In this document: one piece after another, positions 1-64,000 of the stretch
Position numbering within the stretch: the stretch's first letter is position 1
Layout of the letters: each line of letters begins with the position of its first letter
Assembly: GCA_963705885.1 (NCBI GenBank)
Contig: OY970120.1
Coordinates: 98,179-162,178, forward strand
Origin: an uncultured Actinomycetota bacterium
GTDB taxonomy: Bacteria > Actinomycetota > Actinomycetes > JACCUZ01
DNA: 64,000 nt
Direction of reading: 5' to 3'
Translations under genes and position numbers: made by a program
The notes under the pieces: model-generated
Seen by the model: only the letters and a program-made list of their open reading frames with translations
Told to the model about the DNA's origin: nothing
Database searches by the model: none

Positions 1-425
1 CGCTGTCCGGCTCGGTCGACGGTATCGACGGCGAGTCGCTGCGGTGGGCGCTGTCCCGGCTCGTGGGGCAGATGGGGATGTGGTGTGCCGCGATGGAGGA
101 CGGCGAGTACGACTTCGCCGTGGAGCACCAGGAGTCGGTCGCCTCGATGCGGCGGCGGCTGGAGGTCACCGGTCCGCCGTTCGTCGACCAGGTGCGCGAG
201 GTGGCAGATGAGGCCCGGTTCGACGAGACCTTCGTGGACGCGTTCTCCCCCCAGCCCGTGGTTCTGACGTACGGCGCGATGGTGGCGCATGTGCTCAGCT
301 TCGGGGCACACCACCGGCTTCTCGCCGTCTCGAAGCTCCGGGAGCTGGGCATCACCGACCTCGGCTACGGCGACCCGAAGGCGTGGTTCGCCCAGCAGAT
401 CAGCGAGATCGATCAAGCCCGTTGA
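1..425 (+). CDS. hypothetical protein, 3' portion (gene starts upstream of window); possibly DinB/MDMPI-like family
   Basis: Open frame from window start (frame 3) to TGA at 423-425; high GC3 coding bias; no recognisable catalytic motif. Confidence 0.45.
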   Translation, partial: LSGSVDGIDGESLRWALSRLVGQMGMWCAAMEDGEYDFAVEHQESVASMRRRLEVTGPPFVDQVREVADEARFDETFVDAFSPQPVVLTYGAMVAHVLSFGAHHRLLAVSKLRELGITDLGYGDPKAWFAQQISEIDQAR

Positions 426-482
426 GGTGTGTCCCGGCACCGTTACCGACATGGACGACACCACGGACACGGCAGGGGCACG

Positions 483-1751
483 GTGAGCGCGGCCGACGGA
501 GCCACGACGCCGTCCCTGGCCCGACGACTGGGCACCGGCGACGCCGTCGTCATCGGCCTCTGCGCGATGATCGGGGCCGGTGTGTTCGCCGTGTTCGCCC
601 CCGCCGCGCGGGCCGCCGGGGCGGGCCTCCTGGTAGGGCTGGGCATCGCTGCGGCGGTGGCGACCTGCAACGCCGTCGCGTCGGCGCAACTCGCCATGAG
701 CCACCCGTCGTCCGGTGGCACCTATCTCTACGGACGCGTGGTGCTCGGGGAGTGGTGGGGTTTCCTCGCGGGCTGGGGATTCGTCGTAGGCAAGACTGCC
801 TCGTGCGCCGCCATGGCGATGACGTTCGCCGGCTATGCCGTGCCCGCCGGTGGCTGGTGGACCCGTGCCGCCGCCGTGCTCGCCGTCGCGGCTCTGACGG
901 CGGCCAACCTGCGCGGCATCACGCGGACCGCGACCCTCGCACGGATACTGCTCGCCCTGTCCCTGGTCACCCTGGCGGTGGTCGTGGCCATCTCGTGGCG
1001 CTACGCGGCCGGCGACCACGAGGTGCCCGCGCTCGCCGTTCGCGCCGACCCTGGAGGCGTCCTGGAATCGGCGGGCCTGCTGTTCTTTGCCTTCGCCGGC
1101 TACGCGCGGATCGCCACCCTGGCCGAGGAGATACGACGCCCGGAGATCCTCGGCCGCGCGATCCTCGTCGCTCTCGGCCTCACGATCGCCGTGTACCTCA
1201 CCGTCGGCATCGCCCTGCTGGCCGTGCTGGGCGGAGACCTCCCCGCCTCGAGCACCCCGATAACCGCAGCGGTCCAGGGCGCCGGCGCGTCGTGGGCGGT
1301 CCCGCTGGTGCGTCTGGGCGCAGGGGCTGCCGCACTCGGCGCGCTGCTGGCGCTCCTCGCGGGGGTCGGCCGGACGACGCTGGCGATGGCCAGGGAACGA
1401 GACCTTCCAGTCCGGCTCGCCGCGGTTCACCCCGCGCACCGGGTGCCGCGCAATGCCCAGCTCACCGTCGCGGCTGCTGTGGTCGTCCTCGTGCTGGTCG
1501 CCGATCTGCGAGGCGCAATCGCCTTCTCGTCCTGCGGCGTTCTCGTCTACTACGCCGTCGCCAACCTCGCCGCCTTCCACCAGCCCGCCGGTGAGCGACG
1601 TTGGCCCCGTGCGGTGAACGTCCTGGGTCTTCTGGGCTGCACGACTCTCGTGGTGACCCTGCCTCCAGCCGCGGTGGTGACCGGAGTGACCGTGCTGGCC
1701 GCAGGTCTCGTCGGGCGTCTGGTCCGCCTTCGGATGTCCGCCAGCAGATAG
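483..1751 (+). CDS. APC-family amino acid/polyamine permease
   Basis: About 12 hydrophobic helices and an APC-like N-terminus (GxxDAVVIGLCAMIGAGVF); GTG at 483 chosen over the longer ORF start at 429. Confidence 0.8.
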   Translation: MSAADGATTPSLARRLGTGDAVVIGLCAMIGAGVFAVFAPAARAAGAGLLVGLGIAAAVATCNAVASAQLAMSHPSSGGTYLYGRVVLGEWWGFLAGWGFVVGKTASCAAMAMTFAGYAVPAGGWWTRAAAVLAVAALTAANLRGITRTATLARILLALSLVTLAVVVAISWRYAAGDHEVPALAVRADPGGVLESAGLLFFAFAGYARIATLAEEIRRPEILGRAILVALGLTIAVYLTVGIALLAVLGGDLPASSTPITAAVQGAGASWAVPLVRLGAGAAALGALLALLAGVGRTTLAMARERDLPVRLAAVHPAHRVPRNAQLTVAAAVVVLVLVADLRGAIAFSSCGVLVYYAVANLAAFHQPAGERRWPRAVNVLGLLGCTTLVVTLPPAAVVTGVTVLAAGLVGRLVRLRMSASR

Positions 1752-1816
1752 GGGTCCGTGCGAAAGGATCTTCGCCGGGAGCGCCCGTTCCGGGCGCGGG
1801 GCCTAGGCTCGTCGGC

Positions 1817-2035
1817 ATGTGCCGGAGCATCAAGACCCTTCGCCCGCCCTACACCGAGAGCGTCCAGGACGACGACATGCACGCAGCCGCGCTGCAGTAC
1901 GTCCGCAAGGTCAGCGGCTTCCGCTCGCCGAGCCCCGCCAACACGGAGGCCTTCGAGCGCGCTGTCGCCGAGGTGACCGCCGCGACCCGCGACCTGCTCG
2001 CCGACCTGCGCGTCGGCGCCCGCTCGACCGCCTGA
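1817..2035 (+). CDS. DUF2277-family small protein
   Basis: 72 aa MCRSIKTLRPPY...AALQYVRKVSGF matches the conserved DUF2277 N-terminus (MCRNIKTL...AALQFVRKVSG). Confidence 0.55.
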   Translation: MCRSIKTLRPPYTESVQDDDMHAAALQYVRKVSGFRSPSPANTEAFERAVAEVTAATRDLLADLRVGARSTA

Positions 2036-2127
2036 CGTCGCCCAGCGCCCGACCGCGCCCCGAGTGGTGGCTCTGGCAGGAGGATCGCGGCGATCGGGGT
2101 GCGAGACCCACCACTCGGCGGACCGGG

Positions 2128-2871
2128 TCAGAGCGGGGTGACGTACGCCCCGGAGATCCCGCCGTCGACGAGGAAGGTCGAGGCGGTGATGAACGACGAG
2201 TCGTCGCTGGCCAGGAAGGCCACGGCCGCGGCCAGCTCGGCCGGCTCCGCGAACCGTCCCATCGGCACGTGGACCAGCCGCCGCGCGGCGCGCTCCGGGT
2301 CCTTCGCGAACAGCTCCTGCAGCAGCGGGGTGTTGACCGGTCCCGGGCACAGCGCGTTGACCCGGATGCCCTCGCGCGCGAACTGCACGCCCAGCTCGCG
2401 CGACATCGCGAGCACGCCGCCCTTCGAGGCGGTGTAGGAGATCTGGGAGGTCGCGGCACCCATCACGGCCACGAACGAGGCCGTGTTGATGATGGAGCCC
2501 TTGCCCTGCCGCTGCATGTGGGGGATCACGTGCTTGCAGCACAGGTAGACGGACGTGAGGTTGACCCGTTGCACCCGCTGCCAGGCGTCGAGTCCGGTCT
2601 CGAGGATCGAGTCGTCCTCGGGCGGGGAGATGCCCGCGTTGTTGAAGGCGACGTCCACCGAGCCGTAGGCCTCCACCGCGCGGGTGTAGAGGGCCTCGAC
2701 CTGCGCCTCGTTCGCGACGTCGACCGCCACGAACAGGCCGCCGACCTCGTCGGCCGCCGCCTTCCCCGCAGGCTCGTCGTAGTCGGCGCACACGACCCGG
2801 GCGCCCTCCTCGGCGAAGCGCCGGGCCGTGGCCAGCCCGATGCCGCTGCCCGCGCCGGTCACGACGGCCAC
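2128..2871 (-). CDS. short-chain dehydrogenase/reductase (SDR), 3-oxoacyl-ACP reductase-like
   Basis: TGAGSGIG Rossmann motif, NNAG, YxxxK catalytic motif (YTASK); 247 aa. Confidence 0.85.
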   Translation of the reverse strand: MAVVTGAGSGIGLATARRFAEEGARVVCADYDEPAGKAAADEVGGLFVAVDVANEAQVEALYTRAVEAYGSVDVAFNNAGISPPEDDSILETGLDAWQRVQRVNLTSVYLCCKHVIPHMQRQGKGSIINTASFVAVMGAATSQISYTASKGGVLAMSRELGVQFAREGIRVNALCPGPVNTPLLQELFAKDPERAARRLVHVPMGRFAEPAELAAAVAFLASDDSSFITASTFLVDGGISGAYVTPL

Positions 2872-2892
2872 CCGGTCCTGCAGGCCGCTGGG

Positions 2893-4260
2893 TCATGACT
2901 CCTCCGTCGCGATGAAGACGTTCTTGACCTCGGTGAAGGCGTCCAGCGCGTCCGGCCCGAGCTCGCGGCCGAGCCCGGACTGCTTGAACCCGCCGAACGG
3001 CGTCCAGTAGCGGACCGACGAGTGCGAGTTGACGCTGAGCGCACCCGTCTCGACGGCGCGGGAGACCCGCAGGGCGCGCCCCACGTTCTGCGTCCAGATC
3101 GATCCCGACAGGCCGTACGGCGAGTCGTTCGCGATGCGCACGGCATCGGCCTCGTCCTCGAACGGGATGACCGCCACGACCGGGCCGAAGATCTCCTCGA
3201 CCGCGGCCCTGTCCCCCGGCGACACCGGCGCGAGGACGGTCGGCGGGAACCAGAAGCCGCTGCCGCCGGGCGCCGTGCCGCGGAAGGCGACGGGCGCGTC
3301 GTCCGGGACGTAGGACGCCACCTTCTCCCGGTGCGCGGCCGTGATGAGCGGCCCCATCTCGGACGTGTCCAGTGCCGGGTCCTCGACCCGCACGCCCGTG
3401 ACCGCGGGCTCGAGCAGCTCGAGGAAGCGATCGAAGACGGTGCGCTGCACCAGGATCCGCGAGCGCGCGCAGCAGTCCTGCCCGGCGTTGTCGAACACGG
3501 CGTACGGCGCGGTGGCCGCCGCCCGCTCCAGGTCGGCGTCGGCGAAGACGATGTTCGCGCTCTTGCCGCCCAGCTCGAGGGTGACCGGCTTGACCTGCGC
3601 GGCGCAGCCGGCCATCACGGCCTTGCCGACCTCGGTCGACCCGGTGAACACCACCTTGTTGACGCCGGAGTTGTCGACGAACCGCTGCCCGACGACCGAG
3701 CCCTTCCCGGGCAGGACCTGCAGGACGTCCTCCGGCAGCCCGGCCTCCAGCGCCAGCTCGCCGAGCCGGATCGCGGTCAGTGGCGTGACCTCGGCGGGCT
3801 TGAGCACGACGGTGTTGCCGGCCGCGAGCGCGGGGGCGAGGCCCCAGCCGGCGATGGGCATCGGGAAGTTCCACGGCACGATCACGCCGACGACGCCCAG
3901 CGGCTCCTTGAAGGTGATGTCGACGCCGCCGGGCACCGGGATCTGCCGGCCGAACAGCCGCTCCGGCGCCGCCGCGTAGTAGTGCAGGACGTCGCGGACG
4001 TTGCCGGCCTCCCACCGCGCGTTGCCGATGGTGTGCCCGGCGTTGCGCACCTCGAGCCGGGCGAGGTTCTCGCGGTCGCCGTCGACGGCCTCCGCGAAGC
4101 GGCGCAGCAGCCGGGCGCGGTCACCGGGCGCCACGTGCCGCCAGGTGTCGTACGCCGAGCGGGCGCGAGTCACGGCCGCGTCGGTCTCCTCGGCACTCGT
4201 GAGCCCGACCGTGGCCACCACCGACTCGTCGGCCGGGTTCACCACGTCGTAGGTCGTCAC
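2893..4260 (-). CDS. NAD(P)-dependent aldehyde dehydrogenase (gamma-glutamyl-aminoaldehyde / aminobutyraldehyde dehydrogenase-like)
   Basis: ALDH hallmarks: VGVIVPWNFP, ELGGKS, catalytic Cys region (GQDCCARSR), EEIFGPV. Confidence 0.9.
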   Translation of the reverse strand: MTTYDVVNPADESVVATVGLTSAEETDAAVTRARSAYDTWRHVAPGDRARLLRRFAEAVDGDRENLARLEVRNAGHTIGNARWEAGNVRDVLHYYAAAPERLFGRQIPVPGGVDITFKEPLGVVGVIVPWNFPMPIAGWGLAPALAAGNTVVLKPAEVTPLTAIRLGELALEAGLPEDVLQVLPGKGSVVGQRFVDNSGVNKVVFTGSTEVGKAVMAGCAAQVKPVTLELGGKSANIVFADADLERAAATAPYAVFDNAGQDCCARSRILVQRTVFDRFLELLEPAVTGVRVEDPALDTSEMGPLITAAHREKVASYVPDDAPVAFRGTAPGGSGFWFPPTVLAPVSPGDRAAVEEIFGPVVAVIPFEDEADAVRIANDSPYGLSGSIWTQNVGRALRVSRAVETGALSVNSHSSVRYWTPFGGFKQSGLGRELGPDALDAFTEVKNVFIATEES

Positions 4261-4264
4261 GGCA

Positions 4265-5623
4265 CTACATCCGCTCGAAGCTGCGGAACCGCTCCCAGTC
4301 GGTCACCGCGGAGTTGTAGGCCGCGAGCTCGACCCTGGCCATGTTCGCGTAGTGCGCGACGACGTCCTCGCCGAACGCGGCCCGGGCGATCTCGCTCCCC
4401 TCCCACAGAGCGAGCGCCTCGGCCAGCGTCTCGGGCACGTGCTCGGCATCGCTGGCGTAGGCGTTGCCCTCGAACGCGTCCTCGAGCTCCAGCTCGTTCT
4501 CGATGCCGTGCAGGCCCGCGGCGATGAGAGCGGCGCAGCCGAGGTAGGGGTTGACGTCCCCGCCGGGAACCCGGTTCTCGACGCGCAGCGACGGGCCGTG
4601 ACCGACGACGCGCAGGGCGCAGGTGCGGTTGTCGAAGCCCCACTTCACCGCGGTCGGCGCGAACGAGCCCTCGACGAAACGCTTGTAGCTGTTGATGTTC
4701 GGCGCGAAGAAGAGCGTGAGCTCGCGCATCGCCGCGATCTGGCCGGCCGTGTACTGCCGAGCCAGCGTCGACATGCCGTGGCCGTCGGCGAAGACGAGCC
4801 CGCCGTCGGTGCCACGGAACGAGAGGTGGATGTGGCAGGAGTTGCCCTCCTTCTCGTCGTACTTCGCCATGAAGGTCAGCGACATGCCCTCCTGGTCGGC
4901 GATCTCCTTGGCGCCGGTCTTGTAGACCGAGTGGTTGTCGCAGGTACGCACGACGTCGTCGAAGCGGAACGCGATCTCGTGCTGGCCGAGGTTGCACTCG
5001 CCCTTCGCGCTCTCGACGGTCATGCCGGCACCGGTCATCTCGTTGCGGATCCGCCGGAGCAGGGGCTCGATGCGCGCCGTCCCGAGCATCGAGTAGTCGA
5101 CGTTGTAGAGGTTGGCCGGCGTCATCCCCCGGTAGGCCTTCTGCCAGGCGTCGTCGTAGCGGTCGCGGAAGACGATGAACTCCAGCTCGGTGCCGGCAAG
5201 TGCCACGAGCCCACGCTCGGCAAGCCGCTGCGTCTGGCGCTTGAGCACCTGGCGCGGCGAGGGCGTCACCGGGGTCCCGTCCTCCCAGGCCAGGTCGGCG
5301 ATCAGCAGCGCCGTCCCCGGGTTCCAGGGGACGCGCGAGAGGGTGGCGAGGTCCGGCACGAACATGAAGTCGCCGTAGCCGGTGTCCCACGACGACATGG
5401 CGTAGCCGTCGACGGTGTTCATGTCGACGTCGACCGCGAGCAGGTAGTTGCAGCCCTCAGTGCCGTGCTCGAGCACCTCGTTCATGAAGTGGTGGGCATG
5501 CAGCCGCTTGCCCTGCAGCCTGCCCTGCATGTCGGTGAACGCGACGGCCACGGTGTCCACCGCGCCGGAGCCGATGTCGGCCCGCAGCTCGTCGAGGGTG
5601 ATGCGACCGGCCGGAGCGTCCAC
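4265..5623 (-). CDS. glutamine synthetase-family gamma-glutamyl-amine synthetase (GlnA4/PuuA-like gamma-glutamylethanolamide or polyamine synthetase)
   Basis: GS catalytic-domain motifs (HxHxS: CHIHLSF; NRxxxxRV: NRTCALRV; GxENRxP region); sits with ALDH, SDR and an ethanolamine permease. Confidence 0.85.
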   Translation of the reverse strand: MDAPAGRITLDELRADIGSGAVDTVAVAFTDMQGRLQGKRLHAHHFMNEVLEHGTEGCNYLLAVDVDMNTVDGYAMSSWDTGYGDFMFVPDLATLSRVPWNPGTALLIADLAWEDGTPVTPSPRQVLKRQTQRLAERGLVALAGTELEFIVFRDRYDDAWQKAYRGMTPANLYNVDYSMLGTARIEPLLRRIRNEMTGAGMTVESAKGECNLGQHEIAFRFDDVVRTCDNHSVYKTGAKEIADQEGMSLTFMAKYDEKEGNSCHIHLSFRGTDGGLVFADGHGMSTLARQYTAGQIAAMRELTLFFAPNINSYKRFVEGSFAPTAVKWGFDNRTCALRVVGHGPSLRVENRVPGGDVNPYLGCAALIAAGLHGIENELELEDAFEGNAYASDAEHVPETLAEALALWEGSEIARAAFGEDVVAHYANMARVELAAYNSAVTDWERFRSFERM

Positions 5624-5760
5624 GGCGACCTCTTCCTGCGCGCCAACGGGAACCGAGCGGCGCCACCATAGCCCTAATGGGAAACCCTTGACCCATTTAC
5701 CCGCGCGGGTCTACCTTCCCGATCATCATCGCCGGGTGCGGGGATCGAGAGAGGGACGCC

Positions 5761-7311
5761 ATGGCCGAGCGCCGTTCCACCGTCACGTACCGCGAAGCCG
5801 ACCAGGACTACTTCGCCAAGCGCACCCTGCGCCGTCACGCCGGGGTCTGGTCGCTGTGGGCCCTGGGCGTCGCGGCGGTCATCTCCGGCGACTTCTTCGG
5901 CTGGAACTTCGGCCTGGAGTTCGGCTTCGGCGGGCTGCTGGTCGCCACCGTGGTCATCACGGTCATGTACCTCGGCCTGTGCTACTCCATCGCCGAGATG
6001 TCACCCGCCCTGCCGCACACCGGCGGCGCCTACTCGTTCGGCCGCACCGCGATGGGGCCGTGGGGGGGCTTCGTCACCGGCGTCGCCGAGAGCATCGAGT
6101 ACATCGTCACCCCGGCCGTCATCGTCGTCGGCATCGGCGGCTACATGGACTCGATCACCGACGACCTGTTCGGCTTCTCGATGCCGGCGCCGATCTGGTG
6201 GGCGATCTTCTACGGGCTGTTCGTCGGCCTCAACGTCTTCGGCGTCGAGGCCTCGTTCCGGTTCTCGGTCTTCATCTGCCTCGCTGCGCTCGCGATCCTC
6301 GTCGTGTTCTGGGCCGGCGCCCTGACCAAGCTCGACTTCCAGGCGCAGGCGATCGACTCGGTCGGCGGCTGGTTCCCCGACGGCATCAAGGGAGTGTTCT
6401 TCGCGATCCCGTTCGCCATCTGGTTCTACCTCGCGATCGAGGAGCTGCCGCTCGCAGCCGAGGAGTCGCACGATCCTCGCGTCGACATCCCGCGCGGCAC
6501 GATCTACGGCCTGTTCACGCTGATCGCGGCGGCGTTCCTCACGCTCTTCCTCAGCGCCGGCATCGCCCCCGGGTCGGGTGAGCTCAGCGAGTCGGCCGAG
6601 CCGCTCTTCGACGGGCTGAAGACGATCTTCGGCGACGGCACGGCCGCGTCACTGCTCGCGCTCATCGCGGTCACCGGTCTGGTCGCCAGCTTCCACACGA
6701 TCATCTTCGCCTACGGCCGCAACATCTACTCGCTCTCGCGTGCGGGCTACTTCCCGCACGCGCTCTCGGTCACCCACGGCACCCGCCAGACGCCGCACGT
6801 GGCCCTGCTGACCGGCGCCGTGATCGGCTACATCCTCGCGCTCATCCTCGAGTACTCCGGGTCCGACAGCGTCGGTGCTGCCCTGCTCACCATGGCGGTC
6901 TTCGGCGCGGTCATCTCCTACGTCATGCAGATGGTGTCCTTCGTGCTGCTCCGACGCAGGCGGCCGAACATCGAGCGGCCCTACCGCAGCCCTCTCGGTG
7001 AGTGGGGAGCCATCGTGGCCGGGGTCATCGCGGCGGTGTCGCTGGTGTCGCTGTTCTTCAACGCCGACTACCGGCCCGGGGTCGTGGGCGTCGCGATCTG
7101 GTTCGCGCTCGCGATCCTGTACTTCGCCGTGGTCGGTCGTCACAAGCTGATCCTGTCGCCGGAGGAGGAGTTCGCCACGACCGGCGGGGCGCACGGTGCG
7201 CACCTCGAGACCGAGGGCTACGGCACCACCCACGTCTCCGACATCGTCGGCGACGGTGCCGCCGCGCCGCCGCAGGACCCCGCCGCCCGCCCGCCGTCGA
7301 CGACGGGCTGA
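5761..7311 (+). CDS. ethanolamine permease (APC superfamily, Eat type)
   Basis: 516 aa polytopic membrane protein with an ethanolamine-permease-like N-terminus (TVTYREADQDYFAKRTLRRHAGVWSLWALGV); GAGAGGGA RBS before ATG 5761. Confidence 0.8.
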   Translation: MAERRSTVTYREADQDYFAKRTLRRHAGVWSLWALGVAAVISGDFFGWNFGLEFGFGGLLVATVVITVMYLGLCYSIAEMSPALPHTGGAYSFGRTAMGPWGGFVTGVAESIEYIVTPAVIVVGIGGYMDSITDDLFGFSMPAPIWWAIFYGLFVGLNVFGVEASFRFSVFICLAALAILVVFWAGALTKLDFQAQAIDSVGGWFPDGIKGVFFAIPFAIWFYLAIEELPLAAEESHDPRVDIPRGTIYGLFTLIAAAFLTLFLSAGIAPGSGELSESAEPLFDGLKTIFGDGTAASLLALIAVTGLVASFHTIIFAYGRNIYSLSRAGYFPHALSVTHGTRQTPHVALLTGAVIGYILALILEYSGSDSVGAALLTMAVFGAVISYVMQMVSFVLLRRRRPNIERPYRSPLGEWGAIVAGVIAAVSLVSLFFNADYRPGVVGVAIWFALAILYFAVVGRHKLILSPEEEFATTGGAHGAHLETEGYGTTHVSDIVGDGAAAPPQDPAARPPSTTG

Positions 7312-7349
7312 CCGCGCACCACCGTGGCGCGGATCCCCGGGGGGACGAC

Positions 7350-8081
7350 GTGGCGGCGACGCCCGCACCGCACGCGCAGCCGGCGTTCCGGGCGCTCCGG
7401 GGCGGCAACGCGTACGAGGAGACGGTCGAGCGGCTGCTCCAGGCCGTCAAGCTCGGGCAGGTGCCGGCCGGTGGACGGCTCCCCTCCGAGAGGGAGCTCG
7501 CGGCCGGCCTCGGCGTGAGCCGGCCGACCCTGCGTGAGGCCATCCGGGCGCTCGCGGGGGCCGGCTACGTCGAGTCCCGCCGCGGCCGCACCGGCGGCAC
7601 GTTCGTCCTGCCGTCGTCGGAGTGGCGCCGTGACCAGCGCGACGCGCGCCAGATCGCCCGCGACATGGGCAGCGAGGTGACCGACGCCCTGCTGATGCGC
7701 GAGGTGCTCGAGCCCGGGTCGGCCGCGCTGGCCGCTGCGGCCGACCCCCCGCCGGCGGCCGTCGCGGCGCTGCGGCAGGCCCTGGAGCACGAGCAGACCG
7801 TCGACGTCCGCGACTACCGCCCGGCGGACAGCCGCCTGCACCTCGCCGTCGTCGCGCTCGTCGGGTCGCCGTCGCTGTCCGCGGCCGTGTCAGACAACCG
7901 GATGCGGCTCAACGACCTGCTCGACGCCATCCCCCTGCTGCCACCGAACATCGCGCACTCGCGCGCCCAGCACGCGAAGGTCGTGGACGCCGTGGTGCGG
8001 GGCAGGGTGGACGCGGCCCGGGAGCTGATGGCCCGCCATCTCGACGGCAGCGCGTCGCTGCTGCGCGGCTTCCTGGTCTGA
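7350..8081 (+). CDS. GntR/FadR-family transcriptional regulator (likely regulator of the ethanolamine utilisation cluster, EpuRI-like)
   Basis: N-terminal wHTH (LPSERELAAGLGVSRPTLREAIRALAGAGYV) and FadR C-terminal domain; GTG 7350 is the first in-frame start after the permease stop. Confidence 0.75.
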   Translation: MAATPAPHAQPAFRALRGGNAYEETVERLLQAVKLGQVPAGGRLPSERELAAGLGVSRPTLREAIRALAGAGYVESRRGRTGGTFVLPSSEWRRDQRDARQIARDMGSEVTDALLMREVLEPGSAALAAAADPPPAAVAALRQALEHEQTVDVRDYRPADSRLHLAVVALVGSPSLSAAVSDNRMRLNDLLDAIPLLPPNIAHSRAQHAKVVDAVVRGRVDAARELMARHLDGSASLLRGFLV

Positions 8082-8084
8082 GCC

Positions 8085-8993
8085 TCAGGAACGTCGCGGG
8101 ACGCGGCCGGCGGTGGAGAGAGGGGCCGTCGGCTCGATGCCGTCGACGAGACGGCGCACCGCGCCTGCGACGACCTCGGGGTGCTCCATCTGCGAGACGT
8201 GCCCGCTGTCGGGCAGCACGACCAGCCGGGCGTGGGGCATCGCCTGAGCGGCCCGGCGGGCCGTCCGCGGGTCGACGAGCCGGTCGGCCAGCCCGTAGAC
8301 GAGCAGTGTCGGCACGCGGACGACCTCCGCGAGCCGCCACAGCGGCCAGGCCCGCGGGCGCACGTAGGCGGTGAGCAGGCTGCGCAGCGACCCGAGGACG
8401 GCATCCGCCTCGTGCTCCAGCCCCAGCCTGCGCCGCGCCTCGCTGATCGCCTCGTCCACCCGCTGCGGTGGCACCCGGCCGGGGTCGGAGAACGTCAGCG
8501 CCAGGGTCGCCTGCACGCGCTGGTGCACCGGGAACTGGTTGAGGCGCCGGGCCAGCCGCTGCCCGGCGAACGGCACGGCCAGGGCGGGCAGGTGCAGGTT
8601 GCTCGCCCGCGGGCGCAGCTCCGGCAGCGCCGGGGACACCAGCGTCAGGGTCCGCACCAGGTCCGGCCGCGTCGCGGCGACCACCAGCGATACCGTCCCC
8701 CCGAGCGAGTTGCCGATCAGGTGCACCGGCCCCGACCCGCCGGCCTCGATGAGCCCGGCGACCGTCCGCGCGTGGGTCCGCAGCGAGTAGTCGCGGTCCG
8801 GAGGCGGCGGCGACCAGCCGAAGCCCGGCAGGTCGGGTGCCACCATGTCGAGCCGGTCACGCAGCAGGCCCATGACGTCGGTCCAGTTGGTCGCCGACCC
8901 CCCGAGCCCGTGCAGCAGGACGGCGGGCTCGGCACCGCCGGCATCGGGCGCGGCCCGGCGTACGTGCAGCGTCCCGGCGGGCAGGTCGAGCAT
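8085..8993 (-). CDS. alpha/beta hydrolase fold protein
   Basis: HGLGG oxyanion motif, GNSLGG nucleophile elbow, C-terminal His; ATG at 8993, or alternative GTG at 9029 overlapping the upstream stop (GTGA). Confidence 0.75.
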   Translation of the reverse strand: MLDLPAGTLHVRRAAPDAGGAEPAVLLHGLGGSATNWTDVMGLLRDRLDMVAPDLPGFGWSPPPPDRDYSLRTHARTVAGLIEAGGSGPVHLIGNSLGGTVSLVVAATRPDLVRTLTLVSPALPELRPRASNLHLPALAVPFAGQRLARRLNQFPVHQRVQATLALTFSDPGRVPPQRVDEAISEARRRLGLEHEADAVLGSLRSLLTAYVRPRAWPLWRLAEVVRVPTLLVYGLADRLVDPRTARRAAQAMPHARLVVLPDSGHVSQMEHPEVVAGAVRRLVDGIEPTAPLSTAGRVPRRS

Positions 8994-9025
8994 CCGACCC
9001 GGCCAGGCCGGCCGGACGGCGACGG

Positions 9026-9940
9026 TCACCCCGTCTGGTCCTCCCGCTCGGCCAGCATCGGCTCCAGTCGCCGGTTCACCGCCGCCAGGACCGCGCGGAT
9101 GACCGCCTGCCGCACGTCCTCGCGCACCACGGACGCCCCCGAGAGGCGCTGCGTGGCGCGCCCGGTCACCATGGTCACGACGACCAGAGCGGTGCGGTCC
9201 GGGCCGGTCGTGGCCACCTCGACGTGCTCGACGTCGAATCGGGCCTCGTCGCCGACCACCTGCTCGACCGCACGCAGCGTCGCGCCCGCCACCGAGCGGA
9301 GCAGGCTGCCCGTGGACGCCGTCCCCTCGGCCGAGCCCTCGACCGTCCGCCCGTCCATGCCCAGGGCCACGGAGACCTCCGTCCCGAGGCCGGCCGACAC
9401 CAGCTGCACCCGTTCGATGACGAGCCGGCCGGGGCGGGTCACCGTCACGTCGGGGACGGCGGGCTCCGTCTCGAGTCGGCCCGTCGGCGCCTCGTCGGGC
9501 TCGGTGTCGTCGGGCGCGGTGCCGTCGGGAGCGGGTGGCTCGCTCTCGTCGACGGGCGCGCCCGGCAGCGGGCCGCCGGTGTCGGCGGGTGTGACCCGGC
9601 TGCCGTTGGTGGCGGTCCCGTCGGCGGTGCCGGTCCCGTTGGCGGTGCCGCTCCCGTTGGCGGTGCCCGGGCGCGGCGCGGTGGTCGTGGTGCCCGCGCT
9701 CGCCGACCGTACGCCCGCAGCGTCCTCGACCACGCGCACCCGTCCCGCGTCGACGGCCAGCCCGAACCGGCTCCGGAGCAGCCGGTTCACGGCGCCGGCG
9801 ACGTCGACCTCGTCGGCGCCCTTGGCCAGCTGCAGCCGCAGGGTGCCCGGCCCGGTGCCGACGGGCTCGACGGCTGCCGCCGACACGCCCGGCACGGCGA
9901 GCAGCGCCGAGACGAGGTCGCGGTGGTCGCTCACGGTCAC
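9026..9940 (-). CDS. hypothetical protein with two related ~90-aa halves separated by a Thr/Gly/Ala/Asn/Pro-rich linker
   Basis: 304-aa ORF with high GC3; internal similarity (AVNRLLRSRFGL / AVLAAVNRRLE); low-complexity linker TGTANGSGTANGTGTADGTATNGS. Confidence 0.5.
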   Translation of the reverse strand: MTVSDHRDLVSALLAVPGVSAAAVEPVGTGPGTLRLQLAKGADEVDVAGAVNRLLRSRFGLAVDAGRVRVVEDAAGVRSASAGTTTTAPRPGTANGSGTANGTGTADGTATNGSRVTPADTGGPLPGAPVDESEPPAPDGTAPDDTEPDEAPTGRLETEPAVPDVTVTRPGRLVIERVQLVSAGLGTEVSVALGMDGRTVEGSAEGTASTGSLLRSVAGATLRAVEQVVGDEARFDVEHVEVATTGPDRTALVVVTMVTGRATQRLSGASVVREDVRQAVIRAVLAAVNRRLEPMLAEREDQTG

Positions 9941-10032
9941 GCGGAGAGTGTCTCAGCACAGCCCGCTCCAGACGAGCGTTGTGGCGATCCGGTCCGCCCA
10001 CGCGTCCGGGACCCGCGGCTAGCCTGGGGGCC

Positions 10033-10221
10033 ATGACCGAACGCGACAGCGAAGACCCCGGCACGGAGGCGTCCGCGGAGGACCTGCTCGAGCAGCGTGA
10101 ACCGGTCGGCGACGAGGTGACCGACGACGCCCCGCCCAGCGAGACGCCCGCCGACGTCGACCCGGCCGACCTCGCCGAGCAGCTGCGCGCGGTGGACACC
10201 GGGGACGACGAATACCGCTGA
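10033..10221 (+). CDS. small highly acidic protein (hypothetical)
   Basis: 62 aa with about 40% Asp/Glu; internal ATG chosen within ORF 9979-10221. Confidence 0.35.
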   Translation: MTERDSEDPGTEASAEDLLEQREPVGDEVTDDAPPSETPADVDPADLAEQLRAVDTGDDEYR

Positions 10222-10302
10222 GCGGCGCCGACGGGTCCTAGGATCGCTGCCAGTGCCCTGACGGCACCACGGGTGCCCCACCCGGCGACCGAAGGAGCAC
10301 AG

Positions 10303-10932
10303 GTGTCGACTGCTGCGGACTCGCGAGCCCGCAGCGCGCGGCTGCCCCGGTCGGCCCGGAGGCGCCAGCTGCTGGGGGCGGCCCAGGAGGTGTTCGTCGC
10401 CCAGGGCTACCACGCCGCCGCGATGGACGACATCGCCGACCGGGCGGGGGTGAGCAAGCCGGTGCTCTACCAGCACTTCCCGGGCAAGCTCGACCTCTAC
10501 CTGGCGCTGCTCGAGGAGCAGACCGACGCGATGGTCGCCGCCGTGCGCGAGGCCCTCGACTCGACCTCGGACAACAAGCAGCGCGTCGCGGCGACCATCG
10601 AGGCCTACTTCCGTTTCGTGGACGAGGACGGCGAGGCGTTCCGGCTGGTGTTCGAGTCCGACCTGACCAACCGCCCCGAGGTACGCGAGCGCGTCGAGGG
10701 CACGACGCTGGCCTGCGCCGAGCTCATCAGCGACGTGATCGCCGACGACGCCGGCCTGCCGCCCGAGCAGGCCCGTCTGCTGGCCGTCGGCCTGGTCGGC
10801 ATGGCACAGGTCGCGGCCCGGTTCTGGCTGGCCGACGAGGGCTCGATCCCGCGCGACGCGGCGTCCCGGCTGCTCGCGAGCCTGTCCTGGCGGGGCATCG
10901 GCGGCTTCCCCCGGACCGGCGAGGCGCACTGA
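10303..10932 (+). CDS. TetR-family transcriptional regulator
   Basis: TetR HTH (AAMDDIADRAGVSKPVLYQHFPGKLDLY); GAAGGAG RBS 6 nt before GTG 10303. Confidence 0.8.
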   Translation: MSTAADSRARSARLPRSARRRQLLGAAQEVFVAQGYHAAAMDDIADRAGVSKPVLYQHFPGKLDLYLALLEEQTDAMVAAVREALDSTSDNKQRVAATIEAYFRFVDEDGEAFRLVFESDLTNRPEVRERVEGTTLACAELISDVIADDAGLPPEQARLLAVGLVGMAQVAARFWLADEGSIPRDAASRLLASLSWRGIGGFPRTGEAH

Positions 10933-10990
10933 CCGGTCGCCAGCGACTAGCCTGGCCAGTCCGTCACGACAGTCATCCCGGAGGTCCACT

Positions 10991-11218
10991 GTGGAGGTCA
11001 GGATCGGTGTCCAGCACGCGACGCGCGAGCTGGTGATCGAGAGCACGGATTCCACCGAGGCCATCACGAAGGCGGTCTCCGCCGCGCTCACCGGGGAGAG
11101 CAAGGTGCTGTCGCTGGACGACGAGAAGGGCCGGCGCGTCGTCGTGCCGGCCGAGAAGCTCGCCTACGTCGAGATCGGCGAGCCCGAGAGCCGCCACGTG
11201 GGCTTCGGGGCGATGTAG
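10991..11218 (+). CDS. DUF3107-family protein (TB9.4/Rv3208A-like)
   Basis: 75 aa MEVRIGVQHATRELVIESTDS...VPAEKLAYVEIGEPESRHVGFGAM; characteristic DUF3107 sequence and position between a TetR gene and a DEAD-box helicase. Confidence 0.85.
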   Translation: MEVRIGVQHATRELVIESTDSTEAITKAVSAALTGESKVLSLDDEKGRRVVVPAEKLAYVEIGEPESRHVGFGAM

Positions 11219-11235
11219 CGCCTGGCCCTCAGCCC

Positions 11236-11943
11236 TCAGGCCGACAGGCCGAGCGAGGCCATCCGCTTGGTGTGGTTCTCGGTGAGCCGGGCGAACATCC
11301 GCCCGACCTCGGCGAGGTCGGCGCCCCGGTGCGACATGCCGCCGACGAGCAGAGCGGCGAGCGCGTCGCGCTCGGCGGCCACCCGCTGGGCCTGGCTGAG
11401 CGCCTCACCCACGAGCCGGCGGCCCCACAGCGCCAGCCGTCCGGCCAGGCGCGGCTCGGCCGCGATCGCCGCCCGCACCCGGTCGACCACGAACGTCGAG
11501 TGCCCGGTGTCCTCCAGCACTCCGACCACGAGGTCGCGCGTCGAGTCGTCGAGGTAGGCCGACACCTCGCGGTAGAAGTCGGTGGCGATGCCGTCGCCCA
11601 CGTAGGCCTTGACCAGGCCCTCGAGCCAGTCCGACGGGGCGGTGCGCTCGTGGAAGGCCTCGAGCGCCGGGATGAACGGCTCCATCGCCGTCTCGGGGGA
11701 GGCGCCCATCTCCTGAAGCCGGGCCTGGAGCAGCGCGAAGTGGTTGTACTCCGAGACGGCCATGGCCGCCAGCGCCGCCTTGTCGGCGATGGTGGGCGCG
11801 AACGAGGCGTCGTCGGCGAGGCGTTCGAAGGCGGTCAGCTCGCCGTACGCGAGCGCTCCGAGCAGGTCGACGACGGCGAGCCGGTAGTCCGCGTCATCGA
11901 GCGGGTCACCCGCCTGCTGCGACACCGGCCCGTCCTCGCTCAC
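11236..11943 (-). CDS. ferritin-like domain protein (conserved DUF3107-neighbour)
   Basis: 235-aa ORF from GTG 11943; four-helix-bundle-like E/H-rich segments; conserved neighbour of DUF3107 and helicase genes. Confidence 0.6.
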   Translation of the reverse strand: MSEDGPVSQQAGDPLDDADYRLAVVDLLGALAYGELTAFERLADDASFAPTIADKAALAAMAVSEYNHFALLQARLQEMGASPETAMEPFIPALEAFHERTAPSDWLEGLVKAYVGDGIATDFYREVSAYLDDSTRDLVVGVLEDTGHSTFVVDRVRAAIAAEPRLAGRLALWGRRLVGEALSQAQRVAAERDALAALLVGGMSHRGADLAEVGRMFARLTENHTKRMASLGLSA

Positions 11944-12068
11944 GGGAGGCAGCGTAGCGACGGGTAGTCTGTTCCCCGAAGAACGGATGCCCGGTCGCAG
12001 CCAAGTCACGAACCCGATCGGCTCCGACCGAGAGGGATCGATCCCTGCGCGGCCCGCCACCACGACCT

Positions 12069-13787
12069 GTGCGCGGCGTGCGGCCCCGGGGTGCGACCCG
12101 ACGAACGCACGAGAAGGGCACCGTCCTGAACACCCCAACATTCGCCGAGCTCGGCGTGCTCCCGGCCACGGTCGCGGGCCTCGAGGCGGCCTCCATCACC
12201 CATCCGTTCCCGATCCAGGCGCTCACCCTGCCGGTCGCGCTGCACGGCCACGACATCATCGGTCAGGCCAAGACCGGCACCGGCAAGACGCTCGGCTTCG
12301 GCATCCCGCTGCTGCAGCGCGTCGTCGTCGAGGGCGAGGACCACGGTGACCCCTCGCTGCCTCCGCCGGTCGCCGGCAAGCCGCAGGCGCTCGTCGTCGT
12401 GCCGACGCGCGAGCTGTGCGTGCAGGTCACCGGTGACCTGGTCACGGCCGCCGCCAAGCGCGACGTGCGCGTCCTGTCGATCTACGGCGGCCGGGCGTAC
12501 GAGCCGCAGGTCGAGGCGCTGCGCAAGGGCATCGAGGTCGTCGTCGGCACACCCGGCCGCCTCATCGACCTCGCCCAGCAGGGCCATCTCGACCTCGGCC
12601 ACGTCCGCACCCTCGTCCTCGACGAGGCCGACGAGATGCTCGACCTCGGCTTCCTGCCCGATGTCGAGAAGATCGTGCGCCTGGTCCCCGCGGGCCGGCA
12701 GACGATGCTGTTCTCGGCGACGATGCCGGGCGCGATCATCACGCTCGCCCGCGCGTACATGCACCACCCGACGCACATCCGCGCGGTCGACCCCGACGAC
12801 GACGGGCTGACGGTCAAGGCCGTCGAGCAGCATGCCTTCCGCGCGCACGCGATGGACAAGGTGGAGATGCTCGCGCGCATCCTGCAGTCCGAGGGCCGCG
12901 GGCTGACCCTCGTCTTCTGCCGCACGAAGCGCACGGCCGCCAAGGTCGCCGACGATCTCGCCGACCGCGGGTTCGCCTCCGGTGCGGTCCACGGCGACCT
13001 CGGGCAGGGCGCACGCGAGCAGGCGCTGCGCGCGTTCCGCAACGGGAAGGTCGACGTCCTCGTCGCCACCGACGTCGCGGCGCGGGGCATCGACGTGCAG
13101 GACATCACCCACGTCATCAACTACCAGTGCCCCGAGGACGAGAAGACCTACCTGCACCGCATCGGGCGTACGGCTCGCGCCGGCGCCTCGGGCACGGCCA
13201 TCACCTTCGTCGACTGGGACGACATGCCGCGGTGGGCGCTCATCGACAAGGCGCTCGACCTGGGCTTCGGCGAGCCCGAGGAGACCTACTCGAGCTCGGA
13301 CCACCTCTACGAGGAGCTCGACATCCCGCGGCACGTCACCGGCAGGCTCCCCCGCGCGCAGCGCACCCGGGAAGGGCTCGAGGCCGAGGTGCTCGAGGAC
13401 CTCGGCGAGACCGGCCGGGCCGGCAGCCGGGGCAGCGGCGGCCGGCCGGCCGGCGGCCGGGGCCGCGACGGGCGCGACCGCGACGGCGGCCGGTCCGGGT
13501 CCCGTGAGCGTGGCCCCCGTGCGGACGCCGAGAGCGGCGAGCGACCGGAGCGCCCACCGCGCACGCGTGCCCGCCGGCGCACCCGCAACGGCGAGCCGAC
13601 GACGACCGGGCCCGACCCCGCCTCGACGGCGGCCGGCTCCCCGCGATCGACCGACCCCGCCGAGGGCGACGGCTCGGCCCCGCGGCGGCGTCGCCGCTCC
13701 CGGGGCGGCCGCGGCCGGGGCGGGTCGGGCGAGGGCGCGGCCGGCGGCACGCGCGAGTCCGGCGCCTCGGCAGGCGACGGCGCCTGA
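12069..13787 (+). CDS. DEAD-box ATP-dependent RNA helicase with Arg/Gly-rich C-terminal tail
   Basis: Q motif (F, PIQ), Walker A AKTGTGKT, DEAD, SAT, HRIGRTAR; C-terminal about 130 aa RG/RD-rich low complexity; start could be GTG 12069 or 12078. Confidence 0.9.
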   Translation: MRGVRPRGATRRTHEKGTVLNTPTFAELGVLPATVAGLEAASITHPFPIQALTLPVALHGHDIIGQAKTGTGKTLGFGIPLLQRVVVEGEDHGDPSLPPPVAGKPQALVVVPTRELCVQVTGDLVTAAAKRDVRVLSIYGGRAYEPQVEALRKGIEVVVGTPGRLIDLAQQGHLDLGHVRTLVLDEADEMLDLGFLPDVEKIVRLVPAGRQTMLFSATMPGAIITLARAYMHHPTHIRAVDPDDDGLTVKAVEQHAFRAHAMDKVEMLARILQSEGRGLTLVFCRTKRTAAKVADDLADRGFASGAVHGDLGQGAREQALRAFRNGKVDVLVATDVAARGIDVQDITHVINYQCPEDEKTYLHRIGRTARAGASGTAITFVDWDDMPRWALIDKALDLGFGEPEETYSSSDHLYEELDIPRHVTGRLPRAQRTREGLEAEVLEDLGETGRAGSRGSGGRPAGGRGRDGRDRDGGRSGSRERGPRADAESGERPERPPRTRARRRTRNGEPTTTGPDPASTAAGSPRSTDPAEGDGSAPRRRRRSRGGRGRGGSGEGAAGGTRESGASAGDGA

Positions 13788-13794
13788 GGCCTGG

Positions 13795-14628
13795 TCAGGA
13801 CACGGTGCGCAGCGCCGGGACCACGTCGTCCAGGCGGAAGGTGGGGCGTCCGAACAGGTAGCCCTGGGCGAGCCGGCAGCCCATCGCGTGCAGCATCGCG
13901 GCCTGTCCGGGCGTCTCCACGCCCTCGGCCACCACGGACAGCTCCAGGTCGCGTCCGAGCCCGAGCACGGCCCGGGCGACCTTGGTGCCGCTGTCGCTGT
14001 CGAGCGCGGCGACGAAGGTGCGGTCCAGCTTGATGAAGGTCAGGGGCAGCACCGCGACGAGGGACAGGGTCGACCAGCCGGTCCCGAAGTCGTCGAGGCC
14101 GACCCCGCACCCGAGCTCGCGCAGGTCGTGCAGGACCTTCGCCGCGTGCTCGACGTCGCCCATCGCCACGGTCTCGGTCAGCTCGAGGCTGAGCGCGGAA
14201 CCGGGCAGCCCGGTGCGCGCGAGCTCGCCGGCCACGTGCCCCACGAAGGTCGGGTCCTCCAGCTGGCGCGCGGAGACGTTCACCGAGATCGGCACCGGGT
14301 GCCCGGCCGCCTCCCCCAGCTCCGCTGCGACCTCGAGGGCCTGGGTCAGCACCCACCGCCCGAGCGGGACGATCAGCCCCGACGTCTCGGCCACGGGCAC
14401 GAACACGTCCGGACCGGGGCCGCCCGGCCAGCGCAGCAGCACCTCGGCGCCCTCGAGGCCCCCGCCCGGCAGGGCGACGATCGGCTGCACCGCGATCACC
14501 AGCTCCCGGGCGTCGAAGGCCGCCGCGAGCGGCTCCTCGAGCTCCCGGCCCGCGATGTCCCCGCCGGGCCACCCGGGCACCGGCTCGTCTGGCGGGCGGC
14601 GCGCGAACGCGGGACGGCGCCGCGTCAC
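13795..14628 (-). CDS. EAL-domain cyclic-di-GMP phosphodiesterase (stand-alone EAL)
   Basis: EVLLRW (EAL-variant), SVNVS, ELTE, DDFGTG, KLD, EGVE, QGYLFGRP motifs all present; GTG 14628 overlaps the TGA of the upstream regulator (GTGA). Confidence 0.8.
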   Translation of the reverse strand: MTRRRPAFARRPPDEPVPGWPGGDIAGRELEEPLAAAFDARELVIAVQPIVALPGGGLEGAEVLLRWPGGPGPDVFVPVAETSGLIVPLGRWVLTQALEVAAELGEAAGHPVPISVNVSARQLEDPTFVGHVAGELARTGLPGSALSLELTETVAMGDVEHAAKVLHDLRELGCGVGLDDFGTGWSTLSLVAVLPLTFIKLDRTFVAALDSDSGTKVARAVLGLGRDLELSVVAEGVETPGQAAMLHAMGCRLAQGYLFGRPTFRLDDVVPALRTVS

Positions 14629-16019
14629 GGGGACGCCGGCGTCGACGGGGTCGAGGCTGAGGGGCGGGTGGCGTCGGCGTAGGACACGTCCGGTGCCGGG
14701 CGCACGCCCGCTTCGCTCAGGGCCTGCTGGTAGGCCAGGGTCGCGTCCCCGAGCAGGCCGAGCTGGGCGAACGCGTCGGCCAGCTCGCGCCACGCGGTCG
14801 CGGCGGCCCGGGACAGGTCGAGCCCGCCCAGCGTCGCCGCCGCCTCGCGGAACGTCGCGACCGCGTCGTCGCGACGGCCGGAGGCCAGCAGCGCGCGCGC
14901 CCGGACCAGCAGGGTGTGCGCGCTCTCCAGCCGGGGGGTCGGCCCCAGGCGGGCGAGCGCCGAGTCGGCCAGGTCGAGCGCCGCGGCAGCGTGTCCGAGC
15001 AGCACCTCGCAGCGCCCCAGCTCGGTCTCGCAGTAGGCGAGGTCGACCGCGCTGCCCACGTCGGCGAGGACGGTCAGGCTGGCCGACAGCTGTCGCCGCG
15101 CCTCCTCCGGCCGCGGGGGCACCGACCGCAGCAGGAGCCAGCCGTAGGCGACCCGCAGGCGGGCGTGGGCGCGCAGGTCGTCGCCCTCGGCGTAGACCGC
15201 GAGCGCCCGCTCCGCGAGCAGCAGCGCCGAGGGCAGGTCGTCACGCTGCTCTGCCACGAGGCTCGCGTTCCAGAGCACGGCGGCGCGGGCGCGCCCCGAG
15301 CCCGCCTCGTCGACCACGGCCAGCACCTCGGTGGCCATCTGCTGGGCGCGCACCAGGTCCCCGCGCAGGTAGTAGCCACCCAGCACCGAGGAGACCAGCT
15401 CGGCGTGGACGTCGCTGCCCAGCAGGCCGGCCTGACGCACCGTGCGGAGCGCGCCCTCGCCGACGTCGAGGGCGTAGGACACGTCGCCGGCCTCCAGGTA
15501 GCACCGCACCGCGTCGACCGTGAGGCGCAGGTGCTCGCCGTGGCGGCGCTCGGCGAGGGCCTGGGCGCGCAGCGACTCGACCTCGGTGAGGGCCTCCTCG
15601 AGGCGCCCGAGGCCCTCGAGCGCGGCGCAGCGCAGTCGACGCGCCCGCCAGCCGTCCTCACGGCCCGGGACGACCCCGGCGCCCCCGGCCGGGAGGGCGT
15701 CGAGCTGGGCCAGGGCGTCGGCGGGCTCACCGTTGCGCAGCGCGAGCTCGGCGTAGTCCAGCGTGAGGCGGGCCCGCTCCGCCTGGGCGGGGTCGCCGCC
15801 TCGGCGCAGGGTGTCCGGGGAGCAGCCCAGCCGGGCCGCGAGCAGGTCGACAGCGGCCGGGGTCGGCCGGCGGCGGCCGGACTCGAGCAGCGAGACGTAG
15901 CTCGCGGACAGGTCGTCGCCGGCCAGCGCGGTCTGCGACATCCCCGCGGCCCGGCGCATCGCGCGCAGCCGCTCCGCGAAGCCCTCGGCGGGCACACCCG
16001 GCTCCGGCATCGTCACCAC
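14625..16019 (-). CDS. XRE-family HTH transcriptional regulator with large C-terminal TPR-like domain (RRNPP/Rgg-like architecture)
   Basis: N-terminal HTH (FAERLRAMRRAAGMSQTALAG...SYVSLLESGRRRPT) followed by about 380 aa Ala/Leu-rich helical repeats; 464 aa. Confidence 0.8.
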   Translation of the reverse strand: MVTMPEPGVPAEGFAERLRAMRRAAGMSQTALAGDDLSASYVSLLESGRRRPTPAAVDLLAARLGCSPDTLRRGGDPAQAERARLTLDYAELALRNGEPADALAQLDALPAGGAGVVPGREDGWRARRLRCAALEGLGRLEEALTEVESLRAQALAERRHGEHLRLTVDAVRCYLEAGDVSYALDVGEGALRTVRQAGLLGSDVHAELVSSVLGGYYLRGDLVRAQQMATEVLAVVDEAGSGRARAAVLWNASLVAEQRDDLPSALLLAERALAVYAEGDDLRAHARLRVAYGWLLLRSVPPRPEEARRQLSASLTVLADVGSAVDLAYCETELGRCEVLLGHAAAALDLADSALARLGPTPRLESAHTLLVRARALLASGRRDDAVATFREAAATLGGLDLSRAAATAWRELADAFAQLGLLGDATLAYQQALSEAGVRPAPDVSYADATRPSASTPSTPASP

Positions 16020-16104
16020 CCCAGTCTCTCGTGACCTCGCGGCCCTCTCCGGCAGTCAGGGTCACAGATGTCATCGGCGCGGTCACGATCGTACTCAACA
16101 ACTC

Positions 16105-16169
16105 TTGACAAGAAGATTGACACCCCGTTACCCGAGCCCGTTCACTCCAGGGTGTCACATCCCTTGACA
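16105..16169 (+). promoter_or_regulatory. promoter/operator region: three TTGACA hexamers (16105-16110, 16117-16122, 16164-16169) and inverted repeat TGTCA-N7-TGACA (16153-16169)
   Basis: Read directly: ctcTTGACAagaagaTTGACAcc ... ggTGTCAcatcccTTGACAcaAGGAGtcatcATG; lies in the 162-bp divergent intergenic region between the XRE-TPR gene and the small peptide ORF. Confidence 0.4.
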
Positions 16170-16181
16170 CAAGGAGTCATC

Positions 16182-16313
16182 ATGCGTCGTACCCTGACCG
16201 CCGTCGCCGCCGCCGTCGTCGCCGCCGCCACGCTCGTGGCGGTCTCGCCCGTCACGGCGACGGCCGACGCCGGGTCGCGGGTCGTGCAGTTCAACCCGCC
16301 GCGGTGCTGCTGA
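16182..16313 (+). CDS. small secreted peptide precursor (43 aa: Sec-type signal peptide with AxA site, predicted 15-aa mature peptide DAGSRVVQFNPPRCC)
   Basis: AAGGAG RBS 5 nt upstream of ATG; MRR n-region, 18-residue hydrophobic core, TATA|D cleavage motif; very high GC3; followed by a perfect terminator hairpin. Confidence 0.55.
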   Translation: MRRTLTAVAAAVVAAATLVAVSPVTATADAGSRVVQFNPPRCC

Positions 16314-16328
16314 GCCACCCTGACCGGC

Positions 16329-16360
16329 CGGTCCGGGCCTCACGGGGGAGGCCCGGACCG
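16329..16360 (+). terminator. stem-loop terminator (13-bp perfect stem cggtccgggcctc / gaggcccggaccg, 6-nt loop)
   Basis: Perfect inverted repeat 15 nt after the peptide ORF stop; GC-rich with no U-tract, typical of actinobacterial terminators. Confidence 0.5.
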
Positions 16361-16396
16361 CGCCGCCCGGCGTGACGCGGACGCGGCGGGCGCGGC

Positions 16397-16720
16397 TCAG
16401 AGACGGACGCTGAGGCGCACCCAGGCGCGGCGCCCGCACGACGGGCAGCGCATCCACGACGGGTGCCGGCCGCCGACGAGCGGCAGGTGCAGCGAGGGCA
16501 GCGCGAGCCGTAGGAGCCGCCGCGGCGTGACGACCGAGGTCACGCGGCAGGCCGAGCACTCGAGCGTGACGGCGCCGATCGCCGGCGGCTGCTCGGCGAC
16601 GCTGTAGAGGGCGCGCCGCCCGAGCGGGTCGCGCGGCGCGGCGCCTGCCTCGGCACGGACGGGGGCGGCGTCAACCCGGCGCGAGCGCAGGCGGTCGAAC
16701 CCCTGCTCCGGGGTGCTCAC
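16397..16720 (-). CDS. small putative zinc-ribbon protein (CxxC...CxxC)
   Basis: 107-aa ORF; GTG start overlaps the ParA TGA stop (GTGA); cysteine pairs CSAC and CPSC about 33 residues apart; could be spurious in high-GC DNA. Confidence 0.3.
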   Translation of the reverse strand: MSTPEQGFDRLRSRRVDAAPVRAEAGAAPRDPLGRRALYSVAEQPPAIGAVTLECSACRVTSVVTPRRLLRLALPSLHLPLVGGRHPSWMRCPSCGRRAWVRLSVRL

Positions 16721-17478
16721 GCGAACAGCCCCGCGGCGAGCTCGCGGTAGGCCTCGGCGCCCCGCGTCCGGCGGGCGGTCGTGAGCACCGAGCGACCGGC
16801 GGCCGGCGCCTCGGCGAAGCGGACCGACCTCGGGATCGCCGGCTCGAGCACGTCGAGGCCGTAGCGCCCCGCGACGTCGGCCAGCACGGCCCGGGCGTGG
16901 TTGGTGCGGCCGTCGTAGAGCGTGGGCAGGACGCCGAGCACCCGCAGGCCGGGGTTGAGGATGCGCTGCACGTCGTGGACGGTGTCGAGCAGCTGGCCGA
17001 CTCCGCGGTGGGAGAGCATCTCGCACTGCAGCGGGATGATCACCTCGTCGGCGGCGGTCAGCGCGTTGAGCGTGAGCACGCCGAGGGACGGCGAGCAGTC
17101 GAGCAGCACCACGTCGTACGCCGCGGAGACCTCGGCCAGCGCGGTGCGCAGCACGAACTCGCGGCCCGGGCGGCTGAGCAGCATGGCCTCTGTCCCGGCC
17201 AGCTCGATGGTCGCCGGCAGCAGGTCGACGCCGTCGTCCGTCGGGTGGATCGCCATGGCGGCCCCGACCCGGCCGACCAGCACGTCGTGGATGCTGAGCT
17301 CGACCACCTCGGGGTCCAGGCCCAGGGAGAACGTGAGGCACGACTGGGCGTCCAGGTCGACGAGCAGCACCTTGCGCCCGCGCTCGGCGAGGGCGCTGCC
17401 GAGCGACGCGACGGTGGTGGTCTTGGCCACACCGCCCTTCTGGTTCGCCACGGCGACAGTGCGGGTCACGGCGGCCAT
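16717..17478 (-). CDS. ParA/Soj-family P-loop ATPase
   Basis: Deviant Walker A KGGVAKTT, 253 aa, typical ParA length. Confidence 0.85.
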   Translation of the reverse strand: MAAVTRTVAVANQKGGVAKTTTVASLGSALAERGRKVLLVDLDAQSCLTFSLGLDPEVVELSIHDVLVGRVGAAMAIHPTDDGVDLLPATIELAGTEAMLLSRPGREFVLRTALAEVSAAYDVVLLDCSPSLGVLTLNALTAADEVIIPLQCEMLSHRGVGQLLDTVHDVQRILNPGLRVLGVLPTLYDGRTNHARAVLADVAGRYGLDVLEPAIPRSVRFAEAPAAGRSVLTTARRTRGAEAYRELAAGLFA

Positions 17479-17533
17479 TGTGCCCGCCGGTGCCCCATGG
17501 CTGTCACGGGGAGGGCGGGTAGCGTCCTGCACT

Positions 17534-18391
17534 GTGAGCACACCGCCCTTCCTCGAGCCGCCCGACGGCGTGGATCGAGCCGAAGTCCCCGCCGCGAGCG
17601 GCCGCCTCGCCGCCCTGGTCGGCTCCCCGGACACCCCGCAGCCCCGCCCGCCCGTGCTGCTCGTGCCGGGCTTCACCGGGTCGAAGGAGGACTTCATCGG
17701 CGTGCTCGCGGCGATCCGCGCCGCAGGTCACCCGCTCGTGGCCATCGACCAGCGAGGACAGTACGAGTCGCCCGGTGACGGCGACCCCGCGTCCTACGAC
17801 ATGAAGGCCCTCGCCGAGGACGTCCTCGCGGTGGCCCGCCACCTCGGCGAACCGGTACACCTGCTCGGGCACTCCTTCGGTGGGCTGGTCGCGCGGGCCT
17901 CGACGCTGGCCGAGCCGGGCGCCGTGCGGTCCCTGACGCTCATGTCCTCCGGCCCCGCGGCGATCCCGCACCCGACCGCCAGCAACCTCCAGCTGGTCAT
18001 CTCGGTGCTTCCGGGCATGGACCTGGAGTCGGTCTGGGTCGCCAAGCGGCAGATGGAGGCCCAGACCGAGGCCCGGCCGCCGGCACCGCACATCGAGGAG
18101 TGGTTGCACCAGCGCTACGTCACCCATGACCCGGTGTGCGTGCGGCGGATGGCCGAACAGCTGCTCACCGAGGAGGACCGGGTCGACGAGCTGGCCCAGC
18201 TCGACGTCCCGACCCACGTCATCCACGGCAGCGACGACGACGCCTGGACGCCTGCGGAGCAGGCCGAGATGGCACGTCGGCTCGACGCCGCGCACACGGT
18301 GATCGAGGACGCGGCGCACTCGCCCGCCGCGGAGCGTCCGGAGGCCACCGCCCAGGCGCTCCTGGCGTTCTGGGCCTCCCTGCACCCGTGA
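17534..18391 (+). CDS. alpha/beta hydrolase fold protein
   Basis: GHSFGG nucleophile elbow, C-terminal HGSDD...AAHSP; GTG start 17534. Confidence 0.75.
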   Translation: MSTPPFLEPPDGVDRAEVPAASGRLAALVGSPDTPQPRPPVLLVPGFTGSKEDFIGVLAAIRAAGHPLVAIDQRGQYESPGDGDPASYDMKALAEDVLAVARHLGEPVHLLGHSFGGLVARASTLAEPGAVRSLTLMSSGPAAIPHPTASNLQLVISVLPGMDLESVWVAKRQMEAQTEARPPAPHIEEWLHQRYVTHDPVCVRRMAEQLLTEEDRVDELAQLDVPTHVIHGSDDDAWTPAEQAEMARRLDAAHTVIEDAAHSPAAERPEATAQALLAFWASLHP

Positions 18392-18436
18392 TCGGGAGGG
18401 GATCCCGGCCTGCTGGCGGCCGAGATCCCCTCACGA

Positions 18437-19324
18437 TCATGGAGCGGTGTCCGTGGTGACCGGTTCGCCGAGCGCCGCCCACGGCTCGGCCGGCCCGAAC
18501 GCGGACGAGCCCTCGGGGCACACGCGCACGAAGTCGCACCAGCGGCACGACGGCGACACCCGGGCCGGGAACCGCCGGTCGAGCCCGTCGGCGTCGAGGC
18601 CCTCGCGGAACGCCGCGTCGGCGGCGCCGGCCTCCTCGCCGACCGACTCCGCGCGGTCGAGGTGGCGGCGCAGGCTCTCGGAGGTGTGCTCGTGGGAGAC
18701 GACGTCGCCGGTGGGCAGGTGGTGCAGCTCGACCCGGAGGCAGGGCCGGCGGAACATGCGGGTGACCGCGATGGCGTAGAGGGCCAGGGCGAGCGAGCTC
18801 CTGGCGTCGTACGCCGTGAGGAGCCGCTTGCCGGACTTGTAGTCGACCACCACCAGCTGCTCGGCCCCGCCGACGTGCCGCCGGTCCAGCCGGTCGACCC
18901 GGCCGGACACGGCGAGGGCCGGGGTGCGCGTGGCCACCGTGCGCTCGATGCCCAGCGGCTCGACCGCCGGGTCGAGGGTCGCGGCGTAGCGCGTCACCAT
19001 CTCTCGCGCCCGTGCCCGCCAGTGCGCCGACTGCTCGGCGTCGCGGAAGCCCTCGTGCCTCCAGACGTCGTCGAGGAGCGCGCCCGCCACCGCCGGGGTG
19101 CGCGCCGGCGGGTCCAGGCGGTGCCAGGCGGCGAGCGCCAGGTGCACGGCCGAGCCGAGGCTGTTGTGCGCCCAGGGCGGGCCCTTCGACGGCTGGGGCC
19201 GCTCGAGGTAGGCGAAGCGGTAGCGGCGGGGGCAGTCGAGCCAGGTGGTCAGCCGCGTCGGCGTGCAGGTGAAGAGCCGCCTCGGAAGCCCGTCGAGCGC
19301 GAGCTCGCCCTGCCCCGCCAGCAC
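18437..19324 (-). CDS. PD-(D/E)XK nuclease, Cas4/RecB-like with 4-Cys cluster
   Basis: VVDYKSGK (D/E-x-K core), N-terminal Cys plus C-terminal CRWCDFVRVC, the Cas4-like Fe-S arrangement; AGGAGG RBS 9 nt before GTG 19324. Confidence 0.7.
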   Translation of the reverse strand: MLAGQGELALDGLPRRLFTCTPTRLTTWLDCPRRYRFAYLERPQPSKGPPWAHNSLGSAVHLALAAWHRLDPPARTPAVAGALLDDVWRHEGFRDAEQSAHWRARAREMVTRYAATLDPAVEPLGIERTVATRTPALAVSGRVDRLDRRHVGGAEQLVVVDYKSGKRLLTAYDARSSLALALYAIAVTRMFRRPCLRVELHHLPTGDVVSHEHTSESLRRHLDRAESVGEEAGAADAAFREGLDADGLDRRFPARVSPSCRWCDFVRVCPEGSSAFGPAEPWAALGEPVTTDTAP

Positions 19325-19328
19325 GGGA

Positions 19329-19940
19329 CTAGGCCTCCTGCACGAAGGCGGTCACCGCGTCGGCGACGAGCTGGACTGCGATGGCAGACAGCAGGAGCCC
19401 CGCGATGCGCGTCACGAGCGTCACGCCGCTGTCCTTGATGACGCGGATGATGACGACCGAGAAGCGCAGGAACAGCCACAGAACGATGTGCACGGCCACG
19501 ATGCCGGCAGCGACCGCCGCGACCTCCCACGCGTCGTCGACGCGACGGACGAACACGATGGTGGCGACGATCGCGCCCGGGCCGGCCAGCAGTGGGGTGC
19601 CGAGCGGCACGAGCGCGACGTTGACGTTGCTGGTCTCGACGGGCTCGTCGGCCTTGCCGGTCAGCAGCTCGAGCGCGACGAGCAGCAGCAGCAGCCCGCC
19701 GGCGGCCTGCATGGCGGGCAGCGAGATGCCGAGGTAGCCCAGGATCGACTGGCCGAACAGCGCGAACAGCACGATGACGACGAGCGCGACCAGCACGGCC
19801 TGCGACGCCAGGCGCTTGCGCATGCTGTGCGTGCGACCGCTGGTGAGGCTCAGGAACAGGGGGATGGTCCCCGGCGGATCCATGATGACGAACAGCGTCA
19901 CGAAGACCTCGACGAACAGCTTGGCGTCGGACCCGCTCAT
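19329..19940 (-). CDS. MarC-family (UPF0056) integral membrane protein
   Basis: 203 aa, six hydrophobic helices, MarC-like N-terminus (FVEVFVTLFVIMDPPGTIPLF). Confidence 0.8.
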   Translation of the reverse strand: MSGSDAKLFVEVFVTLFVIMDPPGTIPLFLSLTSGRTHSMRKRLASQAVLVALVVIVLFALFGQSILGYLGISLPAMQAAGGLLLLLVALELLTGKADEPVETSNVNVALVPLGTPLLAGPGAIVATIVFVRRVDDAWEVAAVAAGIVAVHIVLWLFLRFSVVIIRVIKDSGVTLVTRIAGLLLSAIAVQLVADAVTAFVQEA

Positions 19941-19947
19941 CGGGTGG

Positions 19948-20793
19948 TCACGGGCCCACCGCCGCGGCGCCGGTGGCCGAGGCGAGCAGCTGCTCGAGGA
20001 CCGCGGGGTCCGTCGTGTTCTCACCGAGCCGGTTGGGCTTGCCGGTGCCGTGGTAGTCGCTGGCACCCGTGACCAGCAGGCCCAGGTCGGCGGCGAGCCC
20101 GCGCAGGTGGCTGCGGGCCTCGGGCGGGTTGTCGCGGTGGTCGACCTCGAGCCCCGCGAGACCGGCCGTCGCCATCGCGCGGATGCCGTCGTCGCCCACC
20201 GTCGTCCCGCGCTTGACCGCGGCGGGGTGCGCGAACACCGCCACGCCACCGGCCTCGCGGACGAGGCCGATCGCGCGCAGCGCGTCGACGTAGTAGTGCC
20301 CGACGAAGAACTCCGAGCCGTCGTGCAGGAGCGTGTCGAACGCCTCGGTGCGGTCCTTGACGACGCCCAGCGCGACGAGGGTGTCGGCGATGTGCGGGCG
20401 ACCCACGGTGGCCCCGTCGGGCACCTGCTCGAGCAGCGCCTCCCACGTGATCGGGTAGCCGCCGTCGGCGAGCTTGGCGACGATCGCCTTCGCCCGCGGC
20501 ACGCGGTCGTCGAGGGCCGCCTCCATCTCCTCCGCGAGCCCGGCGTGAGCCGGGTCGAACAGGTAGGCGAGCAGGTGCAGACTCACGCCGTCGTGGACGC
20601 AGGAGATCTCGGCGCCGGGCAGCAGGGTCAGGCCGGACGGCACCGCCGCGGTGGCCTCGGCCCAGCCCCGCGTCGTGTCGTGGTCGGTGAGGGCGACGAC
20701 CTCGAGGCCCGCCTCGGCGGCCGACCGCACCACGTCGGCCGGTGACTGGGTGCCGTCGGAGGCGGTGCTGTGGGTGTGCAGGTCGATGCTCAT
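19948..20793 (-). CDS. PHP-domain metal-dependent phosphoesterase (TrpH/YciV-like)
   Basis: MSIDLHTHSTASDG N-terminal PHP motif, conserved His/Asp ladder (LTDHD, FAHP, DYHG). Confidence 0.8.
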   Translation of the reverse strand: MSIDLHTHSTASDGTQSPADVVRSAAEAGLEVVALTDHDTTRGWAEATAAVPSGLTLLPGAEISCVHDGVSLHLLAYLFDPAHAGLAEEMEAALDDRVPRAKAIVAKLADGGYPITWEALLEQVPDGATVGRPHIADTLVALGVVKDRTEAFDTLLHDGSEFFVGHYYVDALRAIGLVREAGGVAVFAHPAAVKRGTTVGDDGIRAMATAGLAGLEVDHRDNPPEARSHLRGLAADLGLLVTGASDYHGTGKPNRLGENTTDPAVLEQLLASATGAAAVGP

Positions 20794-20907
20794 CCGCGGT
20801 CCCCGGTGATCCACCGGCCGGGGGTCAGCCGGCCGGGCATGCTGATCCTGGGACAGGGTCGGGGTGTCACGCGGTACAGCGTAGGGGCGAGCGGGACCGG
20901 GACCGCG

Positions 20908-21537
20908 TCAGACCGTCAGGCGTGGGGACAACGCGCCGAAGGGCACGTCGAGGTCCCGGCCGGCGTCCCTGAGGTCGACCAGGACGTAGTCGTCGATGAG
21001 CAGGAAGCCGTCGCTCGCGGGCCACAGCACCGCCCAGACCCAGCAGGCATGGGCCTCACCGACGTACACCGCGCGGTCGTCGGGACCCTCCAGGCCCCAC
21101 ATGGCCGTCGGGTGGCCCGCCACGGGCACCTTGGCGTCCGGCGCCCGGTCGACCGGGACGGTGCCGGGGTCGGGGCCGTCGACGCCCGCGAACCGCGCCC
21201 CGAGCCCGACGCCGGGCTCCTCGGCCACGAGCACGAGGTCGGCGACCCCACCCAGCGGTGCGGGGCCCGAGCAGGCGACTGCCGTGGCCCGCCACCCGGT
21301 GCGCTCGTCGCCCGCGGTCGCGAAGCCGGTCACCAGCCACCCGCGGGGCAGCGGCCAGGGCAGCCAGACGGGCACCGATGAGCGGGCACGCACCGCGTGC
21401 AGGACCTCGGCGGTGGGCTGGACGACGGGCTGCAGGGGGTGGACGGCGCCGTGGCCGTCGCACTGCCACGCGCTGGACCAGAGCCCGGGGGCGTGGAGCG
21501 TGGCGCCGCACCGGGGGCAGCTCGGCTCCGCCCTCAT
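20908..21537 (-). CDS. conserved hypothetical protein with N-terminal zinc-ribbon (CPRCG...C..H)
   Basis: 209-aa ORF; Trp/Pro-rich; no assignable family. Confidence 0.5.
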   Translation of the reverse strand: MRAEPSCPRCGATLHAPGLWSSAWQCDGHGAVHPLQPVVQPTAEVLHAVRARSSVPVWLPWPLPRGWLVTGFATAGDERTGWRATAVACSGPAPLGGVADLVLVAEEPGVGLGARFAGVDGPDPGTVPVDRAPDAKVPVAGHPTAMWGLEGPDDRAVYVGEAHACWVWAVLWPASDGFLLIDDYVLVDLRDAGRDLDVPFGALSPRLTV

Positions 21538-21592
21538 GATCCGACACGGTCCCGCCGCGCGGCGGCCGGCGTCAAGGCCCCCGGCGCCGGCG

Positions 21593-21814
21593 TCAGTCCA
21601 CGGGGCGGCTCGGCGGCTCCTCGACCACGCGCTCCCGCGTGACGGGCTCCTCGACGACCCGCTCGCGCACGACGGGCTCCTCGACGACGCGGCGACGCCG
21701 GACGGGGCGCTCGACCACGGTCCGGCGGTAGACGCGCGCGGGACCGGCGCCCATCAGGCTCATGCCGATCACCAGCACGAGGATCACGGCGAGGATGATC
21801 AGGACGGCGGTCAT
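21593..21814 (-). CDS. small single-pass membrane protein with four tandem RxRVVEEPV heptad-like repeats
   Basis: MTAVLIILAVILVLVIGMSLMGAG TM helix followed by VVERPVRRRRVVEEPVVRERVVEEPVTRERVVEEPPSRPVD; coordinates taken from the ORF track; my manual indexing of the display differed by 1 nt here. Confidence 0.45.
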   Translation of the reverse strand: MTAVLIILAVILVLVIGMSLMGAGPARVYRRTVVERPVRRRRVVEEPVVRERVVEEPVTRERVVEEPPSRPVD

Positions 21815-21886
21815 GTCGGTGCTCCCACTCCTAGGCTGAGTCCCGTGTTCCCTGGCTCGGCGCCACCGAAACGGCATGTCCCCTGT

Positions 21887-22270
21887 GTGGGTGCACTCGT
21901 GCACGACGACGACGGGCGGCTGCTCGTGGTGCGCCGGGCGCGCGAGCCCGGTGCGGGGCGCTGGTCGGTGCCCGGCGGGCGCGTGGAGGCCGGCGAGTCC
22001 GACCAGGAGGCCGTACGCCGTGAGGCACTGGAGGAGACCGGGCTGCACGTCACGGTCGGCCTCCGGGTGGGCACGGTGCAGCGTCCGGGGCCCGACGGCG
22101 TGGTCTACGACATCCGCGACTACGCCTGCGCGCTGTCCGTCACGACGCCACCCGTCGCCGGCGACGACGCCGCGGAGGCCCGCTGGGCGAGCCGGGCCGA
22201 GCTGGCGGACCTCGACCTGGTCGACGGCCTGTGGGACGCCCTGCACGAGTGGGGCATGCTCCCGCACTGA
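21887..22270 (+). CDS. NUDIX hydrolase
   Basis: Nudix box GGRVEAGESDQEAVRREALEETGL (GX5EX7REUXEEXGU). Confidence 0.8.
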   Translation: MGALVHDDDGRLLVVRRAREPGAGRWSVPGGRVEAGESDQEAVRREALEETGLHVTVGLRVGTVQRPGPDGVVYDIRDYACALSVTTPPVAGDDAAEARWASRAELADLDLVDGLWDALHEWGMLPH

Positions 22271-22372
22271 CCGAGGTCCGATCCTCGCGCCTCCACGGAC
22301 TGATCGGGCGGAGACCGTCAAGAGTTTGCCGTTCCGTCCCGACGAGGAGATGTGGCGACCTACCGTGCTGAC

Positions 22373-22825
22373 ATGCCCGCCCTCGCGCCGGTCCGGCTGC
22401 GGCTGACCTGGAGCCAGCGCCGGGCGTTCGTGCTCACCGTGCTCGGCTTCCAGGTGCTGGTCTGGGCGGACGCCTGGCTCAACGCCGGGCGTCTCGGCGG
22501 CAGCGGGCGGACCGCGCTGGCCGGGCTCGTGCTGCTCGCGATGGCGGCGGCCACCTGGTGGGTCGGGACCTCGGCCACCCGCCGTGGTCTGGTGGTGCAC
22601 GCCGTGCCGACCATGGTCATCCCGTGGGACCAGGTGCAGGAGATCGAGGTCGCCCAGCAGCTGGGCATCAAGACGGTCGTGGTGCACCACGGGACCGGCG
22701 GTGCGCGCCGCACCCGGCTGGCCGCGCCGACCACCGGACCGCTCGGCCGCGACCTCGCGTTCCAGGACAAGGTCCAGGCGCTGCGCACCTACTGGGCGGC
22801 CCAGCGCGCAGGCCAGGCCGCCTGA
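22373..22825 (+). CDS. membrane protein with bacterial PH-like domain (bPH_2-like)
   Basis: Two TM helices followed by a domain containing the VIPWDQVQEIEV motif typical of bPH domains. Confidence 0.5.
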   Translation: MPALAPVRLRLTWSQRRAFVLTVLGFQVLVWADAWLNAGRLGGSGRTALAGLVLLAMAAATWWVGTSATRRGLVVHAVPTMVIPWDQVQEIEVAQQLGIKTVVVHHGTGGARRTRLAAPTTGPLGRDLAFQDKVQALRTYWAAQRAGQAA

Positions 22826-22949
22826 CCGAGGGGCCGGACGCCTCCAGCCCGCAACATCTCCCGTCGGGCCGCCTCCGCCGGGCCGACCGGCGGCCCGAGC
22901 GCGACGTCTGATGCCCGAGCACGACGAATTCGGCGCGCTCGGGCAGCAG

Positions 22950-22969
22950 TGATCACGCGCGCGTGATCA
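22950..22969. terminator. 20-bp perfect palindrome TGATCACGCGCGCGTGATCA followed by TTT (bidirectional terminator candidate between convergent genes)
   Basis: Read directly; lies between the + strand gene ending at 22825 and the - strand gene ending at 23017. Confidence 0.45.
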
Positions 22970-23016
22970 TTTGCGCGTGGGGTAGTCGGTCGAGCGGCGA
23001 AGGCCCGCCGGGAGCG

Positions 23017-23523
23017 TCAGCCCTCGACCGGCTCGGGGCGGCCGGGCTGCTCGCCGCCGCGGGCCTCGCCGTAGGACCGCTTGGGCACCATCACCTTGCG
23101 CCGGAACACGCACACGACGGTGCCGTCCTGGTTGTAGCCGCGGGTCTCGACGTGCACCACGCCGCGGTCGTCCTTCGAGCGGGACTCGGTCTTGTCCAGC
23201 ACGGTCGTCTCGCCGTAGATCGTGTCGCCGTGGAAGGTCGGCTTCACGTGCCGGAGGGACTCGACCTCCAGGTTGGCGATGGCCTTGCCGCTGATGTCCG
23301 GCACCGACATGCCCAGCAGCAGCGAGTAGACGTAGTTGCCGACCACCACGTTGCGGCCGAACTCGGTGCTGCTCTCGGCGTAGTGCGCGTCCAGGTGCAG
23401 CGGGTGGTGGTTCATGGTGAGCAGGCAGAAGAGGTGGTCGTCGTACTCCGTGACCGTCTTGCCGGGCCAGTGCTTGTACGTCGCCCCGACCTCGAACTCC
23501 TCGTACGTCCGGCCGAACTGCAT
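23017..23523 (-). CDS. MaoC-like (R)-specific enoyl-CoA hydratase / dehydratase
   Basis: Hot-dog fold MaoC signature (DDHLFCLLTMNHHPLHLD, GRNVVVGNYVYSL). Confidence 0.85.
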   Translation of the reverse strand: MQFGRTYEEFEVGATYKHWPGKTVTEYDDHLFCLLTMNHHPLHLDAHYAESSTEFGRNVVVGNYVYSLLLGMSVPDISGKAIANLEVESLRHVKPTFHGDTIYGETTVLDKTESRSKDDRGVVHVETRGYNQDGTVVCVFRRKVMVPKRSYGEARGGEQPGRPEPVEG

Positions 23524-24014
23524 CAGACCGTCCCGCCGGTGAGTCCGGCGAGGAGCTCACGGGCCCGGTCGGCCTCGGCCCACACGCAGCGCACCTCGTA
23601 GCTGCTCGCCACGATCTTGCTGCGCGACGTGAAGTCGCGCTTGCCGCCGCTGAACGCGTGACCGACGAAGCCGAAGATGGCACCGAACACGGCGCCGTAC
23701 GCCACCGCGGCGAGGATGAGGCCGACCGTGTTCGTGCCGTCCTCGGCGAACAGCGACAGGACGATGCCGACGAAGAGGCCGAACCACGCGCCGCTGGCCG
23801 CCCCCGCCATGGCGGCGCGGCCGCGGGTGAGGCGGCCCAGGACGTTCTCGACCATGCGCAGGTCGGACCCGACGATGCTGACGTTCTGCACCGGGAACTG
23901 CTTGTCGGACAGGTAGTCCACGGCGCGCTGCGCCTCGGCATAGGTGTCGTAGGACCCGACGACCTGGCCGCGCGGGATGTCGGAGTACTGCTCGTGGGCT
24001 GACATGGCGCTCAT
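23523..24014 (-). CDS. general stress protein 17M-like membrane protein (glycine-zipper)
   Basis: N-terminal soluble segment, then Gly/Ala-rich TM pair AGAASGAWFGLFVGIVLSLF...AVAYGAVFGAIFGFVG. Confidence 0.5.
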   Translation of the reverse strand: MSAMSAHEQYSDIPRGQVVGSYDTYAEAQRAVDYLSDKQFPVQNVSIVGSDLRMVENVLGRLTRGRAAMAGAASGAWFGLFVGIVLSLFAEDGTNTVGLILAAVAYGAVFGAIFGFVGHAFSGGKRDFTSRSKIVASSYEVRCVWAEADRARELLAGLTGGTV

Positions 24015-24038
24015 CCTTCCGTACCAGCCCCGGCGGTC

Positions 24039-25094
24039 TCACTCCCAGGTCGTCGGGATGCCGTGCGGGCTCGCGGATCCCAGGACGCGCTGGGCGCCTC
24101 CCGGCCACGTGCGCACCGTGACGAGGAACTCGTGCGGGTGCCCCGGCGCCCGGCGCCGCGGCTCGAACGACGCGTGCGCGAAGCCCGCCGGGTCGCCGGC
24201 TGCCGCACCGAGCACATCGACCCGACGTCGTACGGCGTCCTGCTCGGCCGTCGGGAGGTACTGCCACATCACCGAGTGCCACACCACCGTGGTCGTGCCC
24301 TCGCGCAGCTCGAGCCGGTCGAGGAACTCGGCGGCGCCGGCCCGCTCGACCGTGGCCGGCACCTCTCGCGCCAGCTCGAGCGCACCGCGGAGCCGCTCGT
24401 GGCGCTCGCGCTGGTCGGGCCAGACGTAGGAGGTCAGCAGCAGCCGGCCCTCGGTCGTCGTCGGGTCGACCGGCGCGACATCGCACCCGGTGCGCTCCAC
24501 GACGTCGACCCTGGCGTCCAGCGGCGGCGGCACCCCGCGCCAGGCGTCGCGCAGCACGACCGGCGAGGCACGCGGCCCGACCCACCGGCCGTCGGCCAGC
24601 CCGACGCGGAACCGGTCGGCCCGCAGGTTGAGCCCGGCGCTGGCACCGATCTCGACGAGCCGCACCGGGCCCGGCCGCCGGGCCACGACGTGGTGGAGCA
24701 CGCCGACGAGGGCCGCGGACCTGCCGACCTCGTTGGTCTGCGGTGCGCGGTCGAGCCACCCGCGCAGCTCGTCGCGGTGCGACCCGAGGAGGGCGCGCAA
24801 CGCGGGCCAGGCCGACGCGGGGTCCGCACTGCCCCCGACGGACGGGAACGCCGTGGCCAGCCCCGGAGCGCGACGCTCCAGCACGAGCCGGTGCACGCCG
24901 CCCATCAGCCGCAGACCCAGGGCACTCGGCCCGGGGTCCGCCTCGTGGCCGCTGAGCACGTCGGCGGCCGGGCCTGCCGCCTCGACGTCGTCGGCGACGC
25001 GCGACAGCAGCTCGGCGTAGAGCGGCGAGCCCAGTGTCGCGCAGGCCCCGGCCTGGTCGCGCAGGTGCGCGACCATCGCGGTGGCGTCGGTCAC
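24039..25094 (-). CDS. DUF2332-family protein
   Basis: Approx. 350-aa conserved actinobacterial protein; GTG 25094 overlaps the TetR TGA (GTGA), implying co-transcription with the TetR gene. Confidence 0.55.
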   Translation of the reverse strand: MTDATAMVAHLRDQAGACATLGSPLYAELLSRVADDVEAAGPAADVLSGHEADPGPSALGLRLMGGVHRLVLERRAPGLATAFPSVGGSADPASAWPALRALLGSHRDELRGWLDRAPQTNEVGRSAALVGVLHHVVARRPGPVRLVEIGASAGLNLRADRFRVGLADGRWVGPRASPVVLRDAWRGVPPPLDARVDVVERTGCDVAPVDPTTTEGRLLLTSYVWPDQRERHERLRGALELAREVPATVERAGAAEFLDRLELREGTTTVVWHSVMWQYLPTAEQDAVRRRVDVLGAAAGDPAGFAHASFEPRRRAPGHPHEFLVTVRTWPGGAQRVLGSASPHGIPTTWE

Positions 25095-25666
25095 CGGGCG
25101 GGCTCGCGCGCCGCGAGCACGGCCGCGGTCATCACGCGCGCCGCCTCGGCGTGGGACAGCCCGCCGTCGGCGCACAGCGACTGCCAGGTCGGGAGCCGCA
25201 GGGAGTGGGCCAGGGCCGCCCGCAGCCGGCGGGCGGCCCCTCCCCGAGCCGCGAACGGCCGGGCCAGGACGGCGACGCGGGCCGCCTCGTCCTCCGCGAG
25301 GAGCTGCCCCACGAACGCGGGCATGGTCTCGACGTCGCGCAGGATCATGGCCATCATCGGTGCCGCCGTCAGCCACCAGTCGTAGGTCTGGCGCAGGGCC
25401 AGCTCCAGCCGCGCGACCGGGTCGGGCTCGTCGGCCCAGGCCTGCGGGTCGGGTGCGGGGTGGCCGGCCGACCAGTGGGCGGAGCAGGCGCTGACGAGAG
25501 CCTCGTCGTCGGGGAAGTGCCGGTAGACGGTGAGCCGCGTGACTCCGGCCTCCTCGGCGACCGCCGAGACCGTCGTCGCGGCCGGTCCGACCCGCTCGTG
25601 CAGCCGCACGGTCGCCTCGGTGATGCGCCGGCGGGTCGCGTCGACCGCCTCGAGCCGAGCCCGCAT
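25091..25666 (-). CDS. TetR-family transcriptional regulator
   Basis: HTH (TVSAVAEEAGVTRLTVYRHFPDDEAL); start at the internal ATG (M32 of the track ORF). Confidence 0.8.
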   Translation of the reverse strand: MRARLEAVDATRRRITEATVRLHERVGPAATTVSAVAEEAGVTRLTVYRHFPDDEALVSACSAHWSAGHPAPDPQAWADEPDPVARLELALRQTYDWWLTAAPMMAMILRDVETMPAFVGQLLAEDEAARVAVLARPFAARGGAARRLRAALAHSLRLPTWQSLCADGGLSHAEAARVMTAAVLAAREPAR

Positions 25667-25686
25667 CGTGTACCCGCGTGATTTCG

Positions 25687-25702
25687 ATGAACGCAACTGT
25701 TC
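25687..25702. promoter_or_regulatory. inverted repeat TGAAC-N6-GTTCA (candidate TetR operator); half-site GTTCA recurs near 25760
   Basis: Read directly in the TetR/cupin divergent intergenic region (about 125 bp). Confidence 0.35.
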
Positions 25703-25789
25703 AGTCAAAGTCTTGACACCTCCGCGCGGGTCGGCTAGACCTGATTGAGCATACACCACTGTTCATCCAAATGAGTGAGGAGAGATCCG

Positions 25790-26338
25790 ATGTCTCTGTC
25801 GACGATCGAGACCCTCGAGGACGCCGTCGCGATGGGCCGGAGCCTGCCGCTGACCGTCCTGCCCGCGCCGCACGGCCCTGACCGCGCCATGGCCGGCGGC
25901 ATCGGCGTCGCGTTCCGCTTCGAGAGCGAGCACACCGGAGGCGCGCTGTCCGTCGTGGAGCACCCGTTCGCCCCGAGGACGCTCGTGCCCCCGCACGTCC
26001 ACACCCGCGAGGACGAGTTCTCCATCGTCACGGCCGGCGCCATCGGCTTCCGGTCCGGCTCGGACGAGGTCGTCCTGGAAGCCGGCGGCTACATCGCCAA
26101 GCCGCGCGGCGAGCTGCACACGATGTGGAACCCGACCGACGAGGAGGCCCGGATGATCGAGGTCATCTCCCCGGGCGGCTTCGAGGGCTTCTTCCACGAC
26201 CTGGCCGACCTCGTCGCGTCGGGCCGCTTCGACCCCGCCGCGATGGAGCCGCTCGCCTCCGCGTACGGCCTGTTCTTCGACATGGCCTGGGTGCCGGAGC
26301 TCGTCGAGCGCTACGGGCTCAACGCCCCGACGGAGTGA
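25790..26338 (+). CDS. cupin-domain protein
   Basis: Cupin motifs (PHVHTREDEFSIV ... GELHTMWNP); GAGGAG RBS before ATG 25790. Confidence 0.7.
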   Translation: MSLSTIETLEDAVAMGRSLPLTVLPAPHGPDRAMAGGIGVAFRFESEHTGGALSVVEHPFAPRTLVPPHVHTREDEFSIVTAGAIGFRSGSDEVVLEAGGYIAKPRGELHTMWNPTDEEARMIEVISPGGFEGFFHDLADLVASGRFDPAAMEPLASAYGLFFDMAWVPELVERYGLNAPTE

Positions 26339-26354
26339 CACCTGGCTGCGGGGC

Positions 26355-26660
26355 TCAGCGTTCGCCGTCCCGCAGCCCCTCCCGGACGTACTGCCGGGTC
26401 TTGCGCTCCACGAGGTGGCGGCCGTCGACCAGGTAGGCGAGACCGTGGAACGCCAACGCCAGGCCCCACGCGCCGGTGACCCAGAACGCCCAGTCGACGC
26501 CGCCCCCGCCGACGACGTCGAGAGCCCAGAGGAACGTGTTGATGATGACGAACGTGCCGACGTGCCAGACCAGACCGGCCAGGTACTCGGCTCGTTCCCG
26601 GGCCCACCGCTCGGTCTCGGCCGCGGTGGTCTCCGGCGTGGGGGTCTCGGTTCCCGCCAT
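26355..26660 (-). CDS. 2TM-domain membrane protein
   Basis: About 100 aa with two TM helices and a conserved W/F-rich pattern (LVWHVGTFVIINTFLWALD...WAFWVTGAWGLALAFHG). Confidence 0.55.
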   Translation of the reverse strand: MAGTETPTPETTAAETERWARERAEYLAGLVWHVGTFVIINTFLWALDVVGGGGVDWAFWVTGAWGLALAFHGLAYLVDGRHLVERKTRQYVREGLRDGER

Positions 26661-26798
26661 GGCTCCTCCCCGGTCGACCTGAGGCGATCGTCCACCCGAG
26701 GCAATGTGCACCGGCAGGGCTCTCGGTCCCGTCCCCACGGGCCGAGGGTCACAGGCCGCGCAGGGCCGGACGCGACGGCCGGCGGGCCGGCGCCGGGC

Positions 26799-27995
26799 TC
26801 AGCGGCGCAGCGCGTACTCCTCGAGCAGGCGTCGGCCGATGATCATCTTCTGGATGTCGGAGGTCCCCTCGCCGATGAGCAGCATCGGCGCCTCGCGGTA
26901 GAGCCGCTCGATCTCGTACTCCTTGGAGTACCCGTAGCCGCCGTGGATGCGGAAGGAGTCCTCGACGACCTCCTTGCAGTACTCGCTCGCGAGGTACTTG
27001 GCCATCCCCGCCTCGACGTCGTTGCGCTCTCCCGCGTCCTTCTTGCGCGCGGCCATGACCATCATCGAGTGCGCGGCCTCGACCTTGGTCGCCATCTCGG
27101 CCAGACGGAACATGACGGCCTGGTGCTGGGCGATCGGCTTGCCGAAGGTCTCGCGCTGCTGGGCGTAGGCGATGCCGAGCTCGAACGCGCGCTGGGCGAC
27201 GCCGCAGCCGCGGGCGGCGACGTTGACGCGACCGACCTCGACCCCGTCCATCATCTGGTAGAAGCCCTTGCCGGTCTCGCCGCCGAGGACCCTCGTGGCC
27301 GGCACCCGGAGGCCGTCGAAGACCGCCTCGGTCGAGTCGACGCCCTTGTAGCCCATCTTCTCGATCTTCCCCGGGATCGTGAGGCCGGGCGCGACCTCGC
27401 CGAAGCCCGGCTCCTTCTCCACGAGGAACGTCGTCATGTTGCGGTAGGGGGTGTCGGCACCCTCGTCGGTCTTCACGAGGACGGCGAGCAGGTTCGACGA
27501 CCCGCCGTTCGTGATCCACATCTTCTGTCCGGTCAGCACGAAGTCGTCACCGTCGCGCACGGCCCTTGTCGTGATGGCCGCGACGTCCGAGCCGAGCCCC
27601 GGCTCGGACATGGAGAACGACCCGCGCACCTCGCCGGTGGCCATCCGTGGCAGCAGCGCCTGCTTCTGCTCGTCGGTCCCGTGCTGCTGGAGCAGGTAGG
27701 CGACGATGAAGTGCGTGTTGATGATGCCGCTCACGCTCATCCAGCCGCGGGCGATCTCCTCGACGACCAGGGCGTACGTCAGCAGGGACTCGCCCAGCCC
27801 GCCGTGCTCCTCGGGGATCATCAGGCCGAACAGGCCCATCTCCCGCATGCCCTCGACGATGTCGGTGGGGTACTCGTCGTCGCGCTCGAGCGCGGCGACG
27901 TGCGGGAGGATCTCCTTGTCCACGAAGCCGCGCACCGTCGACACGATCTCGGTCTGGATGTCGGTCAGACCTTCGGTCTGTGCGAGACGGCCCAC
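26799..27995 (-). CDS. acyl-CoA dehydrogenase
   Basis: ACAD motifs throughout, catalytic Glu region (YREAPMLLIGEGTSDIQ); GAGGAG RBS 6 nt before GTG 27995; the longer track ORF start rejected (no start codon at the expected N-terminus). Confidence 0.9.
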   Translation of the reverse strand: MGRLAQTEGLTDIQTEIVSTVRGFVDKEILPHVAALERDDEYPTDIVEGMREMGLFGLMIPEEHGGLGESLLTYALVVEEIARGWMSVSGIINTHFIVAYLLQQHGTDEQKQALLPRMATGEVRGSFSMSEPGLGSDVAAITTRAVRDGDDFVLTGQKMWITNGGSSNLLAVLVKTDEGADTPYRNMTTFLVEKEPGFGEVAPGLTIPGKIEKMGYKGVDSTEAVFDGLRVPATRVLGGETGKGFYQMMDGVEVGRVNVAARGCGVAQRAFELGIAYAQQRETFGKPIAQHQAVMFRLAEMATKVEAAHSMMVMAARKKDAGERNDVEAGMAKYLASEYCKEVVEDSFRIHGGYGYSKEYEIERLYREAPMLLIGEGTSDIQKMIIGRRLLEEYALRR

Positions 27996-28044
27996 CAGGA
28001 ACTCCTCGTTGCGGCAACCCTGACGTGTTACCGGTGAGTATGTC

Positions 28045-29010
28045 TCAGCGCCCGGACACGGCGAGTGCGAGGTCCACGAAGCTGCTGTGCGGCCGGAACC
28101 CGAGCCGGTCGTTGGCGGCGAGGATGGGCGCGTTGCCCTCCATGTTCTGGGTGTAGAGCCGTCGGTGGCCGCGCTCACGCATCAGCAGCGCGTGCTGCGC
28201 CTTGAGGGCGACGGAGAGTCCGCGGCCCCGCACCTCCCGCCGGACGCCCGTGAACCACGTGTTCAGCGCGTCGTCCTTGGCGCGGTCGATCACTGCCGTG
28301 AACCCCATCGGCTCGTCGCCGCGCCAGGCGACGAGCACGTACGACGGGTCGGGGAAGAAGCCTCGGAACACGGGGTACGGCATGACGTCGGTGGAGCCCT
28401 TGCCGTCCGGCGCGTCGCGCCAGAGGAGCATCGCCAGGTCGTAGATGCGCCGCCACATCGTCTCGTCCGTGCCCCCCTGCAGATGCGACAGCCGGTAGCC
28501 CTGTTCCGTCGCGCGTCTGACGGGGGCCGCGGACGTCTCGGTGTCGAGGGCGTCGAGGTCCAGCACCGACTCGCGGTGGCGGCCGACGACCTCGAAGCCC
28601 CAGTGCTCCGCCACGGCCAGGCTCTCGGCGTCACCCGCGGGGGCCCCGACCATGATGCCGGGCAGGCCGTACGCCAGGGTCGCGTCGGTCAGCGCGCCGA
28701 CGAGTGCCCGCCCCACGCCCCGGCGCCGGCCGCGCGGGAGGACGTAGAGGTCGCCCATCGCGTAGCCGCCGGCCTGGACACCCCGGCCCAGCACGAACGC
28801 GTAGCCGACCGGCTGGTCGTCGACCTCGCCGAGCATGATGAGCCACGGGTCATCGGGCGGGCTCGACCTGACCCGGTCGGCCAGGAAGTGCTGGCCCCAC
28901 CACATCTCGTTGCCCACGTTCACGGCGTCGAGGTCGTCGTCGAGGCCTCCCAGCCGGACGGTGACGTCGCCCCGCTGACGCGGAAGGTCGATCACCGGTT
29001 CCGCCCCCAT
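28045..29010 (-). CDS. tandem-GNAT N-acetyltransferase (MshD-like architecture)
   Basis: 321 aa with two acetyl-CoA-binding motifs (RGRRRGVGRALV ... VRGRGLSVALKAQ). Confidence 0.6.
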   Translation of the reverse strand: MGAEPVIDLPRQRGDVTVRLGGLDDDLDAVNVGNEMWWGQHFLADRVRSSPPDDPWLIMLGEVDDQPVGYAFVLGRGVQAGGYAMGDLYVLPRGRRRGVGRALVGALTDATLAYGLPGIMVGAPAGDAESLAVAEHWGFEVVGRHRESVLDLDALDTETSAAPVRRATEQGYRLSHLQGGTDETMWRRIYDLAMLLWRDAPDGKGSTDVMPYPVFRGFFPDPSYVLVAWRGDEPMGFTAVIDRAKDDALNTWFTGVRREVRGRGLSVALKAQHALLMRERGHRRLYTQNMEGNAPILAANDRLGFRPHSSFVDLALAVSGR

Positions 29011-29048
29011 GTCCCAAGCATGGTGCACAGCCGGGCGAAGGGGAACCG

Positions 29049-30044
29049 TCAGGCCGTGGGGGGCTCGAACGTCGACGTCCGTGCCATCCCGGCCGCGCGG
29101 CCCTTGGCCGCGACGACCAGGGCCATCTTGCGCGACGCCTCGTCGATCATCTCGTCGCCGAGCATCACCGCTCCGCGCATGCCGCCGGCCTCGGACGTGT
29201 AGTGCTCGTAGGCGTCGAGGATGAGCTCCGCGTGGTCGTAGTCGTCCTGCGAGGGCGAGTAGACCTCGTTGGCGGCGTCGATCTGCCCGGGGTGCAGCAC
29301 CCACTTGCCGTCGAAGCCCAGCGCGGCCGAGCGGCCCGCGACCCGGCGGAAGCCGTCCACGTCCTTGATCTGCAGGTAGGGCCCGTCGATCGCCTGCAGG
29401 TCGTAGGTGCGCGCCGCCATGAGGATGCGCATGAGGATGTAGTGGTAGGCGTCACCCACGTCGTAGCCGGGCGGTTGCTCACCGACGACGAGCGACTTCA
29501 TGTTGATGGAGGCCATGAAGTCGGCCGGGCCGAAGATGATCGTCTCCACCCGCGGCGAGGCGCCGGCGATGGCGTCGACCTCGACGAGGCCCTTGGCGTT
29601 CTCGATCTGCGCCTCGATGCCGATGCGGCCGACCTCGAGCCCGAGGGTCTTCTCGAGCTGCGTGAGCAGCAGGTCCAGGGCCTCGACCTGCGACGCGGTC
29701 TGCACCTTGGGCAGCATCACGGCGTCGAGGGCGGAGCCGGCGCCCTCGACGACCGCGATCACGTCGCCGTACGTCCACTGCGTCGTCCAGTCGTTGACCC
29801 GCACGACCCGGGTCTTGCCGGCCCAGTCGCCCTCTGTCAGCGCCGACACGATGCTGGCCCTCGCGTCCACCTTGGCCAGCGGCGACACCGAGTCCTCGAG
29901 GTCGAGGAAGACCTGGTCGGCCGGGAGCCCCTGGGCCTTGCCGAGCATCTTCGGGCTGCTGCCCGGCACCGCGAGGCAGGAGCGCCGAGGGCGCAGGGCG
30001 GGCGTCGCGGAGGTCGTCGAGGCGCTGTCCGTCATGGCGGGCAA
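29049..30044 (-). CDS. HpcH/HpaI-family CitE-like (citryl-/malyl-/hydroxyacyl-CoA) lyase
   Basis: CitE beta-subunit signatures (VFLDLEDSV, MLPKVQTASQ, FGPADF). Confidence 0.85.
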   Translation of the reverse strand: MPAMTDSASTTSATPALRPRRSCLAVPGSSPKMLGKAQGLPADQVFLDLEDSVSPLAKVDARASIVSALTEGDWAGKTRVVRVNDWTTQWTYGDVIAVVEGAGSALDAVMLPKVQTASQVEALDLLLTQLEKTLGLEVGRIGIEAQIENAKGLVEVDAIAGASPRVETIIFGPADFMASINMKSLVVGEQPPGYDVGDAYHYILMRILMAARTYDLQAIDGPYLQIKDVDGFRRVAGRSAALGFDGKWVLHPGQIDAANEVYSPSQDDYDHAELILDAYEHYTSEAGGMRGAVMLGDEMIDEASRKMALVVAAKGRAAGMARTSTFEPPTA

Positions 30045-30116
30045 GGCTAGCGACGCGCCGGGCGGACCCGACCGCCGGACCGATGGGCCGGGCTCGGTGC
30101 CACCTATCCTGCGGCC

Positions 30117-30656
30117 GTGGACGATGCGCTGGAGCTGCGGCCGGCGACCCCCGACGACGCACCAGCCGTCCAGGCCATCTATGCCCGCGTGGTCACCGAC
30201 TCGGTCACGTCGTTCGAAGAGTCGCCGCCCGCCGCCGACGAGATCGCGCGGCGCATGCTCGCCCGGCCGCGGCTGCCGTGGCTAGCCGCCGTCCGCCAGG
30301 GCGGCCTCGTCGGCTACGCCTACGCATCGGCCCATCGCGCCCGACCCGCCTACCGGTGGTCGGTCGAGACCTCGGTCTACGTGGACGAGCCGGAGCGCGG
30401 CCGTGGCACCGGCCGCGCCCTCTACGTCCTTCTCCTCGACGAGCTGCGCAGGCTCGGCTACGCCACGGCGTTCGCGGGCGTCGCCCTGCCCAACGACCCC
30501 AGCGTCGGCCTGCACGAGGCCGTGGGGTTCGAGCCGATCGGGGTCTTCCGGCAGGTCGGCCACAAGCACGGCGCGTGGCACGACGTCGGCTGGTGGCAGC
30601 TGGCGCTCACCACCGCACCCGAGGATCCCGCCGAGCCCCGGCCCTGGTCATCCTGA
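30117..30656 (+). CDS. GNAT-family N-acetyltransferase (phosphinothricin acetyltransferase-like)
   Basis: PAT-like motifs (RGRGTGRALY; YATAFAGVALPNDPSVGLHEAVGF). Confidence 0.8.
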   Translation: MDDALELRPATPDDAPAVQAIYARVVTDSVTSFEESPPAADEIARRMLARPRLPWLAAVRQGGLVGYAYASAHRARPAYRWSVETSVYVDEPERGRGTGRALYVLLLDELRRLGYATAFAGVALPNDPSVGLHEAVGFEPIGVFRQVGHKHGAWHDVGWWQLALTTAPEDPAEPRPWSS

Positions 30657-30940
30657 TGACGACGCCGGCCCCCTGGCCATGGCCAAGGACCCGGCCGGGC
30701 CGTCAGCCGGCGATCAGCCGCGCCTGAAGAGCCGTCCGAGCCACCCGCCGGTGGTGCCCGCCTGCTTCGGGTGCCCGGGACACCGCTGGCTCTCGGGGAC
30801 GCCTGCCAGCACCTCATCCACGTGCTGGCCGCACCCGGCCCAGCCGGCCTTGCCGCAGGTGCGGCACGTGACTGCTCGGCACACGATGTCTCCTCTCTGC
30901 TCGTCACAGGATGCCCCCTCAGCGCTGACACATGCCCAGG

Positions 30941-31873
30941 TCACTCCGACGGGATGGCGGGCGTGATGTCGGGCGGTCGCTCGTACACGGTGATGCCCAG
31001 CCCGAGCAGCAGGAGCAGTGCCGCGGGGAGCGCGGCCAGCGGCGGCACCTGCCCGAGCGCGGCGGCGGCGATCGCCGCCGCCCCGGGGATCTCGAGGAGC
31101 AGGGCGAGAGACACGACGGTGGGGCTGGTCGTGCGCAGCACGAGGTTGAAGACCGAGTGCCCGAGCAGCTGCGCGCCGGCCGTGAGCGCCAGCAGCTGGA
31201 GCCACGTCCGTCCGTCGTAGCCCCAGAGGTCCACCCCGCCGACGAGGCAGGCGACGAGGAGGGTCACGGCGGCCGTCGAGTAGCAGACCGTGGTGTACGA
31301 CGTGGTGCTGACCGTCCGGCGTACCTCCGCCCCGGCCACGGTGTAGAACGCGGCGAACACTCCCCCGAGCAGGGCCAGCAGGTCGCCGACCAGGGCCTTC
31401 GGCTCCAGCGAGAAGTCCACTCCGGTCAGCACGACGACCGCCACGAGCGAGAGCGCGATGCCGACCCAGGCCCGCCGCGGGACGTCGTGGCCGGTCGCCC
31501 GGGCGATGAGCGCGACCCACACCGGCTGGGTCGCGACGATCGCCGTGGCCGAGGCCACCGAGGTGTAGCGCAGGCTGGGCACCCAGGTCGCGAAGTGCGC
31601 CGCGAGCAGGACACCGGCGGTGAGCGCCCACCGCCACTCGCGCGCGGTCAGGCCGCGCAGCTCCCGCCGGCGCGTGGCCGCGGCGAAGGGGGCGATGGCC
31701 GCGACGCCCAGGACGTTGCGCCACAGGGCGACGGCCAGTGCCGGGGCCGCGATCGCCGCCATGAGCGGACCGGAGGTCGACACGGCGACGACGCCGACGG
31801 TCATGAGGAGGGCGTCGGTGCGGGGCGGCCGGGCGACGACGCCCGGCCGAGCGTTGACCCCCTCGGACACCAC
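30941..31873 (-). CDS. DMT/EamA-family transporter
   Basis: 10 TM helices in two EamA repeats; start uncertain (GTG 31873, or ATG 31804). Confidence 0.7.
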   Translation of the reverse strand: MVSEGVNARPGVVARPPRTDALLMTVGVVAVSTSGPLMAAIAAPALAVALWRNVLGVAAIAPFAAATRRRELRGLTAREWRWALTAGVLLAAHFATWVPSLRYTSVASATAIVATQPVWVALIARATGHDVPRRAWVGIALSLVAVVVLTGVDFSLEPKALVGDLLALLGGVFAAFYTVAGAEVRRTVSTTSYTTVCYSTAAVTLLVACLVGGVDLWGYDGRTWLQLLALTAGAQLLGHSVFNLVLRTTSPTVVSLALLLEIPGAAAIAAAALGQVPPLAALPAALLLLLGLGITVYERPPDITPAIPSE

Positions 31874-31918
31874 CCGCGCATTCTCCCCGCCGGACCGAGG
31901 CGCCCCTGTGGCACCCTC

Positions 31919-32449
31919 GTGGTCGTGACCGGCGACCGAGACTCGGCTCTGGCCCGGGCCCTGGTCGAGGAGGCCTGCCGCAAGTCGTCCCTCGTGTGGC
32001 TGAGACCCGCCGCCGCCGACCGTGCCGTCGCCGCCTGGCACGTGTTCACCGACGGCGCGGTGCACGTGGTGGGAGGTGGCATCGAGCAGGACCTGCCCGA
32101 GGTCGCCGACGGCGACGAGGTCGAGGTCACCGTCCGCAGCAAGGACACCGGTGGCCGCCTGCTCTGCTTCGCCGCCACGGTTACGGTCGTCCGGCCCGAG
32201 GACCCCGCCTGGGCGGTGGTGGTGCCGGATCTGCACGCCAAGCGCCTCAACCCGCCGGACGGCGAGGCCCAGCCTGAGCGCTGGGCCCGCGAGTCGCGGG
32301 TGCTGCGGCTGGAGCCCACGGGCCGGGTGCCCGAGCGGCCGGGTCACCTCCCGCAGCGCTCGCACGCCGCCGAGCCACCGGGCTCGCCCGCGACGACGCG
32401 CGGCCCGCTCCCGTTCGTGATCGGCCGCCGGGCGACCCGTCGCCGCTAG
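31919..32449 (+). CDS. hypothetical protein
   Basis: 176-aa ORF starting after the convergent EamA gene; high GC3; no family assigned. Confidence 0.35.
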   Translation: MVVTGDRDSALARALVEEACRKSSLVWLRPAAADRAVAAWHVFTDGAVHVVGGGIEQDLPEVADGDEVEVTVRSKDTGGRLLCFAATVTVVRPEDPAWAVVVPDLHAKRLNPPDGEAQPERWARESRVLRLEPTGRVPERPGHLPQRSHAAEPPGSPATTRGPLPFVIGRRATRRR

Positions 32450-32460
32450 CCTGGCTTCTC

Positions 32461-33750
32461 GTGACTGGCGCACCGACGAGGGTCTTCATCGCGCGCCTGG
32501 CCGGCACCCCGCTCTTCGACCCGATGGGCGACCAGGTCGGCCGGGTGCGCGACGTCGTCGTCACCCTCAGGGTGGGGCGCGAGGAGCCACGCGTGCTCGG
32601 CCTGGTCGTCGAGGTGCCCGGACGCCGCCGCATCTTCGTCCCGATGACCCGCGTCACCTCGATCGACGTGGGCCAGGTCATCACGACCGGCCTGGTCAAC
32701 ATGCGGCGCTTCCAGCAGCGGGCCACCGAGACCCTCGTCCTCGGCGAGATGCTCGACCGCACCGTGACCCTCGTCGACGACGGAGCGCGTGTCCTGGTCG
32801 AGGACGTCGGCATGGAGCAGCAGCGCACCCGTGACTGGGCCGTCACCCGGGTGTTCGTGCGCCGGCCGGGGAAGGGTCTGCGCCGCCGCGGCGAGGCCCT
32901 CACGGTGGAGTGGCAGGACGTCACCGGCTTCTCCGTCGAGGAGGAGGGCCAGGGCGCCGCCAACCTGCTGGCGACCTTCGAGAAGCTCAACGTCGCGGAC
33001 CTGGCGACGGTGCTGCACGAGCTGTCCCCCAAGCGCCGGGTCGAGGTGGCGGCGGCGCTCGACGACGAGAAGCTCGCGGACGTCCTCGAGGAGCTGCCCG
33101 AGGACGACCAGGTCGAGATCCTCGGCAAGCTGGAGGAGGAGCGCGCCGCCGACGTCCTGGAGGCGATGCAGCCCGACGACGCCGCCGACCTGCTCTCCGA
33201 GCTGCCGACGGCCGACGCCGAGAAGCTGCTCAAGCTCATGGAGCCCGACGAGGCGGCCCCGCTGCGTCGCCTGCTCACCTACTCCGACGACACGGCCGGC
33301 GGCATGATGACCACCGAGCCGGTCGTGCTCCCGCCCGACGCCACCGTCGCCGAGGCCCTCGCCCGGGTGCGCCAGCCCGAGATCTCGCCCGCGCTCGCGG
33401 CCCAGGTCTACGTGTGCCGGCCGCCGATGGAGACCCCGACCGGCCGGTTCATCGGCACGGCGCACATCCAGCGGCTGCTGCGCGAGCCCCCGTCGGCACT
33501 GGTCAGCGGTGTCGTCGACAGCGGACTGGAGCCGGTGCGGCCCGACGTCGCGCTGGGAGCCCTGACGCACCACCTGGCCACGTACAACCTCGTGGCGGTG
33601 CCCGTCGTCGACGAGGACGACCACCTGCTCGGCGCGGTGACCGTCGACGACGTCCTCGACCACCTGCTCCCCGACGACTGGCGCGCCCGCGACCGGGCCC
33701 AGATCGCGGCCGTTCCCGAGGTGACCCAGGGGGTCGACCATGGCACGTGA
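32461..33750 (+). CDS. PRC-barrel + MgtE_N + tandem CBS domain protein lacking the MgtE membrane domain
   Basis: MgtE N-domain acidic helices (DLATVLHELSP, ADLLSELP, EKLLKLMEP) then CBS pair (AVPVVDEDDHLLGAVTVDDVLD); no hydrophobic helices; ends at 33750. Confidence 0.75.
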   Translation: MTGAPTRVFIARLAGTPLFDPMGDQVGRVRDVVVTLRVGREEPRVLGLVVEVPGRRRIFVPMTRVTSIDVGQVITTGLVNMRRFQQRATETLVLGEMLDRTVTLVDDGARVLVEDVGMEQQRTRDWAVTRVFVRRPGKGLRRRGEALTVEWQDVTGFSVEEEGQGAANLLATFEKLNVADLATVLHELSPKRRVEVAAALDDEKLADVLEELPEDDQVEILGKLEEERAADVLEAMQPDDAADLLSELPTADAEKLLKLMEPDEAAPLRRLLTYSDDTAGGMMTTEPVVLPPDATVAEALARVRQPEISPALAAQVYVCRPPMETPTGRFIGTAHIQRLLREPPSALVSGVVDSGLEPVRPDVALGALTHHLATYNLVAVPVVDEDDHLLGAVTVDDVLDHLLPDDWRARDRAQIAAVPEVTQGVDHGT

Positions 33751-34276
33751 GCCGCGGCGGGGCGCTCGCCTCGACCAGCCGCGCGAGGTGCGGCGGACCC
33801 TCGTGCCGACGCCGACCTACGACCCCGATGCCTTCGGCCGGCTGAGCGAGCGCGTCGCACGGTTCATCGGCACGGGGCGGTTCCTCGTGTACATGACCGT
33901 GTTCGTCATCGTGTGGCTGATCTGGAACGTCATCGCCGAGATGCTGATCTTCGACGACTACCCGTTCGTGTTCCTCACGCTGATGCTGTCGCTGCAGGCG
34001 TCCTACGCCGCCCCGCTCATCCTGCTGGCGCAGAACAGGCAGACCGACCGCGACCGCGTGCAGTACGAGCAGGACCGGGCCCGGGCCGAGCGCAACATCG
34101 CCGACACCGACTACCTCACCCGGGAGCTGGCCTCGCTGCGGATGGCCGTCGGCGACGTCGCGACGCGTGACTTCCTGCGCTCGGAGCTGCGCCAGCTGCT
34201 CGACGACCTCGACGAACGACACGACGGGGCCGGCTCGGAGGGGTCCGACGCGTCGGCGGCGCGCGACCACCGCTGA
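33740..34276 (+). CDS. DUF1003-family membrane protein
   Basis: Two TM helices plus conserved LSLQASYAAPLILLAQNRQ; start overlaps the upstream gene by 11 nt. Confidence 0.7.
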   Translation: MAREPRRGARLDQPREVRRTLVPTPTYDPDAFGRLSERVARFIGTGRFLVYMTVFVIVWLIWNVIAEMLIFDDYPFVFLTLMLSLQASYAAPLILLAQNRQTDRDRVQYEQDRARAERNIADTDYLTRELASLRMAVGDVATRDFLRSELRQLLDDLDERHDGAGSEGSDASAARDHR

Positions 34277-34308
34277 AGTCGGAGGCCGGTGACGCCGACG
34301 TACCAGGG

Positions 34309-36054
34309 GTGACCGAACCCGCGTTCCCCGCACAGGCCGGGCCGGAGCGGGACGAGCACGGCGCGCCGGGGACGCCGGCCCGCGACCAGCTCGGGGTCGT
34401 GCTCGTCGCCGCCGGCGTCGTGACCGAGACCGAGCTGGAGGAGGCGCTGACCTTCCAGCGCTCCGTGGTCGGGGCGCGCCGGCGCCTCGGTCACGTGCTC
34501 GTGGACCTCGGGCTCGCCAGCGAGCGCCAGATCGCCGACGCCCTCGGCGACCAGCTCGGGCTGCCCGTCGTCGACCTCAACAAGGTGGCCATCGCGCCCG
34601 AGACCGTGCGCCTCCTGCCACGCGCGGTGGCGCACCGGCTCGGCATGCTCGTCCTCTCGACCGCCGGGCGAGAGGTCACCGTCGCCGCCGTCGACCCCAC
34701 CGACGTCGTCGCGCTGGACGACGCCCGGCTGCACACCGGGGCGAGCGAGCTGCGGGTCACCGTCGCGACCGAGTCCCAGGTCCGCGACCACCTGGTGCGG
34801 GTCTGGTCGCTGTCCGAGGACGCGACGGACGTGACGACCTTCTTCGAGGACGTCGACCTCGAACGGGCGGACAGCGACGAGGGCACGTCCGCGGTCGACG
34901 ACGCCCCGACCGTCCGGCTCGTGACGACGCTGCTGGCCGACGCGGTGCGGGTGGGGGCGAGCGACATCCACGTCGAGCCGCAGCGGTCGGACCTGCGCAT
35001 CCGCTACCGGGTCGACGGTGTCCTGCGTGACGTCATGGCGCTCCCCCGCAGCGCCACGGCGGCCATCTCGAGCCGCATCAAGATCGTGTCCGGCCTGGAC
35101 ATCGCGGAGCGCCGGTTGCCCCAGGACGGCCGGACGCGCTTCGTCGTGGACGGCCGGCCGGTCGACGCGCGCGTCAGCACGCTGCCCGCCGTGCACGGCG
35201 AGAAGGTCGTGGTGCGCCTGCTGACCAGGCCGGACCAGCTGCCCCGCCTGGACGATCTCGGGCTCACCCCGGCCCAGCTCACCGACCTGCGCCGGGCCGT
35301 GGCCGCACCGCAGGGGCTGGTCCTGGTCACCGGGCCCACCGGCTCCGGGAAGACGAGCACGCTCTACTCGCTGCTGGGCGAGGTGGACACCTTCGAGCGC
35401 AACGTCGTCACCCTCGAGGACCCGGTCGAGATCCAGGTGCCGCGGATCACCCAGGTCCAGGTGCACGACCGGGCGGGCCTGACCTTCGGCCGCGGGCTGC
35501 GGGCGGTGCTCCGCCAGGACCCGGACGTCGTGCTGGTCGGGGAGATCCGTGACACCGAGACCGCCGACCTCGCGGTCCGGGCCTCGCTCACCGGTCACCT
35601 GGTCCTGACCACGCTCCACACGAACAGCACCGTCGCCGCGATGACCCGGCTGGTGGACATGGGCGTGGAGCCCTACCTCGTCGGGTCGTCCCTGAGCGCC
35701 GTCGTCTCGCAGCGGCTGGTCCGCCGACCCTGCGCCTCCTGCGTGACGGAGGACGAGCCGGACCCGGACCTGCTGGCCGCGCTGGGGCTGGGCGTCCTCC
35801 CGGAGGGCGCGACGCCCGTCCGGGGGGCGGGGTGCACCGAGTGCGGCCAGTCCGGCTACCGGGGCCGGTTCGGCGTCTTCGAGGTGCTACCGGTCGACCA
35901 GGACCTCCGTCGCGTCCTCGGCGCCGACCCCTCCGAGGCGGCGGTGGCAGCCGCCACGAGTGGGCTGCGCACGGTCCGCGACGCGGCCGTCGCCAAGGCG
36001 CTGGCCGGGGAGACGACCTTCGAGGAGGTGGCCCGGGTCAGTCCGCGGGAGTGA
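34309..36054 (+). CDS. GspE/PilB-family secretion-type ATPase (T2SSE_N domain + AAA+ secretion ATPase core)
   Basis: N-terminal GSPII_E_N (IADALGDQLGLPVVDL), Walker A GPTGSGKTST, Asp box, Walker B VVLVGEIRD, His box, tetracysteine (CASC...CTEC). Confidence 0.85.
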   Translation: MTEPAFPAQAGPERDEHGAPGTPARDQLGVVLVAAGVVTETELEEALTFQRSVVGARRRLGHVLVDLGLASERQIADALGDQLGLPVVDLNKVAIAPETVRLLPRAVAHRLGMLVLSTAGREVTVAAVDPTDVVALDDARLHTGASELRVTVATESQVRDHLVRVWSLSEDATDVTTFFEDVDLERADSDEGTSAVDDAPTVRLVTTLLADAVRVGASDIHVEPQRSDLRIRYRVDGVLRDVMALPRSATAAISSRIKIVSGLDIAERRLPQDGRTRFVVDGRPVDARVSTLPAVHGEKVVVRLLTRPDQLPRLDDLGLTPAQLTDLRRAVAAPQGLVLVTGPTGSGKTSTLYSLLGEVDTFERNVVTLEDPVEIQVPRITQVQVHDRAGLTFGRGLRAVLRQDPDVVLVGEIRDTETADLAVRASLTGHLVLTTLHTNSTVAAMTRLVDMGVEPYLVGSSLSAVVSQRLVRRPCASCVTEDEPDPDLLAALGLGVLPEGATPVRGAGCTECGQSGYRGRFGVFEVLPVDQDLRRVLGADPSEAAVAAATSGLRTVRDAAVAKALAGETTFEEVARVSPRE

Positions 36055-36541
36055 CCCGGGGCGACGTGGTCGTGAGCGGGGTTTGCGACGCGCCGTTCTC
36101 GCCGAGCATGCGCGCGAGCAGCTCGGCCAGCTCGCCGGACTGGTCGTCGTCGAGGCGGCCCATGGCGTGCGCCACCACGCCGCGGAGGTGGGTCGGGCTC
36201 GCCGCGCGCAGCCTGTCGACGCCCGCGTCGGTGAGCACGGTGAACATCCCCCGGGCGTCGTCGGCGCAGGCCTCCCGGCGGACGAGGGCCTCGCGCTCCA
36301 GCCGGTCGACCAGCCGGGTGAGCCCGCTGCGCGAGAGCAGCACCCTCTCGGCCAGCTCGGACATCCGCAGCCGCCGCTCGGGCGCCTCGACGAGCTGCAC
36401 CAGGACGTCGTAGGTCGCCAGCGGCATCCCCCGCTCCGCGAGCAGGTCCCCCTCCAGGCGGCGCGTCACCACCGCGTGCGTGCGCAGGAACAGGCGCCAT
36501 GCCGCCATCTGCCGCTGCGTCAGCGGGCCCGGGTCCTGCAT
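36038..36541 (-). CDS. MarR-family transcriptional regulator
   Basis: wHTH (MSELAERVLLSRSGLTRLVDRLEREALVRR); 167 aa from an internal ATG. Confidence 0.75.
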   Translation of the reverse strand: MQDPGPLTQRQMAAWRLFLRTHAVVTRRLEGDLLAERGMPLATYDVLVQLVEAPERRLRMSELAERVLLSRSGLTRLVDRLEREALVRREACADDARGMFTVLTDAGVDRLRAASPTHLRGVVAHAMGRLDDDQSGELAELLARMLGENGASQTPLTTTSPRVTPAD

Positions 36542-36721
36542 ACCGGGGGATGGTAGTGGCCAGCCCGCCGACGACCCTGGTGGCCGCCGGGTGAGGTCGA
36601 GCGAGCTCCGGCGGCGCCCCGACACCCGCGGTGGGCCGTCGGCGAGCGCGAGGACGTGGTCGTACGCCGCCACGACCCGGTCATGGAATCGCACCTCGAG
36701 CGGGCGACGTAGCATCGAGAC

Positions 36722-37864
36722 ATGCCCGCCCCCAGCATCGAGCAGGTCCAGGCTGCCCTGGCAACGGTCGACGACCCCGAGATCCACAAGCCGATCACCG
36801 ACCTCGGCATGGTCAAGTCGGTCGACATCGGCCCCGGTGGCGACGTCGCGGTGGCGATCTACCTCACGGTGGCCGGCTGCCCGATGAAGGACACGATCAC
36901 CTCGCGCGTCACGACGGCGGTGCAGGCCGTCGAGGGGGTCACCGGCGTCCGGGTCGACCTTGACGTCATGTCGTCGGCGCAGCGCCAGGAGATGCAGTCC
37001 CGGCTGCGCGCGGAGTCGGGGATGACCGAGCGCGAGATCCCCTTCGCCCGCGCCGGGTCCCTGACCCGGGTCTACGCCGTGGCGTCCGGCAAGGGCGGGG
37101 TCGGCAAGTCGTCCGTCACGGTCAACCTCGCGGCGGCGATGGCCCGCTCCGGGCTCTCGGTCGGCGTCGTGGACGCCGACATCTACGGGCACTCCGTGCC
37201 GCGCATGCTCGGCGTCACCGGCCGGCCCACGCAGGTCGAGGACATGATCATGCCGCCCTCGGCGCACGGCGTGCGGGTCATCTCGATCGGCATGTTCGTG
37301 GCCGACAACCAGCCCGTCGTGTGGCGCGGCCCGATGCTGCACCGCGCGCTCCAGCAGTTCCTCGGCGACGTGTTCTGGGGGGACCTCGACGTGCTGCTCA
37401 TGGACCTGCCGCCGGGCACCGGCGATATCGCCATCTCGGTGGCCCAGCTCGTGCCCACGGCCGAGCTGCTGGTGGTCACCACCCCGCAGCAGGCGGCGGC
37501 CGAGGTGGCCGAGCGGGCCGGCACCATCGCGCTGCAGACCCACCAGCAGATCGCCGGCGTCGTCGAGAACATGTCCTACCTGCCGTGCCCCCACTGCGAC
37601 GAGCGGGTCGAGGTGTTCGGCAGCGGCGGCGGCCAGGCGGTCGCCGACGGGCTCACGCGCTCGGTCGGTGCGCCCGTGCCGCTTCTCGGCGAGGTGCCGA
37701 TCGACATGCGCCTGCGCGAGGGCGGCGACACCGGGCGGCCCCTGGTCCTCGACGACCCGGACGCCCCGGCCTCCCGCGTGCTCATGGACGTGGCCGACCG
37801 GCTGGGTCACCGGGCGCGCGGCCTTGCCGGGCGCTCGCTGGGCTTGACCCCGGCCGGGCGCTGA
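36722..37864 (+). CDS. mrp: Mrp/ApbC Fe-S cluster carrier ATPase with N-terminal DUF59
   Basis: Walker A GKGGVGKSS, CPHC-type cysteine pair (LPCPHCD), DUF59 N-terminus. Confidence 0.9.
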   Translation: MPAPSIEQVQAALATVDDPEIHKPITDLGMVKSVDIGPGGDVAVAIYLTVAGCPMKDTITSRVTTAVQAVEGVTGVRVDLDVMSSAQRQEMQSRLRAESGMTEREIPFARAGSLTRVYAVASGKGGVGKSSVTVNLAAAMARSGLSVGVVDADIYGHSVPRMLGVTGRPTQVEDMIMPPSAHGVRVISIGMFVADNQPVVWRGPMLHRALQQFLGDVFWGDLDVLLMDLPPGTGDIAISVAQLVPTAELLVVTTPQQAAAEVAERAGTIALQTHQQIAGVVENMSYLPCPHCDERVEVFGSGGGQAVADGLTRSVGAPVPLLGEVPIDMRLREGGDTGRPLVLDDPDAPASRVLMDVADRLGHRARGLAGRSLGLTPAGR

Positions 37865-38079
37865 CGGGCCGACGATCGGCCACGCCCCGCATCGGACTGC
37901 GTACGGCAGGGCGGCTCGACCGCGACCGTCTCCGCGGTGGAGTCGACGACGCTTTGGGCGAGGAGTCGCTGGCCTCCCCCGCGGCCCACGCGGCTGTGCC
38001 GGCGTGCTCGGAGGTGTGACAGCCGGGGCTGCCGCCCTGTCTTGTGGTGTGTAGCGCGTCCTCGACGAAGGAGTTCACG

Positions 38080-39009
38080 ATGAGAGTGCTTGTCGCTGGG
38101 GCAACGGGGGCGATCGGACGGCAGCTGGTGCCACGTCTGGTCGAGGCAGGGCACGAGGTCCATGGCATGACGCGCAGCGGGTCGAAGCAGGCGATGCTCG
38201 ACGACTTGGGCGCCGTGCCGGTCGTCGCGGATGCGCTTGACCCCGACCAGGTGGCCGAAGCCGTGGGGAGGGCGAGGCCGGAGGTGATCGTCCATCAACT
38301 GACAGCTATCGGATCGCTCGACCCGCGGCACTTCGACCGCGACTTCGCACTGACCAACCGCCTACGAACCGAAGGGACGGACCACCTGCTGTCGGCGGGC
38401 CAGGCGATGGGGGCGCGGCGGATCGTGGCGCAGAGCTATGGCGCGTGGCCGTACGAGCGCACCGGCGGGCCGGTGAAGAGCGAGGAGGACCCGCTCGACC
38501 CGACGCCCGCACGCGAGATGCGCGAGACCTTGGCCGCGATCCGACACCTCGAGAAGGCGGTCCTGGGCGCGCGGTGGACCGAGGGGATCGTGCTGCGCTA
38601 CGGCGCGTTCTACGGTCCCGGCACCTCGATGACGCCGGGTAGTGAGCAGTTCGAGCTGGTCCGCAGGCGCAAGTTCCCGCTGGTCGGCGACGGCGGCGGC
38701 GTGTGGTCCTTCATCCACATCGCCGACGCGGCGGAGGCGACAGTGGCAGCGGTAGCGCGCGGCAGCCGCGGTGTCTACAACGTCGTCGACGATGATCCCG
38801 CCCCGGTCGCCGAGTGGCTGCCGGCGCTGGCGCAGGAGCTCGGCGCCAGGAAGCCGATGCGCGTGCCGCGGTTCGTCGGGAGGCTGTTCGCCGGGGAAGC
38901 CGGCGTCGTGATGATGACAGAGGTTCGCGGCGCGTCGAACGCGAAGGCCAAGCGTGAGCTCGGTTGGCGCCCGGCGCACCCGAGCTGGCGAGGCGGGTTC
39001 GCGGCATGA
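38080..39009 (+). CDS. NAD(P)-dependent epimerase/dehydratase-family oxidoreductase (ECF41-associated COE-type gene)
   Basis: Rossmann VLVAGATGAIG; GAAGGAG RBS 7 nt before ATG 38080; codon usage visibly atypical (AGA, CTT, GCT, GCA, CAA, CTA, GTA, GAT). Confidence 0.8.
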   Translation: MRVLVAGATGAIGRQLVPRLVEAGHEVHGMTRSGSKQAMLDDLGAVPVVADALDPDQVAEAVGRARPEVIVHQLTAIGSLDPRHFDRDFALTNRLRTEGTDHLLSAGQAMGARRIVAQSYGAWPYERTGGPVKSEEDPLDPTPAREMRETLAAIRHLEKAVLGARWTEGIVLRYGAFYGPGTSMTPGSEQFELVRRRKFPLVGDGGGVWSFIHIADAAEATVAAVARGSRGVYNVVDDDPAPVAEWLPALAQELGARKPMRVPRFVGRLFAGEAGVVMMTEVRGASNAKAKRELGWRPAHPSWRGGFAA

Positions 39010-39147
39010 CCGCGGCTGCTCACCGTGTGGGCGCTCGACATCGCCGACGGTCAGATCAGGGGCATCAGCTCGATCGTCAACCCCGACAAGCCCACGCACC
39101 TCGGGCCGGTCGGCGACTTCGGATCGCTCCTGCGGTCCGCGAGATGA
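39010..39147 (+). pseudogene. remnant of ECF41 (SigJ-type) sigma-factor C-terminus, in frame directly after the epimerase TGA
   Basis: Translation PRLLTVWALDIADGQIRGISSIVNPDKPTHLGPVGDFGSLLRSAR* carries the NPDK-type C-terminal motif of ECF41 sigma factors; no start codon and no sigma2/sigma4 regions are present. Confidence 0.4.
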
Positions 39148-39182
39148 CGGCAACCCGCGACCAACGTCCTGGCCGGGTACCG

Positions 39183-39542
39183 CTAGGTAGCGTCGGAGTC
39201 GTAGCGGGGCGACCCGCCGTCCGGGGCCGGGGGTGAGCCCGGCCCCCTGCGGTCGGCCGGCTTGGGGCGCTGCGGCCGGTCGTCGTCGAGGGAGTCGAGG
39301 TCGACCGGCTCGAGCAGGTGCTTGCGCACCATCGCGCGCGGGTCGAGGTCACGGATCGAGAGGTCGTCGAACTCCGGGCCGAGCTCGCGGCGCACCTCGG
39401 CGCGCGCGTCGTTGGCCATGTCGCGAACCTTCCGAAGGACCCGCGCCGCCTCGGCCGCGTAGCGCGGCAGCTTCTCGGGCCCGAGGACGATCAGGGCGAC
39501 GATCGCCAGCGCGACGAACTCACCCGCGCCGATGCCCAACAC
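39183..39542 (-). CDS. tatB: Sec-independent protein translocase TatB/TatA-family
   Basis: MLGIGAGEFVALAIVALIVLGPEKLP Tat N-terminus; acidic/Pro-rich tail. Confidence 0.8.
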   Translation of the reverse strand: MLGIGAGEFVALAIVALIVLGPEKLPRYAAEAARVLRKVRDMANDARAEVRRELGPEFDDLSIRDLDPRAMVRKHLLEPVDLDSLDDDRPQRPKPADRRGPGSPPAPDGGSPRYDSDAT

Positions 39543-39554
39543 GCAGCGATCCTC

Positions 39555-40877
<1,323 letters not shown>

Positions 40878-40923
40878 GCGGGCGGGCTCCTCCGGGGGGT
40901 CTGGCGGGTCTGCGGGCGGTCCG

Positions 40924-42036
40924 TCACCCGGCGGGGTTGAACCACGATCCCACCCGGTCCAGTCCCCGGCCGAGTCGCTCCATGATGCCTCCCCCGGCAG
41001 GGGCGCCGTCATGCAGAGCGTCCACGGCTCGGTCCACCGTACGCTCCGGCGCGTCACCCACCAGGGTGAACACAGTGCCCCCCGACGCCCAGACCACCGT
41101 GCGAGGGATCTCGTCGCGCAGCCAGACACCGTGCCCGCCCACCGTCGCGCGCCGGTAGCCGTCGAGGCGCTCGCGGTCCAGGCTGCCGCGCTGCTGGAAC
41201 ACCGACACCGTGGCGATGCCGTCGGCGTAGCTGAGGTGCAGGATGGCCCGGTCCTGCCCGCCGCGCCGGGCGTCGACCAGGGGCAGCGGGCCGGGCAGCG
41301 ACCAGGGGCAGGCCCAGCCGTGCCGGCGCAGCCGGTCGACCGCGTCGACGTCCAGGGTGTGTGCCCAGGCCCGACCGGCGTCCTCGCCCGCCTCGGCGGC
41401 CGGCAGGGGCCCGACCGTCAGGTCGACGAACGCGCTGGCCCGCACGACCCGCCCCGACCGGTCGTAGACCTCGCGGCGCAGCGCCAGGCCGGTCTCCCGG
41501 TCGACCCAGAAGCGGGCGACGGGACCAGCCGCGGAGCCGTCGCCCGCCTGCCGCGCGACCACGACGTCGGCGTCGCGTCCCGCCACGTGGGCACCGACCT
41601 CGCCCACCACCAGCGAGTAGTGCCGTGCGAGCAGGTCGGCCGCTCCGGCGCCCAGCATCGAGGGCTCCGCCGCGTCGGCCGCGCTGCGGACGACCCGGCC
41701 ACCGGCCCCCGCCGCCTGCGGCGCGCGCCACGTGGTGCCCGCCGTGGGGCTGTGCGCGACCTGCAGCACGTGGCTGCTGGTCCGGCCGGCCGCCCAGGCG
41801 GTGACGTACTGCGTGCCCGAGTAGGACACGGCGTACGGCGCGGCCGCGGCGCGCTCGAGCAGCCGCCGGGCCGCGGGCTCGACCACGGGCCGGGGGCCCT
41901 GGTCGCGCGCGGCGTCCTCCGGGCCGCGCGCCGCGTCGCGGGCGGGCGCTCCGCCGGCCTGCAGCAGCAGGACCGCCAGGAGGGCGCACGAGCCGAGGAC
42001 GCCAGCGGCCCCGGCGAGTGGTGCGAGCCGTCTCAC
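40924..42036 (-). CDS. putative MucB/RseB-like sigma-E regulatory protein (signal peptide/lipoprotein-like N-terminus)
   Basis: 370 aa; signal-like N-terminus; start overlaps the rseA stop by 4 nt, so translationally coupled in the sigE operon. Confidence 0.4.
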   Translation of the reverse strand: MRRLAPLAGAAGVLGSCALLAVLLLQAGGAPARDAARGPEDAARDQGPRPVVEPAARRLLERAAAAPYAVSYSGTQYVTAWAAGRTSSHVLQVAHSPTAGTTWRAPQAAGAGGRVVRSAADAAEPSMLGAGAADLLARHYSLVVGEVGAHVAGRDADVVVARQAGDGSAAGPVARFWVDRETGLALRREVYDRSGRVVRASAFVDLTVGPLPAAEAGEDAGRAWAHTLDVDAVDRLRRHGWACPWSLPGPLPLVDARRGGQDRAILHLSYADGIATVSVFQQRGSLDRERLDGYRRATVGGHGVWLRDEIPRTVVWASGGTVFTLVGDAPERTVDRAVDALHDGAPAGGGIMERLGRGLDRVGSWFNPAG

Positions 42037-42587
42037 CGCCGTGTCGTCGCGGCCGGGTCGAACGTCGTCATCAGCCCGACGGCCGGGTCGCCGACCGTGA
42101 CCGCACCGCTGGTGCGGCCGTGCTCGACGGACAGCTCGGCGGCGGGCGGCACGACGCTGGAGGCGGGCTGGGCGCCACCCGCGACGAAGGCGGTGCCGAG
42201 CACCAGGCCGGCCACCGAGAAGGCCCCGGCGGTGGCGACGCCGATCCGGCGGCGCACCCGGTCACCCGGGCGGCGGCTGTCGCGCCGGGCGCTGCGGGGG
42301 CGCCGGCCCGGGGGCGGGAGGTCGGGCACGAGCGCGCCCTGGGGCATGGTGCGCGCCCGCGGCGGCAGGGGACCGCCCGGCAGGGCGAGGTCGTGCAGCG
42401 CGGTCACGGTGTCCGGCCCGGGCCGCGGCGTGCCCGCGGCGGCGAGCAGCGCCTTGACCGCCCGCTGCGCGTCGAGGTCGGCGCGGCAGTCGGCGCAGTG
42501 GGCGACGTGGGCCAGCGCCCGGTCGCGCTGGTGATGGTCGAGCTCGCCGTCGGCGAGGGCGGCGAGGCGGTCACCGAGGTGCCTCAC
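42033..42587 (-). CDS. rseA: anti-sigma-E factor (zf-HC2, RseA-like)
   Basis: HxxxCxxC zinc motif ([12 protein letters not shown]); single TM; start overlaps the sigE stop by 4 nt. Confidence 0.7.
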
Positions 42588-43201
42588 GACGTCACCCCGC
42601 CGGCCTCGTCGAGGGGGCGCCGGCCGGGCGCCCGGTGCTCGAGCGCCTCGCGCAGCTGGGCCCGGCCGCGATGGATGCGGCTGCGCACGGTGCCGAGCTT
42701 GATGCCCAGGGTGGTGGAGATCTCCTCGTACGACAGGCCCTCGATGTCGCAGAGCACGACGGCGGCGCGGAAGTCCGGGGAGAGGCCGTCGAGGGCGCCC
42801 TGCACGTCGTCGTCGAAGTGGCTGTCGTCGTAGGTCTCCTCCGGCCCCCGCTCCCGCGACGGCAGGCTCGCACCGGCGTCCTCACCGAGCGGGTCGAAAC
42901 GGATGCGCTGCTTGCGCCGCACCTGGTCGAGGAAGAGGTTCGTCGTGATCCGGTGCAGCCAGCCCTCGAACGTTCCGGGGGTGTAGGTCGAGAGGGAGCG
43001 GAAGACGCGGACGAACACGTCCTGGGTGAGGTCGGCGGCGTCGTGCGGGTTCCCGGTGAGCCGGTAGGCGAGGCGGTAGACGCGTGCCGAGTGGGTGCGC
43101 ACCACCTCGTCCCAGGAGGGGGGTGTCCAGGGCTGGGCGGAGGGGTGATCGCTCACGATCCCTCCGCTCACCGGTGCGCCGACGACGGCGACTGCACTCA
43201 T
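42584..43201 (-). CDS. sigE: ECF RNA polymerase sigma factor SigE
   Basis: Sigma-70 region 2 ([14 protein letters not shown]) and region 4 ([25 protein letters not shown]); 205 aa. Confidence 0.85.
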
Positions 43202-43363
43202 CGTGCTCTCGTGGTCCTCTCCCGGGCCAACCCGCGCGTACGTGGACGTGTTCCCGTGAGGGCAACGACTCCTGCGGGCGACGGGTTCCCCGGACGCCCG
43301 GGGCCGATAGGCTCCGGCCACCCGGGGCCTGCCAGGTCGGCCCCGTCCACCCGGGAGGCCGAC

Positions 43364-44002
43364 ATCAGCGGGAACCTGCAGGCCAGCTGGACCTACGCCG
43401 AGGAGTTCGTGCCCGAGGACGAGGTCCTCACCACCGCCCGGGCCAAGGGCGGCGAGCTGGGCTGCGTCCCCGTACTGCCCGGCGCGGGTGCGGCCCTGTG
43501 CCTGCTCGCCGCCGCCACCGGCGCGCGGGCGGTCGTCGAGATCGGCACCGGCGCCGGGGTGGGGTCGATCTGGCTGCTGCGCGGCATGCGCCCCGACGGT
43601 GTGCTGACGACCATCGACGTGGAGCCCGAGCACCACCGGGCCGCGCGCGAGACCTACACCGAGGCGGGCATCGCGTCCAACCGGGTGCGGCTGATCTCCG
43701 GTCGCGCGCTCGACGTGCTCCCCCGCCTGACCGACGGCGCCTACGACATGGTCGTGTGCGACGCCGACAAGGCCGAGTACCCGGGCTACCTCGAGCAGGC
43801 GCTGCGGCTGCTGCGCCCCGGCGGGGTCGTCGCGTTCGACAACGCGCTCTGGCACGACCGGGTCGCCGACCCGACCCAGCGTGACGGGGACACCACGGCG
43901 ATCCGCGAGCTCGGCCGCACCGTCCGCGACGACGAGCGGCTGACCAGCGCGCTCCTCCCGTCCGGCGACGGGCTGCTCGTCGCCGTCAAGCTGCCCGAGT
44001 AG
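43364..44002 (+). CDS. class I SAM-dependent O-methyltransferase (Rv1220c-like), apparent ATC initiation codon
   Basis: [32 protein letters not shown] aligns with Rv1220c-family N-termini; SAM motif [12 protein letters not shown]; GGGAGG RBS 5 nt before ATC 43364; no ATG/GTG/TTG in frame between the RBS and the conserved Trp. Confidence 0.65.
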
Positions 44003-44005
44003 CCC

Positions 44006-45508
44006 TCAGCGCAGGCCCTCGAGCCAGCGCAGGAGCAGCCGGGCCCCGAAGCCGGTGCCACCGCGGCTCACCTCGTGCTCGTCGCGGTCGGCGCGGGCCG
44101 GGCCGGCGATGTCCAGGTGCGCCCAGCGCCGGGCGCCCACGAACTCGCGGAGGAACAGCGCGGCGGTGATCGACCCGCCCGAGACCGACGGGTCGCGCGA
44201 GACGTTGGACACGTCGGCGACCTGGGAGTCCAGAGCGGCCCGGTAGTCCTCGACCAGCGGCATCCGCCACAGCCGGTCACCGCTGGCGGTGCCCGCAGCC
44301 AGCAGGCCACCCGCCAGCTCCTCGTCGGCGGTGAACAGCGCCCCGTGGCGGCGCCCCAGCCCCTGCGAGGCGGCACCGGTCAGCGTCGCCATGTCGACCA
44401 GCAGGTCCGGGTCCAGCGCCTCGTCGGCGTAGGCGAGGGCGTCGGCGAGCACCAGCCGGCCCTCGGCGTCGGTGTTGAACACCTCGACGGTGCGCCCGCC
44501 GTAGTGCGTGACGACGTCGCCGGGACGCAGCGCCGAGGCGCCCGGCATGTTCTCGGCCAGCGGCACCAACGCGGTCACGGGGACCCGGACCCCGGCCTCG
44601 CCCAGCGCGGCCATCACGGCGACGACCGCGCCGCCCGCGGCCATGTCGGTCTTCATCGGCACCATCGCGTCGCGCGGCTTGAGCGAGAGGCCGCCGGAGT
44701 CGAACGTGATGCCCTTGCCCACGAGCACCACGTGGGGTGCGCCGCGGCGCGCCGCACCGGGGCGGAACCGCAGCTCGACCAGGCGCGGGGGGCGGCTCGA
44801 GCCGGCGCCGACGGCGGCGATGCCGCCGAAGCCCTCCCGCGCGAGCTGCTTCTCGTCGCGGACGGTCACCTCGAGCCCGTGCCGGCGCCCGAGGTCGCGG
44901 GCCTGCCGGGCCAGCCAGGCCGGGTCCTTGGTGCCCGGCGGCATGTTCGCCAGGTCGCGGGACAGGTGCACCGTGCGACCGGTCAGGCGGGCCCGCTCGA
45001 CCGCGTCGCGCACCGCGGCCGGGCTGCGGGCCGGCAGGTGCAGGTCGACCGCACGCAGGGGCAGCTTCCCGGTGTCGCGGCGCGCGCCCGGGGCGCGGAA
45101 GGCGTAGGCCGCCAGCAGCAGCCCCTCGACGTGGGCCCGCACCGACTCGGCGTCCAGGCCCCGGGCCGTGTCGGTCGCCACGCGCTCGACACCGGTCAGC
45201 CGGCGCGCCAGGGCCGCCCCCGCCCGACGGAGCGCGTTCGGCGACCCGTCGCCGACCCCGACGAGCAGCACCCGGCGTACGGCCTCGTCGGCCCGGGTCA
45301 CGGGGAGGTCGACGACCTCGCCCGCGCCTGCCGGCGAGGAGGCCCGCCCGAGCGCGGTCGCCAGGTCGAGCCCGAGGCGGGCGGCCCGCTCGGCCACCGG
45401 TCCGGCGACCGCGGGCCGGTCGTCGACCAGCCGTACGGCCGTCGCGAGGACCGGCGCGTCGGAGGACTCCAGGCCGGTGTCTCGGACCGTGAGGCGGGGT
45501 GGTGCCAC
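44006..45508 (-). CDS. pepA: leucyl aminopeptidase (M17)
   Basis: M17 signature NTDAEGRL, VGKGITFDSGG, metal-ligand region; GGAGAGGAG RBS 8 nt before GTG 45508. Confidence 0.85.
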   Translation of the reverse strand: MAPPRLTVRDTGLESSDAPVLATAVRLVDDRPAVAGPVAERAARLGLDLATALGRASSPAGAGEVVDLPVTRADEAVRRVLLVGVGDGSPNALRRAGAALARRLTGVERVATDTARGLDAESVRAHVEGLLLAAYAFRAPGARRDTGKLPLRAVDLHLPARSPAAVRDAVERARLTGRTVHLSRDLANMPPGTKDPAWLARQARDLGRRHGLEVTVRDEKQLAREGFGGIAAVGAGSSRPPRLVELRFRPGAARRGAPHVVLVGKGITFDSGGLSLKPRDAMVPMKTDMAAGGAVVAVMAALGEAGVRVPVTALVPLAENMPGASALRPGDVVTHYGGRTVEVFNTDAEGRLVLADALAYADEALDPDLLVDMATLTGAASQGLGRRHGALFTADEELAGGLLAAGTASGDRLWRMPLVEDYRAALDSQVADVSNVSRDPSVSGGSITAALFLREFVGARRWAHLDIAGPARADRDEHEVSRGGTGFGARLLLRWLEGLR

Positions 45509-45591
45509 GGGACGTGCTCCTCTCCGGACGGCAGCGGCCCCGGCCCGCAGGGTGCGCGGGTCGGGGCCGGCCGTCGGGGTGACGCGCTGGG

Positions 45592-45759
45592 TCAGCCGAT
45601 CGCGGTCTTCAGGGCGTCTCCGAGCGCGCCGGCCTCGTCGGCCGACAGCTCGACGACGAGTCGCCCGCCACCCTCGAGCGGAACGCGCATGACGATGCCC
45701 CGCCCCTCCTTGGTGACCTCGAGCGGACCGTCGCCCGTTCGCGGCTTCATGGCCGCCAT
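45592..45759 (-). CDS. DUF3117-family small protein
   Basis: 55 aa MAAMKPRTGDGPLEVTKEGRGIVMRVPLEGGGRLVVELSADEAGALGDALK; GAAGGGAG RBS before the ATG. Confidence 0.6.
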   Translation of the reverse strand: MAAMKPRTGDGPLEVTKEGRGIVMRVPLEGGGRLVVELSADEAGALGDALKTAIG

Positions 45760-45929
45760 GCTGGCTCCCTTCGATGAAAAGCACGCCAGCTGCGGCACGA
45801 GCACCGGGAGAACCCTCGGCCCGCGACACGTCGACACGGCGTGTGTGTTCCGGCATTATCCCGCGAAACCCCCGCCCGCGCGAAACGACGCCACCCGGAC
45901 GGGCCGAGAGACGGGGAGACCCCACCGCA

Positions 45930-46715
45930 GTGAACGCCCGATCGGCCCTGTTCGACCTGTACGGCGACCACCTGCGCTCCCGCGGCGGGCAGGCCCAGGT
46001 CGCCTCCCTCGTGCGGCTGCTCGCACCGCTGGGCGTCGCGGCACCCGCGGTGCGCACCGCGGTGTCGAGGATGGTGCGGCAGGGGTGGCTCGAGCCGGTC
46101 CGGCTCTCCGGCGGGCCCGGCTACGCCCTGACCAGCCGGGCCGTGCGGCGCCTCGACGACTCCGCGGCGCGGATCTACCGGACCCGCAGCGAGGGCTGGG
46201 CGGGGCGCTGGCACCTGGTGGTCGTCTCGATGCCGACCGAGCGGAGCCGGCGTGACCGGCTGCGCGCCGGGCTGGGCTTCCTCGGCTTCGCCCAGCTCGA
46301 CGACGCGACCTGGATCGGCCCCCGCTGGTCGGAGGAGGTCGACGCCCTCCTGGAGGTCGAGGCCGTGCGGGCCGAGCGGTTCACCGCGGAGCACGACGGC
46401 GACTCGCTCGGCCTGGTGCGCCACGCCTGGGACATCGAAGGCCTGGCGCGCGCCTACACGCGGTGGCTGGCCGACGCGCGCCGGCTCGTGACCCGGGCCG
46501 GGCCCGCCCCCGACGACGAGCAGGCGTTCGCGGCCCGGTCCCGGCTCGTCCACGAGTGGCGCAAGTTCCTGTTCCTGGACCCGGGCCTCCCGCGGCCGCT
46601 GCTGCCCGCCGACTGGCCGGGCGACGAGGCGGCCGAGTTCTTCGACGCCGAGAGCGAGCGCCTGAGCCCCGCAGCAGTGCGGTTCGTGGAGCAGTGCCTG
46701 AGACACTCGGTCTGA
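45930..46715 (+). CDS. PaaX-family transcriptional regulator
   Basis: PaaX N-terminal wHTH (LFDLYGDHLRSRGGQAQVASLVRLLAPLGVAAPAVRTAVSRMVRQGWL) and C-terminal domain; GTG 45930. Confidence 0.75.
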   Translation: MNARSALFDLYGDHLRSRGGQAQVASLVRLLAPLGVAAPAVRTAVSRMVRQGWLEPVRLSGGPGYALTSRAVRRLDDSAARIYRTRSEGWAGRWHLVVVSMPTERSRRDRLRAGLGFLGFAQLDDATWIGPRWSEEVDALLEVEAVRAERFTAEHDGDSLGLVRHAWDIEGLARAYTRWLADARRLVTRAGPAPDDEQAFAARSRLVHEWRKFLFLDPGLPRPLLPADWPGDEAAEFFDAESERLSPAAVRFVEQCLRHSV

Positions 46716-46760
46716 CCCCGCCGCCGCCCGCGGCGCCGCCCGCCACCGCGGAGGAGCCCC

Positions 46761-47549
46761 GTGTCCGACGTCCTGCTCTACGACCTCGCCGAGTCCGTCG
46801 CGACGGTCACCCTGAACCGGCCGGAGGCGATGAACGCGCTCGACACCGAGCTCAAGACGGCGCTGCGCGACACGCTCGCCGAGGTGGCCGAGGACGAGGA
46901 CGTACGCGCCGTGGTGCTCACCGGCAGCGGTCGGGCCTTCTGCGTCGGGCAGGACCTCGCCCAGCACGCCCACAACCTCGAGACGGACCTCGACGCGGTG
47001 TGGGCGACGGTCCCCGAGCACTACACCCCGATCGCGACGACCCTGGCCACGATGCCCAAGCCCGTGGTGGCCGCGATCAACGGCGCCGCGGCCGGGGCGG
47101 GCGCCGCGTTCTCGCTGGCCTGCGACTTCCGCGTCGCGGCCGACACGGCGAAGCTCACGATGGCCTTCTCGGCCGTCGGGCTCTCCGCCGACTCCGGCTC
47201 GTCGTGGTCGCTGCCGCGCCTGGTGGGCCTCGCGAAGGCCAAGGAGCTGCTGATGCTCCCCTCGACCGTCACCGCGGCCGAGGCGCTCGGGCTCGGGCTC
47301 GTGACCGAGGTCGTGCCGGCCGACCAGGTCGCGGCGCGGGCCCGGGAGCTGGCCCTGCGGCTGGCCGCCGGGCCGACGGTGGCCTACGGCGCGATCCGGC
47401 GGTCGCTGGCGTTCTCGGCGGGTCACGGCCTGGACGAGTCGCTGGCCTTCGAGCACCGGATGATGGAGCTCACCGGCGGCACCGAGGACCACGCCGGCGC
47501 GGTGCGGTCGTTCCTGGCCAAGGAGCAGCCCACCTTCCGCGCCCGCTGA
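46761..47549 (+). CDS. enoyl-CoA hydratase/isomerase (crotonase family, PaaG-like)
   Basis: Crotonase oxyanion-hole motifs (VVLTGSGRAFCVGQDL; INGAAAGAGAAFSLACDFRV); GGAGGAG RBS before GTG. Confidence 0.85.
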   Translation: MSDVLLYDLAESVATVTLNRPEAMNALDTELKTALRDTLAEVAEDEDVRAVVLTGSGRAFCVGQDLAQHAHNLETDLDAVWATVPEHYTPIATTLATMPKPVVAAINGAAAGAGAAFSLACDFRVAADTAKLTMAFSAVGLSADSGSSWSLPRLVGLAKAKELLMLPSTVTAAEALGLGLVTEVVPADQVAARARELALRLAAGPTVAYGAIRRSLAFSAGHGLDESLAFEHRMMELTGGTEDHAGAVRSFLAKEQPTFRAR

Positions 47550-47559
47550 CGCAGCCGCA

Positions 47560-47628
47560 CAAGATCCTTTGCGCGCCGACACACCGCCCCGTCGGCGAGT
47601 CCGGTGTGTCGCTGCACAAAGGATCTTG
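47560..47628. terminator. long imperfect hairpin (26-nt arms, 23/26 complementary, 17-nt loop) between convergent genes
   Basis: caagatcctttgcgcgccgacacacc ... ggtgtgtcgctgcacaaaggatcttg, read directly. Confidence 0.5.
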
Positions 47629-47643
47629 AGGGACGGCCGGCTG

Positions 47644-48222
47644 TCAGCCGGCGGTGCGGAACGCGCAGCCGGCGAGGTGGTCGTTCACCATGCCGGTCGC
47701 CTGCATCAGGGCGTACGCGGTCGTGGGGCCGACGAACCGGAAGCCGTGCTGCTTGAGCGCCTTGGCCATCGCCACCGACTCCGGCGTGACCGGCGGGACG
47801 TCGTCGAGGCTGCGCGGGGAGGGTCGCTCGCCGGACGGGGCGAACGACCAGAGCAGGCTGTCGAGCCCGCCGTCCAGGGCGAGGACCGCCCGTGCGTTCG
47901 CGATGGTCGCCGCGACCTTCGCGCGGTTGCGCACGATGCCCGCGTCGGCCAGCAGGCGCGCCTCGTCGTCCGGCCCGAACCCCGCGACGACCGACGGGTC
48001 GAAGCCGGCGAAGGCCGCGCGGAAGGCGTCGCGCTTGCGCAGGATCGTCAGCCAGGACAGCCCCGACTGGAAGGCCTCCAGGGAGATGCGCTCGAACAGG
48101 GCGCGGTCGCCGTGGACCGGGCGGCCCCACTCGTCGTCGTGGTAGGCCGTGTACTCGGCCGACGTGCCGACGCCCCACGGGCAGCGCGGCCGGCCGTCGG
48201 CCCCCGCGACCGGGCCGTTCAC
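47644..48222 (-). CDS. tag: DNA-3-methyladenine glycosylase I
   Basis: Tag signatures (RCPWG, YHDDEWGRPVHGDRALFE, LEAFQSGLSW); GTG 48222 overlaps the upstream TGA. Confidence 0.85.
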   Translation of the reverse strand: MNGPVAGADGRPRCPWGVGTSAEYTAYHDDEWGRPVHGDRALFERISLEAFQSGLSWLTILRKRDAFRAAFAGFDPSVVAGFGPDDEARLLADAGIVRNRAKVAATIANARAVLALDGGLDSLLWSFAPSGERPSPRSLDDVPPVTPESVAMAKALKQHGFRFVGPTTAYALMQATGMVNDHLAGCAFRTAG

Positions 48223-48656
48223 GCGGCCCGGCTGCGCCGGACGTACCTCTCGAGGCGGCGCAGCGACACCTGGACCCCCAGGCGGACGACGACCTTGGCC
48301 ACCGGCCAGGCGAGGCGGCCCAGGACCCCGAACGGCAGGTCGACCCACTCCGACCACACGACCCGCGACCGGCGCTCGCCGAGCGGCTGCACCTCGAAGG
48401 CCCCGGAACCGCGGACGACCTTGCCGGTGTGCCGCACCACGGCGCGGCGGGGGGGCTCCCAGACCGTGATGGTCATCGTGTCCAGGAAGCCGACACGGCC
48501 GATGCCGGTGAAGGCCGAGATCGACTCGCCCACGGCTGACCCGCCCTCGGCCCGCGTGAAGAGCATCCACCGGTCGTGGACCCCCCAGTCGGTGAGGACC
48601 TCCCAGACCTGCTCGGCCGGCGCCTCGAGAACCTGCTCGACCACGAGCTCGGCCAC
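48219..48656 (-). CDS. SRPBCC (polyketide cyclase/dehydrase-like) family protein
   Basis: 145 aa; EQVWEVLTDWGVHDRWM pattern of the SRPBCC ligand-binding fold. Confidence 0.6.
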   Translation of the reverse strand: MAELVVEQVLEAPAEQVWEVLTDWGVHDRWMLFTRAEGGSAVGESISAFTGIGRVGFLDTMTITVWEPPRRAVVRHTGKVVRGSGAFEVQPLGERRSRVVWSEWVDLPFGVLGRLAWPVAKVVVRLGVQVSLRRLERYVRRSRAA

Positions 48657-48659
48657 GGT

Positions 48660-48950
48660 TCAGCCCTCCCGCGCCGGTCGCTGCTCGAGCTCGGCGATGC
48701 GCGCGTCCCGGACCTCGATCTCGCCGACCAGCCGGTCGAGGACGTCGTCGACCTCGTCCATGCGATAGCCGCGCAGGCCGACGGAGAACCGCAGCGCGTC
48801 GACGGCGTCGCGGTCGACCTCCCCGACGGGGAGCATGCCCCTCGGCGACCGGTCGGGCTCGGCGTCGGGCATCGAGCCACCGCCCCCGGCTGCGACCACC
48901 GCCACCGCCGCGATCACGGCGAGCAGGAGGAGCAGCAGGACGATCGACAC
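48660..48950 (-). CDS. DivIVA-domain membrane protein (small)
   Basis: N-terminal TM helix, then a DivIVA-like coiled-coil (LRFSVGLRGYRMDEVDDVLDRLVGEIEVRDARIAELE); start ambiguous (GTG 48950 or ATG 48872). Confidence 0.45.
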   Translation of the reverse strand: MSIVLLLLLLAVIAAVAVVAAGGGGSMPDAEPDRSPRGMLPVGEVDRDAVDALRFSVGLRGYRMDEVDDVLDRLVGEIEVRDARIAELEQRPAREG

Positions 48951-48975
48951 GGGGGAATCGTGCCACGCTGTGCCG

Positions 48976-49839
48976 ATGACCCTGCGGCTGGGCGCTCGGG
49001 AGTTCGCCGACGACGAGCTCGTGGTGATGGCGATCGTGAACCGGACGCCCGACTCGTTCTTCGACCAGGGAGCCTTCCTCGACGACGACCTGGCCATGAC
49101 CGCCGTCGACGAGGCGGTCGAGCAGGGCGCCGCGATCGTGGACATCGGCGGGGTGAAGGCGGGTCCGGGCGAGGCGGTGCCGGCCGAGGAGGAGGCGGGG
49201 CGCACCGCCCCCTTCGTCGCCGCCGTGCGCCGGCGGCACCCGCGGCTGGTCATCAGCGTCGACACGTGGCGGGCCTCGGTGGGCCGCGCGGCGTGCGCGG
49301 CCGGCGCCGACCTGCTCAACGACGCGTGGCAGGGCGCGGACCCGGGGCTCGCGCACGTCGCCGCGGAGTACGGCGCCGGGCTGGTGTGCAGTCATGCCGG
49401 CGGCCTTCCCCCGCGCACCGACCCGCACCGCGTCGCCTACGACGACGTCGTGGCCGACGTGGTCCGCGTGGTGACCGGCCTCGCCGAGCGCGCCGTCGAC
49501 GCCGGGGTGCGGCCGGACGGGATCCTCGTCGACGCGGCCCACGACTTCGGCAAGAACACCTACCACTCGCTCGAGGTCACCCGTCGCCTCGACGAGCTGG
49601 TCGCGGCCGGGTGGCCGGTGCTGCTGGCCGTGTCGAACAAGAAGTTCCTCGGCGAGGTGCTCGACGCCGACAAGGACAACCGGCTCGAGGCCAGCCTGGC
49701 CGCGACGGCGATCGGCGCCTGGCACGGCGCCCGCGTGTTCCGCGCCCACCAGGTGCGGGCCACCCTCCGGGCGCTGGACACGGTCGCCGCGATCCGCGGC
49801 ACGGCACCCCCCGCCGTGTCCCGCCGCGCCCTCGCCTGA
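48976..49839 (+). CDS. dihydropteroate synthase-family protein (FolP2-like paralog context)
   Basis: Pterin-binding TIM-barrel motifs (MAIVNRTPDSFFDQG, DIGG, LISVDT, NDAW, VSNKKFLG). Confidence 0.8.
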   Translation: MTLRLGAREFADDELVVMAIVNRTPDSFFDQGAFLDDDLAMTAVDEAVEQGAAIVDIGGVKAGPGEAVPAEEEAGRTAPFVAAVRRRHPRLVISVDTWRASVGRAACAAGADLLNDAWQGADPGLAHVAAEYGAGLVCSHAGGLPPRTDPHRVAYDDVVADVVRVVTGLAERAVDAGVRPDGILVDAAHDFGKNTYHSLEVTRRLDELVAAGWPVLLAVSNKKFLGEVLDADKDNRLEASLAATAIGAWHGARVFRAHQVRATLRALDTVAAIRGTAPPAVSRRALA

Positions 49840-49877
49840 CCTCCGGGCATGGCACCCCCCTGACCTGCACCTTTCCT

Positions 49878-49926
49878 GGTGATCATGCACGAGTGGTTGT
49901 GGCGCGACCACTCGTGCATGATCACC
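49878..49926. repeat. perfect 20-bp inverted repeat ggtgatcatgcacgagtggt / accactcgtgcatgatcacc with 9-nt loop, between convergent genes
   Basis: Read directly; outer ends share the GTGATCA motif with the palindrome at 22950-22969. Confidence 0.5.
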
Positions 49927-49941
49927 GCGGGTGTGGGTCGG

Positions 49942-50535
49942 TCAGGGCTCGGCCTCGAGGAGCTCGTCGGGGGCGGCCGAGAGGGTGGGCTCGACACGCC
50001 CGCGCTCGATGACGTCGAACGCCGCCGCGACGTCGCGGGTCCAGTGCAGGGCATCGAGGGCACCGGGACGTACGAACCCGCGCTCGGCCAGCAGGTCGAC
50101 CTGGGCGCGCAGCGGGTCGAAGATGCCGTCCGGGTCGAGGACCACCACCGGCTTGCCGTGCATCGCCAGCGTCCGGGAGACCCAGATCTCCAGGAGCTCC
50201 TCGAGCGTGCCCAGCCCGCCCGGCAGCGTGAGGAAGGCCTCGGCCCGCGCGTCCATCTCCGCCTTACGGGTGCGCATGTCCGGCGTGACCACGAGCTCGT
50301 CGGCGTCGTGGTCGGCGACCTCGAGGGCGACCAGCGAGCGCGGGATGACGCCGACCGTGTGCGCGCCCCCGGCCCGTGCCGCGCGCGCGACCGCACCCAT
50401 GCACGAGACGCTGCCCCCGCCGCTGACCAGGCTGTGACCGCGGCGCGCGAGCTCGGTGCCGACCGCGGCGGCCAGCTCGACGTACGACGGGTCGATCCGC
50501 CCGCTCGAGGAGCAGAAGACGCAGACCGCGGCCAC
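49942..50535 (-). CDS. LOG-family cytokinin riboside 5'-monophosphate phosphoribohydrolase (type I)
   Basis: PGGxGTxxE motif (LPGGLGTLEEL); 197 aa. Confidence 0.8.
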   Translation of the reverse strand: MAAVCVFCSSSGRIDPSYVELAAAVGTELARRGHSLVSGGGSVSCMGAVARAARAGGAHTVGVIPRSLVALEVADHDADELVVTPDMRTRKAEMDARAEAFLTLPGGLGTLEELLEIWVSRTLAMHGKPVVVLDPDGIFDPLRAQVDLLAERGFVRPGALDALHWTRDVAAAFDVIERGRVEPTLSAAPDELLEAEP

Positions 50536-51335
50536 TAGTCGCGCAGCCCTCCGTGCTCCTGGTCGCCCGCGGAGATGACGATCCGCACGGCCTCGACGGG
50601 GTCGTCGGTGACGCTGAACAGGTCCAGGTCACGCTCGGCGACCTTGCCCTCGGCGAGCAGCGTGGAGCGCAGCCAGCCCACGAGCCCGTCCCAGTAGTCG
50701 TGCCCGACCAGCACGACGGGGAAGGAGGTGACCTTGCGCGTCTGCACCAGGGTGAGCGCCTCGAAGAGCTCGTCGAGCGTGCCGAAGCCGCCGGGCAGCA
50801 CGATGAACCCCTGGGCGTACTTCACGAACATCGTCTTGCGGGCGAAGAAGTAGCGGAAGTCGACGCCGATGTCGACCCACTGGTTCATGCCCTGCTCGAA
50901 GGGCAGCTCGATGCCGAGCCCGACCGACACCCCGCCGGCCTCGCAGGCTCCCTTGTTCGCGGCCTCCATGGTGCCGGGGCCGCCGCCGGTGATGACGGCG
51001 TGGCCGGCCTCTGCCAGCAGCCGGCCGACCCGCTCGGCACGCGCGTAGTCGGCGGAGTCGCGCTGTACCCGGGCCGACCCGAAGACGCTGACGGCCCGCC
51101 CCAGCTCGGCGAGCGCCCCGAAGCCCTCGACGAACTCGGCCTGGATGCGCAGCACCCGCCACGGGTCGGTGTGGACCCAGTCGGTCGAGCCACGGGAGTC
51201 GAGCAGCCGCTGGTCGGTGGTGCTCGTCTCCACCTGCCGGCGTCGCAGCGTGACCGGGCCCTTGTGGGTCTCGCGAGTGCGCTCCCCGTCGGGCACGGCG
51301 TCGCCGTCGTGGGGCAAGGGGGACTCGAGGACCAT
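50535..51335 (-). CDS. LOG-family protein (type II, longer form)
   Basis: GGGPGTMEAANKGA and LPGGFGTLDELFE motifs; its stop overlaps the start of the downstream LOG gene. Confidence 0.8.
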   Translation of the reverse strand: MVLESPLPHDGDAVPDGERTRETHKGPVTLRRRQVETSTTDQRLLDSRGSTDWVHTDPWRVLRIQAEFVEGFGALAELGRAVSVFGSARVQRDSADYARAERVGRLLAEAGHAVITGGGPGTMEAANKGACEAGGVSVGLGIELPFEQGMNQWVDIGVDFRYFFARKTMFVKYAQGFIVLPGGFGTLDELFEALTLVQTRKVTSFPVVLVGHDYWDGLVGWLRSTLLAEGKVAERDLDLFSVTDDPVEAVRIVISAGDQEHGGLRD

Positions 51336-51344
51336 GCGCAGAGG

Positions 51345-51872
51345 CTATCCGGCGGGGGTGCCCCGACCAGGGCTGTCGTCGTCGGCGAGGGCCCGGAAGA
51401 CGTCGCGCAGCTGCCGCACCTGCGTGGGCGTCAGCCGGTCGAAGAGCGCCTCCCGGACGGCCTCGACGTGACCCGGTGCCGCGGCGACGAGGGCTGTGTA
51501 GCCCGCGTCGGTCAGGACGGCGAGCGACCCGCGGCGGTCGGTCGGGTGCCTGTCCCGGCGTACCCAGCCCTTCTCCTCCAGCCGCGCCACCGCGTGCGAC
51601 AGCCGGCTCGGGGACGAGGTGGTCGCGACGGCGAGCTCGCTCATCCGCAGCGTGCGCCCCGGCGCCTCCGAGAGCATGGCCAGCACCTGGTAGTAGGCGT
51701 GCGGCATGCCCGCGTCGCGCTGGAGCTGGCGGTCGAGCCGGTCCTCGAGGCCGGTGAGGAACGCGAGGAAGGCACGCCAGGCCTCCTGCTCCGCGTCGGA
51801 GAGCCAGCGCGGCTGCGTCTCGGGGAGCCGGCGCCGCTGGGCGCCCGGCGCGGCACCGGTGTCGTCGACCAC
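51345..51872 (-). CDS. MarR-family transcriptional regulator
   Basis: wHTH (MSELAVATTSSPSRLSHAVARLEEKGWVRR); GTG 51872. Confidence 0.75.
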   Translation of the reverse strand: MVDDTGAAPGAQRRRLPETQPRWLSDAEQEAWRAFLAFLTGLEDRLDRQLQRDAGMPHAYYQVLAMLSEAPGRTLRMSELAVATTSSPSRLSHAVARLEEKGWVRRDRHPTDRRGSLAVLTDAGYTALVAAAPGHVEAVREALFDRLTPTQVRQLRDVFRALADDDSPGRGTPAG

Positions 51873-51896
51873 CCGGGGATCATAGCGGGGAAATAG

Positions 51897-51908
51897 TTGA
51901 GCGCTCAA
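51897..51908. promoter_or_regulatory. perfect 12-bp palindrome TTGAGCGCTCAA (candidate MarR operator) in the divergent MarR/VOC intergenic region
   Basis: Read directly; about 25 nt upstream of the MarR start and 47 nt upstream of the VOC start. Confidence 0.4.
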
Positions 51909-51954
51909 TATTCTTGTGCTAGCGTCCGACCCGCCGAGACCCAGGGAGCGCCAC

Positions 51955-52479
51955 ATGCCCGTCCGCCGCCTCAACCACGCCGTCCTGTTCGTCCGCGACG
52001 TCGAGCGCAGCACGTCCTTCTACCGCGAGGTGCTGGGCTTCGAGCCGATCGAGGGCATGGACGAGCTGTCGGGCGCCGCGTTCCTGCGCGCGCCGGCCTC
52101 GACCAACGACCACGACCTCGGCCTGTTCCAGATCGGCGCCGAGGCCGGCCCGTCGGGCGCCGGACGCAGCACGGTCGGGCTCTACCACCTCGCCTGGGAG
52201 GTCGAGACGCTCGCCGACCTCGCCGAGATCTCCGGCCGCCTGCAGGAGCGGGGCGCGCTGGCCGGGGCCACCGACCATGCGACCACCAAGGCGCTCTACG
52301 CCAAGGACCCCGACGGGCTCGAGCTCGAGGTCAGCTGGCTGGTCCCGGCCGACCGGCTCACGCCCGAGATCCTGGCCGCGCGCTCCCGGCTGGCCCCGCT
52401 CGACCTCGACCGCGAGATCGAGCGCTTCGGTGCCGAGACCGTCGGCGGCCTCGGCGTCTCGGTCCCCGCTCCGGCCTGA
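51955..52479 (+). CDS. VOC-family (glyoxalase/bleomycin resistance/extradiol dioxygenase) protein
   Basis: Tandem beta-alpha-beta-beta-beta modules (LNHAVLFVRDVERSTSFYREVLGF ... LYHLAWEVE); AGGGAG RBS before the ATG. Confidence 0.75.
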   Translation: MPVRRLNHAVLFVRDVERSTSFYREVLGFEPIEGMDELSGAAFLRAPASTNDHDLGLFQIGAEAGPSGAGRSTVGLYHLAWEVETLADLAEISGRLQERGALAGATDHATTKALYAKDPDGLELEVSWLVPADRLTPEILAARSRLAPLDLDREIERFGAETVGGLGVSVPAPA

Positions 52480-52596
52480 CCGCCCTCCCCCGCGTTGACC
52501 ACGTGAGGCGGGCGGCGTGGGGGCTCAACCTTTCCGGGGGTGGCGCGTCCAGGTGGTGTGACGGGAAACAGGGCAGTCGTCGGCCAGGATGTCCGC

Positions 52597-53106
52597 GTGG
52601 CTGACGCGACCGAGGGCGACACGTCGGCTGCCCGGCGCTACGAGGACCTCTTCCACGGCCACTTCGGCGCGATGACCCGGCTGGCCGCCATGCTCGGCGC
52701 CGACGACCCCGAGGACGTCGCCCAGGAGGCGTTCGTCCGGCTGCACCAGCGCGGCCGCACGCTGCGCGACCCGCACGCCGCGATCGGCTACCTGCGCACC
52801 ACCGTCGTCAACATCTCGCGCTCCCGCCTGCGCCACCTCTCCGTCGTCCGCCGCCACCGACAGCAGGCGCCGCCCGACGCGGCGTCCGCCGAGCACGACG
52901 TCGTACGCCGGGAAGGTGACCGTGAGCTGCTCGCCGCGATGCGTCACCTGTCGGCCCGCCACCGCGAGGCGCTCGTCCTGCGCTTCTGGCTCGACCTCAC
53001 CGAGGCCGAGATGGCCGACGCCATGGGCGTCAGCCGCGGCACCGTCAAGTCCCACGTCTCGCGGGGGCTCGACGCCCTCGCCGCCCTGATGGAGGGCACC
53101 CGATGA
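52597..53106 (+). CDS. ECF sigma factor
   Basis: Region 2 (YEDLFHGHFGAMTRLA...DVAQEAFVRL) and region 4 (LTEAEMADAMGVSRGTVKSHVSRG); GTG 52597. Confidence 0.8.
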   Translation: MADATEGDTSAARRYEDLFHGHFGAMTRLAAMLGADDPEDVAQEAFVRLHQRGRTLRDPHAAIGYLRTTVVNISRSRLRHLSVVRRHRQQAPPDAASAEHDVVRREGDRELLAAMRHLSARHREALVLRFWLDLTEAEMADAMGVSRGTVKSHVSRGLDALAALMEGTR

Positions 53107-54215
53107 GCGACCACGACCAGCTCCAGCGACGGCTGCGCACCGGCCGGGCGCCCTTCGACGACATCGCGGTCGCGCCCGACGCCTGGCAGGAGAACCAGCG
53201 CCGGGTCGCGGCCGGCCGGACGACGCGCCGGCGGCAGTGGCTCGGCGCCGCCGCGGCTGCCGTAGCCGTCCTCCTCGTCGGCGGGCTGCTCCTGTTCGGA
53301 GGCTCCGAGCCGGACAGCGGCCCGCCCGCGTCCGGGGGCGCCGACGACTTCTGGGACCCCGGCAACGTGCTCGGTCCCCCTGTCGTCGCCGAGACCCTCA
53401 CCGTCGACGACGAGCAGGTTCCCCACGAGATCGTGCTCAGCGACACCACCGGCCAGGGGCCCAGCCTCTGCGACCGGGTCGAGGCATCGAGCAGCGCGAG
53501 CGGCAGCTGCACCAGCCGGGAGCCCGGAGCCGACAAGGACGGTGTCGCCGTCGACTGGCTCTCCGGCACCGAGGGCGACGGGGACGTCCGCGGTGTGCTG
53601 GCCGGCGTGGACGAGCGCGTGACGGCCGTCGACGTCTGGATGACCGACGGGGGCCATGTCGCGCCGCAGCTGCACCCGACGGGCTGGGAGGGCACGCAGA
53701 TGTTCGCCCTCACCGTCCCGGCCGACGGGCCCGTCCCCCAGCGGCTCGTCGCGTCGGGCGGGGACGGCAACGTCCTGCAGACCGTCGACCTGCCGAGCCG
53801 GCTCGGCGACACCTGGCTGCCCCGGACACGGTCCGCCTGCGGCGGCGACTCCGGCGGGTCGTCCCCGAGCCCAGGGGTCCGCATCGGCCTCGGTACGTCC
53901 GACGCCTTCGTCACCGCGGCGAGGGACACCGCCGTCTGCCTCGAGCCGTTGCGCGGCAGTGCGCTGGCCGGGTGGACCCGGATCGGCGACCGGCTGGTGG
54001 TGGTCGCGTGGCCCGAGACCGAGCACGTCCGGGTGATGGCCGGTCAGAGCATGGTCGCCGACCAGGAGCCCGGGCAGGGCAGCGGCTCCCCGCTGCGCGT
54101 CACGGTGTTCACCGGACTGGGCGAGGGGGCGCTGCAGCGCGCCGAGGTGGTGGCGCTGGACCGCCTCAACAACGAGCTGGACCGGGCGTACGTCAACCAG
54201 CCGAAGAGTCCCTGA
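53103..54215 (+). CDS. putative anti-sigma factor (cytoplasmic N-terminus, one TM, extracytoplasmic domain)
   Basis: Start overlaps the sigma stop (ATGA); TM WLGAAAAAVAVLLVGGLLLF; 370 aa. Confidence 0.6.
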   Translation: MSDHDQLQRRLRTGRAPFDDIAVAPDAWQENQRRVAAGRTTRRRQWLGAAAAAVAVLLVGGLLLFGGSEPDSGPPASGGADDFWDPGNVLGPPVVAETLTVDDEQVPHEIVLSDTTGQGPSLCDRVEASSSASGSCTSREPGADKDGVAVDWLSGTEGDGDVRGVLAGVDERVTAVDVWMTDGGHVAPQLHPTGWEGTQMFALTVPADGPVPQRLVASGGDGNVLQTVDLPSRLGDTWLPRTRSACGGDSGGSSPSPGVRIGLGTSDAFVTAARDTAVCLEPLRGSALAGWTRIGDRLVVVAWPETEHVRVMAGQSMVADQEPGQGSGSPLRVTVFTGLGEGALQRAEVVALDRLNNELDRAYVNQPKSP

Positions 54216-54218
54216 CGA

Positions 54219-55280
54219 CTACCCGCCGAGCCAGGCGAACATCCGCTGGTCGCACTCCAGGATCGGCGCGACGTCGCAGTACTCCTCGCGCTGGTGCGCC
54301 ACGCTCGGGTCGCCCGGCCCGTAGTTCACCGCGGGGACGCCCAGCGCCGAGAAGCGCGACACGTCGGTCCAGCCGAACTTCGGCTGCGGCTCGCGCCCGG
54401 CCATCTCGACGAACGCGGCAGCCGCCGGGTGCGAGAGACCGGGCAGGGCGCCCGGTGCCGAGTCCGAGACGGTCACGTCGAAGCCGTCGAGCACGCGGCG
54501 TACGACCTCGGCGGCCTCCTCCTCCGACCTCGACGGCGCGAACCGGTAGTTCACCGTCACGGTGCACTCGTCGGGGACGACGTTGCCCGCGACTCCCCCG
54601 CTGATCCCGACGGCCTGCAGGCCCTCGCGGTAGACGAGCCCGTCGATCTCGACCTGGTCCGGCTCGTACGCAGCGAGCCGCGCCAGCACGGCCCCCGCGG
54701 CATGGACCGCGTTGCTGCCCAGCCACGCCCGGGCAGAGTGCGCCCGGTGACCGCGCAGCACGACGTCGGCCCGCAGCGTTCCCTGGCAGCCGCCCTCGAC
54801 CGTCGCGTTGGTCGGCTCCATCAGCACCGCGAAGTCCCCGGCCAGCCAGTCCGGACTCGTGCGCGCGATCCGCCCCAGACCGTTCTTGTGCGCCTCGACC
54901 TCCTCGTGGTCGTAGAACACGTAGGTCACGTCACGGTTCGGCTCCGGGAGGTGCGCCGCCAGCCGCAGCTGCACGGCGACGCCGCTCTTCATGTCGGTCG
55001 TGCCGCAGCCGTGGATGCGGCCGTCCTCGACCCGGCACGGCAGGTTGTCACCGAGCGGGACGGTGTCGATGTGGCCGGCGACGACCACCCGCTCCGGGCG
55101 CCCCAGCGAGGTCCGCGCCACCACCGCGTCGCCGTCGCGGTCCACGGTGAGGTGCGCCTGCCCGCGCAGCGCCCGCTCGATCGCGTCGGCCAGCGGCTTC
55201 TCGTTCCCGCTCACCGACTCGATGTCGCACAGCGCGACGGTGAGGGCAGCGGCATCCAGCGAGAGGTCGAGCTCGGTCAT
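54219..55280 (-). CDS. dapE: succinyl-diaminopimelate desuccinylase (M20 family)
   Basis: M20 metal-binding motifs (AGHIDTV, GTTDMKSG, HEEVE); divergent from dapD as in mycobacteria. Confidence 0.85.
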   Translation of the reverse strand: MTELDLSLDAAALTVALCDIESVSGNEKPLADAIERALRGQAHLTVDRDGDAVVARTSLGRPERVVVAGHIDTVPLGDNLPCRVEDGRIHGCGTTDMKSGVAVQLRLAAHLPEPNRDVTYVFYDHEEVEAHKNGLGRIARTSPDWLAGDFAVLMEPTNATVEGGCQGTLRADVVLRGHRAHSARAWLGSNAVHAAGAVLARLAAYEPDQVEIDGLVYREGLQAVGISGGVAGNVVPDECTVTVNYRFAPSRSEEEAAEVVRRVLDGFDVTVSDSAPGALPGLSHPAAAAFVEMAGREPQPKFGWTDVSRFSALGVPAVNYGPGDPSVAHQREEYCDVAPILECDQRMFAWLGG

Positions 55281-55337
55281 GACCGCTGACCCTACGGGTG
55301 CCCGACCCGCGACCCGCGGCGTGGCAGGCTGGTCGGC

Positions 55338-56267
55338 ATGACCGAGCAGCGCGCCGCCTGGGGCTTCGGCCTGGCCACCGTCCACGAGTCGGGCACCGTC
55401 CTGGACACCTGGTACCCGGAGCCTCATCTCGGCGCCCCGACCGAGTCCGACGCCCCGGCCGAGCTGACTGCGCTGTCGGGCAAGGACGACCGGCGCGGCG
55501 TACGTCTCGAGGTCGTGCGCACCGAGATCGACCTGCAGACCCCGCCCGCGGACGTCCCCGACGCCTACCTCCGCCTGCACCTGCTCTCGCACCGCCGCGT
55601 GCGCCCCCACGGCGTCGACGTCGGCGGCATCTTCGGCGTGCTCACGAACGTGGTCTGGACCTCCCAGGGCCCGTGCCTGCCCGAGGGCTTCGAGTCAGTC
55701 CGCGCCCGCCTCCGCGGCGACGGCCCGGTTCAGGTGCTCGGCGTCGACAAGTTCCCGCGCATGGTCGACTACGTGCTGCCCACCGGCGTGCGCATCGCCG
55801 ACGCCGACCGGGTGCGCCTCGGCGCGCACCTGGCGAGCGGCACCACCGTGATGCACGAGGGGTTCGTGAACTTCAACGCCGGCACGCTCGGCTCGTCGAT
55901 GGTCGAGGGCCGCATCAGCGCCGGCGTCGTGGTCGGCGACGGCTCCGACATCGGCGGCGGCGCGTCGATCATGGGCACGCTCTCCGGCGGCGGTACGCAG
56001 GTGATCTCGGTCGGGGAGCGCTGCCTCGTCGGGGCCAACGCCGGCATCGGCATCTCGCTCGGCGACGACTGCGTCGTGGAGGCCGGCTGCTACGTCACCG
56101 CCGGCACCAAGGTGACGCTGCCGGACGGCTCGGTCCGCAAGGCGCTCGAGCTCTCGGGCCGCGACCAGCTGCTCCTCCGGCGCAACAGCGTCACCGGCGC
56201 GGTCGAGGTCGTGGCGCGTGAGGGCACCTGGGGAGCCCTCAACGAGGCCCTGCACGCCAACGACTGA
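55338..56267 (+). CDS. dapD: 2,3,4,5-tetrahydropyridine-2,6-dicarboxylate N-succinyltransferase
   Basis: Actinobacterial DapD-type N-terminus plus left-handed beta-helix hexapeptide repeats ([24 protein letters not shown]...). Confidence 0.85.
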
Positions 56268-56269
56268 CC

Positions 56270-57103
56270 GTGCGGCTGACCCGGCGGGGGCGCGCGCTCG
56301 TGACCCTCACCGTCACCGCCCTCCTCGTCGCCCTGGTCGCCGTGCTGGTCGTCCGGACGCCGCTGGGCACCGTGCTCGGCCTGTCCACCGGCCCGCCCTG
56401 CGAGATCTCTGCCGGCGGCACGACCCTCGACTGGTCGGTCGAGCAGGCCATGACCGCCACCACCGTGGCCGGGGTGGGCACGCGCATCGGCGCCTCGGTC
56501 AACGGAGTCGCCGCGGCCGTGGCCAGAGCCCTCGACCCCGAGCCCGACAGCGCTCTGCCACCCGCCGCCGCGCGCGCGACCTACCGCGCCCTGCCGGACG
56601 TCGCGACCCCCGATGCGGAGCAGGTGGCGCTCGCCGAGGCGCTGCTGGGCCACGACGACGGCGCCCTCACCTGCACCGTGCCGCTGACCGGCACCGTCGG
56701 CGACCGCCAGGACCCGACCGGCCTGGGCCTGACGCCGCGGGCCGACGGGGTGCGCGCCTCGATGCGCGAGGTGTTCGGCAAGCAGATCCTCGGCGGCTTC
56801 TCACCCCGCGGCGTGACCAGCGGTCACATCGAGGGCTCGGCGCACTACGAGGGCCGGGCGGTGGACATCTTCTTCCGCCCGGTCACCCGCGACAACCAGC
56901 GGCTGGGCTGGCAGCAGGCGCTGTGGGCGGTCGCGCACGCCGAGCGGCTCGACCTCGCCACGGTCATCTTCGACCGGCGCGTCTGGACCGGCCGCCGGTC
57001 GCTGCAGGGCTGGCGCGACTACCGGCACCCCAGCGGTGAGACCGACAACCCGGTCCTCATGCACGAGGACCACGTCCACGTCGACGTCGTCGAGGGCGGG
57101 TGA
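56270..57103 (+). CDS. membrane-anchored protein with M15-like (VanY/LD-carboxypeptidase-type) zinc-peptidase motifs
   Basis: N-terminal TM; C-terminal domain with SAHYEGRAVD (SxHxxGxAxD) and HEDHVHV (ExxH) motifs. Confidence 0.5.
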   Translation: MRLTRRGRALVTLTVTALLVALVAVLVVRTPLGTVLGLSTGPPCEISAGGTTLDWSVEQAMTATTVAGVGTRIGASVNGVAAAVARALDPEPDSALPPAAARATYRALPDVATPDAEQVALAEALLGHDDGALTCTVPLTGTVGDRQDPTGLGLTPRADGVRASMREVFGKQILGGFSPRGVTSGHIEGSAHYEGRAVDIFFRPVTRDNQRLGWQQALWAVAHAERLDLATVIFDRRVWTGRRSLQGWRDYRHPSGETDNPVLMHEDHVHVDVVEGG

Positions 57104-58002
57104 CGCACGGACGGACGTACGCCAGGACGGGCAACGATCGGGACACGGGGCTGGCGAGCGCGCCGGAGCTGCGCGAGTCTCGAGGGGTGCGACGACGCCT
57201 CCAGGTCGCGGTGGCCGCCCTCGGGGGCGGCGCCGTCCTCGTCGCGGTCGTCGCGGCCGCCAGCGGCCCGCCGGGTCCCGACACGGCGCCCGCGCACGCC
57301 TCGTCCGGTGTCGGCGACCCCGCAGCGCCGGCAGCCCCCGCCCGCGTCGCCGACTGCTGGGTGCCCGACGCGTCCGGGACGGTCTCGCTCACCCTCGACG
57401 AGGCCACACGGCTGACGACGGTCGCCGCGCAGGCGCTCGACCGGCCGCGCCGCGCGCAGCGGGTGCGGACCGAGGTGGACCGCACGCCGGCGGTGACGCC
57501 CGCGCAGGCCGTCGTGGTGACCGCGAGCCTGCTGGGTGACCCCGGCACGCCGCGCCTCACCTGCTCGCCGGCACGGCTCGGCGTCGAGCCCGAGACGAGG
57601 GGGAGGAGCGGCCTGACCCCGCGGGCCCGCCGGCTGCGCGCGGCGTGGACCGAGGTGTTCGGCCCGCTCCCGGCCGGCGGCTTCGCGCGTGGCGGGGTCA
57701 GCACCGGTCACGTCGACAGCTCCTCGCACTACGACGGGCGGGCCGTCGACGTGTTCTTCCGGCCGTACGACGACGAGGGTCAGCGGCGTGCCGGGCGGGT
57801 CTTCGCCCAGTGGCTCGTCGCGCACGCGCAGGAGCACCACGTGCTGTCGGTCATCTACGCCGACCGGATCTGGACGTCGTGGGCCGCCTATGCCGGGTGG
57901 CGTGAGTACGTCCACCCGAGCGGCGACACCCGCGACCCCGTGCTGCGCCACCTCGACCACGTCCACGTCGCGGTCGAGAGCGGTCGGTCCTACCGGCCCT
58001 GA
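57100..58002 (+). CDS. paralogous membrane-anchored M15-like zinc-peptidase-motif protein
   Basis: Same C-terminal domain (SSHYDGRAVDVFFRP ... HLDHVHV); start overlaps the upstream stop by 4 nt. Confidence 0.5.
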   Translation: MTHGRTYARTGNDRDTGLASAPELRESRGVRRRLQVAVAALGGGAVLVAVVAAASGPPGPDTAPAHASSGVGDPAAPAAPARVADCWVPDASGTVSLTLDEATRLTTVAAQALDRPRRAQRVRTEVDRTPAVTPAQAVVVTASLLGDPGTPRLTCSPARLGVEPETRGRSGLTPRARRLRAAWTEVFGPLPAGGFARGGVSTGHVDSSSHYDGRAVDVFFRPYDDEGQRRAGRVFAQWLVAHAQEHHVLSVIYADRIWTSWAAYAGWREYVHPSGDTRDPVLRHLDHVHVAVESGRSYRP

Positions 58003-58003
58003 C

Positions 58004-59689
58004 TCACCGGCAGCCGCCCGCGCGGCCGAGGGCGCGCAGCCCCTTGATGTCGGCGGCGCCCCACACCGAGGCGCGCAGCGACGCGCTCGGGTGCATCACC
58101 TGGTGCACGTCGTTGGCGTGGTCGAGCCCGACGACGTGGCCCAGCTCGTGCATGAGGACCATGCCGTGCGGTGAGCCGTCGCCGAACCCCGCCGGAGCGG
58201 AGTTGGAGTACGCGGTGTTGATGGCGAGGTAGCCGGTGAGGATGCGCCCGCCCGAGGTGTGCGACGTGCCGCCCACCCCGCCGACACCCGGCGGGAGAAG
58301 TCCTCTCGACTGGCGGTTGTTGGCCCACGCGACGAGGAACCGGTTGACGCCCGCCCCCGTGTAGGCGTAGTGCGGCACGGCCCTGCTGCGCCCCGAGTAG
58401 CGGAACTTGATGCCGCTCACCTGGGTGACCCGCCGCATCGCCTCACGGAGGTCGCTCATGCCGTGGGCCGGCATGTTCCTCGGGTTGACCTTGTAGCGGA
58501 TCGAGCAGGTCCCCCAGTGCGCCGGGCGGCTCTTCGTGCCCCCGATGGGGCGCCACGTTGCGGCCCTGCCGGTGCCCGTGACGGTCACCACCGTCGTCGT
58601 CTCGCCGCTGCCCTCGGCGAAGCGCGCGTCGGGGCCGCGCACCACCCGCAGTGAGTACGTCCCGACCTGGCTGCGCCGGCCCAGCGTCACGGTGACCCGC
58701 CCGTCGGACCCCTGCACCGGTGTGGCGACGGTGCGCCACGGGCCGTTGCCGAATCGCTCCTGGACCGTCACGGTCGCCCCGGGAACCGCCGGCTGGACCC
58801 GCGCCGTCAGCGACAGGCTCCCGCCGGGCGGGATCGCGACCGGCGACACCGTGGTCGTCACGGACACGCTCACCCGCACGATGACGGTCGGCGACGTCCC
58901 CGGGGCCAGCTCGTCGGTCGTCTCGGAGACGGCGAAGTACTCGGCCTGCTCGCGGGGGTCGTCGGTGAACCTCGCGACGCCCGCCGCGTCGGACCACTGG
59001 TAGCCGACCGCCACGGGGGACGGCTGCGACGCCGTCCGGCGGTAGAGCGTCAGCCCCACGTCCCGGGCCGCCAGGCCGCGAGCGCTCACCGAGGCGGTGA
59101 GCGAGACCGGCTTGCCGAAGGGCACCTGGCCGGTCGAGGCCGACAGCGACACGACCGGGACGACACCGACCACGGTGACCAGCGTCGATCTCGAGTCGTT
59201 CGAGGAGTTCTCGTCGACCTCGACCTCGAGCCAGACGTCGGCGAAGACGGTGGCCGAGCCCTGGTAGTCGGGACGCATCGAGGCGGTGACCACAACGGTC
59301 GAGCCGGCCGCCATGTCCGGAAGGGTGCACTCCAGCGCCCAGGTCCCCGAGCAGCCGCCGCCCGGCACGGAGCCGGAGAGCACCGACCCGTTGTCCGTGT
59401 CCAGTGACACGCGCGGCGCGGTCACGGGCGTGCTCCCGACGTTCGTGACGGTCGCCGTCACGGTCACGGCGTCGCCGAGGCTGACCGTGGCCGGGGCCGC
59501 GGACACGGCGATCGCGACGTCCGTGCCCACCGCCGCGGACGCGCCCCCTGCCGGCAGGCCCGCCAGGACGACGGCGAGCGCCAGCGACCCCCCGAGCCAC
59601 GCCCATGCTCTCGACACGACGCTCCCCCAACCCCCGCTAGCCCTGCGGGGAGAGTAGGGCCCCGGAGGCGGCGGGGAGGGCGATGTCAC
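58004..59689 (-). CDS. secreted multi-domain metzincin (M10/M7-like catalytic domain, HEXXHXXGXXH) with Ig-like (CARDB/DUF11-type) repeats
   Basis: Signal peptide (LALAVVLAGLPAGGASAA); repeated beta-rich Thr/Val/Ser modules; C-terminal HELGHVVGLDH and Met-turn region; start could be 59689 or GTG 59617. Confidence 0.75.
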   Translation of the reverse strand: MTSPSPPPPGPYSPRRASGGWGSVVSRAWAWLGGSLALAVVLAGLPAGGASAAVGTDVAIAVSAAPATVSLGDAVTVTATVTNVGSTPVTAPRVSLDTDNGSVLSGSVPGGGCSGTWALECTLPDMAAGSTVVVTASMRPDYQGSATVFADVWLEVEVDENSSNDSRSTLVTVVGVVPVVSLSASTGQVPFGKPVSLTASVSARGLAARDVGLTLYRRTASQPSPVAVGYQWSDAAGVARFTDDPREQAEYFAVSETTDELAPGTSPTVIVRVSVSVTTTVSPVAIPPGGSLSLTARVQPAVPGATVTVQERFGNGPWRTVATPVQGSDGRVTVTLGRRSQVGTYSLRVVRGPDARFAEGSGETTTVVTVTGTGRAATWRPIGGTKSRPAHWGTCSIRYKVNPRNMPAHGMSDLREAMRRVTQVSGIKFRYSGRSRAVPHYAYTGAGVNRFLVAWANNRQSRGLLPPGVGGVGGTSHTSGGRILTGYLAINTAYSNSAPAGFGDGSPHGMVLMHELGHVVGLDHANDVHQVMHPSASLRASVWGAADIKGLRALGRAGGCR

Positions 59690-59723
59690 GAGGTTGGGTC
59701 GACCGGGTCACCGTCCGTGAGGC

Positions 59724-60812
59724 TCACAGGCGCGCGGCGGCCGCTGCGACCCTCTCGTCGGTCGCCGTCAGGGCGACCCGCACGTGACGACCCCCCGCGC
59801 GGCCGTAGAACGACCCGGGGGCGACGAGGATGCCCCGGCGGGCGAGGTCGGACACGGTCTCCCAGCAGTCCTCGCCGCGGGTGACCCACAGGTAGAGACC
59901 GGCGTGGGAGTCCTCGACCGTGAAGCCCGCGGGGGCGAACGCGTCGACGAGCGTGGCCCGCCGGCGGCCGTAGCGCGCCCGTTGCTCCGCGACGTGCTCG
60001 TCGTCGCCGAGGGCAGCCACCATCGCCGCCTGCACCGGCGCGGGCACGATCATGCCCGCGTGCCGCCGGGCCGTGAGCAGCTCACCGACGAGCGCCCGGT
60101 CACCGGCGGCGAACGCCGCGCGGTAGCCGGCGAGGTTCGACTGCTTGGACAGCGAGTAGAGGACCAGCAGCCCGTCGTGCGAGCCGCCGCACACGTCGGG
60201 GTGGAGCAGCGACACCGGCCGGTGGGCGTCGTCCCACCCCAGCTCGGCGTAGCACTCGTCCGAGGCCACGACGACGCCGCGCTCCCGGGCCCACTCGACG
60301 ACCTTGCGCAGGTGCTCGACGGGCAGCACCCGTCCGGTCGGGTTCGACGGGGAGTTCAGCCACACCAGGCGCACGCGCTCGGGGCCGAGGGCGGTCAGGC
60401 CGTCCGAGGGCCGGGGGGTGGCGCCGGCCAGCCGCGCGCCCACGTCGTACGTCGGGTAGGCGACCTCGGGGTGGACCACCACGTCGCCGGTGCCCAGCCC
60501 CAGCAGCGTCGGCAGCCAGGCCACCATCTCCTTGGAGCCGATGGTCGGCAGGACCGCCGCGGGGTCCAGGCCCGGCACCCCTCGGCGCCGGGCGAACCAC
60601 GACGCGACGGCCTCGCGCAGGGCGGGCGTGCCGTGGCTCTGCGGGTAGCCGGGGGCGTCCGACGCGGACGCCAGCGCGTCCCTGAGCAACGGTGGCGTGG
60701 GGTCCACCGGCGTGCCGACCGACAGGTCGACGACGCCGTCCGGATGGGCCCGGGCGACGGCGGCGTGCGGCTCCAGGCTGTCCCACGGGAAGTCGGGCAG
60801 CCGCCGGGCCAC
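59724..60812 (-). CDS. dapC: class-I pyridoxal-phosphate aminotransferase (N-succinyldiaminopimelate aminotransferase, DapC-like)
   Basis: PLP-lysine motif (SLSKQSNLAGYR); sits next to fdxA as in the mycobacterial Rv1177/Rv1178 pair. Confidence 0.8.
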   Translation of the reverse strand: MARRLPDFPWDSLEPHAAVARAHPDGVVDLSVGTPVDPTPPLLRDALASASDAPGYPQSHGTPALREAVASWFARRRGVPGLDPAAVLPTIGSKEMVAWLPTLLGLGTGDVVVHPEVAYPTYDVGARLAGATPRPSDGLTALGPERVRLVWLNSPSNPTGRVLPVEHLRKVVEWARERGVVVASDECYAELGWDDAHRPVSLLHPDVCGGSHDGLLVLYSLSKQSNLAGYRAAFAAGDRALVGELLTARRHAGMIVPAPVQAAMVAALGDDEHVAEQRARYGRRRATLVDAFAPAGFTVEDSHAGLYLWVTRGEDCWETVSDLARRGILVAPGSFYGRAGGRHVRVALTATDERVAAAAARL

Positions 60813-60838
60813 AGGCCCGGGACCACCGGGCGGAGGGC

Positions 60839-61168
60839 TCAGTGGGCGTCCTGCTCCTGCGGCGGGAGCGCCGCGATCAACGGGTGGTCCTTGTCGATCT
60901 TGCCCATCTTCGCGGCGCCGCCCGGCGAGCCCAGGTCGTCGAAGAACTCGACGTTGGCCTTGTAGTAGTCCTTCCACTGCTCGGGGGTGTCGTCCTCGTA
61001 GAAGATCGCCTCGACCGGGCAGACCGGCTCGCAGGCACCGCAGTCGACGCACTCGTCGGGGTGGATGTACAGCATCCGCTTGCCCTCGTAGATGCAGTCG
61101 ACCGGGCACTCCTCGATGCAGGCCTTGTCGAGCAGGTCCACGCACGGCTGTGCGATGACGTAGGTCAC
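60839..61168 (-). CDS. fdxA: 7Fe ferredoxin (3Fe-4S + 4Fe-4S), FdxA-type
   Basis: CxxDxxC...CP and CxxCxxCxxxCP cluster motifs (CVDLLDKACIEECPVDC; CVDCGACEPVCP). Confidence 0.85.
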   Translation of the reverse strand: MTYVIAQPCVDLLDKACIEECPVDCIYEGKRMLYIHPDECVDCGACEPVCPVEAIFYEDDTPEQWKDYYKANVEFFDDLGSPGGAAKMGKIDKDHPLIAALPPQEQDAH

Positions 61169-61275
61169 GGGTCGTTCCTCCAGGGCGCGGGGGCCGGTTG
61201 CGGCGGCCGCTCGGGAGGGCCGCGCGCCTAGTATCGCGCGTGCCGGTCCAAGGTGCAGTCGAGGGGCGGGAAGTC

Positions 61276-62229
61276 ATGGTGAGCGCGTCCGACGTCGGGC
61301 GGCGGGTGTCCGTGCGGCGGCAGGTCGCGCAGGGCCTCACCGACGTCGTGGGCCACCTGCTCGACCACTCGGAGGGGTCGTGGACCGTGCTGCGCCGCAC
61401 CGGTGAGGTCGTCCACCTCGACCCGTCGACGGTGACCGCGGCCAAGGTCGTCCCGGCCGCTCCGGTGCGCGCCGGGTGGCGGGTTCCGGCCGTCTCCGCC
61501 GAGGAGATGCAGCGCATCTGCTGGGCCGGGTGGCCGGCCCGCGACGTCGAGCGGCTCGGTGACTGGGCGCTGCGGGCGCACGGCGGCATCACCGGGCGCG
61601 CCAACTCGGCCATGGCCGTGGGAGCCCCGGGGCGGCCGGTCGCCGAGGCCCTCGACGCCGTGCGCTCGTGGTACGAGCGCAAGGGGCTCCCGCCGTTGCT
61701 GCAGCTGCCGCTGGCCGACCCCGCCAACGCCGCGATGGCGTCCCACGGCTGGCAGCGCCGGCACGTCACGGTGGTGCAGGTCGCCCCTGTCCCGCCGCTG
61801 CTCGCGTCGCTGCCCGCGCGCGACGACCTGCGCTCCGTGGTGGAGGGCGCGCCCTCGCAGGAGTGGGTCGCCCTCATGCACGACCTCGACGAGCACGACC
61901 CCGCGGGGCACCTCGAGATCCTCACCGGGCCGGAGCGGGTCGGGTTCGCGACGGTCTTGCGGGGTGACGAGCCGGTCGGCATCGGGCGGGTGTCGGTCGA
62001 GGGCGAGTGGGCGGGCGTGACCTCGGTCGACGTCCCGGACGGTGCGCGGCGTGCGGGGATCGGCTCGGCGGTCATGCGGGCGCTGCTGACCTGGGCTCAC
62101 GACCGGGGCGCCGTCGCGTCGTACCTGCAGGTGCGCGCGGGCAACGCGGCGGCGCTGCGGCTCTACGCGTCGCTCGGCTACGTCACCCACCACCCCTACA
62201 ACTACCGGGCGCTCGCGTCCCGGCGGTGA
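61276..62229 (+). CDS. GNAT-family acetyltransferase with N-terminal non-catalytic domain
   Basis: C-terminal acetyl-CoA motif (RRAGIGSAVMRALLTWAHDRGAV...NAAALRLYASLGY); ATG 61276 after GGGAAG. Confidence 0.7.
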   Translation: MVSASDVGRRVSVRRQVAQGLTDVVGHLLDHSEGSWTVLRRTGEVVHLDPSTVTAAKVVPAAPVRAGWRVPAVSAEEMQRICWAGWPARDVERLGDWALRAHGGITGRANSAMAVGAPGRPVAEALDAVRSWYERKGLPPLLQLPLADPANAAMASHGWQRRHVTVVQVAPVPPLLASLPARDDLRSVVEGAPSQEWVALMHDLDEHDPAGHLEILTGPERVGFATVLRGDEPVGIGRVSVEGEWAGVTSVDVPDGARRAGIGSAVMRALLTWAHDRGAVASYLQVRAGNAAALRLYASLGYVTHHPYNYRALASRR

Positions 62230-62234
62230 CCCGC

Positions 62235-64000
62235 TCAGCCCGCGGCCGGCTCCTCCGTCGGCGAGGGCGTCGGGTTCGGCTTCGGCTTGGGCGGCCCGCT
62301 GCTGCCGCACCGGACCTCGTTCTCCGGGTTGTAGCGGGTCGCGAACTCCTCGGAGCGCACCTGCTCGCCGTCGTCGTAGAACAGCCGGGTGACGACGACG
62401 CGGAAGCCCGGCACGCCCTGCTGCGCCACGCAGTCACCGGCGTCGGTGCCGGCCGGGCGCGGGTCGTAGACGACGGTGTAGGGCTTGATGTCGTAGCGCG
62501 GGCCCTTCACCGACTCGATGCGGTAGCGCTTGGTGCCCCAGACCCGCACCGTCACCGAGCTGCTGGTGTGGCTGGTCGTGATGAACACGCCGTGCTCGGA
62601 GTCGTTGCGCACCCGGACGTCCTTGACGCCCCAGGCGACCGTGGACTCCCGGCCCTCGGGGTAGCGCGAGATGTAGAAGCTGTGCGGGTGGTGCTCGACG
62701 ATCTCGAGGCCCGCGAAGTAGGCCGCGTTGAAGAACGTCGTGGCCAGCTGCGACACACCGCCGCCGTAGTCCACCTCGAGGCGGCCGTTGCTGATGATGA
62801 ACCCCTGGGCGAACCCGCGCGCGGCGGTGCGCTCCCCGACGAGGCGGTTGAGGCTCGCCACCTTGCCGGGCATGACCAGCGTGTCGTCCATGAGGTCGGC
62901 GGCCCGGTGGATGTTGGTGAGGCGGGGGGCGAAGTCCGACGGGTAGAAGGTCGTGTAGTCGGCGACGAGCTCGCGCACCCCGAGCGACTTCGCGGTCGCC
63001 GTGTCGATCTCCGGCTCGCTGCGCTCGAGGGGGACGGTGACGGCACGCGCGGCGCCGGTCTCGGTGAGCACCGGGAGCACGGCGGCGGCGAGCGTCTCGG
63101 GCAGCACCTCGCGCCCCCGGCGGGACGGGACGACGCGCGGCCGCTCGTTCACGATCTCGAAGCCGGCGTCGCGGGCGGGCCTCTCCACGGGCGCGAGCTC
63201 GCCTGCGACGGCCTCGTGCAGCGCGACCGCGTCGAGCTCGGGCTGCAGGGACCCCTGCGGGTCGGGGGCGAACGTCAGCGACCGCGCGACCGCCCGCGGC
63301 GGGATCTGTGTGGTGGTCGTCTCGACGGTCAGCGACACCGGGGCGGACACGGCCGGCTGGGCGACCTCCGCCACCACCCGGTCGACCTCGTCCTGGTCGA
63401 CCGCGGGCCGGGTGACCCGGGTCGGGAGCCGCACGGCCGCCGGCTCGGGCTGCGAGAGGTAGCCCGCCACGATGGCCCCCCGCGCGGCGGCACGACGCAG
63501 GCTCACGCCCCGCTCGGCGTCGACCGTGCGGACCTCGCCCTGCTCGGTGAAGCCCACCGACCCGTCCGTCGCCGGCCGGTCGACCTGCCCGGCCAGCCGG
63601 TCGACGGCCGCGCCCAGCTGCTCGTCGTCGACCGCGACGACCGCCGAGACCTCGTCGCCCCCGACGAGGGCGTCGAGGAGCTCGAGCGGGTTCCAGGAGC
63701 GGCCCAGCGCCGCCTCGGCGGTCGCCTCGACGTCGAGCGACAGCCCGGCCCGGGTGGGGTCCACCTCGGCCTGCTGGGGACCGGCGCGGACCGGCAGCGG
63801 GGCCCGCGCGTCGTCACGCAGCTCGCGCTCGAGCGTCGCCGTGGCCTCGGCCCGTGACTGCCCGCCGATCGCGACCCCGAGGACGGTCGTACCCCTGGCC
63901 ACGCCGGGCCCCACGAGGACGTACGCCCCCAGGTACAGCGCTGCGAGGACGCCGGTGACGGCACCGGCGACGAGGAGCGCGCGACGGGGGCTGGCCGGTC
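62235..64000 (-). CDS. VanW-family protein, 5'-partial (N-terminal TM continues beyond the window end)
   Basis: VanW core (GFIISNGRLEVDYGGGVSQLATTFFNAAYFAGLEIVEHHPHSFY); open frame continues upstream through a TM helix to position 64000. Confidence 0.75.
   Translation of the reverse strand, partial: PASPRRALLVAGAVTGVLAALYLGAYVLVGPGVARGTTVLGVAIGGQSRAEATATLERELRDDARAPLPVRAGPQQAEVDPTRAGLSLDVEATAEAALGRSWNPLELLDALVGGDEVSAVVAVDDEQLGAAVDRLAGQVDRPATDGSVGFTEQGEVRTVDAERGVSLRRAAARGAIVAGYLSQPEPAAVRLPTRVTRPAVDQDEVDRVVAEVAQPAVSAPVSLTVETTTTQIPPRAVARSLTFAPDPQGSLQPELDAVALHEAVAGELAPVERPARDAGFEIVNERPRVVPSRRGREVLPETLAAAVLPVLTETGAARAVTVPLERSEPEIDTATAKSLGVRELVADYTTFYPSDFAPRLTNIHRAADLMDDTLVMPGKVASLNRLVGERTAARGFAQGFIISNGRLEVDYGGGVSQLATTFFNAAYFAGLEIVEHHPHSFYISRYPEGRESTVAWGVKDVRVRNDSEHGVFITTSHTSSSVTVRVWGTKRYRIESVKGPRYDIKPYTVVYDPRPAGTDAGDCVAQQGVPGFRVVVTRLFYDDGEQVRSEEFATRYNPENEVRCGSSGPPKPKPNPTPSPTEEPAAG

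Follow-up and report, generated by a model that had tools for sequence, protein, structure and literature searches.

Cell-cell signaling in actinobacteria has been described as small-molecule based, involving gamma-butyrolactones and their relatives, and c-di-GMP turnover is a central developmental switch of the streptomycetes. The pheromones of the RRNPP systems usually diversify into specificity groups. These systems are regarded as a feature of the Firmicutes, the signals of Actinomycetota being typically small molecules (PMC10075063). Surveys of RRNPP systems have assigned them to Firmicutes and the mobile elements of these. In line with the claim of the first-pass annotation of the DNA considered here that nothing of the kind had been described in Actinobacteria, our literature search yielded no RRNPP-like system reported from this lineage; it also found no link between XRE-TPR proteins and EAL domains, and neither a publication nor an NCBIfam model was found for the peptide-regulator module presented below. 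The module shares several features with the RRNPP(A) systems of Bacillota (PlcR-PapR, NprR-NprX, Rgg-SHP, ComR-XIP, PrgX, AimR-AimP and Rap-Phr): a putative receptor 440-470 aa long in which an XRE HTH at the N terminus precedes a TPR superhelix at the C terminus, a neighboring gene that encodes a pre-peptide of 36-55 aa with its conserved portion at the C terminus, operator-like sites on the peptide gene, which suggest feedback, and varying outputs attached to the cassette. It differs from them in its presence in Actinomycetota, in a fixed [P/G]-x-Cys-Cys as against diversifying pheromones, in an invariant Cys of the receptor, in a putative operator of four half-sites phased by 11 bp and in its frequent coupling to an EAL phosphodiesterase.

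All the sequence features that had been listed for this locus were found at their coordinates in the window, i.e. the whole stretch of 64,000 nt that was analyzed. The regulator gene (14625..16019, minus strand) is followed on the same strand by a stand-alone EAL c-di-GMP phosphodiesterase gene coding for 277 aa (13795..14628; PF00563, E=1e-59, model positions 4-236 of 236). The two are coupled: the GTG start of the EAL gene (14628-14626) overlaps the TGA of the regulator (14627-14625) as GTGA, and the public gene call for the EAL protein has the same 277 aa and the 4-nt overlap. Divergent from the regulator across an intergenic region of 162 bp (16020-16181) lies the 43-codon pre-peptide gene (16182..16313, plus strand). 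Its product reads MRRTLTAVAAAVVAAATLVAVSPVTATA up to a cleavage site that the AxA rule predicts after ATA, and DAGSRVVQFNPPRCC beyond it. The first part (16182-16265) has the features of a Sec-type signal peptide as read from sequence, namely MRR, an 18-residue hydrophobic core and ATA followed by D, although a subset of the relatives is without a clear AxA site; the second part (16266-16310) comprises 15 aa. The Shine-Dalgarno AAGGAG (16171..16176, plus strand) stands 5 nt ahead of the ATG, as had been noted. The GC3 of the ORF is 0.93, compared to 0.95-0.97 in real genes of the window; it is the only ORF combining a signal peptide with a CC tail in these 64 kb and is present as a called gene in public collections (P0121). 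Downstream of it (16329..16360, plus strand) is a stem-loop with a perfect 13-bp stem (MFE -46.3 kcal/mol, z=-4.2). This had been taken for a terminator: the stem is indeed there, but it has no T-tract and is not a canonical intrinsic terminator, and we consider it likely to be a terminator that lacks a U-tract. Facing it from the far side is a convergent gene coding for 107 aa, so that the stem-loop might serve this gene as well as the peptide gene. Strong hairpins are enriched 3' of the peptide genes of relatives (33 of 76 below the 5th percentile of controls, P=7e-12), and with its conserved SD and downstream hairpin the peptide gene looks monocistronic.

Conservation of the small ORF next to orthologous regulators had been set as a test that might refute the proposed pairing, which withstood it. 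We collected 97 loci with relatives of the regulator (36-79% identity) and looked in them for ORFs of 36-55 aa whose translation has a signal peptide and, in its C-terminal part, [P/G]-x-C-C, at most 1.2 kb from the regulator. Such an ORF lies beside the regulator in 77 of the 97 loci and, where at least 450 bp was available on both flanks, in 61 of 67, next to orthologous and distant regulators alike; three more have frameshifted remnants (L008, L018, L031). Elsewhere in the same loci only two signal-peptide ORFs with a CC tail occur, giving 77 near versus 2 far, which is a strong enrichment relative to the 297 other signal-peptide-like small ORFs that are without a CC tail (odds ratio 46, Fisher P=5e-20). 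The peptide gene is divergent in 36 cases, upstream on the same strand in 33 and downstream in eight, while the other neighbors differ; thus, the pairing survives rearrangement of gene order (divergent, tandem or convergent). In nearly all of the well-flanked loci the module, like the RRNPP(A) systems, has an adjacent small gene for a pro-peptide of predicted export.

The EAL gene is a frequent but optional addition to this constant core of peptide and regulator: as a stand-alone gene it adjoins the regulator in half of the 42 well-flanked loci (21), four different arrangements being seen. Hence, the link to c-di-GMP that was originally proposed recurs without being obligatory. The tight junction is kept in nine loci, as GTGA, as ATGGxTGA or with a GTG 8 nt past the first base of the stop. 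The window protein retains all of the expected catalytic motifs, ExLxR, N, ExxE, DDFG, KxD, EGVE and QG, readable as EVLLR, the N in SVNVS, ELTE, DDFGTG, KLD, EGVE and QGY, along with QPIV, and in alignments with the EAL structures of MorA and MucR, both active PDEs, it reaches E=1e-45 to 1e-48. Judging by these catalytic and metal-binding motifs, it is predicted to be a catalytically competent PDE. Apparent regulator-EAL fusion proteins (P0090, P0096, P0101) proved to be frameshift artefacts with out-of-frame tails rather than Rosetta-stone fusions. A phage origin of the module was likewise set aside, viral contigs being without relatives.

The pre-peptides of the family begin with a basic N-region and a hydrophobic core of 16-20 residues; their middle is variable, and conservation is highest in the C-terminal motif. 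In this layout they match the propeptides of RRNPP systems. The Cys-Cys pair is constant in every CC-tail ORF, and also in all the signal-peptide ORFs recovered with the CC filter off, which suggests thiol or metal chemistry and not recognition alone. A free C-terminal CC is not universal, since many of the tandem-type peptides have 1-5 residues after it (11 or 13 in L016 and L014). Mutual information between the peptide tail and the regulator is dominated by variable columns; the pairing of column 368 with peptide position -4 is suggestive in this phylogeny-uncorrected comparison.

The regulator was described as a protein of 464 aa, which corresponds to a start at GTG 16019; its XRE-HTH and TPR architecture holds (Pfam HTH_31, HTH_3, TPR_12 and TPR_MalT), but public calls start at ATG 16010 and give 461 aa. 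Its AlphaFold2 model (pLDDT 92, pTM 0.84) has 23 helices, five in the HTH domain and 18 in the TPR superhelix, with none left over. The XRE-type DNA-binding domain covers residues 14-73 (15801..15980, minus strand; HTH_31 E=4e-11, HTH_3 E=2.5e-9, with matches spanning residues 14-72), has helices at 14-24, 29-33, 39-47, 54-64 and 68-73, and contains Q29, S40, S43, L44, E46 and R50 as residues invariant in the family. The superhelix, a putative ligand-binding domain (residues 77-436; 14712..15791, minus strand), has invariant Trp, Asn, Cys, Glu and Arg residues on alternate helices, the pattern expected in the model for one face of the superhelix; its cysteine C330, within DLAxCETE, is invariant. 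The regulator thus combines an XRE-type HTH with a C-terminal TPR-type superhelix of the RRNPP fold: the closest likeness is to domain III of MalT, followed by Rap, NprR, AimR and PlcR. In a PDB sequence search the family profile matches PlcR at E=2.8e-6, aligning residues 8-193 with PlcR 2-188 (the HTH and the first TPRs), whereas the curated RNPP_C, Rgg and ComR models of Pfam and NCBIfam find no match in the regulator at E<=0.1 or among 65 relatives at E<=0.01. Accordingly, the arrangement at first called RRNPP/Rgg-like stands as an XRE-HTH-TPR regulator with an adjacent short pre-peptide of predicted export and a coupled EAL gene, but not as a member of a curated RRNPP family, and its invariant Cys-Cys sets it apart from Firmicutes, where pheromones diverge fast.

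Two further families are close to the regulator. The best fold match of its TPR region, MalT domain III/TPR_MalT, belongs to STAND (LAL) regulators, but the regulator has neither an NTPase/STAND module nor a LuxR-type HTH, only the N-terminal XRE and the TPR domains, and its constant partner is a peptide gene and not a sugar pathway. The actinobacterial, TPR-like NsdA family (NF053720) is the sole named family that aligns end to end, over model positions 9-417 of 432, but at 22.8 bits against a cut-off of 75, so that the regulator is not an NsdA member; 33 of the 65 relatives have weak matches (best E 4.8e-10), described as below the 75-bit cut-off, with the bit score itself seen for the window protein only. 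NsdA and NsdB are named in PMC7160387 as TPR-domain proteins important in the regulation of secondary metabolism, and in titles of its reference list they are tied to negative control over antibiotic production. For NsdA, the literature that we searched contains no report of a peptide partner.

No other 162-bp stretch of the window is as dense in TGAC/GTCA tetramers as the intergenic region, which has 10 as against 1.25 expected (P about 8e-7). The three TTGACA hexamers (16105, 16117, 16164) and the inverted repeat TGTCA-N7-TGACA (16153-16169) of the first-pass annotation are all present, but the hexamers make more sense as half-sites belonging to a conserved TGAC/GTCA array than they do as -35 boxes; a consensus scan found no sigma-70-type promoter. 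The putative operator (16143..16179) consists of half-sites phased by 11 bp, TCAC 16143, GTCA 16154, TGAC 16165 and GTCA 16176, and overlaps the SD of the peptide gene. In most of 22 aligned sequences of the divergent type, TGAC, GTCA, TGAC and GTCA are conserved at -39, -28, -17 and -6 relative to the ATG, with the consensus TGACTC-N3-GAGTCA, and (A)GGAGTCA-N2-3-ATG is near-invariant in loci of this type. The tandem-type loci have GAGGAG or CAGGAG as SD and a related palindrome, TGTCA-N9-TGACA, upstream of the peptide gene. Further motifs lie on the regulator side (16055..16122: GTCA at 16055, 16061, 16070 and 16082, and the TTGACA hexamers at 16105 and 16117), and blocks of the form GGTCACGA...TACCTGACA and TTGAC-N7-TTGAC recur in relatives. 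A leader RNA element was considered and rejected: the inner positions of the palindrome vary without compensation, GGAGTCA is fixed, and an 11-bp insertion in L020, L021, L022 and L024 preserves the helical phase of the array, so that DNA recognition is likelier than an RNA hairpin; no Rfam family was found in the window. Across the window the consensus TGACTC-N3-GAGTCA with up to two mismatches has 2 matches versus 2.4 expected. TGAC-N7-GTCA occurs seven times versus 0.9 expected, but its other six sites, being in or overlapping coding sequence, were rejected as further regulon sites and their excess is probably a codon effect.

The best-supported reading of the module, not an established one and held by us at about even confidence, is a conserved actinobacterial signaling cassette for RRNPP-like peptide quorum sensing. 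The 43-aa product would be exported by Sec and cleaved after ATA, releasing a short peptide in which activity would reside in the conserved C-terminal end (...NPPRCC). The peptide or a trimmed form of it would re-enter the cell and bind to the cytoplasmic XRE-HTH regulator on the concave side of its TPR superhelix; in the loci examined neither an oligopeptide permease nor a dedicated protease is consistently adjacent to the module, and no Opp gene turned up beside it. Binding would alter the occupancy of the phased TGAC/GTCA array over the ribosome-binding region of the peptide gene, and probably also that of sites near the regulator's own promoter, resulting in a feedback loop and setting the level of the regulator-EAL operon, and with it the rate at which c-di-GMP is broken down. 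As the operator-like sites overlap the RBS, we lean toward repression that is relieved or modulated by the peptide. If this is true, Actinobacteria would have a peptide signal that is genetically encoded and read by a cytoplasmic receptor, with c-di-GMP turnover among its outputs. A more elaborate version, which we consider unlikely, has the Cys-Cys of the peptide and C330 of the regulator forming a thiol- or metal-dependent ligand-receptor switch that reads peptide concentration together with redox or metal state, thereby joining cell density and extracellular redox in one signal, and passes it directly to c-di-GMP turnover via the co-translated and possibly physically associated EAL protein; this would be a phylum-wide system with a chemistry unseen in RRNPP.

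Conceptual parallels for such a tie of a density or developmental regulator to c-di-GMP are presented by Vibrio quorum sensing (HapR/AphA acting on GGDEF/EAL genes) and by BldD with c-di-GMP in Streptomyces, but in the present module the PDE shares an operon with, and is translationally coupled to, the TPR receptor, and the signal would be a peptide. The DNA-binding domain of BldD is of XRE type and its box reads TNAC-N5-GTNA; the regulator resembles it in this domain and in similar half-sites, but these are spaced by N7 and not N5, and the c-di-GMP-binding motif pair of BldD is missing. This bears on the somewhat unlikely alternative that the peptide is an output and not a signal, with the regulator sensing a small molecule, c-di-GMP or the EAL protein via its MalT-like TPRs and controlling an exported Cys-Cys peptide that acts outside as a redox-active, metal-binding, or surface- or matrix-modifying agent. 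The top fold match to MalT DT3, the co-translation of the EAL gene and the fixed CC, which points to chemistry rather than recognition, all agree with it, and the operator-like array on the peptide gene shows only that this gene is regulated. Further, the tandem-type loci encode divergent or degenerate EAL paralogs, some without the catalytic Asn and Asp-Asp, which could be c-di-GMP sensors, and loci without an EAL gene have EamA transporters or biosynthetic genes as neighbors, the EamA-type exporters being recurrent. On the other hand, adjacency of a regulator and its target seldom outlasts a divergence of this kind (36-79% identity, three orientations) without another constant neighbor; a peptide of 12-20 aa would be an unusual effector when no modification enzymes are encoded close by; the clades with the peptide as their sole constant partner share the invariant groove-facing residues of the regulator; and its near-invariant RGD (219-221) is not accompanied by the second, RxxD motif of the c-di-GMP site of BldD. 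Were the peptide an output, it would still stand for an undescribed family, one of conserved Cys-Cys peptides that are secreted under a control dedicated to them.

It is quite improbable that the small protein is instead an uncleaved signal-anchor membrane micro-protein whose extracytoplasmic Cys-Cys tail reports redox or metal state indirectly, with no re-import. Its hydrophobic core of 16-20 residues is long enough to span a membrane, Cys-Cys pairs can form redox-sensitive vicinal disulfides, and a subset of the tandem type (...GLPLGGGG...) has a Gly-rich linker in place of the AxA site; however, most of the pre-peptides have a good AxA site after a helix-breaking Pro or Gly, the cytoplasmic part of 3-6 residues (MRR, MNRT) is too short for an obvious contact with the regulator, and the loci are without a partner membrane protein. 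That the ORF is a chance frame amid coincidental motifs has a negligible probability and is already refuted by conservation: high-GC genomes are rich in spurious ORFs with hydrophobic, Ala-rich translations, as the 297 CC-less ORFs of the same loci might illustrate, but start, SD, frame and stop have been kept in loci that range from 36 to 79% in regulator identity, and the GC3, the 77 versus 2 distribution, the absence of a second such ORF in 64 kb and the independent public gene call all speak against it.

Further copies of the proposed signaling cassette might be found by searching for a signal peptide with [P/G]xCC encoded next to an XRE-TPR gene. The regulator family is large, with 766 clusters (50% identity) at E<=1e-30, reaching Streptomyces, Micromonospora and Actinoplanes. 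The pair itself is found in the cultured genera Streptomyces, Actinoplanes, Micromonospora and Allocatelliglobosispora, making the hypothesis testable in cultured strains; on pSMg1-1 of Streptomyces sp. Mg1, for instance, the module is formed by M444_RS35900 and M444_RS35895, and Actinoplanes sp. KI2 is another carrier. Some copies of the module lie near genes for SARP-type regulators and biosynthetic genes.

In the window, the regulator gene (14625-16019, minus strand) codes for a 464-aa protein with matches to HTH_31 (residues 14-72, E=4e-11), TPR_12 and TPR_MalT; public gene calls start it at the ATG at 16010, giving 461 aa. Directly 3' of it on the same strand, a 277-aa ORF (13795-14628) comprises a full-length EAL domain (E=1e-59), with its GTG start overlapping the regulator TGA stop as GTGA. 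In its sequence this EAL protein has all the catalytic motifs of active c-di-GMP phosphodiesterases, and it aligns with the EAL domains of the MorA and MucR structures at E=1e-45 to 1e-48. On the other side of the regulator, across a 162-bp spacer, lies a 43-codon ORF on the plus strand (16182-16313), the product of which reads MRRTLTAVAAAVVAAATLVAVSPVTATA and then DAGSRVVQFNPPRCC. It is preceded by an AAGGAG 5 nt 5' of the ATG, is present in public gene calls as a 43-aa protein, and has a third-position GC of 0.93 (neighbouring genes: 0.95-0.97) in a region of 74% GC. The regulator, the coupled EAL gene, the small ORF, its ribosome-binding site and the 3' stem-loop were thus all recovered where the first-pass annotation had placed them. 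Its description of the stem-loop as a terminator holds in part: the 13-bp perfect stem is there (-46 kcal/mol, z=-4.2), but it lacks a T-tract and has the peptide gene on one side and a convergent gene on the other. This convergent gene (16397-16720, minus strand) encodes a 107-aa zinc-ribbon-like protein with CxxC pairs and no Pfam match, and is adjoined by a ParA/MinD-type ATPase gene (16717-17697, minus strand), which likewise converges on the peptide gene. The same gene pair also flanks the module in two other loci encoding regulator relatives, L002 and L099.

The regulator belongs to a family of 766 clusters (50% identity, E<=1e-30). We collected 97 loci with regulator identities of 36 to 79%: species-representative genomes supplied 16, metagenomes 80 and an identical-protein look-up one. 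In the first 16, an unfiltered list of upstream small ORFs displayed a recurrent signal-peptide-like N-terminus together with a PPxCC C-terminal end. The census rule asked for a hydrophobic core, a Lys or Arg among residues 1 to 9 and a Cys-Cys among the last 16. An ORF matching this rule occurs no more than 1.2 kb from the regulator in 77 of the 97 loci, while the remaining sequence of these loci holds only two; within the 64-kb window the sole match is the ORF at 16182. Three negative loci bear frameshifted remnants; in most of the other negatives the contig breaks off within the locus. The frameshifted genes (L018, 5516-5689; L008, about 4609-4863; L031, 504-764) could reflect long-read assembly error or genuine decay. 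Signal-peptide-like small ORFs are abundant noise in GC-rich DNA; among all such ORFs, Cys-Cys tails are found in 77 of the 212 near the regulator but in 2 of the 164 distant ones (odds ratio 46, P=5e-20). As the rule itself demands the Cys-Cys, its invariance within the census is circular, a reservation that touches neither this enrichment nor the unfiltered listing. The first-pass annotation had staked its proposal on conservation of the small ORF beside related regulators, and such conservation is what we find: 61 of the 67 loci flanked on either side by 450 bp or more have a rule-matching ORF. The module is real and strongly conserved. A chance open frame is excluded as an explanation of the small ORF.

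The peptide family comprises 73 distinct sequences of 36-55 aa, for which Pfam and NCBIfam hold no model (no match for that of the window or for ten other, diverse members). About 32 members end in PPxCC, 26 of them exactly and six with a short tail, and most are encoded divergently from the regulator, like the window peptide. In about 37 the end is G-C-C, to which R/K-Q or as many as five residues are usually added; their genes lie upstream of the regulator on its strand. Eight peptide genes lie downstream of it. The most conserved part is formed by positions -4 to -1 before the Cys-Cys; between this tail and the signal peptide, sequence and length both vary. In two distant loci the peptide gene is adjoined by a gene of the prolyl-oligopeptidase family Peptidase_S9 (L102, 5627-6781; L104, 4394-6205), possibly a processing enzyme for the Pro-rich tail.

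A confident AlphaFold2 model of the regulator built from 65 relatives (pLDDT 92, pTM 0.84) has five helices in the HTH domain and then a TPR superhelix of 18 helices. Its fold matches are headed by domain III of MalT (28.1), below which come generic eukaryotic TPR proteins and then peptide-bound Rap105 (23.0), NprR-NprX (19.7), RapI and RapH (about 19), AimR (18.8) and PlcR-PapR (17.0); Foldseek gave the same picture. At the sequence level, the family profile reaches PlcR across the HTH and first repeats (E=2.8e-6); no curated RRNPP/Rgg model in Pfam or NCBIfam matches the regulator. NsdA is the sole named family that aligns with it end to end, although the score is far below the NsdA cut-off. 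From the Streptomyces relatives to the window, W250-N251 (in YWNASL), W294, C330 and E333 (in DLAxCETE) and R411 are invariant. In the model they map to helices 242-258, 282-298, 324-340 and 403-419, i.e. every second helix, which would place them on one face of the superhelix. The DLAxCETE cysteine (codon at about 15030-15032) is kept in window-type, Streptomyces, Micromonospora and Actinoplanes homologues and has a counterpart in the Cys-Cys of the peptide; on a speculative reading, the two suggest a thiol- or metal-dependent interaction. Across 34 divergent-type pairs, alignment column 368 of the regulator has His with N/H/F at peptide position -4, Tyr with I/L/V and Arg with G, a possible contact covariation by a statistic that ignores phylogeny.

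Alignment of the window with 21 divergent-type loci at the peptide ATG uncovered half-sites one helical turn apart, TGAC at -39, GTCA at -28, TGAC at -17 and GTCA at -6, the last being fused to the Shine-Dalgarno sequence (AGGAGTCA), with further TTGAC at about -63 and -75. Both palindromes fit TGACTC-N3-GAGTCA, and tandem-type loci have TGTCA-N9-TGACA at -51/-38, often with more sites at -28/-16. The window spacer contains 10 TGAC/GTCA tetramers versus 1.25 expected, making it the densest 162-bp stretch in the 64 kb. The TTGACA hexamers noted in the first-pass annotation are present but belong to this larger array, and the scan found no sigma-70 consensus promoter. An 11-bp insertion in four loci shifts the upstream half-sites by exactly one turn; because this indel preserves the phase and compensatory changes are missing, recognition of the DNA by a protein is more likely than an RNA hairpin, and Rfam has no match in the window. 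Given their co-conservation, we take the adjacent HTH protein as the probable binder of this putative operator, and because the half-sites overlap the ribosome-binding region we lean towards ligand-modulated repression. The window has seven TGAC-N7-GTCA sites versus 0.9 in shuffles; the six outside the module (16528, 19886, 33894, 45580, 56301, 59446) are in or overlap coding sequence, so this excess is probably an effect of codon composition rather than a regulon.

Using an HMM from EAL ORFs (ten ORFs checked against Pfam were all above the gathering threshold), we detected an EAL gene next to the module in 40 of the 97 loci; of the 42 loci flanked by 2.5 kb or more on each side, 21 have one. 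It may be tightly coupled 3' of the regulator (nine loci, with junctions of GTGA, ATGGxTGA or a GTG 8 nt past the stop's first base), directly 3' of the peptide gene on its strand, convergent downstream, or upstream and divergent, in which case two tandem paralogues are common. EALs of tandem-type loci are divergent, and one subgroup lacks the catalytic Asn and Asp-Asp. Adjacent stand-alone paralogues are seen in L058 (1006-2526, minus strand), L048, L053, L059, L062, L065 and L086; in the pairs of tandem-type loci one retains most catalytic residues; in the other the Asn and the DDFG Asp-Asp are lost, and instead of an enzyme it may be a receptor for c-di-GMP. One tandem-type locus is flanked by holA and rpsT, and a second has holA immediately upstream. 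L002 shares the DEAD-helicase/ParA synteny of the window without the EAL. The second recurrent neighbour, in four EAL-less loci, is an EamA-family (drug/metabolite exporter) gene (L004, 3531-4514; L088, 4452-5729; L092, 4447-5427; L097, 4433-5425). Also among the EAL-less loci, whose neighbours differ, those of Streptomyces have a SARP-type regulator, or a haem-oxygenase-like gene with two ATP-grasp genes; the latter lie 3' of the pair in S. griseorubiginosus and S. mauvecolor (L100, 6192-9410; L103, 4935-7332) and may be a controlled biosynthetic output. The peptide and regulator are the constant core with an exchangeable output, as in signalling cassettes.

By architecture, rather than by established homology, the module is of the RRNPP kind, with a putative ligand-receptor pair. 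The best-supported reading, to which we give roughly even chances, is an RRNPP-like loop: the pre-peptide would be exported, cleaved and taken up again, and would then bind the TPR groove of the regulator and alter operator occupancy, feeding back on the peptide gene and controlling the regulator-EAL operon. The main rival, possible but clearly less probable, holds that the peptide acts outside the cell as a regulated effector while the regulator responds to another cue; in its favour are the resemblance to the MalT fold, the Cys-Cys, which is chemically suggestive and unvarying in every member found, and the close ties to EAL proteins. A membrane-anchored micro-protein is improbable. As a member of the RRNPP kind by architecture, the module stands out by a new phylum, a new peptide class and a recurrent c-di-GMP link. 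Two surveys assign RRNPP systems to Firmicutes and the mobile elements of these bacteria (PMC10075063, PMC9765709), and one of them describes Actinomycetota as using small-molecule signals (PMC10075063). In line with the claim that no such peptide system had been described in Actinobacteria, we found no account of one, or of this module, in a literature in which subscription journals were thinly covered, so that this absence is not proof of novelty.

A 3.63-Mb contig and several metagenome assemblies also encode the proteins of the window, and its nearest relatives are MAGs labelled Actinomycetes or Mycobacteriales; the viral contigs searched had no relatives. Cultured carriers of the regulator with a Cys-Cys peptide are Actinoplanes sp. 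KI2 (...GPGGCCPRSDVF...), Streptomyces griseorubiginosus (...GPGPCCKSVEQAFPRG), S. mauvecolor (...GPGPCCALSGRNAV), a Micromonospora (...GPFPCCS), Allocatelliglobosispora scoriae (...GPGGCCPAPP...) and Streptomyces sp. Mg1, where the pair on plasmid pSMg1-1 has the locus tags M444_RS35900 and M444_RS35895 and the annotated hypothetical protein WP_008741297.1 ends in ...DIPLCC. A 68%-identical regulator with an EAL gene is located on a contig labelled as a 'Spirochaetaceae bacterium' MAG (L001, JAJAYQ010000108.1); as all other taxon-labelled relatives are actinobacterial, this label is likely due to mis-binning.

Follow-up and report, generated by a model that had tools for sequence, protein, structure and literature searches.

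An exported Cys-Cys peptide, a divergent XRE-TPR regulator and an EAL gene as a candidate RRNPP-like signalling module in Actinomycetota

The 43-codon ORF at positions 16182..16313 of the window (the whole stretch of DNA that was analysed, 64,000 nucleotides) is, judging from comparative sequence analysis, a genuine, translated gene of export-type architecture. Its product is one of a widespread and as yet unnamed family of short, predictedly exported peptides that carry an invariant Cys-Cys (CC) at or near the C-terminus and are encoded beside a TPR regulator across Actinomycetota. It is the divergent XRE-TPR regulator, the EAL gene and the operator array that give the ORF its meaning. By analogy with RRNPP systems, the CC peptide and the regulator would make up a pheromone-receptor pair controlling c-di-GMP turnover, a reading that we regard as somewhat probable. 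The features of the locus are the following.

16182..16313, plus strand: CC-peptide gene, encoding a 43-aa pre-peptide that consists of the signal peptide MRRTLTAVAAAVVAAATLVAVSPVTATA and the predicted exported part DAGSRVVQFNPPRCC
16171-16176, plus strand: Shine-Dalgarno sequence AAGGAG, 5 nt before the ATG and inside the last operator palindrome TGACACAAGGAGTCA (16165-16179)
16325-16365, plus strand: GC-rich hairpin directly 3' of the stop codon, terminator-like, without a U tract
16142..16179, no strand assigned: operator-like array of four alternating half-sites, TCAC (16142), GTCA (16154), TGAC (16165) and GTCA (16176), with 11-nt phasing
16011..16141, no strand assigned: rest of the divergent intergenic region, with further TGAC/GTCA tetramers
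14625..16010, minus strand: XRE-family HTH and TPR regulator of 461 aa, the presumed intracellular receptor
13795..14628, minus strand: stand-alone EAL-domain protein of 277 aa, a predicted c-di-GMP phosphodiesterase (gene call and PF00563)

The CC-peptide gene

Translation of the ORF yielded MRRTLTAVAAAVVAAATLVAVSPVTATADAGSRVVQFNPPRCC, 43 aa followed by a stop codon. Signal-peptide anatomy was scored by a crude rule-based scan, not by SignalP, and comprised an MRR n-region, an 18-residue hydrophobic core and a small-x-small site with predicted cleavage between ATA and D. This agrees with a preliminary description of the gene, which had claimed a signal peptide with an AxA site and also a canonical ribosome-binding site, here represented by AAGGAG. 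GC3 of the ORF was 0.95, against 0.72 for GC1 and 0.65 for GC2. A longer ORF of 81 aa starting at 16068 was rejected, as it had no Shine-Dalgarno sequence and its N-terminal extension was not conserved. Export by the Tat pathway was considered as well; the RR of the window peptide was not kept in its relatives (MAKK, MFRK, MNRT, MPRP and others), which makes Sec more likely than Tat.

The hairpin behind the stop codon contained a 13-bp GC stem and had a folding energy of -46.3 kcal/mol (z = -4.2), and none of 200 shuffled sequences folded equally well. A consensus scan at the CC-peptide gene detected no T-tailed terminator, and of the terminator that had been ascribed to the gene the strong hairpin was therefore confirmed and the T/U tract was not. 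No complete sigma-70 promoter was found in the consensus scan at the gene either, and the TTGACA-like hexamers belong to the TGAC/GTCA half-site array, so that a promoter of the kind previously claimed was not borne out; the promoters of the peptide and regulator genes presumably lie within 16011..16141. Between positions 15800 and 16600 no Rfam family was matched at its gathering score. The matches were weak and far below it, including one over the hairpin to the Streptomyces sRNA Scr3920 (24 bits, gathering score 88).

The gene had been called unannotatable and of a kind missed by gene callers. This did not hold, since the identical 43-aa protein occurs in the protein collections of NCBI, ENA and Logan and homologues have RefSeq accessions under the name "hypothetical protein". 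Searches of five peptides against Pfam and NCBIfam gave signal-peptide noise only, and no family covered the peptide. A homology search with the 43-aa peptide alone returned only the self-match; related loci were therefore gathered through the regulator, and the family became visible only in that way.

Conservation of the peptide in related loci

An alignment of 19 regulator homologues led to 80 genomic loci, in which the regulators were 39-74% identical to the query. To pass the screening filter, an ORF had to be 25-110 aa long, carry one or more basic residues close to its N-terminus, contain a hydrophobic stretch of 12 residues and show CC among its six final residues. An ORF passing this filter adjoined the regulator in 76 of the 80 loci, nearly always with a Shine-Dalgarno sequence; these ORFs were 39-68 aa long and encoded a signal peptide and a CC located 0-5 residues from the end. 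Across the 64-kb window only 16182..16313 passed the filter in combination with a Shine-Dalgarno sequence, and about three additional matches to the filter were found in approximately 530 kb of flanking sequence. Among the four exceptions, one locus was truncated by the contig end 270 nt before the regulator, one had a frameshift but preserved ...HPPVCC and the stop codon in a different frame, one, from Streptomyces, had its CC internally (...NVTGCCR...), and one gave no peptide. Frame, start, Shine-Dalgarno sequence and stop were kept down to regulators of about 40% identity, and pN/pS was 0.44 over 60 moderately diverged pairs of peptide genes. Conservation in syntenic loci had been proposed earlier as the check that could refute the claim of a strong micro-gene; the check was run and was passed decisively (76/80 loci), and together with the ORF, its Shine-Dalgarno sequence, the GC3 value and the pN/pS value it argues for a real gene.

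The same comparisons bear on the idea that the ORF encodes a Cys-sensing leader peptide for translational attenuation or else arose by chance in GC-rich DNA. A short ORF that ends in tandem codons for a single amino acid is reminiscent of an attenuator leader, and in Cellulomonas the regulator gene follows the ORF on the same strand. The window ORF, however, is divergent from the regulator and is followed by its own hairpin, the Streptomyces ORF is downstream of or convergent with the regulator, and signal-peptide architecture is kept in 77 of 77 peptides. The conserved frame, start and stop, the pN/pS value and the scarcity of filter matches in the flanks likewise speak against it. Both the leader-peptide and the chance reading are extremely improbable and appear effectively refuted by the comparative data.

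The peptide clades followed the regulator tree. Their C-termini and gene orders were as follows.

Window clade (L002-L012): ...PP[T/R/V/I]CC-stop (PTRCC in L005), peptide gene divergent from the regulator gene
L013, L033 and L078: ...NPPSCC, ...QPWCC and ...GPPHCCR, respectively, peptide gene downstream of the regulator gene on the same strand
L015 and L018: ...GPP[V/H]CC, peptide gene divergent from the regulator gene
Cellulomonas, Actinotalea and Cellulosimicrobium: ...G-x-x-G-CC-[R/K]-x(1-4), peptide gene upstream of the regulator gene on the same strand
Streptomyces chromosomes: ...DIP[L/V]CC, peptide gene downstream of the regulator gene and convergent
Streptomyces megaplasmid pSMg1-1: ...DIPLCC, peptide gene downstream of the regulator gene on the same strand

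The C-terminal peptide of Cellulomonas fimi was DDTVITPFSGGATGCCRQII. In an alignment of 56 peptide sequences only M1 and the two Cys were invariant. Conserved residues clustered at the very C-terminal end, and signal peptide and linker were variable; the pro-peptides of Phr, PapR, NprX and AimP likewise show C-terminal conservation with a variable signal peptide and linker. The invariance of CC upholds the earlier view of the Cys-Cys terminus as the functionally important part, but the conserved element is not the FNPPRCC-like segment that had been named. It is an invariant CC after a Pro- or Gly-rich turn, namely PPxCC in the window clade, GxxGCC[RK]xx in Cellulomonas and Actinotalea and DIP[LV]CC in Streptomyces.

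This pattern bears on the main alternative, in which the CC peptide is a regulated effector and not a ligand. The exported peptide would use its vicinal thiols extracellularly, for instance to bind Cu, Zn or Hg, to buffer redox or to become disulfide-linked to envelope components, and the regulator would only control expression of the peptide and EAL genes upon some other signal. Invariance of CC alone across clades is what one would sooner expect of a chemical function than of a specificity code, and metal- or redox-active pairs of vicinal Cys occur in MerA, in MerT and at the C-terminus of thioredoxin reductase. A peptide of 13-20 aa with two Cys and no other conserved ligand residues would, however, be a poor stand-alone metal chelator, and no metal transporter, oxidoreductase or metalloregulator was conserved in the neighbourhood. 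We consider an effector role unlikely, although it deserves serious attention.

In the rule-based scan, signal-peptide anatomy was found in 77 of 77 peptides and an exact AxA site in 63, with a median predicted exported length of 20 residues. These data also bear on the possibility of a lipoprotein-type maturation, in which the first Cys would be that of a lipobox, Lsp would leave a tiny lipidated C-C(-x) stub and the preceding segment would be released as the signal. Enterococcal sex pheromones are cut from lipoprotein signal peptides and thus provide a precedent, and the ...[AS][ST]G-C of Cellulomonas and Actinotalea fits a relaxed lipobox. In contrast, PP[R/T/V/I] before the Cys in the window clade and IP[L/V] in Streptomyces are incompatible with the rule of Gly, Ala or Ser at position -1; the Cys lies 10-25 residues past the hydrophobic core, well beyond the good AxA site for signal peptidase I that the majority of the peptides possess. 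The PPR-C of the window peptide fails the lipobox [LVI][ASTVI][GAS]-C, and its Cys is located about 15 residues past the predicted signal-peptidase I site. Maturation as a lipoprotein is therefore very improbable.

Searching with a profile of the 56 aligned peptide sequences brought up another 72 proteins, 41-82 aa in length; those with a real name were all called "hypothetical protein", except for one labelled "biotin transporter BioY" by JGI, evidently in error. In a reciprocal look-up of three retrieved peptides (two places each), an XRE-TPR gene came immediately after the peptide gene in all three, and a convergent EAL gene came next. The gene order at these peptides was comEA-comEC-holA, then the CC-peptide gene followed by the XRE-TPR regulator gene, and then, on the opposite strand, EAL and rpsT, with lepA beyond. 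The constant comEA-comEC-holA/rpsT-lepA order places the module at a conserved core chromosomal position in those genomes, where it looks vertically inherited. Where taxonomic labels were informative, the related loci all belonged to Actinomycetota; carriers were Cellulomonas, Actinotalea, Cellulosimicrobium and Streptomyces as well as MAGs labelled Frankiaceae, Mycobacteriales and Sporichthyaceae, and a single MAG contig labelled 'Spirochaetaceae' is probably mis-binned. A phage origin was rejected, the regulator being all but absent from phages, with one weak partial match among 50,697 phage records. The regulator was found in 16 records of the plasmid collection, 14 from Streptomyces, one from Streptosporangium and one from Nonomuraea. 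The Streptomyces records were large and mostly linear, and the Nonomuraea record, 11.85 Mb in length, is probably a chromosome.

Operator-like repeats in the intergenic region

The regulator gene is divergent from the CC-peptide gene at a distance of 171 nt. This intergenic region contained 11 TGAC/GTCA tetramers against 1.32 expected and was the densest stretch of the 64-kb window. GTCA was clustered at 16055-16085, and TTGACA occurred as two direct repeats (16105-16110 and 16117-16122). When the 12 intergenic regions of the window clade were aligned, the half-sites lay at -39, -28, -17 and -6 from the start codon, and the 45 nt before the ATG read TTGACTC-N5-GTCAC-N7-TGAC-N5-GGAGTCA-N2-3-ATG, so that the last pair of half-sites embraced the Shine-Dalgarno sequence. 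The GGAGTCA ahead of the ATG was kept in 10 of the 12 window-clade sequences compared (window and L002-L011) and was different in L012.

A 17-bp palindrome, GTCAT-N7-[AG]TGAC, was found 38-59 nt upstream in Cellulomonas and Actinotalea, where the TGAC often abutted the Shine-Dalgarno sequence. Overall, 63 of 77 loci had a TGAC/GTCA palindrome of either polarity in the 120 nt preceding the peptide gene, with 0.036 expected per 120 nt. The motif TGAC-N7-8-GTCA was rejected as a marker for a wider regulon; it is too short, and the window contained seven copies with two expected. From the position and recurrence of the half-sites we infer that they are bound by the adjacent regulator. An operator upstream of the peptide gene marks a target of an HTH protein, and in this respect the array also suits an effector.

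The adjacent regulator

HTH_31 (43.5 bits) and HTH_3 (37.5 bits) were matched above cut-off in the regulator, followed by TPR_12, with TPR_MalT below threshold; no sensory domain other than TPR was found. The recognition helix, S35-x-S37-Y38-x-S40-L41-x-E43-x-G45-x-R47, was near-invariant in 81 regulators, which matches the conserved operator half-site. In the TPR part W247, N248, R280, R284 and W407 were invariant. A conserved receptor Cys that might pair with the peptide thiols was looked for and rejected as a candidate: Cys327 was present in only 48% of the 81 regulators, and there were no conserved Cys columns. The family comprised about 700 clusters at 50% identity (E <= 1e-30).

An AF2 model (pLDDT 88.5, pTM 0.72) predicted the HTH followed by about nine helical-repeat pairs. 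A Foldseek search with this model returned generic TPR proteins, with RapI in 32nd place. The ranked structural neighbours included the following, each with its value.

Rank 1: LGN, a eukaryotic peptide-binding TPR protein, 24.2
Rank 2: Rap of phage phi105 with bound peptide, 22.1
Rank 3: RapH, 21.6
Rank 8: MalT domain III, 19.4
Rank 11: pLS20 Rap, 19.0
Rank 12: RapI, 18.5
Rank 25: PlcR-PapR, 15.9
Rank 27: NprR-NprX, 15.7

On the basis of the model, the closest bacterial structural neighbours would thus be Rap, MalT, PlcR and NprR. A profile of the regulator family searched against the PDB matched PlcR (E = 4e-5) across the HTH plus the initial repeats, and ComR across the HTH only. None of the curated RRNPP-type models of Pfam and NCBIfam was reached by the regulator, whose only match to a named family was NsdA (NF053720; 22.8 bits against a cut-off of 75, E = 5.7e-5).

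The effector reading leaves two of these observations unexplained, namely the strict one-to-one pairing of the peptide with a TPR protein, i.e. with a peptide-binding fold, over varied gene orders, and a regulator that has no other sensory domain.

Linkage with an EAL gene

The start of the EAL gene overlaps the stop of the regulator gene by 4 nt, an arrangement of translational coupling, and the EAL gene is probably an operon partner of the regulator and an output of the system. The predicted protein keeps all canonical catalytic motifs of c-di-GMP phosphodiesterases (EVL, N, ELTE, DDFGTG, KLD, EGVE and QGY). Neighbouring EAL genes were searched for in the related loci with the window EAL protein and two divergent EAL-like ORFs of Cellulomonas. 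EAL-like genes directly adjoined the peptide-regulator pair in 52 of the 80 loci, in at least five arrangements.

Regulator followed by EAL in an operon (window clade)
Peptide followed by EAL
Regulator followed by peptide and then EAL
Regulator with a convergent EAL gene behind it (Actinotalea type)
Peptide gene with one or two divergent EAL-like genes (Cellulomonas)

Of the Cellulomonas paralogues, one had most of the catalytic residues and the other lacked them. A linkage that survives such rearrangement argues for a functional three-gene module of peptide, regulator and EAL protein.

The other neighbours of the module were comEC, holA, rpsT and lepA, or a helicase gene and a ParA-like gene; no conserved histidine kinase or modification enzyme was found in the neighbourhoods of the related loci. 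This is relevant to a further possibility, that the peptide is a RiPP precursor whose Cys pair is modified to a thioether, thiazoline or similar structure by enzymes encoded elsewhere. The product is small, contains Cys and has a conserved C-terminal core, and RiPP enzymes are in some cases encoded away from their precursors. Genes for radical-SAM enzymes, YcaO, LanM/LanB, cyclodehydratases or a peptidase/transporter were, however, not conserved beside the module in any of the five arrangements, all 77 peptides begin with a classical Sec signal peptide and not with a leader, and no precursor family of Pfam or NCBIfam was matched. A RiPP precursor is thus quite improbable. Among the three functions offered in the preliminary description, that of a signalling peptide is supported by the context, and that of a RiPP-like precursor found no support, there being no conserved modification enzyme nearby and a Sec signal peptide in place of a leader.

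Discussion

A Sec pro-peptide, an adjacent HTH-TPR protein, a palindromic box and the lack of a kinase or modification enzyme correspond to the anatomy of RRNPP systems, and for this reason a pheromone-receptor pair is the favoured reading. On such a scheme the 43-aa pre-peptide would be exported by Sec and, as its anatomy suggests, cut by signal peptidase I after ATA, and a peptide of about 15 residues, or a shorter C-terminal ...NPPRCC fragment, would accumulate outside the cell. By analogy, the peptide would then be re-imported, probably by an oligopeptide permease, and would bind the concave TPR face of the regulator. The regulator, probably as dimers, would bind the phased half-sites that overlap the ribosome-binding site of the peptide gene, giving an autoregulatory loop. 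Considering the genetic linkage, peptide occupancy could alter expression of the regulator-EAL operon, and the resulting hydrolysis of c-di-GMP could switch a c-di-GMP-controlled behaviour. The vicinal cysteines may be the element recognised by the receptor, and a dependence of signal activity on the thiol/disulfide state is speculative.

In favour of the pheromone-receptor reading, the adjacency of peptide and regulator is preserved despite shuffled gene order. On the other hand, adjacency and co-regulation fit the relationship between a regulator and its target equally well, and the matches of the modelled TPR fold are generic, with the eukaryotic LGN at the top. An invariant CC across regulators of about 40% identity is unusual for a ligand that determines specificity and could point instead to a chemical role, i.e. 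metal, redox or covalent attachment. Furthermore, 1-5 residues follow the CC in the Cellulomonas clade, where a C-terminal pheromone would need extra processing. Accounts of the known RRNPP pheromones present them as linear, unmodified and lacking any invariant pair of residues (PMC12998947; 10.1101/2025.10.09.681396). A more far-reaching proposal would be that Actinomycetota possess a phylum-wide, vertically inherited quorum sensing of the RRNPP type, with CC pheromones that are thiol/disulfide-sensitive and c-di-GMP degradation by EAL proteins as its direct output. We put this forward tentatively, with the balance slightly against it.

The surveys of RRNPP systems that were consulted treat them as systems of Firmicutes/Bacillota and give no actinobacterial example (PMC10075063, PMC9765709, PMC12700828). 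Signalling in Actinomycetota is described as based on small molecules, such as gamma-butyrolactones, and peptide/intracellular-receptor systems as a hallmark of Bacillota (PMC10075063, PMC4748050). A review of actinobacterial quorum sensing included no such peptide-receptor pair, and a non-exhaustive search of full-text literature on RRNPP, peptide pheromones and TPR proteins, c-di-GMP and EAL proteins, and NsdA gave no description of the module. If the pheromone-receptor reading is true, the module would be the first RRNPP-like system outside Bacillota, its invariant vicinal dithiol would be a new pheromone chemistry, and peptide signalling would have a direct genetic link to c-di-GMP turnover in actinobacteria. 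Under the more far-reaching proposal, cell density, and possibly extracellular redox, would be coupled to lifestyle switches governed by a second messenger in Cellulomonas, Actinotalea and some Streptomyces, including megaplasmids. The module is testable in cultured carriers, i.e. Cellulomonas fimi, C. cellasea, C. biazotea, Actinotalea fermentans, Cellulosimicrobium cellulans and Streptomyces sp. Mg1, and it provides a concrete hypothesis for an uncharacterised family of "hypothetical proteins" and an unnamed regulator family.

Comparison with known systems

XRE regulators of the WhiJ type in Streptomyces are paired with very small proteins (DUF397) and in this respect resemble the present pair. 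DUF397 proteins, however, are cytoplasmic and are not known to have a signal peptide or a CC motif, nor are WhiJ-like regulators known to have such a TPR superhelix; no DUF397 match was obtained in the Pfam and NCBIfam searches of the module proteins. Regulators of the MalT type (STAND domain III) differ in that the window regulator has no NB-ARC/AAA ATPase and no LuxR-type HTH, but an N-terminal XRE HTH instead. The NsdA family (NF053720, Streptomyces) is, like the window regulator, actinobacterial, about 430-460 aa long and TPR-like over nearly its full length. The regulator aligned to positions 9-417 of the 432 positions of the NsdA profile with a score below the cut-off and is at most a distant relative; in the literature searched, no peptide partner and no HTH-dependent operator has been described for NsdA.

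The closest likeness in architecture is to RRNPP systems (PlcR-PapR, NprR-NprX, Rap-Phr, PrgX, Rgg-SHP and AimR-AimP), in which, as here, a small Sec-exported pro-peptide with C-terminal conservation is encoded beside a TPR-type receptor. PlcR, NprR, PrgX, Rgg and AimR share with the window regulator an N-terminal HTH of the XRE type, and a palindromic box upstream of the peptide gene, implying autoregulation, is likewise common to both. The TPR-type superhelix, the XRE HTH and the adjacent pro-peptide with its predicted export were all found here. In contrast, RRNPP systems occur in Bacillota and their mobile elements, whereas the module belongs to Actinomycetota, and the window regulator is larger than RRNPP receptors, with about 460 aa and approximately nine repeat pairs. 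The module would thus be RRNPP-like in architecture, yet set in another phylum and distinguished by an invariant Cys-Cys signature and a putative c-di-GMP output: unlike any described RRNPP pheromone, the CC peptide carries an invariant vicinal Cys-Cys, and unlike RRNPP systems, the module is recurrently linked to a predicted EAL c-di-GMP phosphodiesterase.

EAL genes associated with the module

The regulator partner of the CC peptide in the window is followed by an EAL gene, and Cellulomonas-type loci carry two short EAL-like genes:
13795..14628, minus strand (window): canonical stand-alone EAL phosphodiesterase, predicted
1099..1749 and 1820..2554, minus strand (Cellulomonas-type locus L062): two short EAL-like genes in tandem
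6673..6777, strand not given (L084), with equivalents in L082 and L086: stretch with a single GTCAT half-site upstream of the convergent EAL gene

The EAL gene of the window overlaps the XRE-TPR regulator gene by 4 nt and is translationally coupled to it. In the metagenomic relative P0101, a single product of 467 aa appears to join the C-terminal end of the TPR part to the EAL domain; this could be a genuine fusion or a frameshift. Equivalents of the tandem pair were present in about 30 Cellulomonas-type loci. One gene of the pair is semi-canonical (EFL...DDF...). In the other, the catalytic Glu, Asn and DD residues are gone, and this degenerate copy may serve as a receptor for c-di-GMP or as an adaptor that binds proteins. 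The GTCAT half-site of L084, L082 and L086, located about 35-40 nt 5' of the start of the convergent EAL gene, may be a site for the regulator or belong to a -10 element.

Variants of the peptide gene

Altered or spurious peptide ORFs were observed in three related loci:
2722..2863, minus strand (L008): frameshifted CC peptide gene, signal peptide and ...HPPVCC-stop in different frames
7025..7180 (L035) and ~5988-7268 (L040), minus strand: ORFs with 7-13 consecutive Cys codons, matching the CC filter

The gene is intact in L007, the sister locus of L008, and the frameshift in L008 reflects either a homopolymer error of long-read sequencing or a gene that has recently become a pseudogene. The Cys-run ORFs do not resemble peptides of this family; their appearance is that of a trinucleotide repeat within another gene, read out of frame.

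Taxonomic range and neighbouring genes

All relatives with an informative taxonomic label were Actinomycetota, other than L001 (JAJAYQ010000108.1), whose contig carries a Spirochaetaceae MAG label and is therefore probably mis-binned. This locus encodes a regulator 68% identical to that of the window, plus an EAL gene.

The module is adjoined by the following genes:
16397..16720, minus strand (window): 107-aa zinc-ribbon-like protein with two CxxC pairs
16717..17697, minus strand (window): ParA/MinD-type ATPase gene
~7000-8000, strand not given (L082-L087): PemK-type toxin gene and dodecin gene, between rpsT and lepA
4842..5054, plus strand (L088, Streptomyces sp. Mg1 pSMg1-1): a further small secreted protein (hypothetical, 70 aa), without CC

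The CxxC protein gene, whose product had no Pfam match, overlaps the end of the ATPase gene and is convergent with the CC peptide gene. This pair was kept in the two closest loci (L002 and L011) and not further out, and is therefore probably unrelated to the module. In each of the six Actinotalea-type places examined, the toxin and dodecin genes lay beside the module. In L088, the 70-aa protein gene lies immediately 3' of the DIPLCC peptide gene and is adjoined by a BTAD/SARP-type regulator, an arrangement that hints at a connection with the control of secondary metabolites in Streptomyces.

What the first reader, a model, noticed from the sequence alone, without database searches (positions are those of the whole stretch)
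32461..36054. Co-oriented trio: membrane-less MgtE_N/CBS/PRC protein, DUF1003 membrane protein and an orphan GspE/PilB ATPase
Three plus-strand genes are packed tightly (an 11-nt overlap, then a 33-nt gap). The first encodes the complete cytoplasmic sensing part of an MgtE Mg2+ channel (PRC barrel, MgtE N-domain, CBS pair) but no transmembrane domain. The second is a 2-TM DUF1003 protein. The third is a full-length type II/IV secretion-family ATPase with an N-terminal T2SSE_N domain and a tetracysteine zinc motif. There are no pilin, platform (PilC/GspF/TadB) or secretin genes within at least 20 kb on either side. The function of such orphan GspE ATPases in actinobacteria is unknown. The pairing with a split, MgtE-like Mg2+/nucleotide-sensing module suggests a regulated membrane-associated ATPase system of undescribed function.
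Basis: partly seen in the sequence, partly recalled or inferred. Interest (0 to 1): 0.55.

Follow-up and report, generated by a model that had tools for sequence, protein, structure and literature searches.

The report
Pilus-type ATPase in actinomycete housekeeping operon
A pilus-motor-like ATPase with a likely cyclic-di-GMP sensor sits, with no pilus genes nearby, inside a gene block conserved in the actinomycetes sampled; it is an old but optional passenger there, not part of an obligatory three-gene machine.

Summary
The context changes the interpretation.

- **The pair stands alone.** All 80 actinomycete genome loci sampled have the soluble MgtE_N/CBS protein followed by DUF1003. Mrp (an Fe-S carrier) follows wherever the contig continues. 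Only 5 of the 79 informative loci carry the ATPase.
- **There is a fourth gene.** A conserved 176-aa protein with no Pfam match ends 11 nt before the trio.
- **The ATPase is a PilB paralogue.** It forms its own clade (at least 53% identity to the window protein). Both MshEN c-di-GMP motifs and all catalytic motifs are kept, and the gene is under purifying selection.
- **It is never near pilus genes.** No PilC, PilM, PilD or pilin gene occurs in 29 loci of this clade. PilC occurs in 42 of 62 canonical PilB loci.
- **The linkage is usual but not obligatory.** In 15 of 21 loci fetched through the ATPase, it lies downstream of DUF1003, mostly −4 to +83 nt away. Six loci have lost that linkage. The ATPase has also been lost several times while the pair stayed.

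The trio is therefore an ancient, usually co-transcribed but facultative association. The ATPase's direct partner is unresolved. No paper found describes the arrangement.

The parts
31919..32449 (+). Conserved 176-aa protein with no Pfam, PDB or PADLOC match. It is the first gene of the co-oriented run and ends 11 nt before the next gene.
   Evidence: Start inferred by alignment with called genes in L002, L003 and L006. Pfam gave 0 families and PDB gave none. tblastn found it in 84 of 86 related loci.
32461..33750 (+). Soluble PRC / SH3_actinomycetes / MgtE_N / CBS-pair protein. It is MgtE-like cytosolic sensor domains with no membrane domain.
   Evidence: TIGR00400 scored 114.8 bits against a cutoff of 232.75. 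It is 63-92% identical in the related loci that carry it.
33740..34276 (+). DUF1003 membrane protein with two TM segments and a long C-terminal helical tail. It overlaps the upstream gene by 11 nt.
   Evidence: It lies directly downstream of the sensor gene in 80 of 80 genome loci. The 11-nt overlap recurs in L001-L003.
34309..36054 (+). PilB-type hexameric ATPase paralogue made of an MshEN N-domain, an N2 domain and a zinc-binding catalytic domain.
   Evidence: Its subfamily is monophyletic. dN/dS is 0.17-0.37.
34387..34554 (+). MshEN c-di-GMP-binding region. Motif I (residues 27-50) is QLGVVLVAAGVVTETELEEALTFQ, followed by an 8-residue spacer. Motif II (residues 59-82) is RLGHVLVDLGLASERQIADALGDQ.
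   Evidence: NF053729 scored 47.5 bits against a cutoff of 38. Motif scan. Consensus taken from PMC5013675.
35332..35844 (+). Catalytic core: Walker A (residue 342), Asp box (369), Walker B (403), His box (429) and the tetracysteine CASC475/CTEC509.
   Evidence: The same residues are invariant in alignment A2.
36038..36544 (-). MarR-family regulator. It converges on the ATPase gene with a 17-nt 3' overlap and is divergent from mrp. It is a variable occupant of the slot.
   Evidence: It was detected in 11 of 86 loci, some with and some without the ATPase.
36722..37864 (+). Mrp/ApbC-type Fe-S cluster carrier ATPase. It is the conserved downstream member of the block.
   Evidence: It follows DUF1003 in 78 of 80 genome loci; the other two contigs end first.

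Best explanation
**What the locus is (shown).** The conserved actinomycete gene run is: 176-aa protein, soluble MgtE-like sensor, DUF1003 membrane protein, then Mrp. It lies inside the sigE / anti-sigma / rseB / htrA / tatB neighbourhood. In one anciently established, mostly uncultured set of lineages, an extra gene sits between DUF1003 and mrp. That gene encodes a PilB-derived hexameric ATPase.

**The pair (inferred mechanism).** The sensor/DUF1003 pair is an autonomous module. The two genes overlap, which suggests translational coupling and a stoichiometric complex. I infer that the acidic MgtE_N domain and the CBS pair read Mg2+ and/or adenine nucleotides and act on the 2-TM partner in the membrane. 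The pair does not need the ATPase.

**The ATPase.** It is a facultative accessory.
- Shown: it keeps all catalytic motifs, is under purifying selection, and is normally placed for co-transcription with the pair.
- Inferred: it is gated by c-di-GMP through its MshEN domain. In many relatives it is also controlled through a fused C-terminal receiver domain.
- Shown: it is not part of a local pilus or type II secretion apparatus.

**My commitment.** I think it most likely acts as a second-messenger-controlled ATPase co-expressed with the membrane module, with a regulatory or signalling role at the membrane. I do not think it is an obligate third subunit. Its direct target is unresolved.
For: **The pair is universal and independent.** DUF1003 follows the sensor gene in 80 of 80 loci, Mrp follows in 78 of 80, and the ATPase is present in 5. 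ATPase-free loci show no ATPase remnants.

**The ATPase is ancient and has been lost repeatedly.** ATPase-bearing loci sit on several deep branches of an MgtE_N+Mrp tree, with ATPase-free loci L008 and L010 nested among them. ATPase identity falls in step with that of its neighbours.

**It belongs to a distinct subfamily.** Members at 53% identity or more form one clade, separate from canonical PilB.

**It has no pilus context.** 0 of 29 subfamily loci have PilC, PilM, PilD or pilin; 42 of 62 canonical loci have PilC.

**It is packed tightly.** Gaps after DUF1003 are −4 to +83 nt in 13 loci. No terminator or promoter consensus lies between the genes.

**It looks functional.** Motifs are intact. 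dN/dS is 0.17-0.37.

**It probably senses c-di-GMP.** NF053729 scores above its cutoff. The two motifs are conserved across orthologues. An EAL protein is encoded in the window. REC and zinc-ribbon fusions occur in relatives at the same locus.
Against: - Co-transcription is inferred from spacing only.
- The window protein and its three closest relatives have Gln instead of the motif-I Arg that stacks on guanine. The spacer is 8 residues rather than 5. c-di-GMP binding may therefore be weakened.
- No biochemical role is known for DUF1003.
- Insertions between DUF1003 and the ATPase are rare (2 of 15), while the ATPase-mrp interval varies freely. That pattern hints at a tighter link than mere co-expression.
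- Genome-wide absence of pilus genes was not tested.
Confidence: 0.45

Rival explanations
1. The three proteins form one membrane-associated machine. DUF1003, with the MgtE-like sensor bound, replaces PilC as the platform for the hexameric ATPase. The result would be a motor that responds to Mg2+/nucleotide and c-di-GMP and has nothing to do with pili.
For: - Adjacency is the ancestral state of the whole ATPase subfamily and is kept in 15 of 21 ATPase-fetched loci.
- Gaps are −4 to +83 nt.
- No PilC-type platform occurs in any of 29 loci.
- DUF1003 has a long cytoplasmic helical tail.
Against: - 74 of 79 informative pair-bearing genome loci lack the ATPase, including relatives at 82-88% identity.
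- Six ATPase loci lack the pair upstream. In L094 the pair is missing from an otherwise syntenic locus.
- In L006 and L101 genes have been inserted between DUF1003 and the ATPase; in L006 they lie on the opposite strand.
- DUF1003 has no signature specific to ATPase-bearing genomes.
- No interaction was tested.
Confidence: 0.2
2. The ATPase is the assembly motor of a type IV pilus or competence pseudopilus whose pilins, platform and peptidase are encoded elsewhere, as with scattered pilus genes in some bacteria. Its position next to the pair would then be historical.
For: - The best solved relatives are true pilus assembly ATPases over their full length: Thermus PilF 2.1e-148, and Geobacter and Myxococcus PilB.
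- The MshEN + N2 + zinc-CTD architecture is complete.
- Scattering of pilus genes is known from general knowledge, not tested here.
Against: - It scores below the equivalog cutoffs for PilB (539 vs 676 bits) and GspE (535 vs 630 bits).
- It forms a clade separate from canonical PilB, which does sit with PilT, PilC and PilM.
- None of 29 loci has any pilus gene.
- C-terminal REC and zinc-ribbon fusions occur in many members.
Confidence: 0.3
3. The ATPase is a decaying relic with no current function, kept in place only because this chromosomal neighbourhood is stable.
For: - It has been lost repeatedly.
- It evolves faster than its neighbours.
- The window lineage carries Arg-to-Gln in motif I.
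- A 99.6%-identical strain has two 1-nt insertions in the gene.
Against: - dN/dS is well below 1.
- All catalytic and zinc residues are invariant down to 59% identity.
- The ORF is full-length in nearly all loci.
- The indels in L167 lie next to G runs, so they could be assembly errors rather than real mutations (my inference).
Confidence: 0.05

Closest known systems
Type IVa pilus assembly ATPase PilB/PilF (Thermus PilF 6f8l; Geobacter PilB 5tsg; Myxococcus PilB 3jc8)
   Same: It matches over the full length (up to 499 bits). It shares the MshEN N-domain, N2 domain, Walker A/B, Asp and His boxes and the tetracysteine zinc site.
   Different: It scores below the TIGR02538 cutoff and forms a separate clade. 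It is never next to PilT, PilC, PilM, PilD or pilin genes. It sits in a housekeeping operon, and many members carry C-terminal REC or zinc-ribbon domains.
Vibrio cholerae MshE and the MshEN c-di-GMP receptor domain (PMC5013675)
   Same: It has two tandem 24-residue RLGxx(L/V/I)(L/V/I)xxG(L/V/I)(L/V/I)xxxxLxxxLxxQ motifs. NF053729 scores above its cutoff.
   Different: The spacer is 8 residues rather than 5. The window lineage has Gln in place of the first Arg of motif I. There is no MSHA-type pilus operon.
MgtE Mg2+ channel (Thermus 2yvx; Enterococcus 2oux)
   Same: The N domain and CBS pair align to the cytosolic regulatory part of MgtE.
   Different: There is no five-helix membrane domain, and the score is below the TIGR00400 cutoff. 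Extra N-terminal PRC and SH3-like domains are present. The protein is encoded next to, and overlaps, an unrelated 2-TM DUF1003 protein.
Type II secretion ATPase GspE (Vibrio EpsE 1p9r, 4ksr)
   Same: The catalytic domain is homologous (379-389 bits).
   Different: The solved GspE match with the widest coverage starts at query residue 101, after the c-di-GMP motifs. The score is below the TIGR02533 cutoff. No GspF, GspL, GspD or pseudopilin genes are present.
Myxococcus xanthus PilB acting as a signalling protein for exopolysaccharide production (PMC5544727, title and abstract seen)
   Same: It is a precedent for a PilB-type ATPase with a regulatory output beyond pilus assembly.
   Different: That PilB is still the motor of a real pilus encoded with pil genes. 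No such role was tested here.

Membership tests
PilB type IV-A pilus assembly ATPase (TIGR02538 equivalog) | Whole-protein score at or above the curated cutoff of 675.65 bits | tested here: not met
   539.4 bits
PilB type IV-A pilus assembly ATPase | Catalytic motifs (Walker A/B, Asp box, His box) and the tetracysteine zinc site | tested here: met
PilB type IV-A pilus assembly ATPase | Genomic association with the PilC platform, PilM, the prepilin peptidase or pilins | tested here: not met
   None in the 64-kb window. 0 of 29 subfamily loci have any, whereas 42 of 62 canonical loci have PilC. The rest of the genome was not searched.
GspE type II secretion ATPase (TIGR02533 equivalog) | Score at or above 630.25 bits, with T2SS partner genes present | tested here: not met
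   535 bits. No GspF, GspD or GspL were found in the window.
MshEN c-di-GMP receptor domain | Domain model NF053729 at or above 38 bits, with two 24-residue motifs | tested here: met
   47.5 bits. Both motifs were found. Motif II is perfect; motif I has Q for R at position 1; the spacer is 8 residues, not 5.
MshEN c-di-GMP receptor domain | Actual binding of c-di-GMP | not testable with these tools
   Needs ITC or DRaCALA on residues 1-170, including a Q27R variant.
MgtE magnesium transporter (TIGR00400) | Score at or above 232.75 bits and a C-terminal five-helix membrane domain | tested here: not met
   114.8 bits, covering only profile positions 25-251 of 450. No TM segment.
MgtE cytosolic regulatory module | MgtE_N domain followed by a CBS pair | tested here: met
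DUF1003 (PF06210) | Pfam gathering score and two TM helices | tested here: met
   119.4 bits against a cutoff of 27.4. Two hydrophobic segments.
Anti-phage defence systems (PADLOC) | A match of any of the four proteins to a defence-system model | tested here: not met
   Only a P-loop-level hit at E = 4e-4.

The most novel reading that the evidence does not exclude
A clade of PilB-derived ATPases has been recruited away from pili. It would use the DUF1003 / MgtE-like sensor complex as its membrane partner. The product would be a c-di-GMP-, phosphorylation- and Mg2+/nucleotide-responsive membrane machine of a kind not described before. It would also give a first functional handle on the DUF1003 pair, which was conserved in every actinomycete locus sampled here.
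Probability: 0.2. Interest if true: 0.75.

Novelty: new variant of a known kind. Interest (0 to 1): 0.42.

Why it matters
PilB/GspE-family motors are understood almost only as engines of pili and secretion systems. A well-conserved clade that is never encoded with filament or platform genes points to a different use of this motor. That clade keeps the c-di-GMP motifs of its MshEN domain and often carries a fused receiver domain.

The work also defines a gene pair found in every actinomycete locus sampled: a soluble MgtE-like sensor plus DUF1003, placed next to mrp. Its function is unknown. From memory, and untested here, the pair probably corresponds to M. tuberculosis Rv1232c/Rv1231c. The ATPase-bearing lineages could be a natural starting point for studying what that pair does.

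Tried and rejected
**Searches that found nothing**
- Rfam scan of 28-40 kb at E ≤ 0.1: no riboswitch or other RNA family.
- Promoter and terminator consensus scan of 31.5-38.1 kb: nothing.
- PADLOC: no defence link.
- PDB sequence search: no relatives for DUF1003 or the 176-aa protein.
- Literature: DUF1003 is mentioned in only two unrelated papers. Nothing covers this trio, MshEN ATPases in Actinobacteria, or orphan PilB in Actinobacteria.
- ATPase pseudogene remnants in ATPase-free loci: none.
- A DUF1003 sequence signature specific to ATPase-bearing genomes: none.

**Explanations rejected**
- A recent mobile insertion. The ATPase phylogeny tracks that of its neighbours and composition is uniform.
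- A canonical pilus or T2SS locus.

**Not attempted**
- AlphaFold of DUF1003.
- A whole-genome census of pilus genes.
Full report
**1. Observation**

The window is about 74% G+C throughout. The three plus-strand ORFs are 32461-33750, 33740-34276 and 34309-36054. They have strongly coding-type third-position G+C of 0.95-0.97.

- **Protein 1.** It has PRC, MgtE_N and CBS domains. It matches only positions 25-251 of the 450-position MgtE model, well below the family cutoff. It aligns to solved MgtE cytosolic domains and has no hydrophobic segment.
- **Protein 2.** It is a DUF1003 protein with two hydrophobic segments.
- **Protein 3.** It has MshEN plus T2SSE domains with every catalytic motif and a CASC...CTEC tetracysteine.
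- **Spacing.** The overlap between the first two genes is 11 nt. The gap before the third is 32 nt.
- **No pilus genes.** Pfam scans of 40 ORFs between 12 and 56 kb found no pilin, platform, PilM, peptidase or secretin gene. A prepilin-motif scan and tblastn with pilus-gene queries found none anywhere in the window.

**2.

- A fourth co-oriented gene (31919-32449, 176 aa) ends 11 nt before the trio. It has no Pfam or PDB match, but 84 of 86 related loci contain it.
- Downstream lie a convergent MarR gene (36038-36544) and then mrp/apbC (36722-37864).
- Further on are an epimerase, tatB, htrA, rseB, an anti-sigma factor and an ECF sigma factor.
- The trio therefore sits inside a well-conserved actinobacterial housekeeping neighbourhood.

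**3. The pair stands alone**

I scanned one genome per species using an alignment of the sensor protein. The scan returned 80 loci: mostly Streptomyces, plus Kitasatospora, Streptacidiphilus, Kribbella, Actinomadura, Actinocorallia and several MAGs.

- All 80 have DUF1003 immediately downstream.
- 78 have Mrp after it; the other two contigs end first.
- Only 5 have the ATPase between DUF1003 and Mrp, and all 5 are MAGs. One further locus, L009, ends too soon after DUF1003 to tell.
- Relatives whose sensor is 82-88% identical to the window's (L008, L010) lack the ATPase cleanly, with no remnants.
- On an MgtE_N+Mrp tree the ATPase-bearing loci lie on several deep branches, with ATPase-free loci nested among them.
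- ATPase identity falls in step with that of its neighbours.

The simplest reading is an old acquisition followed by several independent losses.

**4. The ATPase is a distinct PilB paralogue**

- Its best solved relatives are pilus assembly ATPases matched over their full length. It still scores below the curated PilB and GspE cutoffs.
- Database homologues at 59-92% identity are all from metagenomes or MAGs. Some carry C-terminal zinc-ribbon and receiver domains.
- Five contexts fetched through those homologues (L001-L003, L005, L006) all show sensor, DUF1003, ATPase, an optional MarR, then Mrp. This includes a receiver-fused and a zinc-ribbon-fused member.
- A metagenome scan with an ATPase alignment returned 80 loci spanning 38-68% identity.
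- In a tree, members at 53% identity or more form one clade. A small sister clade (L103, L110) and then canonical PilB lie outside it.
- I clustered neighbouring ORFs and checked representatives with Pfam. Canonical PilB loci carry PilC (42 of 62), PilT, PilD, PilM and pilins. None of the 29 subfamily loci carries any of these.

**5. How tight is the link to the pair?**

Twenty-one subfamily loci were fetched through the ATPase and have usable upstream sequence.

| Arrangement | Loci |
|---|---|
| Pair directly upstream | 13 |
| Pair upstream, separated by about 3 kb of inserted genes (L006, L101) | 2 |
| Pair not upstream (L089, L090, L094, L096, L099, L100) | 6 |

- In most of the 13 directly linked loci the gap from the DUF1003 stop to the first possible ATPase start is −4 to +83 nt.
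- L094 looks like the syntenic locus with the pair removed: EamA, a short-chain dehydrogenase, the ATPase, then Mrp.
- In L099 and L100 the ATPase follows an ABC-3 metal transporter.
- The exceptions are nested inside the clade, so adjacency is the ancestral state and dissociation is secondary.
- The interval between the ATPase and mrp is much more variable. It may hold MarR, two HpcH genes or others.
- An alignment of DUF1003 from ATPase-bearing and ATPase-free genomes shows the same invariant core and no ATPase-specific feature.

**6. Is the ATPase functional and regulated?**

- Walker A, the Asp box, Walker B, the His box and the four cysteines are invariant in an alignment reaching 59% identity.
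- Pairwise dN/dS for the ATPase is 0.17-0.37. The sensor gives 0.08-0.18 and Mrp 0.13-0.20. The gene is under purifying selection but is less constrained than its neighbours.
- The N-terminus contains the two 24-residue MshEN motifs defined structurally for Vibrio MshE, and the domain model scores above its cutoff.
- Motif II is perfect. Motif I starts with Arg in 43 of 47 scored homologues, but with Gln in the window and its three closest relatives.
- The spacer is 8 residues rather than 5 in 46 of 47 scored homologues (10 in the other).
- c-di-GMP binding is therefore likely for the subfamily and uncertain in strength for this protein.
- The window encodes an EAL protein, so the organism probably uses c-di-GMP.

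**7. Interpretation**

*Shown:* the anatomy; the independence of the pair; the ancient but facultative presence of the ATPase; its separation from pilus loci; and its conservation.

*Inferred:*
- co-transcription, from spacing;
- complex formation between the sensor and DUF1003, from the conserved 11-nt overlap seen;
- Mg2+/nucleotide sensing, from homology to the MgtE cytosolic domain;
- c-di-GMP control.

I favour a second-messenger-controlled accessory ATPase that is co-expressed with an autonomous membrane module (0.45). The alternatives are a motor for a pilus encoded elsewhere (0.30), an obligate three-part machine (0.20) and a decaying relic (0.05).

**8. Known or new?**

- MshEN ATPases, and MshEN in other domain combinations including with REC, are known in general.
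- No paper found describes this subfamily, its association with DUF1003/MgtE_N-CBS, or any function for the pair.
- From memory, the pair corresponds to M. tuberculosis Rv1232c/Rv1231c next to mrp. That orthology was not tested here.
- If it holds, three published observations become relevant: Rv1232c was found in a membrane fraction; insertions in the Rv1231c-Rv1234 equivalents reduced BCG fitness; and a small RNA was predicted just downstream of Rv1231c.

**9. Verdict**

This is a new variant of a known kind: a PilB-type ATPase outside any pilus context. Interest is moderate. The decisive missing test is a whole-genome census of pilus components in the carrier genomes.

Noticed in passing
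window 31919-32449 (+): A conserved 176-aa protein with no Pfam, PDB or PADLOC match ends 11 nt before the sensor gene. tblastn detects it in 84 of 86 related loci. It is probably the first gene of the operon.
   Followed up: partly
L005, L030, L089, L090, L092, L097 (receiver-sized ORFs); L006, L014, L034 (zinc-ribbon-sized ORFs); P0080-P0120: Many subfamily ATPases have C-terminal extensions. Precomputed Pfam calls them zinc-ribbon (DZR), DUF7575 and/or receiver (REC) domains for P0080-P0120, L005 and L006. For the other loci the fusion type is inferred from ORF length only. The window protein (581 aa) has no extension.
   Followed up: partly
L094 (ATPase at 9986-12181): The locus is syntenic (EamA, SDR, ATPase, Mrp), but the 176-aa gene, the sensor and DUF1003 are absent within 10 kb. 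The ATPase can therefore persist without the adjacent pair.
   Followed up: partly
L099 6-2400 and L100 2603-3379: In two dissociated loci the ATPase follows ABC-transporter genes. L099 has an ATP-binding subunit and two ABC-3 (Mn/Zn-type) permeases; in L100 only the ATP-binding subunit was scanned. This would be a second metal-transport neighbour, and it may be coincidence.
   Followed up: no
L167 2570-4317 (ENA ERZ25039498 contig_3093): A strain 99.6% identical to the window has two 1-nt insertions next to G runs inside the ATPase gene, which break the reading frame. These could be assembly errors (my inference) or real pseudogenisation.
   Followed up: partly
L006 7412-9904; L101 175-3373: About 3 kb of unrelated genes separate DUF1003 from the ATPase. 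In L006 they are a Methyltransf_19 gene, DUF397 and an HTH_31/DUF5753 gene, all on the opposite strand. The L101 genes (one on the opposite strand, two co-oriented) were not annotated.
   Followed up: no
window 36038-36054: The MarR gene and the ATPase gene converge and overlap by 17 nt at their 3' ends. MarR is divergent from mrp across a 177-bp spacer.
   Followed up: no
window 13795-14793 (-) and 14625-16019 (-): A stand-alone EAL-domain protein lies next to an HTH/TPR regulator, about 18 kb upstream of the MshEN ATPase. L005 has a PAS-GGDEF-EAL protein about 6 kb upstream of its ATPase.
   Followed up: no
L008 11275-11752: DUF1003 matches in two different frames, which indicates a frameshift or sequencing error. 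This locus also lacks the ATPase.
   Followed up: no
window 49942-51335 (-): Two tandem LOG-family (Lysine_decarbox/SLOG) genes lie next to a MarR regulator.
   Followed up: no
L103, L110: A sister clade of longer ATPases (712-763 aa by longest ORF, 48-50% identity) sits in yet another context. In L103 the neighbours are a luciferase-like monooxygenase and a DNA methylase. No pilus genes were found in either locus.
   Followed up: no
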